From positions 7,523 through 26,961 of the forward strand of contig JBBIMK010000028.1 in the NCBI GenBank assembly GCA_037444445.1: a stretch of 19,439 nt of DNA, in the 5' to 3' direction. Below the pieces are notes generated by a model. The model had not been told where the DNA came from. It did not search any database and worked only from the letters and a program-made list of their open reading frames with translations. Positions 1 through 19,439 of this stretch are shown one piece after another; within the stretch, counting starts at the first letter, position 1; each line of letters opens with the position of its first letter. A program made the position numbers and the translations under genes. The stretch is from a bacterium. Lineage in GTDB: Bacteria; UBP7; UBA6624; JBBIMK01.

Positions 1-55
1 ATCTGAAGTTCAGGTTGACTCGTCATAATGAAGGGCGAGTATTCTCTACTAAGCC
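1..55. repeat. Direct repeat A, copy 1 (identical to 451-505); may extend upstream of the window
   Basis: All 55 nt match 451-505 by direct comparison. The two copies diverge at nt 56 versus 506 (ctatatt versus gtgacgc). Confidence 0.95.
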
Positions 56-221
56 CTATATTCCCTGGAAACTGGTATATTCAGAGGAATATCGGACCCG
101 TGGGGAAGCCGTCCAGCGCGAGCATCAAATCAAACGGCACAAATCCCGCGAATATTTGTCCCGCCTAAAAGCGGGACTCAACCGGCAGAGTCCCGACGGA
201 ACCGTCGGGATTAACCCATAG
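1..221 (+). CDS. GIY-YIG nuclease family protein (small UPF0213/YhbQ-like type), 5'-partial at window edge; C-terminus fused into a tRNA-like repeat
   Basis: The frame is open from the window edge, with codons starting at nt 3. The translation LKFRLTRHNEGRVFSTKPYIPWKLVYSEEYRTRGEAVQREHQIKRHKSREYL matches the second half of ~90-aa GIY-YIG proteins (R..HN, Y.EE, RE.QIK motifs). The missing N-terminal half (MSYWVYILYS..YVGTT) is seen in the paralogous fragment at 384-509. The last ~15 codons (nt 177-221, NRQSPDGTVGINP*) are translated out of the tRNA-like repeat. Confidence 0.75.
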   Translation, partial: LKFRLTRHNEGRVFSTKPYIPWKLVYSEEYRTRGEAVQREHQIKRHKSREYLSRLKAGLNRQSPDGTVGINP

Positions 222-245
222 GCTGCGGGTTCGCCCCCCGCCCCC
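177..245. repeat. Direct repeat C, copy 1: partial tRNA-like copy (identical to 296-364), lacking the 5' acceptor strand and the last 3 acceptor nt plus CCA
   Basis: All 69 nt match at offset 119 by direct comparison. The flanks differ on both sides (a176 versus g295; c246 versus g365). Confidence 0.95.
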
Positions 246-263
246 CAGACACAGTTGCAATAA

Positions 264-272
264 TGGTATAAT
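264..272 (+). promoter_or_regulatory. Extended -10 promoter element (TGgTATAAT) for the tRNA-like gene
   Basis: TG at 264-265 and TATAAT at 267-272. The predicted start falls about nt 279-280, a few nt before the tRNA-like 5' end at 286. No good -35 element lies at 17-bp spacing. Confidence 0.45.
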
Positions 273-285
273 GTGAATGGTGGCT

Positions 286-371
286 TCCGGGGTAGCTCAA
301 CCGGCAGAGTCCCGACGGAACCGTCGGGATTAACCCATAGGCTGCGGGTTCGCCCCCCGCCCCCGGAGCCA
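286..371 (+). tRNA. tRNA-like gene (86 nt, encoded CCA) with a non-canonical anticodon region; isotype undeterminable
   Basis: Acceptor stem TCCGGGG (286-292) pairs with CCCCGGA (361-367). T8 and A9 are present. D arm is GCTC-AACCGGCA-GAGT, with A14, G18, G19 and A21 in place. T arm is GCGGG-TTCGCCC-CCCGC. Discriminator G368 is followed by CCA at 369-371. The 33 nt between the D and T arms (311-343) form a perfect CCCGAC-GGAACC-GTCGGG hairpin plus 15 nt. No 5bp-7nt-5bp register pairs there. Confidence 0.5.
296..364. repeat. Direct repeat C, copy 2 (inside the full tRNA-like gene)
   Basis: Identical to 177-245. Confidence 0.95.
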
Positions 372-383
372 GTTTCTGCCTCC

Positions 384-509
384 ATGTCTTATTGGGTTTA
401 CATCCTTTATTCCGAAAAATATGACCGTTATTATGTGGGAACCACCAATCATCTGAAGTTCAGGTTGACTCGTCATAATGAAGGGCGAGTATTCTCTACT
501 AAGCCGTGA
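384..509 (+). pseudogene. Truncated GIY-YIG gene copy (N-terminal 41 codons only)
   Basis: An ATG at 384 lies 12 nt after the tRNA-like CCA. The translation is MSYWVYILYSEKYDRYYVGTTNHLKFRLTRHNEGRVFSTKP*. It carries the GIY..YVG motif, but homology to copy 1 stops at nt 505 and a TGA follows immediately. The catalytic-core C-terminal half is absent. Confidence 0.7.
451..505. repeat. Direct repeat A, copy 2
   Basis: Identical to 1-55. Confidence 0.95.
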
Positions 510-548
510 CGCTGAATTTAGATATAATAGAAATGGAGAAACGAAACG

Positions 549-1532
549 ATGCCGGCTAACCTGCCACCGGAGTATTTTGAGTCGGAAAGAAGATATCGGA
601 TGGCGAAAACTCTGGAAGAGAAATTGTTAGCCTTAAAGGAAATGATTTCTCGCGTTCCGCACCATAAAGGGACGGAGAAACTGTTTGTGGACCTGAAGAA
701 ACGATTGAATAAACTTCAGGAGGAATTGAGGCGGAAGCCGAAGAAAGGAGGGTCTCCTTTCCCTGACCACATCGGGAAAGAGGGAGGCGGACAGATTGCC
801 CTCGTGGGACCTCCCAATTCCGGGAAGTCCTCGCTTCTGGCGATACTCACCCGTGCTACCCCGGTTATCGCAGAATATCCTTTCACCACCCTCCGCCCCA
901 CCGTGGGGATGATGCCGTATGAAGATATATATATTCAGTTGGTGGACTTACCACCCCTGTGGGAAGAAACAGAATCCTGGGTCTACAATCTCATACGGCA
1001 GGCGGATAGCCTCGCCGTGGTTCTCAGGCTGGATGAGCCTTCTCCGGAGGAATCCCTCCAGAATTGTATCTCCCTGTTACGGCAGGCGAAAATCCTGCTG
1101 GGAAGGGAGGAGAAAAGTGCAGTGGAGGGGTGGATTCGTCGGCAATCTATCCTCGTTCTCACTCATCTGGACATAGAAGGGGCAGGGGAAAAGGCCCGCA
1201 ATCTGGAACAGACTCTCCAGTCCAGATTCCCTGTGGTGCCCGTCTCTATCCCCTACGAGGTGAACCTGGAACTTCTGAAGCAGAAACTGTTTCAGTCCCT
1301 TTCCATCATTCGGGTGTACACGAAGAAGCCAGGCGTTCCTTTTGTGAAGGACAAGCCCTTCGTGCTTCCAGCGGGGAGCACGGTGCTGGATATGGCGTTC
1401 GCCGTGCATAATGACATCGGGCGGAACTTCCAGTTCGCCCGTCTCTGGGGTTCCGCTTCCCACGACGGCCAGAGGGTAGAGCGAACCCATATCCTGCAGG
1501 ACGCCGACATTATAGAAATTCACTCCACCTGA
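549..1532 (+). CDS. OBG/DRG (Rbg)-like P-loop GTPase with C-terminal TGS domain; divergent G3 and G4 motifs
   Basis: 327-aa ORF with GGAG 10 nt upstream of the ATG. There is an N-terminal coiled region as in DRG proteins. G1 is GPPNSGKSS and G2 is YPFTTLRP. The C-terminal TGS-like segment reads IRVYTKKPG...[20 protein letters not shown]...QRV...H.L.D.DIIEI. G3 reads DLPP (not DxxG) and the G4 position reads THLD (not NKxD). Confidence 0.8.
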
Positions 1533-1637
1533 CCCCTGCAGGGTCAACCCCTATTTCCTCATTCTCTAAATCTCGTTTCCTACGCCTGTCTGACCTGGAA
1601 TCCATCCATTTCACTGGCGATTATAAACAGAGCACGC

Positions 1638-2099
1638 TCAATCAGGTTGAATTTCTTGCCTGACTTCATTCAGGATTACGAGGATTTCCTCGTAAGTTCC
1701 ATTCCCACCCATTTTGTCCCAGAACTCGTGTCCCATTAATAATGGATAGTCCATATCAATCACCCGTTTAGTGAATGAATGCCCGTATTTTTCCCTGTAA
1801 ATGTAAGGGTTATAGGGAAACGCAAGGTATCCTCCCCAATTTCTCTCACCCCTGGAGAGCATATAGGCGTAAAATGTAAGAATTTTCTTCTTTGATTCGG
1901 CACAGACATCCAGGTTGGGTAGAGGAGTTTTGACCTCGGCGAAGAAAGGGGCGCCATTCAGCCTTTCAATATACAGGTCAGCATTGAAAGGATAAAGTCG
2001 CTTCTCGGAAGATTTTTCTGATGTTTCAGCCAGCTCTCGTAGTTCAGTTTTATTCCTGCCGCCTCCAGCTTGTCAAGGAAGCCAAATATCACTGCTCAT
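1638..2099 (-). pseudogene. Disrupted PD-(D/E)XK-like nuclease gene (possibly TdeIII-type restriction-endonuclease-like); last gene of a 3-gene cassette
   Basis: The ATG at 2099-2097 overlaps the upstream stop in an ATGA arrangement. That frame hits an in-frame TGA at 2075-2073 after 8 codons, then stays open for 145 codons to the stop at 1638. An alternative start is GTG at 2092 in another frame (IFGFLDKLEAAGIKLNYESWLKHQKN). That frame needs a 1-nt shift near the A5 run (about 2013-2020) to join the long frame. The long frame contains NADLYIERLNGAPFFAEVKTPLPN, a D-x14-E-x-K nuclease-like signature. Confidence 0.5.
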
Positions 2100-2365
2100 C
2101 CGCCATATTTCTTCCTTCGCTCACACAGCCGCTTAACGTCTCGCACCGATACTAAGCCATCAGCCCGCAGGACATAGAGCGTTTCTTGGATGATTTCATC
2201 TCTGACATCACTTGTGGATAGGCCGAACTCCTTGCGCACCTTTTGCGTGAGTTGGTTAAGGTTCTCCGCTAACGCCTGCTCAGGTGTGTCACCTTCAGCG
2301 CTATCAACAAGATAGTAGGTAGGCACCTCACCCCAGCCACTAAAATAAAGAACTTCATAAACCAT
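2096..2365 (-). CDS. Hypothetical protein, 89 aa (no recognisable family)
   Basis: The ORF is preceded by GAGGAGG 11 nt upstream. Its stop overlaps the start of the downstream nuclease ORF (ATGA). The sequence is acidic with predicted helices (MVYEVLYFSGWGEVPTYYLVDSAEGDTPEQALAENLNQL...). Confidence 0.55.
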   Translation of the reverse strand: MVYEVLYFSGWGEVPTYYLVDSAEGDTPEQALAENLNQLTQKVRKEFGLSTSDVRDEIIQETLYVLRADGLVSVRDVKRLCERRKKYGG

Positions 2366-2381
2366 CTTTCATTTAACCTCC

Positions 2382-2516
2382 TCAAAGAAATTCTTTGATT
2401 CCTTCAGACCACTGTTGTTTCTCAAACGGGCGGAACAACTTTAAAAAGTTCTGCCCGCTCAGATACCTCGCGTCTCCTTCAATCACCATATCCAGAAAGC
2501 GGTTTATTTCGCTCAT
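2382..2516 (-). CDS. Hypothetical small protein, 44 aa (below the ORF-track cutoff)
   Basis: Manual translation gives MSEINRFLDMVIEGDARYLSGQNFLKLFRPFEKQQWSEGIKEFL*. It ends 16 nt before the 89-aa ORF, and its stop lies just upstream of that ORF's GAGGAGG. A TATAAT (minus strand, 2533-2528) sits 11 nt upstream of the ATG. Confidence 0.35.
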   Translation of the reverse strand: MSEINRFLDMVIEGDARYLSGQNFLKLFRPFEKQQWSEGIKEFL

Positions 2517-2528
2517 CCTTTATTTCCA

Positions 2529-2543
2529 TTATATAACATATAA
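2529..2543. promoter_or_regulatory. Inverted repeat TTATAT-AAC-ATATAA overlapping the putative -10 of the minus-strand cassette (candidate operator)
   Basis: The 6-3-6 palindrome was read directly. It overlaps the minus-strand TATAAT at 2528-2533. Confidence 0.3.
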
Positions 2544-2618
2544 CGAAAAGGATTTACGCGGGCAAGTTTTCAATGACAACTGTGTTATGATTAGGGCTGG
2601 AAGGGATAGTGAAAAGGA

Positions 2619-5606
2619 ATGGTAGGTGTGGAAGTCTTTCGGGTGTATCCCACGAGAACGGCGAGTCTTCTCGCACAGTATGAAGGGATGAAAGGGAGGG
2701 AAACCGGTACGGGAACGCTTACCGGAACTCTCTTTGATGTGGTGGAGAGGGTGCTGGATGCTTCCCTCACCCCATTGATCCGAATCTCCCACACCGCTCG
2801 TCTTTATACTACGGTAGCACTGATGGACAGGGCAGGTGTAATGGCAACTCCGCTCATTGCGGAGAGGGAAAAAGTGGGGTATGCCCGGGGCGTGCTGGAG
2901 ATTTTCAATGATTTCCAGCAGAACCGGATGAGCCCCCAGGAGGTTCATTCTCTAACGAAGAGGGTTCAGCAGGAGGGACAGAGATTTCATCGTCTCTATC
3001 GCACCTTTTCACAGATTGCCCAACTTTATGAGGACTACGACCAGGTTTTACAGAGGAAGGGGTGGATGGATGATGTGGGGGCATTGCAGGAAGCGACGGC
3101 AGCGCTCCAGCAGGGTGTTTTCTCGCCCTTCTCTTCCATTGCCCTGTGTGGTTTTTACACTTTCACGCCTGCACAGGGGGATTTTCTCGCCGCCCTGCAA
3201 GCCTCCGGCTGTGAGGTGCGCTACGAGAAGCCTCCCTACGCCCCTTCGCCCGATAGAGAGCCTACCCTCTATTCTATTCTCCAGCCATTTCTCGTCGGTG
3301 GCGGAGAACGGGTGGAACCCGAGAGAGCACAAACTCCTGGACCACTGGATTCTGCGTTCTTCCTATGCCCCACCTTGCCGGATGAAATCCGCATTGCCTC
3401 ACAGAAGATGAAACAACTCCTGCTGAAAACGGATGCCCGGCCAGAGGATTGCCTGCTGGTTTTCCGAACCTTTGAGTCAGATATTCTTTCGTTGAGCGCG
3501 GAAGATGTGCTTCACGCCCTGTCTGTTTATGGTTTGCCTATCACCTCTGCAGTTCCTTCCACCCTTCTTCAGTCGCCTTTTATTCACTTCCTTCTGACAC
3601 TCCTGAAACTGAAGAAGGAGAATTACCCGAGGAAATCTTTCATCAGCCTGCTGTGGAACCCATATATAAAAGGGCTTGTGGGCGAAATCTCACCCCGAAC
3701 CATCCAGCAGGTGGATGAGGGCAGCCTGGCTCACTCCCCGGGGAAACCCGAAATTCCAACGGCTCGTGTGAGAAGGGTGATGGGAGGCGAAGAGGAGTGG
3801 AAAGGTTTACTGAAAGATATGGACCTCTTAGACAGATTCTCCCCCCTCTTCTCCTCTCTCCATCCCTTTCAGGAGGACAACACTTTTGCCGTGTTTGCGG
3901 GGAACCTGCAGGCTGTGCTCCGACGCTTCTCCTTGCCTCTTTCTTCTGACGACCAGAAAGCCAGAGAGTTATTCCTCAGGGAACTCGCGGTAGTCGGAGA
4001 ATCGCTGGGCTCTATAAAAATCTCCCTGGATGCTTTCCTTGAAACTGTGGAAACGCTGTGCAGGCATACTCACTGGATGCCTGGTAAATTCAATCCGGCG
4101 AGCGTCATACTATGCACGGCCATGGAAGCACTGGGGGTTCGTCGTCCATTCCTCTTCCTTTGCAATCTGACGGAGAAAGGATTTCCGCTCTCCGCCCCGG
4201 AAGTGCCCATCCTTTCCTGGACCGCCCGGGAGGTGTTGAACCACCTTGCCGGGAAGCCTATTTTTCTCACCCGGGAGGTTCATCAAGAGACCGAGCGGGT
4301 GCTATTCCGAGCCTGCGTAACCTCCGCCACTCATCGGGTCCTCTTCTTCTCCCACTATTTAGAGGGGGAGGAGCCGGTTCAGCCTTCCCCCTTCCTCTCC
4401 ACTTATGCTCCTTCCTCTCTCACCTATAACGAAAAGCAAAAGACTTACAGCATCCGGGAAGTGCTACAGCCGGAACCTGAAGATGTGTATCATCCGGAAG
4501 AGTGCGCCCGCGCCCTTCTTTCCCGTAGAATTTCAGCATCTCAACTATCGGGTTTTCTTGGGGCTTACGCCCCACCTTCCCGGTGCGCTCGTCTGGAAGG
4601 TGCCCTGCGAGCGGAGCAACTTCGCTGGAGCGAAGCCTATTCCCCTTATGATGGCGTCCTGACCGACCCCTCCCTCCTCTCGCACCTTGCCCTCAGGGGT
4701 AAGGATAGGGAACATCACCTCTCTCCTACCGCTCTGGAATCCTATGGCAAATGTCCCTACCAATACTTCGCTGACAAAGTCCTCCGTCTGAAAAAATATG
4801 AGGAACCGGAGGAGGATATTTCTCCCATGGATGCAGGCGATGTCCTCCACCGAATTCTGCAGAAAACCTTTGAAAAGTTGAAACCCTTTGAGGTGAATCT
4901 CACGAAGGAAAAACTCCTGGGAGCAGGAATGCAAGCCTCGGAGGAAATCTTTATGGAAATCCAGCAATCTTCCCCTTCCCTCCCGCCTTTGTGGAGTATT
5001 TTCCAGTTCCGCGTCCTCTTATTGCTTCAACGCTACCTTCCCGCTGAATTCTTCCGATTACAGGAATGGCGATTACAGCCCATTGCCCTGGAGCAATGGC
5101 TGGAGGGGTATGTAATAAAAGGGCAAGAGCCTGATGTGTTTCTGTTGGGGAAAACCGACCGTGTAGACCTCCGGGATAACCAACTCTTCATCACGGATTA
5201 TAAAACGGGTGGACTCTCTACCCACGCTTTTGTGGATTATCGCAACCTGCAACTGGCTTTATATCTGCTCCTGGCGGTGGAAAAATGGGGAAAGCCTGCC
5301 GGAGGCGGCGCCTATGTGTCTCTCACGAAGCCCGGCACCACCGTGCCCGGAATGCCACCAGAAAATGTCGCCAGGGATTTAATGGATGCTCAGGAACTCA
5401 CCCACTTCTATGTGTCTGGCATCCGCAGGGGAATGTTTCCTCCCCTCCCCGGCAACCATAAGGAAGAGAAAGAGGTCATATTAAAGAAAGAGTCCTCGCC
5501 AGGCGGCGATTGCTCCTACTGCCCTTATCTCTCCCTCTGCCGAATCGCCAGCCTCCAGGGAAGCCGTAAAATCAACCCCCTCCGGTTTGGAGACCTCAGG
5601 ATTTGA
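2619..5606 (+). CDS. AddB/RexB-like PD-(D/E)XK (RecB-family) nuclease with Fe-S cluster cysteines; N-terminal P-loop segment apparently missing
   Basis: 995-aa ORF. The C-terminal nuclease domain shows SPTALESYGKCPYQYFADKVL, GKTDRVDL...FITDYKTG and LQLALYLL, and ends with CSYCPYLSLC. One upstream Cys plus CxxCx5C is the AddB-type 4Fe-4S ligand pattern. The N-terminal part resembles an inactivated UvrD-like helicase scaffold. No GxxGxGKT motif is present, and a stop codon lies 2 codons upstream of the ATG. Confidence 0.75.
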   Translation: MVGVEVFRVYPTRTASLLAQYEGMKGRETGTGTLTGTLFDVVERVLDASLTPLIRISHTARLYTTVALMDRAGVMATPLIAEREKVGYARGVLEIFNDFQQNRMSPQEVHSLTKRVQQEGQRFHRLYRTFSQIAQLYEDYDQVLQRKGWMDDVGALQEATAALQQGVFSPFSSIALCGFYTFTPAQGDFLAALQASGCEVRYEKPPYAPSPDREPTLYSILQPFLVGGGERVEPERAQTPGPLDSAFFLCPTLPDEIRIASQKMKQLLLKTDARPEDCLLVFRTFESDILSLSAEDVLHALSVYGLPITSAVPSTLLQSPFIHFLLTLLKLKKENYPRKSFISLLWNPYIKGLVGEISPRTIQQVDEGSLAHSPGKPEIPTARVRRVMGGEEEWKGLLKDMDLLDRFSPLFSSLHPFQEDNTFAVFAGNLQAVLRRFSLPLSSDDQKARELFLRELAVVGESLGSIKISLDAFLETVETLCRHTHWMPGKFNPASVILCTAMEALGVRRPFLFLCNLTEKGFPLSAPEVPILSWTAREVLNHLAGKPIFLTREVHQETERVLFRACVTSATHRVLFFSHYLEGEEPVQPSPFLSTYAPSSLTYNEKQKTYSIREVLQPEPEDVYHPEECARALLSRRISASQLSGFLGAYAPPSRCARLEGALRAEQLRWSEAYSPYDGVLTDPSLLSHLALRGKDREHHLSPTALESYGKCPYQYFADKVLRLKKYEEPEEDISPMDAGDVLHRILQKTFEKLKPFEVNLTKEKLLGAGMQASEEIFMEIQQSSPSLPPLWSIFQFRVLLLLQRYLPAEFFRLQEWRLQPIALEQWLEGYVIKGQEPDVFLLGKTDRVDLRDNQLFITDYKTGGLSTHAFVDYRNLQLALYLLLAVEKWGKPAGGGAYVSLTKPGTTVPGMPPENVARDLMDAQELTHFYVSGIRRGMFPPLPGNHKEEKEVILKKESSPGGDCSYCPYLSLCRIASLQGSRKINPLRFGDLRI

Positions 5607-5772
5607 GATGGAACATTTACGATTATAGAAAAGAAAGTGTAGATGGGTCCCGTAATAGTCAGGACTTCACAAAAATTGATTCATCAGTGCTTCTACGGGC
5701 AGAAAATATTCACTCTGGAAGTCAAGGACAGGATGATTCGTCCCTCGCACGGGTGAAATTGCGGTGTTACCG

Positions 5773-5807
5773 GAAGGAAAAAGCAGAATACCCATCCTTT
5801 TGCCTTC
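5773..5807. terminator. Hairpin between the convergent AddB-like and GNAT genes (possible bidirectional terminator)
   Basis: GAAGGAAAAAG (5773-5783) pairs with CTTTTGCCTTC (5797-5807). The stem is 11 bp with one mismatch and a 13-nt loop. It starts 7 nt past the GNAT stop. The arms are T/A-rich, but there is no clean U-tract. Confidence 0.35.
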
Positions 5808-5813
5808 ACGCAC

Positions 5814-6290
5814 TCATTTTAGCCGTTTTTCCATCTTACGCAGGATGGGTTGGTAACCCAGTTTTTCGTAGAATGCGATGGCATCGGAATTTACTTCCCA
5901 GACATCCAGATGGAGGACATTGATTCCTTTAGAGCGAGCCCATGCTTCAACTATTTGCATCAGTTTTTTTCCCGTTCCCGCTTTGCGATAATCCCTGTGA
6001 ACAGCCAGTTCGTTTATGCTCACCCGGGGGATAGAAATCAGGTCATCTTGCCTCTTTTCCACCTCCGCATAAACATACCCTGCCAATTTTCCGTTCACTA
6101 CAGCGACGAAAATGACTGCATCCGGCGAATTCAAAGCCCGGCGGTAAAAGTCTGCTGTCGCCTCTTCTCCTTTTGGTCTTCTCCGCACTTTCAAGAAATT
6201 TGCCCGCAGGCGTGCCATCTTTTGATAAAACTCCTCTGCCATAGAAAGAATCGGAGTTATATCCTCTTCTCTTGCCACCCGGATTTCCAT
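5814..6290 (-). CDS. GNAT family N-acetyltransferase
   Basis: 158 aa. The acetyl-CoA binding motif is present as VHRDYRKAGTGKKLM (Q/R-x-x-G-x-G/A). The length and beta-alpha pattern are typical of GNAT proteins. Confidence 0.85.
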   Translation of the reverse strand: MEIRVAREEDITPILSMAEEFYQKMARLRANFLKVRRRPKGEEATADFYRRALNSPDAVIFVAVVNGKLAGYVYAEVEKRQDDLISIPRVSINELAVHRDYRKAGTGKKLMQIVEAWARSKGINVLHLDVWEVNSDAIAFYEKLGYQPILRKMEKRLK

Positions 6291-6298
6291 TCACTTTC

Positions 6299-6307
6299 AT
6301 TATAACA
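6299..6307 (-). promoter_or_regulatory. Extended -10 (TGtTATAAT) 8 nt upstream of the GNAT ATG, implying a leaderless or near-leaderless mRNA
   Basis: The minus strand reads ttttgTTATAATgaaagtgaATG. Confidence 0.4.
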
Positions 6308-6407
6308 AAACCTTTCTGCGAATCATACACTCAATTGGACATCACACTGGTAGTTCGGATTATCCTCACTTCTGTATGAAGTTCATTTTGCGGAAGGCAG
6401 AATTCGT

Positions 6408-7151
6408 TTAACCAGAGAGGGTGAATAAAAGGGTGATGCTTGCGGAAATCTTCTGTTGCTTCAGGGATTCGGGAATGGGCGAGAAAGGGGAGGCTTTCCG
6501 AATCGCTTCTACTGCCGCATCATCCAGCAGGCGAAATCCAGAACCTTTCCGGATGTGTATATCCTCCACCTGGCCATCTGATTGTATGGAAAATTCCACT
6601 TCTACTTTGCCCTGTTGTTCCAGCCTTAATGCCATTTTGGGATATTCTTTTCTGGAGTCAATCTTCTTGAAAACCTCCATCAGATAGGCTTGAAGAATAG
6701 ATTCTGTATTTTGCAAAGAGTCTGTTCCATTTCCATCGCTGGTACTCCCGCCTCTCGGAGGGCCCCCATCTGATGGCAGTATCACCGTTCCATGCGGCAA
6801 ACCCGTGTCCTGTCCCATTGGCCGATTTCCAGAAGTGGGTTCCTCGGAAGTTGAAGAGGGTGAGGCAGGTGTAGATGCGCCAGTCAGGAGGGGGGCTTTG
6901 AACTCTGTCCCGGAAGAAGGGTTGAGTGGTTTTTCAGGCGAGGGAAGTTCAGGCTCTGCATTCCTGATTTTGGAAGGTGGGTTCACTCTCCGCCTCTCCT
7001 TTTCCTTCTCAAGGGGGGCTGAAGTAGTTTTTATGGACCGAATTTCAAGGTTTAAAACAGGTTTTTCTACCGCGCCCAATGAAAAAGCAACGGAAAACAG
7101 AAATAGATGGGCGAGGAAGGAAAGAAGAAGAAAAACACCGTAGGATTTCAT
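6408..7151 (-). CDS. tonB: TonB family energy transducer
   Basis: It has an N-terminal TM helix and a Pro/Ser/Glu-rich spacer. The C-terminal TonB domain reads YPKMALRLEQQGKVEVEFSIQSDGQVEDIHIRKGSGFRLLDDAAVEAIRKA. Its ATG overlaps the exbD stop (ATGA). Confidence 0.85.
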   Translation of the reverse strand: MKSYGVFLLLSFLAHLFLFSVAFSLGAVEKPVLNLEIRSIKTTSAPLEKEKERRRVNPPSKIRNAEPELPSPEKPLNPSSGTEFKAPLLTGASTPASPSSTSEEPTSGNRPMGQDTGLPHGTVILPSDGGPPRGGSTSDGNGTDSLQNTESILQAYLMEVFKKIDSRKEYPKMALRLEQQGKVEVEFSIQSDGQVEDIHIRKGSGFRLLDDAAVEAIRKASPFSPIPESLKQQKISASITLLFTLSG

Positions 7152-7555
7152 GATTTTTCACGAGGCAAGGAAGTCAGAGAGATGTTTTGAATTTTCAGAC
7201 TTCGGAGGATGTCCAGCAATGAAATGAGAGATTGCACCGGGGCAGTGCGGTCAGAAAGAATCTGTGCTGAAACGAGCTCTGAGGAGGCTCTGACTCGCTG
7301 TTCCAACCGTTCGGATAACCGGTCGGCGGTAAGGGTTTCCCCTTCCAGGGAGTAAGTTCCATTGGAATGAACGGAGATGACCAGAGTGAAGGAACTTCTG
7401 GAAATCAGAGCGGTGGAGGATTCTGGAAGGGTCACATCCAGAGTGGGAAGGTGGAGATAGTTCCAGGTGAGGAGGAAAAAGGCGAGGAGTTGGAAGACCA
7501 CATCAATCAAAGGAGCCATCATGATTTGAGGAGGTTTTCGTGCAGGTCTATTCAT
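7148..7555 (-). CDS. exbD: ExbD/TolR biopolymer transport protein
   Basis: The start is chosen at MNRPARKPPQIMMAPLIDVVFQLLAFFLL (ATG at 7555), which overlaps the exbB stop by 8 nt. The longer 160-aa ORF-track version would overlap exbB by 83 nt. Confidence 0.85.
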   Translation of the reverse strand: MNRPARKPPQIMMAPLIDVVFQLLAFFLLTWNYLHLPTLDVTLPESSTALISRSSFTLVISVHSNGTYSLEGETLTADRLSERLEQRVRASSELVSAQILSDRTAPVQSLISLLDILRSLKIQNISLTSLPREKS

Positions 7556-8108
7556 GGGGGTAGAGTTTTTGTTTTTCCATAGTGACAATGAACCGGAGAT
7601 TGCGAATCTGCCTGCCTGCGAGGGAATCAAACAGGTAATAAGTCAGGAGAGCGGGGATGGCCACCACCAGCCCGAAGACGGTGGTGAGGAGGGCTTCCCA
7701 GATTCCACCGGCTAACAAAGACGGGTCTACTTTCCAGCCCAGATGCTCAATCACCATGAAGGAGCGAACCATGCCCGTAACAGTGCCCAGCAGGCCGAGG
7801 AGAGGAGAGAGAGTAGCGATGGCAGAAAGGAGCCCCAATCCTGTTTCTACCTCATCCACGAAGGGTTGCATCTTCATCTCTGCGAGGGCGGTCCATTGCT
7901 CGGAGGTAGGTTTCGGATTGGAATGGTGGAGAGATTGCAATTGCATGGAAAATCGCTGAGCCAGGGATTTGGCTCGGGTGGAAAAGAAAAACAGACGCTC
8001 CAGGATGATGCCGAGAGAAGCGACAGAAAGAAACAGGATGGGCCACATCACCCAACCGCCTCTCAGAAAAAGCGTCCACAGTGATATGGAAGGTGAGTTC
8101 ATATTCAT
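7548..8108 (-). CDS. exbB: MotA/TolQ/ExbB proton-channel family protein
   Basis: 186 aa with three TM segments. The conserved LLGLLGTVTGMVRSF motif is present. Confidence 0.85.
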   Translation of the reverse strand: MNMNSPSISLWTLFLRGGWVMWPILFLSVASLGIILERLFFFSTRAKSLAQRFSMQLQSLHHSNPKPTSEQWTALAEMKMQPFVDEVETGLGLLSAIATLSPLLGLLGTVTGMVRSFMVIEHLGWKVDPSLLAGGIWEALLTTVFGLVVAIPALLTYYLFDSLAGRQIRNLRFIVTMEKQKLYPHE

Positions 8109-8118
8109 CCTGCCTTCA

Positions 8119-8811
8119 TTATTTTACACCGTGTTTGCCGGGTTCTGAAACACAGGAAAGGTAGCCTCGCCAGATGAGGAGAATACCGATAAACTCCATT
8201 CCATAAAGCACCTCCGTGTATCCGAAGCGGGTGAAGGCGCCTCCAATGCCGGGCAGGAGCGCCCCCGCAGCAATGAATATATTTCCGATGAAGCGGTGGT
8301 AAGTATCTGTGCGTTTGAAGTATTTGTATGCGGAGAGGGCGGCTCCGCCGACTAAGAATATCAGGGCGTAGAGATTGACGAAGGGACTGAAGAGCCTTAC
8401 CCAGCCCCATTCCATTACCCGCCCCGTCAATCGGTGGGCCTCCACCAGGTCCCTCCGAATGGGGACGATGAGGATAAAGGAAGAGGCGACAGCGATGTAG
8501 GCCAGCAGGGCAGAGGTGAGGAAATTTGCCACCCGTTTGTTCAGATGGAAATATACGGAGCCTTGAGCCAGAGGAGCACCGCCCAGCAGAGCGCCTGAAA
8601 TATACCAGAGCCGAAAAACAACCGGATTCCACCCGAATAGCGTTACAAGGCTCTCGGTCAAAGTTCCAAGTCCGTAGGTGAAAATCCCTCCCGTCCACCA
8701 CCCCAGGTGGGGCGGACGGGATTTCTGAAGATACCGCCGATAAAGGGAAATCCCGAATATCACAGAGAGAACCGTCGTGAGAATGGGAACATAGTGTACC
8801 AGGGAAGACAT
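8119..8811 (-). CDS. Uncharacterised polytopic inner-membrane protein (about 6-7 TM) embedded in the TonB uptake operon
   Basis: 230-aa ORF that is strongly hydrophobic and rich in Gly and aromatic residues. It starts 13 nt after the receptor stop and ends 10 nt before exbB. No family was recognised. Confidence 0.6.
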   Translation of the reverse strand: MSSLVHYVPILTTVLSVIFGISLYRRYLQKSRPPHLGWWTGGIFTYGLGTLTESLVTLFGWNPVVFRLWYISGALLGGAPLAQGSVYFHLNKRVANFLTSALLAYIAVASSFILIVPIRRDLVEAHRLTGRVMEWGWVRLFSPFVNLYALIFLVGGAALSAYKYFKRTDTYHRFIGNIFIAAGALLPGIGGAFTRFGYTEVLYGMEFIGILLIWRGYLSCVSEPGKHGVK

Positions 8812-8824
8812 GGCGGGCAGATTT

Positions 8825-10753
8825 TCACCAGTTCACATCGTATCCGGCATAGAAGATTCTACCCTGCGATGGCCCAAAAGGAGGGCGCTCCACGCCGATG
8901 ACATTGTTCACTCCGAGGAAAATGCGATAACCATCCAGTGGAATGGTAAACTCCACATCCATCAGAGTATACTGTTTTACTTTCCCCGGCGGTGACCCTG
9001 TGGATTCTGTGCTGATTCCGAACTGCTGGGTTCCCACATAGGTGAAGCGAACAGAGGAGGAGTAGCGAGGATTGTGGAAGAGAAAACGCACATTCGCCTG
9101 GGCATCGGGGGTGAATTCCAGGGTTCTGCCAGTGGTAAGATTTCTTGCATTCTGGAAAACGCCGCCGGCCTGAATGGAAAAAGTGGAAGAAAACCGGTAT
9201 TGCCCTTCCCACTCCACGCCCTGCACCCGCGCCGATTCTACATTTTGATACCGCCACTCCTCCACATCTGGAGTGTTCGGGTCATCCTGTTTGATGAAAA
9301 GAATCAGGTCATTCACCCGATTATAGAATCCGTTCAGGCGGTAAAAAGAGCGGCCGTGGGGACCCGACTCCAGGGTCAACTGATAATTTTTGGAAGTCTC
9401 GGGAGAAAGGTCGGGGTTTCCGAGGATGCGGATAGATGAGGCAGGACCGGTGGGAATCAGGAAGTCCTGGAAGAGTTCTGTGGGATCCGGGGAGCGGAAG
9501 CCTTTCCCTGCAGAAAGTTTTGCGCGAAAGCGAGGCGAGAAGTGCTTCACCAACCCTGCTCTGGGTATACCTTCTCCTCCGAATCGGGAGTGGTCGGTCC
9601 AGCGGAATCCATAAACCCCTTCCCAGGTTCTGGCGAATTGCCACTGTCCTTGCAGGTAGCCTTCCTGAAGGCGAACGGTCTGGGTTTTTGGTGAGATGCG
9701 GTCAGAAGTGTAACGGTCCCGAATGGAATCCGCCCCGACGGTGAGCAGATGGGCCTCTGTCAGCGGATAATCGTATTGAACCTCATACCGCTGATAGCGG
9801 TCCCGGATGTCAGAACGAGTGGCTGGGCGGGGAGGACGCACCTCGGTGAAGGAGTGGTAGAAAGGGTTAGAAAAGGCGAAGAATTGCAGACGGGAGCCTT
9901 TCCTCGTGGTGAACTGGTAACGAAGTTGCTGGGTAGACAGGCGGTCCCAGAATCCCCAGGAAGTTTTTTGTTGTCGGGAGACACTCCAGAGAAAGAATTT
10001 GGAATAGTTGGTGAAATAATCGTCCTGCAAGGTGATGGAGGAGGTGGGAGTCAGAGGAACTTGAATCTTGATGGAGTAGTTATTTTTTCGGAATTCAGGA
10101 GAATCCAGAGCCGGGTCATCAGGATGGAGGTCAATGCCGTCTGAACTCCTTCGGTCGTAGGAGAGCAGGGCCTTCCATTTTTTAGAGGTGAGAGTGTAAG
10201 AAATGAAATGCTCCTGTTGAGCCGGAGTTCCACCCCGGGAATAGAGCGAAAATTGAGGTTTTTCCGGGCTACGAGTGATGATATGGATGACTCCGGCAAT
10301 GGCATCAGAACCGTAGAGAGTGGATTGAGGTCCCCTGACGATTTCAATTCTTTCCACATTCTGGAGGGGAATCAGGCTCAGGTCTACCCGATTTCTCACC
10401 TTGGAGTTGACGGGCATTCCATCCACCAGCACCAGCACCTTGTTGTCCCGGAACCCCTGGATATTCACGGAATAAACACCCGACTGAGAGACCTGAGTCA
10501 CGAGCCCCGGGATTTCTTTGAGGGCTTCTTCCAGAGTGGTCCAGCCGAACCGGCGGATTTCCTCCTGAGTAATGACGGAAGTGGCGAAAGGTGATTCTAT
10601 GAGCGTTCTGGGGGTTCGTGTGCCTGTCACCACGACTTCCCCCAGGGGATATGAAACTATCGGTGACTCCTGCCCCCGGGCTGGGATAGGGAGTGTGAAA
10701 AGAGCCCAGGACAGGAGGGGAAAAAGAAGGGGAAAATTTTTCAGGTTCATCAT
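8825..10753 (-). CDS. TonB-dependent outer-membrane receptor (BtuB-size, plug plus 22-strand barrel)
   Basis: Signal peptide MMNLKNFPLLFPLLSWALFTLPIPARG. Plug motifs are GEVVVTGTRTP, VERIEIVRGPQSTLYGSDAIAGVIHIIT and LVDGMPVN. The C-terminus ends in an aromatic residue (...YAGYDVNW). GGAGG lies 6 nt upstream of the ATG. Confidence 0.9.
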   Translation of the reverse strand: MMNLKNFPLLFPLLSWALFTLPIPARGQESPIVSYPLGEVVVTGTRTPRTLIESPFATSVITQEEIRRFGWTTLEEALKEIPGLVTQVSQSGVYSVNIQGFRDNKVLVLVDGMPVNSKVRNRVDLSLIPLQNVERIEIVRGPQSTLYGSDAIAGVIHIITRSPEKPQFSLYSRGGTPAQQEHFISYTLTSKKWKALLSYDRRSSDGIDLHPDDPALDSPEFRKNNYSIKIQVPLTPTSSITLQDDYFTNYSKFFLWSVSRQQKTSWGFWDRLSTQQLRYQFTTRKGSRLQFFAFSNPFYHSFTEVRPPRPATRSDIRDRYQRYEVQYDYPLTEAHLLTVGADSIRDRYTSDRISPKTQTVRLQEGYLQGQWQFARTWEGVYGFRWTDHSRFGGEGIPRAGLVKHFSPRFRAKLSAGKGFRSPDPTELFQDFLIPTGPASSIRILGNPDLSPETSKNYQLTLESGPHGRSFYRLNGFYNRVNDLILFIKQDDPNTPDVEEWRYQNVESARVQGVEWEGQYRFSSTFSIQAGGVFQNARNLTTGRTLEFTPDAQANVRFLFHNPRYSSSVRFTYVGTQQFGISTESTGSPPGKVKQYTLMDVEFTIPLDGYRIFLGVNNVIGVERPPFGPSQGRIFYAGYDVNW

Positions 10754-10773
10754 TCATCGCCTCCATTTGACTG

Positions 10774-10802
10774 AGAATACTATATTTTGACTTTTTTGTC
10801 AA
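10774..10802 (-). promoter_or_regulatory. Sigma70-type promoter of the receptor operon (TTGACA-17-TATTCT)
   Basis: The minus strand reads TTGACAaaaaagtcaaaatatagTATTCT, followed by cagtcaaatGGAGGcgatgaATG. Confidence 0.5.
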
Positions 10803-10803
10803 A
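10786..10803. promoter_or_regulatory. Inverted repeat TTTGAC-N6-GTCAAA overlapping the receptor -35 (candidate TetR operator)
   Basis: The palindrome was read directly. It lies in the 114-bp divergent region between the receptor and tetR-family genes. Confidence 0.4.
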
Positions 10804-10839
10804 TCCTGAACTCCTCCCCTTTCCCTTTTCCCTCCCTTG

Positions 10840-10848
10840 TGTTATAGT
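10840..10848 (+). promoter_or_regulatory. Extended -10 (TGtTATAGT) upstream of the TetR-family gene
   Basis: It lies 19 nt upstream of the ATG at 10868. AGGTGAAGG sits between the element and the ATG. Confidence 0.35.
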
Positions 10849-10867
10849 GAAACAGGTGAAGGCTAAC

Positions 10868-11539
10868 ATGAGTCCGAAGAAACTGGCGCGGATACAAAAG
10901 GACCACAGCCTGAGAAGAGAAGAGATTTTACAGGCTGCCGCCTCTCTTTTCTGCAAAAAAGGCATCCTCGCCACTACTATGGATGACATCGCCCGTGAAC
11001 TCAAAGTGGCCAAAGGCTTCCTCTACTATTATTTCCCCTCCAGAGAAGACCTCCTCCTGGCTCTTTTAGCAGAGGGCTGGAAGTCTTTCCTTTCCATCGT
11101 GGAATCACAGGACATCCCCCGAAACCGGGAGGGTTTTCTTCTCCTCCTCCGCCGGTTGATTGAAGCCTACAACGCCCAGCCTTATCTCTACGGTGCGTTG
11201 TTCCAACTGAGTCCACAGGCAGGTTCCTTATTCCCGTCGGAGAAACTGAAAACCCCGGAGAAACTCAAAAAAAGGGCCTACGCCCTGATTCAGAAAAGGT
11301 TAGAAGAGGATTTTCAAGTCAGTGATTCCTCCCATTTGATGCGTAACATAGGTGGCATCCTCTTTGGCTATCTCCGCCTGGGAAGAGAGAAAAAGCCCAT
11401 CTCCGCTGATGAAGTCCTTGACACTGTGAATAAACTTCTTCCTCCAGTAGCCAGCAGCCTGTTGACGCCAAAGAGAGGAAAGAGTGGCCGGAGGGATTCT
11501 CCTGCCCTCCCTGATTCCAGTGAGATGGGTGAGAGATGA
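10868..11539 (+). CDS. TetR/AcrR family transcriptional regulator
   Basis: The N-terminal HTH reads RREEILQAAASLFCKKGILATTMDDIARELKVAKGFLYYYFPSREDLL. The start is moved to the internal ATG at 10868 because the upstream 27 codons cross the promoter region. Confidence 0.85.
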   Translation: MSPKKLARIQKDHSLRREEILQAAASLFCKKGILATTMDDIARELKVAKGFLYYYFPSREDLLLALLAEGWKSFLSIVESQDIPRNREGFLLLLRRLIEAYNAQPYLYGALFQLSPQAGSLFPSEKLKTPEKLKKRAYALIQKRLEEDFQVSDSSHLMRNIGGILFGYLRLGREKKPISADEVLDTVNKLLPPVASSLLTPKRGKSGRRDSPALPDSSEMGER

Positions 11540-11776
11540 GAATTTATTTCAGGAAGAAGTGGTATCGCTTGACGGGGTAAGAAACATAACAGATGAGGAA
11601 AGAGTGGAATTTTTATACGAGGATAGATGGGGATAAGTTGGCATTATCCTCCTGCCCTTTCTTCTTTTTCTCGCTTCCCTCCGCGTAATCTACTTTCCCT
11701 TTTCGTCCACACATCCCCCTTTTTTACAGGGAACTTTTCTGCAGAAAGCAGTCAAAATTTCGTGGAGGTAGTAAAG

Positions 11777-11926
11777 TATGAAGCGAAGAAAAGGGGAAAT
11801 TGTGGTGAAGTCAATTGCAGGGGTTTTCCAGTTGTATGCTGTTTTTTCCAGCGGTGGAGGAGGTTCCGTGATTCTGCCCCCGGTAGGATGTGAGTTTCCG
11901 AGCGGAAGCCCCCCTCATAGAGAATA
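11777..11926 (+). CDS. Candidate small ORF, 49 aa, in the long nadA upstream region
   Basis: Manual translation gives MKRRKGEIVVKSIAGVFQLYAVFSSGGGGSVILPPVGCEFPSGSPPHRE*. GGAGG lies 9 nt upstream of the ATG. No homology was recognised. Confidence 0.2.
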
Positions 11927-11997
11927 GAAATTAGATTAAGAAAGAATTCTATTGACGGAGAAGAGAATTTCCAGCAAAATTATGATGAGAGAGGGTT

Positions 11998-13125
11998 ATG
12001 CCTGAAAGCCTCACTTTGAACCTGTTCAGGTATACTTTTTCACCACTTCCGGAAGAGTACTGGGATATTCCAGAGCCGGAACGGGTGGAGAGAACCGGGA
12101 AAGCGAAAAAATATCTGGGGAAGGATGTGCTACTTCTGGCGCATAATTATCAACGGGATGAAATTGTAGAATTTGCAGATTTCACTGGCGATTCATATCA
12201 ACTCTCTCGTTTTGCGGCGGAGAATCGGGATGCCCGGACGGTTGTTTTTTGTGGTGTATCTTTTATGGCGGAAACGGTGGACATCCTGTGCGAAGGGCGG
12301 AAGACGGTCATCTTGCCCTCTATGGAGGCTTCTTGCCCCATGGCCGGGATGGCAGAACTTGTGCAGGTGGAAAAAGCCTGGGAGGAAGTGACGGATTTGA
12401 TTGTGGCAGAAGAGATTCTCCCCATCACCTATATAAACTCTTATGCTGATTTGAAGGCATTCACAGCAAAGCATGATGGGGCGGTATGCACCTCTTCCAA
12501 TGCGCTGGCTGTGTTTCAATGGGCTCTTCACCAGAACAGACGAATCTTTTTCTATCCCGACCAGAATTTGGGGCTGAATATCTGGCTGAAAGCAGGGCAA
12601 ACAGAATCCGATACCCTCCTCTGGAACCCCTGGGAATCCAAACTGGGTGGGAACTCCCCCGAAAAAATCAAAAAAACCCGGCTCTTTCTCTGGCGGGGGT
12701 TCTGTCAGGTTCACGACCGGTTCAAGGTGGAGCATGTCCACGAAGTGAAGGCAAAATATCCTGACATAAAAGTCCTTGTGCATCCGGAGTGTATCCGGGA
12801 GGTTGTGGCTCTGGCGGATGTGGTAGGGTCAACCAGCCAGATTATTCGGGCTGTAGAGAAGGCTCCGTCGGGCACAAAGTGGGCTATCGGCACCGAGTTT
12901 CATCTGGTCCATCGCTTGAAGAACCAGCATCCAGAGCAATTTATCATCCCCCTCGGGTGTGAGGTCTGCATTGACTGCAATGCGATGCAACAGATTGACC
13001 CGAATTACCTGTTATGGGTGATGGAAGAATTGGCGGAGGGCCGGGTTCACAACCGCATCCGCGTGGAAGAGGAAGATGCACATTGGGCGCGCGTCGCCCT
13101 TCAGCGGATGCTCGCCATCGTGTAA
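11998..13125 (+). CDS. nadA: Quinolinate synthase NadA
   Basis: 375 aa. Matching segments include LLAHNYQRDEIVEFADFTGDSYQLSR and VFCGVSFMAETVDIL. Conserved cluster cysteines occur at SCPMA, GFCQVH and CIDCNAM. VHPEC is also present. Confidence 0.9.
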   Translation: MPESLTLNLFRYTFSPLPEEYWDIPEPERVERTGKAKKYLGKDVLLLAHNYQRDEIVEFADFTGDSYQLSRFAAENRDARTVVFCGVSFMAETVDILCEGRKTVILPSMEASCPMAGMAELVQVEKAWEEVTDLIVAEEILPITYINSYADLKAFTAKHDGAVCTSSNALAVFQWALHQNRRIFFYPDQNLGLNIWLKAGQTESDTLLWNPWESKLGGNSPEKIKKTRLFLWRGFCQVHDRFKVEHVHEVKAKYPDIKVLVHPECIREVVALADVVGSTSQIIRAVEKAPSGTKWAIGTEFHLVHRLKNQHPEQFIIPLGCEVCIDCNAMQQIDPNYLLWVMEELAEGRVHNRIRVEEEDAHWARVALQRMLAIV

Positions 13126-13128
13126 CTT

Positions 13129-14118
13129 TTATTTCCCCGATGGGGGAGTTTCCGGAGGTCCCGGTGGAGGCATTGGAGCAGGAAGAGACGCAGATTCCAT
13201 CATCTTTCTCACGGCTGTGTCGTTGATGACCACCGGGTTTTTCTCCAGAATTTTCTTCACAAGGTTCTCTATAAATTCCTCCTGTTTTTCCGATTGGAGC
13301 CTTCTTTGTATCCTGCTTTTCACTTCTTCATAAGTAGCAGTTTTTCCTTCTTTTTTCTCCAGTAGTTTTATGATGTGAAACCCGAACGGGGATTTCACCA
13401 CGTCGCTCACCTGACCCACTTTCAACGGAAGAACCGCATCCACCAGCGATGTAAGACCTCGGGTTTGCCTGGTCTGCCAGCCCTTCAACTCTCCTCCATT
13501 ATTTTTCGTGGTGGGGTCCCTGGAATATTTTTTTGCGAGGTCAGCGAATTTCCCACCCTTCTTCAGTTTCCCCAGAACTTCCTTCGCTTCTTCTTCTGAG
13601 GAAAGTAGAATGTGGCTGATGCGCACTTCCACCGGTGGAGTGAATTCATCCTGATGCTGTTCGTAATACTGCTTTACCTCTTCTTCAGTGATAGGGATGT
13701 TTGCCGGGTCATCCATTTTCGCTTCTTTCAGTTTTTGTTGCACATAGGCTCTGGCAAGGATTTGGAATCGCTGAAGACGAAGGCGCATTCGGATTTCCGG
13801 CTCATCGGCGATGCCCGTAACCACTGCCTCATGCTCCAGAATCATTTGCTCTGCGATAGCGTTGATGAACTCCTTGAATCGGGCTTCATTCAGTAAAAAC
13901 TGCTCCGACCCGGGAAAAACCTTCATCAGCCATTTCATATCTTCCGTGGTAAAAACCTCTTTTCCAGCGGTGAAGAGAGCCTCTGCCCTGACAGAGGGGC
14001 CGGAGGAAAGGGTCGGAGTCCAGCTGGATTCCTTTCCTCCTTGCCCCCTCGGAACGCAGGTAAGTAACAGGAAACAGCCGGCTGTAGTGCCTGCTAACCA
14101 CCCCCAACTTTTTCTCAT
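13129..14118 (-). CDS. Parvulin-type peptidyl-prolyl cis-trans isomerase (SurA/PrsA-like), probable lipoprotein or secreted
   Basis: The parvulin domain reads ISHILL...FADLAKKYSRDPTTKNNGGELGW...SPFGFHIIKLLEK. The N-terminus MRKSWGWLAGTTAGCFLLLTC looks like a signal peptide or lipobox. The start is set at ATG 14118, which has AAGGAGG 9 nt upstream. Confidence 0.85.
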   Translation of the reverse strand: MRKSWGWLAGTTAGCFLLLTCVPRGQGGKESSWTPTLSSGPSVRAEALFTAGKEVFTTEDMKWLMKVFPGSEQFLLNEARFKEFINAIAEQMILEHEAVVTGIADEPEIRMRLRLQRFQILARAYVQQKLKEAKMDDPANIPITEEEVKQYYEQHQDEFTPPVEVRISHILLSSEEEAKEVLGKLKKGGKFADLAKKYSRDPTTKNNGGELKGWQTRQTRGLTSLVDAVLPLKVGQVSDVVKSPFGFHIIKLLEKKEGKTATYEEVKSRIQRRLQSEKQEEFIENLVKKILEKNPVVINDTAVRKMMESASLPAPMPPPGPPETPPSGK

Positions 14119-14212
14119 TTTCTTTTTCCTCCTTGAATTCACCACTACCATTTTACCTCTTCCGCGTGGAAATGGCTACTCCAGAAAAAGCCATTCCAAT
14201 AGAAGCCCCGGG

Positions 14213-15187
14213 TCAGGAGTTCCGAAGTTCCAGGAGGGCTCCGTGACGAATTCCCCACTCGGATACCCGCAAGGTGTTGAGGGGAAGCACGGCAGGGCAG
14301 AGCACGGAGAAAAGGACAGAAATTTCCATTAAACCTGCAATCATCACATAGGCTCTCCTTTCTCCCATAACTGGATAACAGGCTCGCCGGGATAGCGGAA
14401 GACCGCTAATAGAATTTAACCAGGTATTCACAATTTTTAGTGGCATTATGGAGTTGTGGACCCTGGCGGAATGATATCTGGATAGCCCTTGAGCAAGAGC
14501 CGAGAGGGTGGTGATAGTTCCGCCGAGAGCGATACACTCTAATCGGTCTACATCGGAATGAGATTCTGTCCAGGATTTCAAGGGTGAAATGAGTTCAGAA
14601 AACTGGATTTTCAGAAATTCTCCAAGGGAGTGAAGTTCCTCAGGGTGGGGCGGGTCGTGGTGCAAAAACTCCTCCGTCAGGGTCAGAACGCCGAAAGGGA
14701 ATGAGCGAAATCCGAAAGAGGTGGGAGTCCCCCAGGAGATTTCCGTAGACCCGCCACCTTCATCCATCACCACCAGAGGATGAGGGTTTCCTTCTGAGAA
14801 AGCGAAATGATTGGCAATAAACGAAAGGAAGGCTTCCCTCTGAGGTGTAAGGATTTCCACCTCCGGAGTGAGGCCGTGAGCCAGAGAGAGGAGAGCCTCT
14901 GCATTGGATGCGGAGCGAACCGCTTCGGTGGCGAGAATCCGCAGGTGGGTTGCCTGAAGAGCGTGCGCCTGCCGGGTGAATTCCTGAACTGCCTCGCAGG
15001 TTTCCTGAATCCCCTCCAGAGAGAGCAGACGGGACCGAAAGAAACCCCGCCCGAGATTCGTGACCAGGCCGGTGTCCAGGAGAATCTGAAAAGTCTTCCC
15101 TCCGATTTTTGCCACCAGCAAACGGGTAGAATAGGTGCCGATGTCAATGCAAGCGGCAAGCCAGTCCGGTCGTTTTCGTAAGTTCAT
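14213..15187 (-). CDS. Ppx/GppA family phosphatase (exopolyphosphatase / pppGpp phosphohydrolase N-terminal fold)
   Basis: 324 aa. ASKHA phosphate-binding motifs are present at ACIDIGTYSTRLLVA and VVMDEGGGSTEIS. Confidence 0.8.
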   Translation of the reverse strand: MNLRKRPDWLAACIDIGTYSTRLLVAKIGGKTFQILLDTGLVTNLGRGFFRSRLLSLEGIQETCEAVQEFTRQAHALQATHLRILATEAVRSASNAEALLSLAHGLTPEVEILTPQREAFLSFIANHFAFSEGNPHPLVVMDEGGGSTEISWGTPTSFGFRSFPFGVLTLTEEFLHHDPPHPEELHSLGEFLKIQFSELISPLKSWTESHSDVDRLECIALGGTITTLSALAQGLSRYHSARVHNSIMPLKIVNTWLNSISGLPLSRRACYPVMGERRAYVMIAGLMEISVLFSVLCPAVLPLNTLRVSEWGIRHGALLELRNS

Positions 15188-15194
15188 TGCGGCG

Positions 15195-15752
15195 TCAGGA
15201 TAGCAGATGCCTCAGCACGGCAATCTGACAGTTCAATTCCAGAGTTTCCAGGAGAATATAACACTCAAAAAGGTCAGAACCTGCCGACAGAACACCGTGA
15301 TTTTGAAGGATGACTATGGGGGAAAATGAAAGAGCATGAACCACAGCCTTCACATCTTCAACTGTGGCTGTGAACTGGGGAAGGACCCTGACGATGCCCA
15401 GCATTTTTGCCCCTTCCAGGGTAGGGGGCGTGAAAGAATCCAGTTTCTCTGAAAGGACGATAGCGTAAGGAGAGTGAAGGTGAAGACAGGCCCGGTAAAC
15501 AGTGCCCTGATAAATGGCCAGATGGAGAGGAAGTTCCGAGGATGGCTGTTTCCCTTTCAGCACACTTCCATCCGGGGTCACCTCCACCAGGTCCGGCTCA
15601 ATCAGCCCTCCGAGAAAGGCTCCCGTGCGGGTGATGATGACCTTATTTTCCTCCGGGATAAACACGCTCATATTACCACCGGTTCCAGCGGTCAGCCCTT
15701 TAGAATATGCCAATTTCCCTACTAACATGAATTCTTCTGAATGGTAAGGCAA
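15195..15752 (-). CDS. Class II aldolase/adducin family protein
   Basis: Matching segments are GLTAGTGGNMSV, ITRTG, PSSELPLHLAIY, LHLHSPYA and ILQNHGVLSAG. The start is moved to TTG at 15752, which has GGAGG 8 nt upstream. The 241-aa ORF-track version overlaps the ZIP gene by 122 nt. ATG at 15728 is an alternative start. Confidence 0.75.
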   Translation of the reverse strand: MPYHSEEFMLVGKLAYSKGLTAGTGGNMSVFIPEENKVIITRTGAFLGGLIEPDLVEVTPDGSVLKGKQPSSELPLHLAIYQGTVYRACLHLHSPYAIVLSEKLDSFTPPTLEGAKMLGIVRVLPQFTATVEDVKAVVHALSFSPIVILQNHGVLSAGSDLFECYILLETLELNCQIAVLRHLLS

Positions 15753-15798
15753 GAGATTCCCCTCCTTTTTTAGGCATTTCGGGCTCCGCTTCTGCCGA

Positions 15799-16530
15799 CT
15801 ACGAAACGGTATAAAGCCATCTGACCAGGGCGAAGAAAGAGGACCCGGAAATGAAGGACAAAATGGCGGGTGCGTTATTCTTCGCATGAAAGTAAGGAAG
15901 TAAATCTGCGGTAGCCACATAAATAAAGGTCCCCGCTGTTAATCCGAGGATGGCAGAAAGGAGAAAGGGAGAGAAGAAGCGGGGGAATCCGCCTAAAATC
16001 AAGGAAATGACTGTGCCAATGGGGGTTGCCAGGGCAATCCCTGCAGTCATTGCCACCAGACGGAATGCGGAAGCACGAACCGTCAGCAGTAGGGAACAGG
16101 AGGTGAAGCCATCCACGAGTTTGTGAAGAACAATCCCGAGGGTGATGAGGGCGCCAAGGGTGGGAGAAGTTTTAAATCCCACTCCGATGGCAAGCCCGTC
16201 AATCCAGGAGTGTATCAATAGCCCTGTCCACGCCGCCAGGAAAAGAGGCTTGTGTTTTTCCTCTGCCTCCGGATGGTGGTGGGGATGCAGAAAAGCATCA
16301 AATAAAAAGAGCAGGAGAAATCCTGCGAGAGCATAGAAGCCTCCCCGGGCGTGTAATTCGGTGGCTTCCGGCAGGATTTCCACGAGAGAAAGGGAAAGGA
16401 GTGAGCCAGCGGCGAAGGCAATGAAATTATTCAGGTTCTTCAAGCACCACTGATATTGGAGGAAAATGAGCAGACCACCGAGGAGAACCATTCCCGCCGC
16501 CAGAAAACTGAATAAAAGAGCCATTGGCAT
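15799..16530 (-). CDS. ZIP family (ZupT-like) divalent metal transporter
   Basis: Multi-TM protein with a His-rich loop (HPHHHPEAEEKH). ZIP signatures are present at HSWIDGLAIG and LHKLVDGF. The start is ambiguous: ATG at 16530 or 16524, or TTG at 16575. Confidence 0.8.
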   Translation of the reverse strand: MPMALLFSFLAAGMVLLGGLLIFLQYQWCLKNLNNFIAFAAGSLLSLSLVEILPEATELHARGGFYALAGFLLLFLFDAFLHPHHHPEAEEKHKPLFLAAWTGLLIHSWIDGLAIGVGFKTSPTLGALITLGIVLHKLVDGFTSCSLLLTVRASAFRLVAMTAGIALATPIGTVISLILGGFPRFFSPFLLSAILGLTAGTFIYVATADLLPYFHAKNNAPAILSFISGSSFFALVRWLYTVS

Positions 16531-16678
16531 ATTTATTGTAAGATGTCTGAAGGAAAACAACAACCCTTCGCCCAAGCCTGAATGGAAATTTGAAGCCCTC
16601 TACCCACCGTCGGGGGAGAGAAAATGGAAAGTGGAGTTCAGGTTGTGATACACTTAAAAAGTGGTGGTGATTTGCGAG

Positions 16679-17776
16679 ATGAAAATTAGAGGGCGTGATA
16701 TAGTCTTCCTTCTAACAGGTGCTGGAATAGCCCTGGGATATATCCTGTATGGCCTACCCCGAACGGAGTCGAGTCCAGTGAACGCCGCTATGCCTCCTGC
16801 GGTCCCCGGGTTTCCTGAAGTGGAATGGACGGAACGAGCCACAGCGGAAGCCCAGCGCTCGGTGGTGAACATCAGCGTTCGGTCCTATGTCACTGTGGAG
16901 GATTTCTTTTTTAACATTCGGAAGATTCCCAAGGAAGGGCTGGGGTCGGGTGTGATTATTGATGAAAAAGGGTATGTACTAACGAATAATCATGTAGTGA
17001 AAGGAGCGGAAGAAATTCTCGTCTCCCTCCTGGATGGACGGAGTTTCTCGGGGAAGATTCTGGGACGCGACCCGGACACGGATGTGGCTGTGGTGAAAAT
17101 TGACGGGAAGGATTTGCCTGTGGCAAAAATGGGTGATTCCTCCCGGTTAAAGAAGGGGCAATTTGTCCTCGCTCTGGGTAACCCTTTTGGACTGGAAAGC
17201 ACGGTGACCCTCGGAATCATCAGTGGTGTTCAGCGGGATATTCAGGTGGATGAGAATACACGCATTGAAAATCTTATTCAGACTGATGCGGCCATCAACC
17301 CGGGAAACAGCGGTGGAGCGCTGGTAGATAGCCAGGGGAATGTAGTGGGAATCAATACCGCTATTATCCCTCCCACACGGGGTCAGGGAATCAGTTTCGC
17401 TATTCCCATCAACATTGCTCTTGAGATTGCCAGATTGTTGATTCAGGATGGCAAGGTTTCTCGTCCGTGGCTGGGAGTCATATTGGAAGAAGTCACGCTT
17501 TCTGAACCGATAGCGGCAAAACTCTCCCTGCCCCGGCGTGTTCTGGTGGTAGATGACTTATATCAGAACAGTCCGGCGGATACAGCAGGGATTCAGCCCA
17601 ATGATGTGATTCTTGAAATTAGCCACAAGAAAGTCAATTCAGTAGATGAAATCAAAAAAGTCATTCGCCAGCAGAAAATCGGCGACTCATTGGTTCTCAC
17701 CATCTTTCGCTATCCGGATTTTTTCTCTACCCGGGTTCGGCTCCGTGAAAAGCCTCTGGATGTTTATGGCATCTAA
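16679..17776 (+). CDS. HtrA/DegP-family S1C serine protease with one PDZ domain
   Basis: It has an N-terminal TM anchor. The catalytic triad context reads TNNHVV, DVAVVKI and GNSGGALVD. The C-terminal PDZ segment reads RPWLGV...SPADTAGIQPNDVILEI. The ATG at 16679 is preferred over the GTG at 16661. Confidence 0.9.
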   Translation: MKIRGRDIVFLLTGAGIALGYILYGLPRTESSPVNAAMPPAVPGFPEVEWTERATAEAQRSVVNISVRSYVTVEDFFFNIRKIPKEGLGSGVIIDEKGYVLTNNHVVKGAEEILVSLLDGRSFSGKILGRDPDTDVAVVKIDGKDLPVAKMGDSSRLKKGQFVLALGNPFGLESTVTLGIISGVQRDIQVDENTRIENLIQTDAAINPGNSGGALVDSQGNVVGINTAIIPPTRGQGISFAIPINIALEIARLLIQDGKVSRPWLGVILEEVTLSEPIAAKLSLPRRVLVVDDLYQNSPADTAGIQPNDVILEISHKKVNSVDEIKKVIRQQKIGDSLVLTIFRYPDFFSTRVRLREKPLDVYGI

Positions 17777-17799
17777 CCGCCAACCGGGTTCCCCTGGCT

Positions 17800-18546
17800 C
17801 TAAATTCCCCAGGTGAGGCGTTGAATCAATGGAAGGGGAAGCCCCACCTGACGCATCTTCTCCTGTGTGAGATGGATGGGATATTCCAACCGACGTATCT
17901 GTATTGTATTCGTGGAAAGATTGAAAATCGTGTAAGAAGCCCGCGGGTCCCGGTCCCTCGGCTGTCCCACGCTTCCTGCATTTACAATATATCGCGACTT
18001 CTCTACTAATAGGGTTTCTGGATAAGCATACCGGATTCCTTCAGAGGAGAAGGAATAAATCGCTGGAATGTGAGTGTGTCCGAGAAAACAAAATCGGTGG
18101 GAATAAGATTCAAAGGCCTCTTCTATCCCGATGTCATACCCTAAATAGTGGAAGGCTTCCGGCTTTACGGGTGTGCCATGCACCAGAAGTGCAGAGAGCT
18201 CCGGAATTTCAAATGTGAGTGGAAAAGAATGAATTTTCTTTATGGCTTCCTCTGGAAGAGTTCTACGCGTCCAATGAATCGCTGTGAAAGCATGAGGATT
18301 AAAGTATTCGGTTGACAGCAAGCCTGCTACTGCTGCGTCATGATTCCCTAAAAGAATCAAGGAAGCCATCGCCTGAACTCTCTCCAGGCATTCCAGTGGG
18401 TCGGGCCCATATCCCACGACATCACCGAGACAGTAAACTGTATCCACTTGCTCTTTTTCCATATCCTTCTGGACCTCTTCCAGCGCTTCCAGGTTTCCGT
18501 GAATATCTGAAATGAAAGCAATCTTCTTGAGATTTTTCCGGGTCAT
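17800..18546 (-). CDS. Metallophosphoesterase (calcineurin-like, PPP/ApaH-like) family protein
   Basis: The four characteristic motifs are present: SDIHGN, LGDVVGYGP, GNHD and GHTH. Confidence 0.85.
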   Translation of the reverse strand: MTRKNLKKIAFISDIHGNLEALEEVQKDMEKEQVDTVYCLGDVVGYGPDPLECLERVQAMASLILLGNHDAAVAGLLSTEYFNPHAFTAIHWTRRTLPEEAIKKIHSFPLTFEIPELSALLVHGTPVKPEAFHYLGYDIGIEEAFESYSHRFCFLGHTHIPAIYSFSSEGIRYAYPETLLVEKSRYIVNAGSVGQPRDRDPRASYTIFNLSTNTIQIRRLEYPIHLTQEKMRQVGLPLPLIQRLTWGI

Positions 18547-18661
18547 GATTTTCGTTTCTATCCGTTACAATTATTATGGCAATTCACTTCAGCGTGAAAC
18601 GAAAGCCGTAGATGGACCTTGCCAACCGTGAGAGCCACAAAGGGGGGGTCATCTCAACCGT

Positions 18662-19234
18662 TTATCCCCGCTCTTCCCACAGGTCAGAGGAAGGAAGTAC
18701 TGCACCGATGAGTTTGGCTCGTGTGAAGGTGGTGTTCTCTGTATTTGCCTCTCGGAGGTTAGCGCCGGTGAGGTCAGCATAAGAAAAATCAGCCAGGGAA
18801 AGGTCGCATCGGGCGAGAACGGCGCCGGCGAAATTGGAACAGGAGGCGAAGGCACCGGTGAGGATAGCCCCCATCAGGTCAGCCCCGGTGAAGATGGCAT
18901 ATTCCAGTATAGCCCCGTCCAGGTTGGCTTCCCGCAGGCTCGCGCCAGGAAAATGTGCATGCTCCATAACTGCCCCTGCGAGAAGACAGTGAGAGAGTTG
19001 CGCCATCGTAAGGTTTGCTTTTCTCAGAATGGCTCCCCTGAGGTCAGCCTGCGTGAGGTTAGCGTTCTGGAGATTGGCAAGGGTCAGGTCTGCGTTTCTC
19101 AGGTTGATGCCCGGGAGGTCGGCTCCAGACAGGTCTGCCCCTGCGAGGTCGGGATTTATCCCCGGCTTTTCCACTCGCCACTGGTTCCATTCAACCACCC
19201 CCTCCTTCAACTTCTTCCAGTGTTCTTCATTCAT
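18662..19234 (-). CDS. Pentapeptide repeat protein
   Basis: After a 25-aa N-terminal cap, tandem A(D/N)LxG/A pentapeptides run across about 150 aa (ADLSGADLPGINLRNADLTLANLQNANLTQADLRGA...). Confidence 0.9.
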   Translation of the reverse strand: MNEEHWKKLKEGVVEWNQWRVEKPGINPDLAGADLSGADLPGINLRNADLTLANLQNANLTQADLRGAILRKANLTMAQLSHCLLAGAVMEHAHFPGASLREANLDGAILEYAIFTGADLMGAILTGAFASCSNFAGAVLARCDLSLADFSYADLTGANLREANTENTTFTRAKLIGAVLPSSDLWEERG

Positions 19235-19387
19235 ATCCCAACCCCTCGCAATGATGCGGTCTCATTTCTATGCTATTCTTTTTTATTAAAATTTGTCAAG
19301 GGATGGAGGCGTTCTCCACTAATGAGAGTAACTGAGATGAACTGATTGGCCGCACTTTACGGGTGTGTGAAATAAGCGAGACCCGGG

Positions 19388-19439
19388 TCAGGCGAGGATA
19401 TTTCGGGCGATGACCATCCGCTGAATCTCGGAGGTGCCC
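19388..19439 (-). CDS. Acyl-CoA dehydrogenase, C-terminal 16 codons only (gene continues beyond the window)
   Basis: The minus-strand translation GTSEIQRMVIARNILA* matches the near-universal ACAD C-terminal signature (Y)EGTSEIQR.(I/V)IAR. Confidence 0.6.
   Translation of the reverse strand, partial: GTSEIQRMVIARNILA

Follow-up and report, generated by a model that had tools for sequence, protein, structure and literature searches.

The 19.4-kb stretch of bacterial DNA analysed here, referred to as the window, opens inside a gene for a small GIY-YIG nuclease, and the features described below lie on its + strand. This first open reading frame, copy 1 (1–221), begins before base 1, the contig or window start falling inside the gene, and its C-terminal 73 codons are present, closed by a TAG stop at 219–221. 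It shares 93.5% nucleotide identity with the cassette of L088, a conspecific contig, and the reconstructed 95-aa protein matches PF01541 with an E-value of 8.4e-15. Its last ~15 codons come from a tRNA-derived remnant (D1a, 177–245), which makes up the 3' tail of the ORF. This is a 5'-truncated tRNA-Asn that starts at the D loop, stops partway along the 3' acceptor strand and is identical in 69 of 69 nt to 296–364, including a hairpin at 191–210. Another hairpin, H0 (158–177; GTCCCGC-CTAAAA-GCGGGAC), lies inside the ORF tail and directly adjoins the remnant, and its stem type, TCCCG/CGGGA, is that of the cassette hairpins in other loci. The remnant is followed by a native tRNA-Asn upstream region (246–285), homologous to those of L088 and of L007, a more distant relative whose GTPase has 75% aa identity, and then by a full-length pseudo-tRNA-Asn (286–371). 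Beyond it, copy 2 of the GIY-YIG ORF (384–509) starts with an ATG located 12 nt past the CCA and ends after codon 41 (STKP, stop). Its truncation falls at a rearrangement junction (505–508, not assigned to a strand), with cassette to the left and, from 508 rightwards, DNA collinear with the GTPase promoter and gene of L088 (L088 6098 onward). A perfect 55-nt repeat (D2, 1–55) is identical to 451–505, giving a repeat period of 450 nt, and the 450-nt unit is partly duplicated in the window; D2 begins precisely at base 1. A simple unequal crossover was considered as the source of the junction 245|246, where the remnant meets the native promoter region, and was rejected, as it produces the wrong order. 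The 69-nt copy at 177–245, the 55-nt repeat at 1–55 and 451–505 and the derivation from tRNA-Asn had escaped a preliminary description of this DNA.

The feature at 286–371 is an 86-nt cloverleaf that has a promoter upstream and lacks an anticodon arm. That it is real, as first described, is borne out by the sequence, by ARAGORN and by the minimum-free-energy fold, which returns the cloverleaf minus the anticodon arm (-42.3 kcal/mol, z = -2.45). The extended -10 element TGGTATAAT occupies 264–272, with 13 nt between its end and base 286. The tRNA hallmarks outside the anticodon arm can be read directly from the sequence, as had been claimed: a 7-bp acceptor stem (TCCGGGG/CCCCGGA), a D stem (GCTC/GAGT) with a G10-T25 wobble, a D loop that keeps G18G19, a T stem (GCGGG/CCCGC), T54-Psi55-C56 in the T arm, a discriminator G and a CCA encoded at 369–371. 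The same holds for the C at position 58, where the T loop reads TTCGCCC instead of the TTCGACC of L088 and L007 and the pairing of A58 with T54 is lost. The 5-bp anticodon stem and the 7-nt loop with U33 and an anticodon that define a canonical tRNA are absent. In their place, a hairpin spans 310–329; it had been correctly noticed, although its stem (TCCCGACG/CGTCGGGA, loop GAAC) has 8 bp and is slightly longer than the 6 or 7 bp first given.

ARAGORN reports 286–371 as 'tRNA-???' and gives it an 'anticodon loop' of 4 nt, gaac. This is its sole tRNA-like call across the window, and it finds no tmRNA there. The Rfam tRNA model RF00005 does not match 286–371 at its gathering score of 29 bits, nor even at E<=10 in searches of 461 nt and 106 nt. 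The other Rfam matches of the region reach at most 21.9 bits. A YrlA/Y RNA-like identity was rejected: the match reaches 20.1 bits, where the gathering score is 69, and merely joins fragments of the T and D arms from the two copies in the window. Rejected too were the weak matches to Scr3202 (21.9 bits), Proteo-phage-1, 6C and CRISPR-DR57, all far under their gathering scores. A class II tRNA with a long variable arm was set aside, given that no 5-7-5 arm exists and that the orthologue is a class I tRNA-Asn, and a tRNA-Sec reading was also considered and discarded.

L088 was reached via P0135, the 90% cluster mate of the GTPase of the window, and shares 95–96% nucleotide identity with the window over about 11 kb. 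Its order is promoter, intact tRNA-Asn(GTT), 14-nt spacer, GIY-YIG ORF and remnant; the tRNA-Asn scores 68.4 bits on RF00005, and ARAGORN assigns it the anticodon GTT. L007 also has an intact tRNA-Asn behind the same promoter, and the window, L088 and L007 have the -10 element and the TGGTGGCT spacer in common. In alignments A3 and A5, the window copy differs from the tRNA-Asn of these two relatives only in A58C and in the swap of tRNA positions 25–34 (CGGTGGGCTG) for the 20-nt hairpin, which displaces C25, G26, the 5' strand of the anticodon stem, C32, U33 and G34, so that only TTAA and the 3' stem strand are retained from the Asn anticodon arm. Promoter, acceptor stem, D arm, variable region, T stem and 3' end are thus those of a tRNA-Asn orthologue, and the GTT in a 7-nt loop is missing. 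The tRNA likeness of 286–371 is not due to chance, because outside the hairpin it is nearly identical to the bona fide tRNA-Asn of its relatives, promoter included. A decayed tRNA was the closest of the options initially offered; what is found, however, is not random decay but a precise replacement of positions 25–34 by a cassette hairpin. Since no anticodon arm or GTT anticodon is left, 286–371 cannot decode: it is a non-decoding pseudo-tRNA, and not a new kind of tRNA-like gene. ARAGORN finds no second, intact tRNA-Asn in the window, so that viability rests on a copy elsewhere; a functional tRNA-Asn must exist elsewhere in the genome, possibly just upstream of the contig start.

The exact hairpin of the window is also present in L088, where it lies downstream of the intact tRNA, within the 5'-truncated tRNA-Asn remnant at the 3' end of the GIY-YIG gene, which reads TCAACCGGCAGAG TCCCGACGGAACCGTCGGGA TTAACC. 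The suspected tie to the neighbouring GIY-YIG genes is therefore upheld, and, as this remnant carries the hairpin beside an intact tRNA, the window appears to hold a recombinant whose resident tRNA gene received a copy of the hairpin. It is very likely that 286–371 is the resident tRNA-Asn(GTT) gene, partly overwritten by a small, putatively mobile cassette inserted there. This cassette comprises a 12–14 nt spacer, the gene of a stand-alone GIY-YIG nuclease of ~95 aa and a 5'-truncated tRNA remnant, in which the stretch from position 25 to G34 has given way to the GC-rich hairpin TCCCGACG-GAAC-CGTCGGGA. The hairpin would have moved from the remnant into the tRNA gene by recombination or gene conversion, with the shared 5' flank TCAACCGGCAGAG and 3' flank TTAACC... 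as the presumed homology, and a likely trigger would have been the repair of a break in a tRNA gene cut by the cassette's own nuclease. Afterwards, the 450-nt unit would have been partly duplicated and rearranged beside the GTPase gene. Judging from its sequence, the product of 286–371 is probably still transcribed and end-processed. Signs of a pseudogene are the A58C change, a T54C change in a comparable copy (L055) and the unmatched tRNA covariance model, and the pseudo-tRNA is most likely a by-product of cassette activity and not a gene with a function of its own.

Exact scans for the hairpin with its flank (CCCGACGGAACCGTCGGGATTAACCC) gave no match in genome_contigs or metagenome_contigs, and a gapped tRNA-Asn pattern gave none in metagenome_contigs; the lineage is rare in these collections. 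Related loci were searched for with the protein alignment A2, as A1 was too diverse. A same-strand tRNA lies within 300 nt at 57 of the 79 GIY-YIG loci taken from genome_contigs, and a tRNA-derived remnant follows right after the ORF in 32 of the 44 loci having an upstream tRNA. The common architecture, found in Bacteroidota, Ignavibacteriota, Neomarinimicrobiota and Patescibacteria, consists of a tRNA, a GIY-YIG ORF of ~80 aa and a tRNA remnant with arms swapped for T-S-C-Y-G-A-Y hairpins. These units measure 350–450 bp, and the GIY-YIG gene is their only ORF. The flanks of the remnants are ~100% identical to the adjacent tRNA, with the anticodon stem changed to TCCCGA/TCGGGA; other loci carry GCYGAC...GTCRGC hairpins as insertions between T stem and T loop. 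Positions 25–34 are replaced as in the window in the tRNA-Asn remnants of L055 (Saprospiraceae) and L014 (Neomarinimicrobiota). In 29 of 79 loci, motif hairpins lie between -60 and +200 relative to the stop codon, where shuffles give 0.4, and perfect stems beginning TCCCG number 36, against 0.2 expected. Near the ORF there are 35 hairpins per 25 kb, and far away 5 per 96 kb. The family is large, with about 8,257 cluster representatives (50% identity) at E<=1e-10, most of them of 80–130 aa. No description of these bacterial cassettes was found in the literature searched, where only papers on SegB surfaced.

The cassette proteins have 79–101 aa, and Pfam coverage is limited to residues 3–72. Y6, Y17, G19, R27, H31, N32 and E63 are invariant in alignment A1, and the conserved Tyr/Tyr/Arg/His/Glu set of a GIY-YIG catalytic domain is therefore present, as in Seg-type elements. 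The GIY-YIG ORF of L088 is without an in-frame ATG. A look-up in NCBIfam returned no family for the cassette protein, and PADLOC gave only faint matches (PDC-S14, E 0.004; UzuA, E 0.006), which lend no support to placing it in a defence system.

The GIY-YIG endonuclease SegB of phages T4 and T6 cleaves tRNA genes at a conserved T-loop motif and, through recombination, causes a unit of a tRNA and a C-terminally truncated segB to be amplified in tandem (PMC2330249; PMC13096335). By analogy, it is the closest known counterpart of the cassette family. Both share the catalytic domain and the location of the gene among or beside tRNA genes, which for the cassettes is seen in the 57 loci mentioned above and, in the window and L088, at tRNA-Asn. 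The window also has a partly duplicated unit of tRNA copy and GIY-YIG ORF, one of the ORFs being truncated, and many related loci have hairpins exactly at the T-stem/T-loop junction. The cassettes differ from SegB in that their proteins, of ~80–95 aa, consist of the catalytic domain alone. Pfam recognises no DNA-binding domain beyond it, so that sequence-specific homing of the SegB type is no more than putative for the cassette nuclease. They also differ in being chromosomal, no relatives having been found in IMG/VR viral contigs, and in carrying a hairpin-swapped tRNA remnant, which was not found described for Seg elements.

Of the ways in which the cassettes might work, the most likely, though at somewhat less than even odds, is that of free-standing elements of the homing-endonuclease type that would break tRNA genes and spread or amplify by homologous repair, with the conserved T-S-C-Y-G-A-Y hairpins as a cis module. 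By replacing or interrupting a tRNA arm, such hairpins would remove the site otherwise open to cutting or recombination. A bolder proposal, which we regard as rather unlikely, is that they would constitute a previously undescribed class of minimal (about 350–450 bp) autonomous mobile cassettes targeting tRNA genes in several bacterial phyla. The ~80-aa nuclease would then recognise structure, that is, the hairpins or cruciforms formed by the arms of tRNA genes and by the cassette's own hairpins, and movement would proceed by an 'arm swapping' based on break repair or on the recombination of single-stranded hairpins. Hairpin-bearing pseudo-tRNAs, including that of the window, would be footprints or cis sites of this movement.

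Comparison with other systems yields partial likenesses. With integrase-type islands and prophages, the cassettes share a direct repeat of part of the tRNA beyond the insert, often its last ~21 nt (T loop to 3' end), as well as an intact tRNA restored on one side and tandem insertions; they differ from them in the size of the insert, of only about 350–450 bp, in the absence of a tyrosine or serine integrase, and in repeats that frequently extend much further, from the D arm to the 3' end, and in which hairpins take the place of arms. The UPF0213 proteins BH0048 (PDB 1ZG2) and EF2693 (PDB 1YWL) have the same size and domain as the cassette proteins, and the similarity to them is weak but significant (E 7.6e-4 and 2.7e-3, respectively). 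These two, however, are structural-genomics entries that their depositors named 'hypothetical', and neither a functional study nor a tRNA or hairpin context for UPF0213 was found in the literature searched. Hairpin-dependent mobile DNA includes the ends of IS200/IS605, REP/RAYT and integron attC. The resemblance to them, which is one of analogy and not of membership, lies in conserved GC-rich hairpins with compensatory pairing that flank a small nuclease gene. Their enzymes are HUH/Y1 nucleases or tyrosine recombinases, whereas that of the cassettes is a GIY-YIG nuclease, and the cassette hairpins lie within target-tRNA copies.

It could also be argued that 286–371, expressed from the tRNA promoter, yields a tRNA-like RNA that does not decode but has a function in the service of the cassette. 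This RNA could act as a handle for RNase P and RNase Z, whose processing would free the GIY-YIG mRNA 12 nt downstream, or its hairpin could bind and regulate the nuclease, much as an RNA antitoxin or decoy does. The intact promoter, acceptor stem, D arm, T stem and CCA, together with the closeness of the ORF, are consistent with such a role. So is the hairpin stem, whose sequence is conserved across phyla with compensatory changes at stem positions 2, 4 and 7, and upstream of the ORFs of L012, L015 and L017 there are tandem arrays of hairpin-bearing pseudo-tRNA units that loosely resemble the repeats of type III toxin-antitoxin systems. L088, however, has a normal tRNA-Asn at this place, which means that the full-length mimic is not a conserved gene. 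L055 has the one comparable full-length hairpin-bearing copy elsewhere, and its T54C, like A58C in the window, strikes a near-invariant position of the T loop. Most hairpin-bearing copies in other genomes are without the 5' acceptor strand and/or the T arm and could not adopt a tRNA-like fold. Stem mismatches of the G:U type, compared with those of the A:C type as an indication of selection at the RNA level, show no excess (6 against 9), small numbers that carry little weight. A functional RNA is thus quite improbable, and the non-decoding mimic suggested in the preliminary description finds no support as a conserved gene. The conservation of the hairpin stem nevertheless exceeds what a mere 'immunity to cleavage' would need, and the hairpin, as its sequence suggests, probably has some function in cis.

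Still less probable, and by a wide margin unlikely in itself, is an assembly artefact, either a chimera of an intact tRNA-Asn and a cassette remnant or one of two strains in a metagenome. The window starts at a 55-nt repeat, a usual k-mer size in assemblers, which makes an assembly boundary there probable; the repeats are perfectly identical, and the conspecific contig is arranged differently. Nevertheless, the tRNA and an L088-type remnant share only 13–14 nt on the 5' side and 6–7 nt on the 3' side of the hairpin, too short for a de Bruijn chimera, and such a k-mer would exceed the 50-nt spacer that separates the 69-nt copies, which would require reads that span copy, spacer and copy. Tandem cassettes and full-length hairpin-bearing copies also occur in independent assemblies from other phyla. 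A tRNA that decodes by an unconventional anticodon arm, or that has a small intron whose removal restores tRNA-Asn, is scarcely credible: despite the tRNA-like remainder and the retained TTAA and 3' anticodon-stem strand, G34, U33, C32 and the 5' stem strand are gone, the Rfam tRNA model is unmatched, deletion of the 12 extra bases gives GTCGG-GATTAA-CCCAT, in which the stem is mismatched, the loop has 6 nt and GTT is missing, and there is neither a bulge-helix-bulge motif nor a group I intron. With G34 and the 5' stem strand lost, the non-standard anticodon loop once suggested finds no support.

The reading of 286–371 as a tRNA-Asn gene overwritten by a cassette has consequences for annotation, where 'tRNA-???' calls beside small GIY-YIG genes should be taken as cassette-converted copies of tRNAs and not as new tRNAs or mimics. 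The window and L088 form a clean before/after pair, with an intact tRNA-Asn followed by a cassette in L088 and the hairpin inside the tRNA gene in the window, and this pair shows that cassettes can inactivate the host tRNA gene, with local duplication and rearrangement. The interest centres on the cassette family rather than on the pseudo-tRNA itself. If it is mobile, as its anatomy suggests, the cassette would be among the smallest autonomous DNA elements, and it would represent a bacterial chromosomal counterpart to phage SegB, whose cutting of tRNA genes and segmental amplification have recently been shown by experiment. How so small a nuclease locates tRNA genes would then become directly testable.

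The only tRNA-like gene that ARAGORN finds across the window lies at 286-371 (forward strand); it is called 'tRNA-???', with a 4-nt loop (gaac) in place of the anticodon loop. Its sequence reads as an acceptor stem TCCGGGG/CCCCGGA, a D arm GCTC-AACCGGCA-GAGT, a T arm GCGGG-TTCGCCC-CCCGC and a 3' end with discriminator G and encoded CCA, and TGGTATAAT lies upstream, at 264-272. The D arm is separated from the T arm by an 8-bp hairpin, TCCCGACG-GAAC-CGTCGGGA (310-329), with TTAACCCATAGGCT after it, and the predicted fold is a cloverleaf devoid of the anticodon arm (-42.3 kcal/mol, z -2.45). The tRNA-like gene without an anticodon arm reported in the preliminary description is therefore present, and it receives no isotype from ARAGORN; across the window, all Rfam families stay below their gathering scores, and the Rfam tRNA model does not match the gene even at E<=10. 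It departs from canonical tRNAs in its anticodon arm, model score and A58, does not agree with curated tRNA-like RNAs either, and corresponds to a tRNA-Asn orthologue in all but the anticodon arm.

The origin of the gene is indicated by related contigs. The window GTPase (549-1532) has a homologue with 75% identity on the JGI contig L007, from a more distant relative, where an AddB-like gene follows it as in the window, and a cluster mate at 90% or more on the Logan contig L088, which can be assigned to a conspecific or sister strain because its DNA is 95-96% identical to the window across ~11 kb. Both contigs harbor a normal tRNA-Asn(GTT); that of L088, TCCGGGGTAGCTCAACCGGCAGAG-CGGTGGGCTG-TTAACCCATAGGCTGCGGGTTCGACCCCCGCCCCCGGAGCCA, scores 68.4 bits with the Rfam tRNA model, and upstream of it lie TGCTATAAT and a spacer whose last bases are ...TGGTGGCT. 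The window gene differs from the normal tRNA-Asn in two places only and is identical elsewhere (alignments A3 and A5): TCCCGACGGAACCGTCGGGA stands in place of CGGTGGGCTG, so that C25, G26, the 5' strand of the anticodon stem, C32, U33 and G34 are lost, and A58 of the T loop is changed to C. Given this near-identity, 286-371 is, as read from its sequence, the tRNA-Asn gene native to the site, which has kept its promoter but lost its anticodon arm and cannot decode.

Two perfect repeats that lay beyond the view of the preliminary description, one of 69 nt (296-364 = 177-245) and one of 55 nt (1-55 = 451-505), make the first 505 nt a 450-nt unit, present in ~1.1 copies within the window. This comprises the C-terminus of a GIY-YIG ORF (1-221), whose tail is the 69-nt repeat, the promoter (246-285), the tRNA-like gene and the N-terminus of a GIY-YIG ORF (384-509), truncated after codon 41. 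The repeat at 177-245 is a remnant, a 5'-truncated tRNA copy, and is identical to the full-length gene at 69/69 positions, A58C included. In L088, the GIY-YIG ORF begins 14 nt after the intact tRNA-Asn and its 3' end reads 'TCAACCGGCAGAG TCCCGACGGAACCGTCGGGA TTAACC' before unrelated sequence; by its sequence, this end is likewise a remnant, with exactly the hairpin of the window. The hairpin thus occupies only the remnant in L088, and both the remnant and the gene in the window. The simplest account is that it would have passed from remnant to tRNA gene by recombination or gene conversion, with the shared flanks as homology, and very probably the tRNA-Asn was overwritten from the cassette remnant, yielding a non-decoding by-product. 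The window also shows a rearrangement with respect to L088, where the tRNA-Asn and cassette are 3.8 kb away from the GTPase and on the other strand, and where the spacer between TrmO and the GTPase is empty. Collinearity of the two sequences begins only at base 508 of the window, to the left of which cassette material is joined to the GTPase promoter inside the truncated GIY-YIG ORF.

Other differences separate the two strains. At 2207-2222 of L088 (minus strand), ATA is found where the window ORF has an in-frame ATG, and the ATG of L088 is out of frame; this GIY-YIG copy has possibly lost its activity, in which case the intact tRNA-Asn beside it would be expected. In the interval from the GTPase to the AddB-like gene, L088 has a gene for a HinfI-family restriction enzyme (PF09520; 7123-7956, minus strand), and the window holds only short minus-strand ORFs (1638-2365); within window 1533-2618 the alignment runs up to 2011 and resumes at 2538, the middle segment differing in size, so that this interval may be a variable island of restriction-enzyme or other small genes.

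The protein reconstructed from 384-505 and 56-221 is a bare GIY-YIG domain of 95 aa (PF01541, E 8e-15) with relatives of 79-101 aa, and a profile search returns 8,257 representatives of 50%-identity clusters at E<=1e-10, most of 80-130 aa. In many database members of this family of small proteins the domain begins at residue 20-47 of a 100-130-aa gene call, as if the start had been placed too early and translation ran across the neighboring tRNA gene; several C-terminal tails resemble translated tRNA remnants, such as the ...SPDGTVGINP of the window. Among 79 loci from one-genome-per-species contigs of Bacteroidota, Melioribacteraceae/Ignavibacteriaceae, Neomarinimicrobiota and Patescibacteria, 57 have a same-strand tRNA gene, of many isotypes, at most 300 nt away, usually ending 20-70 nt before the ORF start. 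Where the tRNA is upstream (44 loci), a tRNA-derived remnant directly follows the ORF in 32, scoring above every shuffle; where it is downstream (11 loci), a 5' tRNA fragment precedes the ORF in 6.

Outside specific arms, these remnants are near-identical to the neighboring tRNA. At tRNA-Leu, Asp and Pro loci, TCCCGA(Y)...(R)TCGGGA takes the place of the anticodon stem and part of the loop is retained, and several loci have a swapped T arm in addition; another set carries one or two inserted hairpins (T)GCYGAC...GTCRGC(A) precisely where the T-stem 5' strand meets the T loop. The tRNA-Asn remnants of L055 (Saprospiraceae) and L014 (Neomarinimicrobiota) have positions 25-34 replaced as in the window, and read GAGT-CCCGA...TCGGGA-TTAA at this place. 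The stems share the consensus T-S-C-Y-G-A-Y, with T-A at position 1 in 71% and C-G at position 3 in 73%, and their variable positions 2, 4 and 7 are compensated by their partners; in a small count, mismatches in the stems are of the G:U type in 6 cases and of the A:C type in 9. Such hairpins cluster strongly at the cassettes: they lie within -60..+200 of the stop codon in 29 of the 79 loci (0.4 in shuffles), 35 occur in 25 kb close to the ORF and 5 in 96 kb of distant sequence, and there are 36 perfect stems that begin TCCCG where 0.2 would be expected. The window has a second one, GTCCCGC-CTAAAA-GCGGGAC (158-177), abutting the remnant in a hairpin/D-loop piece/hairpin order like that of L012. 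Cassettes are often repeated in tandem, and 5' tRNA fragments with hairpins often form arrays (L012, L015, L017, L023, L035, L077).

Several variants were observed. In L012 (700-1350), L015 (1070-1340) and L017 (880-1340), tandem 98-120-nt units upstream of an intact tRNA-Leu(TAA), each with ~35 nt of tRNA-upstream sequence and the 5' two-thirds of tRNA-Leu, bear a TCCCGA...TCGGGA hairpin inserted in the D loop and another in place of the anticodon arm, and one or two GIY-YIG cassettes come after them. A different module precedes the ORF in Flavobacteriaceae loci whose tRNA-Ala lies downstream of it, where a ~11-nt 5' tRNA fragment (GGGGAT...) runs directly into a long hairpin, AGCCCGCCCG-17 nt-CGGGCGGGCT (L003 2908-2990; L026, L049 and L060 ~1417-1466; L051 1436-1474). 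In the tRNA-Asn-linked cassettes L010 and L011, from the same Melioribacteraceae MAG and both at contig ends, the remnant begins in the anticodon loop (GTTAACCG...), the hairpin GTCCGGC-AACT-GCCGGAC replaces the T arm, not the anticodon arm, and the downstream terminator is duplicated too. The window and L088 share a further hairpin of the TCCCG...CGGGA type, TCCCGTCC-17 nt-GGACGGGA (window 8689-8721, L088 14020-14052), in the TonB/ExbD region, remote from any GIY-YIG gene. The best sub-threshold Rfam match, the Streptomyces sRNA Scr3202 (window 305-375; 21.9 bits, gathering score 52), has a consensus first hairpin GuCCCGaCG...CGGGaC resembling that of the cassettes, probably by coincidence.

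It could be argued that 286-371 specifies a functional tRNA-like RNA, compatible with its intact promoter and arms and with an ORF start 12 nt downstream, but this is unlikely, as the conspecific contig has a normal tRNA, the T loop is damaged (A58C in the window, T54C in L055) and most hairpin-bearing copies elsewhere are unable to fold like a tRNA. An assembly artefact is very improbable: the 55-nt repeat at base 1 is probably an assembly boundary, but the tRNA-remnant homology around the hairpin is too short for a k-mer chimera and the same kinds of structure occur in independent assemblies. A decoding tRNA with an odd arm or mini-intron is hardly conceivable, and the non-standard anticodon loop once considered falls with it, since G34 and the stem strand are missing.

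For the overwritten tRNA-Asn, the cassette is proposed to act like a free-standing homing-endonuclease element. Its closest experimentally studied analogue is phage SegB, a GIY-YIG enzyme encoded among tRNA genes that recognizes their T-stem-loop motif (PMC2330249); in T6, SegB causes a unit with tRNA and C-terminally truncated segB to undergo recombination-dependent tandem amplification (PMC13096335). The cassette shares with Seg-type elements the catalytic domain, tRNA context and tandem amplification, but lacks their DNA-binding domain; with integrase islands it shares only tRNA direct repeats. By analogy with SegB, the nuclease would break the tRNA-Asn gene and the nearby remnant would serve as repair template, copying the hairpin into the gene, homogenizing both copies and favoring local duplication, and all three effects are seen in the window; the hairpin would mark an uncleavable, element-borne version of the arm. 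This break-repair and immunity mechanism is put forward tentatively, and it is probably incomplete, because stem conservation across phyla exceeds the needs of immunity alone and the nuclease has no DNA-binding domain; for the same reasons, the nuclease may instead recognize hairpin or cruciform structures, as in hairpin-dependent elements. A search of one literature library, which is no proof of novelty, found no paper describing bacterial GIY-YIG cassettes or their hairpins. The 286-371 gene itself is explained and of an ordinary sort, a tRNA gene that a putatively mobile cassette has damaged; what is worth pursuing is the family of cassettes that it exposed.

Follow-up and report, generated by a model that had tools for sequence, protein, structure and literature searches.

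The minus strand of window positions 1638-2537 (the window being the whole 19,439-nucleotide stretch analysed) very probably represents an eroded type II restriction-modification remnant with the ancestral gene order methylase-X-s89-TdeIII-type endonuclease. Under this scenario, the starting cluster would have resembled the nearly whole arrangement found on the metagenomic contig L029; the methylase would then have been lost, X reduced to its last ~27-44 codons and the endonuclease truncated at the 5' end, leaving s89, here orf89, as the only intact gene. The following features were delineated:

1638-2054, minus strand: pseudogene of a type II restriction endonuclease of the TdeIII family (PF09520), truncated at the 5' end and comprising residues ~123-259, stop codon at 1640-1638
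2073-2099, minus strand: mini-ORF of 8 codons (MSSDIWLP, then TGA) that starts in an ATGA overlap, in the endonuclease frame
2096-2365, minus strand: orf89 (s89), intact, encoding a small acidic protein of 89 aa from an uncharacterised, restriction-linked family
2377-2383, minus strand: GAGGAGG, a Shine-Dalgarno-like motif overlapping the stop codon of the stub and located 11 nt before the orf89 ATG
2382-2516, minus strand: orf44, the 3' stub (last ~27-44 codons and stop) of a lost gene X of ~310 aa
2012-2537, minus strand: 526-bp segment without a counterpart in the relative L010, comprising the X stub, orf89, a 41-bp junction and endonuclease codons ~123-136
2538-2618, no strand: 81-bp intergenic spacer between the cassette and the start of the AddB-like gene, common to L010, GC content 0.395
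2619, plus strand: start of the AddB-like gene

A truncated TdeIII-family endonuclease

The PD-(D/E)XK-like nuclease that a preliminary description had recognised in this region is confirmed by a match to the Pfam profile RE_TdeIII (E = 4e-29; 102.3 bits against a gathering cut-off of 27.2), as well as to the PADLOC profile REase_II (E = 1e-16). The Pfam match covers only positions 129-241 of the 242 in the profile, and the match to the A5 profile covers positions 116-248. A tblastn search seeded with the homologous protein P0001 aligned residues 123-259 to window positions 2054-1644 in a single frame (66% identity, E = 5e-60). The identity over these residues is 66-73%, and because the homology stays in one frame throughout 2054-1641, no frameshift within the remnant needs to be postulated. 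The catalytic block D...E-V-K...P-N is retained: the window encodes NADLYIE...FFAEVKTPLPNLDVCAESKKK, where the corresponding family columns D148, K164, P168, N169 and K177 are invariant and E162 is nearly so. For the N-terminal family-invariant columns (P38, F39, H40, T60, G63 and others), no counterpart was found in any frame of the window.

The nuclease gene had been thought to start in the ATGA overlap with orf89, which is not borne out by three-frame translation and the ORF list. The ATG at 2099 does lie in the endonuclease frame but runs into a TGA at 2075-2073 after 8 codons, and the next in-frame start, the ATG at 1862, is located downstream of the catalytic block. The view that the gene is disrupted was correct: the endonuclease is reduced to its C-terminal half, without ~122 N-terminal codons or a start codon that could serve for translation, so that the locus can no longer cut DNA. 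We considered the possibility that orf89 is the missing N-terminal half, separated by a nonsense mutation (242 aa in sum), and rejected it because all 74 homologues (156-271 aa, most of ~250 aa) retrieved with the concatenate of orf89 and the remnant align only with its C-terminal part (~28-62% of the query, typically ~46%); in addition, tblastn did not detect similarity to the endonuclease N-terminus in any frame. A footprint of the enzyme was sought as avoidance of GGNCC, which we take to be the specificity of TdeIII. The 49 observed occurrences compare with 119 +/- 11 expected from dinucleotide shuffles, but the observed-to-expected ratio under a third-order Markov model is 0.84 and other palindromes are more depleted, and this candidate signal was dismissed.

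The original reading of the region was that of an active inserted operon, akin to a defence or toxin-antitoxin system, in which orf44 and orf89 control or neutralise the nuclease. The observations behind it hold. The minus-strand ORFs at 2516-2382 and 2365-2096 are confirmed as 44 and 89 aa, respectively; the spacing between them is tight, with 16 nt from the orf44 stop to the orf89 start; the strong GAGGAGG motif is present at 2383-2377, and the stop-start ATGA overlap at 2099-2096. The relationship of the nuclease to restriction enzymes and the nuclease linkage of the orf89 homologues also speak for such an operon. Nevertheless, we consider it highly improbable that the operon is active, given that the nuclease lacks ~122 N-terminal residues, family-invariant columns among them, that its frame is closed after 8 codons with no other start before 1862, that orf44 is a stub of gene X, that neither small protein matches a PADLOC system or a toxin-antitoxin family, and that L010 does without both. 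Searches of Pfam, NCBIfam and PADLOC did not link orf44 or orf89 to any toxin-antitoxin or defence family. With the N-terminal part of the nuclease and its usable start gone, nothing is left at this locus to control or neutralise.

The s89 family, gene X and their genomic contexts

The gene orf89 is real and conserved. An exhaustive phmmer search seeded with its product yielded 57 matches with E <= 1e-3, of which 23 have E <= 1e-10. Apart from P0130 (1859 aa), a leucine-rich-repeat artefact, the matching proteins are ~55-107 aa long, and in most cases the alignment spans almost the entire conserved core. The resulting family, defined by alignments A2 and A3, consists mostly of proteins of ~80-100 aa with a core of ~78 residues and the conserved columns Y3, E4, G10, P15, Y17, G25, P28, E29, L32, E61, Y64 and L66; orf89 keeps all 12 invariant columns of A3. 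The family profile, which includes the window sequence itself, matches the window with E = 2e-35 over profile positions 2-79. The core is strongly acidic (median net charge -7), and a basic tail is present at the C-terminus of 13 of 47 members. The family is represented in Armatimonadota, Chloroflexota, WOR-3 and other uncultured lineages; it was detected neither in viral contigs nor in plasmids.

AlphaFold2 modelling, one of the checks proposed at the outset, produced a confident structure of orf89 (pLDDT 94.3, pTM 0.75) with the predicted topology beta-beta-alpha-alpha-beta-alpha; Foldseek found no relatives. The earlier statement that the small proteins resemble no recognisable family holds for orf89 with respect to curated libraries and structures (no match in Pfam, NCBIfam, PADLOC, PHROGs, the PDB sequences or by Foldseek), but not in the wider sense, in view of the 57 HMMER homologues; the same homologues dispose of the concern that the small ORFs might not be conserved at the protein level, as far as orf89 is involved. 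A word-indexed search of 5.8 billion proteins returned only orf89 itself, which, along with the lack of a curated family match, would be expected of a chance ORF, with 2055-2537 consisting entirely of non-coding junk. We give this view practically no credence given the exhaustive search, with its 57 homologues aligned along their full length (23 of them at E <= 1e-10), the pLDDT of 94 and the conserved gene context. Motifs reminiscent of HicB/UPF0150-like or winged-helix proteins ('G-D-T-P-E-x-A-L', 'LYVLRxDGLV') found no support in Pfam scans of the 47 members, PDB profiles or Foldseek. No sigma-70-like promoter was found on the orf89 strand.

The second small ORF, orf44, had been described as a small gene in its own right, and this is contradicted by both tblastn and profile comparison, in which it matches only the C-terminal tail of X. 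Its sequence YLSGQNFLKLFRPFEKQQWSEGIKEFL is similar in tblastn searches to the C-terminal tail of the gene located directly upstream of orf89 homologues (59% identity, E = 5e-8 in L029; 64%, E = 7e-8 in L026; 52%, E = 3e-4 in L011) and aligns with positions 195-221 of the 222 in the X profile (E = 1.6e-7). Furthermore, in-frame stop codons lie just upstream of orf44, and the orf44 sequence is not present in the protein collection. On these grounds, orf44 is the tail of gene X and not an independent gene. It shows no similarity to the tails of the methylases or endonucleases that precede s89 elsewhere. X itself has no match in Pfam, NCBIfam, PADLOC, PHROGs or PDB, a plasmid search for it yielded nothing, and hhalign (probability <1%) argues against placing it, even as a divergent relative, in either of the endonuclease families associated with s89, TdeIII and EcoO109I, which are homologous to each other (probability 96.6%, E = 5e-10).

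The suspected link of the small protein to restriction is upheld by the genomic neighbourhoods: in all 14 informative and mostly independent contexts, the window included, s89 adjoins restriction endonuclease (R), methylase (M) or X genes. In addition to the window, where the X stub lies upstream of s89 and the TdeIII remnant downstream, these contexts are:

R(EcoO109I)-M-s89: L012-15
M-R(PF09520)-s89: L019-24 and L035-38
M-R(EcoO109I)-s89: L033 and L031
R-s89: L027
REase_II-s89: L028
X-truncated R-s89: L025
X-s89-truncated R: L026
M-X-s89-R: L029, a metagenomic contig with a nearly whole arrangement
Mrr_N neighbourhood: L032

Usually s89 follows the endonuclease gene at a distance of 1-42 nt, and in two contexts a methylase and a gap of 58-119 nt come between them. 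With regard to the three-gene arrangement of the window, the order X-s89-R does recur, in L029, but it is not the typical one given the usual downstream placement. In the window, L026 and L029, s89 is located directly upstream of the endonuclease, the place taken by C genes. This position, a size close to that of C proteins and the basic C-terminal tail of 13 of the 47 members could be taken to mean that s89 controls transcription and, as a functional counterpart of the C proteins, sets the timing of endonuclease expression. Such a role seems improbable, although less so than an active operon, because Pfam scans of the 47 members detected no helix-turn-helix above noise, the predicted fold has no DNA-binding relative, the core is strongly acidic and, in 9 of the 14 contexts, s89 closes the gene order, following R or M.

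Two alleles of the locus

Window positions 2538-12308 correspond to positions 9768-1 of L010 (blastn, 95.5% identity), and this relative (~96% nucleotide identity) has the same order of GTPase, endonuclease remnant and AddB. In place of the 526-bp segment, L010 contains 272 bp comprising a 53-bp leader and endonuclease codons 1-73; these codons are kept with a 1-nt frameshift, codons 74-136 are absent, and the X stub and s89 were not found there. No similarity between the two segments is evident at the DNA level (Smith-Waterman score 18, compared with a mean of 19.2 after shuffling), and the leader was dismissed as a possible relic of the s89 3' end for want of significant similarity. The left junction carries a repeated 7-bp GTTATAT. 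Because the alleles share no unique sequence and yet agree at the left junction within ~20 bp, replacement by recombination with foreign DNA appears as possible as differential deletion, a history that rests on two genomes, the window and L010; species-representative genomes include no close relatives (best GTPase identity 44%).

A specific version of the replacement history is that the X-stub/s89 segment is a foreign recombinant that overwrote the 5' half of a solitary endonuclease gene. It would account for the presence in L010 of the endonuclease 5' part and leader at the common junction where the window has unrelated DNA, for the GTTATAT microhomology and for the X-s89 loci L025 and L026, which also abut 5'-truncated endonuclease genes. 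We regard overwriting as possible but the less likely course, considering that no repeats, integrase or mobile-element ends were found near the junctions, that X-s89-R is apparently a native operon in L029 and that the GC content of the segment (0.466) is not distinct from that of the remnant (0.43).

Under the favoured reading, decay of a complete restriction-modification cluster, an endonuclease deprived of its methylase would be lethal, and inactivating endonuclease deletions would therefore have been selected after the loss of the methylase. The different lesions carried by the two genomes suggest that inactivation was independent in each. Between the window and L010, the remnant shows 8 synonymous and 10 non-synonymous differences (omega 0.32, binomial p = 0.02); the synonymous excess fits recent, independent inactivation, although it could alternatively reflect residual constraint on the C-terminal fragment. 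Domain scans of the ORFs of the 19.4-kb window and of L010 were negative for methyltransferase domains, for the window as the preliminary description had stated; this result covers the two sequences and leaves room for a methylase elsewhere in the genome.

The impression of an AT-rich island, gained by eye, is substantiated by windowed GC: the region (0.449) has the lowest value of any 1,086-bp stretch in the window, followed by 5601-6686 (0.452), compared with 0.537 for both flanking genes and 0.509 for the whole window. An Rfam search of the region produced no match. Collectively, the results support the identification of the region as DNA from a restriction system, foreign-looking in composition and flanked by housekeeping genes. 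Of the proposed inserted accessory module, the difference in content from L010 stands, whereas a functional three-gene module does not. Comparison with this syntenic relative, which lacks the orf44/orf89 segment, also bears on the claim that the cassette removed the 5' end of the right-hand gene. The AddB-like gene encodes 995 aa in both sequences, its start is identical and the 81-bp spacer in front of it is conserved; because it has the same length in L010, which is devoid of orf44 and orf89, the cassette did not clip it, and a 5' truncation of this gene is not associated with the cassette. Pfam scans show a complete PDDEXK_1 domain in the AddB-like protein and align residues 84-196 with positions 111-223 of the ADDB_N profile, so that the first ~80 residues precede this match. 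The length comparison covers two closely related genomes, and plasmids searched with the AddB N-terminus yielded no match. We suggest that the locus be annotated as an endonuclease pseudogene, a gene stub and one hypothetical gene.

Possible role of s89 and comparison with known systems

Mechanistically, s89 might be produced in a fixed ratio with the endonuclease, bind it and temper or assist its activity in the manner of a nuclease-immunity or assembly factor; the window copy would then be an orphan left by decay. That s89 is an endonuclease-binding modulator is a guess prompted by gene position, tight spacing and charge. Equally tentatively, s89, sometimes with X, may be an undescribed accessory component of type II systems of the TdeIII/EcoO109I superfamily that binds the endonuclease and modulates, inhibits or chaperones it. 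What recurs is a confidently folded small protein beside one endonuclease superfamily that is absent from Pfam-A, NCBIfam, PADLOC and PHROGs. Modulation of the endonuclease by s89, if real, would give type II systems a new means of restraining a lethal enzyme, one that acts at the protein level as a safeguard or timer in addition to methylation and C-protein control, and would make s89 a candidate tool for taming restriction enzymes.

Intact TdeIII relatives occur in M-R operons. Like the TdeIII-family (PF09520) enzymes paired with N6_N4 methyltransferases, for example in L018 and L035, the remnant keeps the D...E-x-K...P-N block; unlike these pairs, the window locus has no start codon and no methylase, and the X stub and s89 replace the 5' half. 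In decaying or orphan restriction-modification remnants, methylase loss is accompanied by endonuclease deletions or frameshifts, strain-specific lesions and foreign-looking composition. With its missing methylase, strain-specific endonuclease lesions and foreign-looking composition, the locus is an ordinary remnant of this kind, set apart by an accessory gene that has survived intact and belongs to an undescribed family.

For s89 itself, two comparisons suggest themselves. In barnase-barstar and colicin DNase-Im pairs, the gene of a small acidic partner directly follows that of the nuclease, and s89 would resemble these partners in its small size, acidity and translational-coupling-type spacing after a nuclease gene. 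This is an analogy only, as s89 has no sequence or fold similarity to them and restriction systems already possess a protective partner in the methylase. C proteins (PvuII, EcoO109I, AhdI) are basic activator-repressors of the helix-turn-helix type, with genes located upstream of R (PMC2175313, PMC4824078, PMC2275141). Like the C genes, s89 is a small third gene of restriction-modification operons and, in the window, lies upstream of the endonuclease; unlike the C proteins, it is acidic, shows no detectable helix-turn-helix and in most cases has its gene downstream of R.

A low-G+C cassette with a headless endonuclease gene

The minus-strand cassette at 1533-2618 contains two small ORFs, orf44 and orf89, and, 3' of orf89, coding sequence for a TdeIII-type endonuclease (hereafter the remnant):

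549-1532, plus strand: GTPase gene, left flank
2516-2382, minus strand: orf44
2383-2377, minus strand: GAGGAGG motif, 11 nt ahead of the orf89 ATG
2365-2096, minus strand: orf89
2099, minus strand: ATG within the ATGA that overlaps the 3' end of orf89
2619-5606, plus strand: AddB-like gene, right flank

Both small ORFs and the strong GAGGAGG are present as given in the preliminary description, and the AT-richness judged there by eye was borne out: the G+C content is 0.449, compared with 0.537 in each flanking gene and 0.509 in the window. This is the minimum of the window, with no 1,086-bp stretch outside the cassette being lower (runner-up 5601-6686, 0.452). An Rfam search of the cassette region gave no family match. 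Where the GTPase stop and the 3' region of the remnant converge (1530-1546) there is a perfect 6-bp inverted repeat, whose minus-strand sequence is TGACCC-TGCAG-GGGTCA; it may be a bidirectional terminator, lacking a T-run and so not called by the terminator scan, and is kept in the close relative L010 except for one base change in the loop.

The remnant matches Pfam RE_TdeIII (PF09520; E = 4e-29) at profile positions 129-241 of 242 only, and is also matched by PADLOC models of type II restriction endonucleases. The homology runs in a single frame, 2054 to 1641, corresponding to residues 123-259 of the full-length homologue P0001 (66% identity, E = 5e-60, tblastn), so that the frameshift repair once proposed is unneeded. 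The N-terminal ~120 residues of the best homologues left no trace in any frame of the window (tblastn). The ATG at 2099 does open the remnant frame, as proposed, but a nuclease ORF does not follow from it, a TGA (2075-2073) intervening after eight codons. The next ATG/GTG/TTG in frame (1862) lies past the catalytic block. The sequence still codes for the catalytic D...E-V-K...P-N residues, but the gene cannot make an endonuclease. A domain search detected no methyltransferase anywhere in the 19.4-kb window, in agreement with the preliminary description. Joining orf89 and the remnant into one 242-aa endonuclease, in one frame across a nonsense TGA, was rejected because each of the 74 homologues (156-271 aa, mostly ~250) aligns with the C-terminal part of this construct only, covering ~28-62% of it (typically ~46%).

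The s89 family and gene X

A word-indexed protein search with orf89 matched orf89 itself alone; an exhaustive HMMER search of 1.84 billion representatives yielded 57 relatives at E ≤ 1e-3, 23 of them at E ≤ 1e-10. Save for one spurious repeat protein (P0130, a 1859-aa leucine-rich-repeat protein), these are ~55-107 aa long, and most alignments span nearly the entire conserved core. orf89 is a genuine gene, conserved at the protein level; we denote its family s89. The AlphaFold2 model, predicted with the family alignment, is confident (pLDDT 94.3), with beta-beta-alpha-alpha-beta-alpha topology. Foldseek found no significant match to it in PDB or BFVD, the s89 profile had no match among PDB sequences, none of 47 members rose above noise in a Pfam scan, and NCBIfam, PADLOC and PHROG gave no match among the members tested. 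Acidic residues strongly predominate in the conserved core (the median net charge is -7, with 38 of 47 members at -5 or below), and 13 of the 47 carry a basic tail.

Genomic contexts of s89 homologues (R, endonuclease gene; M, methylase gene; X, a gene of ~310 aa)
L012-14, L015: R(EcoO109I-like)-M-s89
L019-24: M-R(PF09520)-s89, 1-nt gap
L035-38: M-R(PF09520)-s89, 10-nt gap; R a complete 257-aa RE_TdeIII (E = 1e-82)
L033, L031: M-R(EcoO109I)-s89
L027: R(EcoO109I)-s89
L028: PADLOC REase_II fragment-s89
L032: Mrr_N / HATPase neighbourhood
L025: X-truncated R(EcoO109I)-s89
L026: X-s89-truncated R(TdeIII)-IS
L029: M-X-s89-R(TdeIII), X and s89 in one frame
L011: M / X tail-s89

In 14 of 14 informative contexts, window included, s89 has restriction genes, methylase genes or X as neighbours; these are all the contexts that could be fetched, partly selected by the size of the available sequence and not a census. 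Three contigs are cut at the s89 gene. No relatives were found in viral contigs and plasmids. The two endonuclease families involved, TdeIII (PF09520) and EcoO109I-like (PF14511), are homologous: profile-profile comparison of alignments A4 (L012, L015, L025, L027, L031, L033) and A5 (the P0001 set) gave an hhalign probability of 96.6% (E = 5e-10, 196 columns). EcoO109I-like enzymes lack an insertion that TdeIII carries at residues ~82-148. In L032 (1325-5640; a WOR-3 bacterium contig) the homologue sits in a run of uncharacterised genes encoding 207-aa, 281-aa (weak HATPase_c_3), 449-aa and 197-aa Mrr_N-domain proteins and a 57-aa ORF, followed by an AAA_14/DUF4143 ATPase; the locus resembles another sort of defence island.

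Usually s89 is directly 3' of the endonuclease gene, with coupling-type spacing, and it is tied to one endonuclease superfamily while the methylases differ. These features, together with its acidity and the lack of a detectable helix-turn-helix, lead us to suggest, tentatively, that s89 might bind the endonuclease as an inhibitor, immunity-like or assembly factor. They favour this role over that of a C-protein-like transcription factor, which is improbable for an acidic protein without a helix-turn-helix encoded mostly directly after the endonuclease gene. The remaining probability falls to other or unknown roles.

The last 27 residues of orf44, YLSGQNFLKLFRPFEKQQWSEGIKEFL, correspond to the C-terminal tail of X precisely where X abuts the s89 homologue (59% in L029, E = 5e-8; 64% in L026, E = 7e-8; 52% in L011, E = 3e-4), and orf44 also hits positions 195-221 of a 222-position X profile (E = 1.6e-7). 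In-frame stop codons occur just upstream of orf44, and inspection found no properly spaced ribosome-binding site for its ATG. orf44 is a stub of gene X. X itself has no match in Pfam, NCBIfam, PADLOC, PHROGs or PDB, and a relationship to the TdeIII or EcoO109I families was considered and rejected. In L029 (939-2123), X and s89 share one frame with no stop between (...EIREVL/MVYEVLYY...); this single 2.4-kb metagenomic contig possibly carries a natural fusion, which would hint that the two proteins work together.

Comparison with the relative L010

A 137-aa protein of the Logan contig L010 (SRR11582170) falls in one cluster with the 74-aa ORF at the tail of the remnant. The contig is collinear with the window at 508-2011 (96.3% identity) and 2538-12308 (95.5%). 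Between these blocks the window has 526 bp (2012-2537), in which orf44 and orf89 are followed by 41 bp of junction sequence and by endonuclease codons ~123-136. The 272 bp of L010 consist of a 53-bp leader and then endonuclease codons 1-73, which contain a 1-nt frameshift near codon 55 and run straight into codon 137. At the DNA level no similarity between the two segments could be detected (Smith-Waterman score 18, shuffled mean 19.2), and no methylase was found in the L010 contig. The L010 internal deletion (residues 74-136) coincides almost exactly with the TdeIII-specific insertion.

In the remnant the two genomes differ by 8 synonymous and 10 non-synonymous substitutions (omega 0.32; synonymous excess over neutrality p = 0.02). 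Small as these counts are, the excess suggests that the endonuclease was constrained through much of the divergence and then inactivated recently and independently in both genomes.

The AddB-like gene, previously described as 5'-truncated alongside the cassette, has 995 aa, an identical start and a conserved 81-bp spacer in both genomes, so events in the cassette do not appear to have clipped it. Its first ~83 residues did not match AddB N-terminal profile positions in a profile search. Between window 2619-5606 and L010 6699-9686 it has 56 synonymous and 55 non-synonymous changes, its omega of 0.30 being fast for a repair gene (0.085 in the adjoining GTPase). Beside the GTPase, two overlapping GIY-YIG nuclease (PF01541) fragments (window 1-505) both map to L010 15319-15712, a segment inverted relative to the rest of the window, and ~3.8 kb of L010 between the GTPase and this segment (TrmO, epimerase, ABC transporter) is absent from the window, which indicates partial duplication plus rearrangement. 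An ARAGORN 'tRNA-???' with a four-base anticodon inside the fragments (286-371, plus strand) is probably a false positive, Rfam giving no support.

TdeIII recognizes GGNCC and EcoO109I RGGNCCY. GGNCC occurs 49 times in the window against 119 +/- 11 expected from dinucleotide shuffles (150 for CCNGG), but a third-order Markov model puts observed/expected at only 0.84; with higher-order composition taken into account, the depletion is not specific. Interrupted palindromes below third-order expectation (window/L010) are GCNGC (0.48/0.45), GTNAC (0.61/0.49) and CTNAG (0.62/0.65). No GGNCC site lies within 1197-3339.

Origin of the remnant

The cassette is what is left of a cluster of the M-X-s89-R(TdeIII) type, arranged as in L029, with M gone, X a stub, R headless and s89 intact. 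A type II endonuclease without its methylase is lethal, which explains why both genomes bear inactivating yet different lesions. Under the simplest model, an ancestor with X stub-s89-spacer-full R would have undergone different deletions in the two genomes. Alternatively, recombination with foreign X-s89 DNA possibly replaced the 5' half of the endonuclease gene, as a 7-bp microhomology (GTTATAT) at the left junction and the 5'-truncated endonuclease genes abutting X at other loci would fit; no mobile-element ends were found around the cassette. Among those loci, the EcoO109I-like gene of L025 (671-1384) lacks its first ~27-55 codons. The TdeIII-like gene of L026 (520-875) starts at about profile position 136-146 and is frameshifted; its catalytic motif has H in place of D, and an IS transposase comes after it.

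Decaying type II restriction-modification remnants with a PF09520 pseudogene are of a known kind, to which this locus belongs. What is new here is the recurrence of the s89 family, and of X, both absent from every library searched, as partners of such systems.
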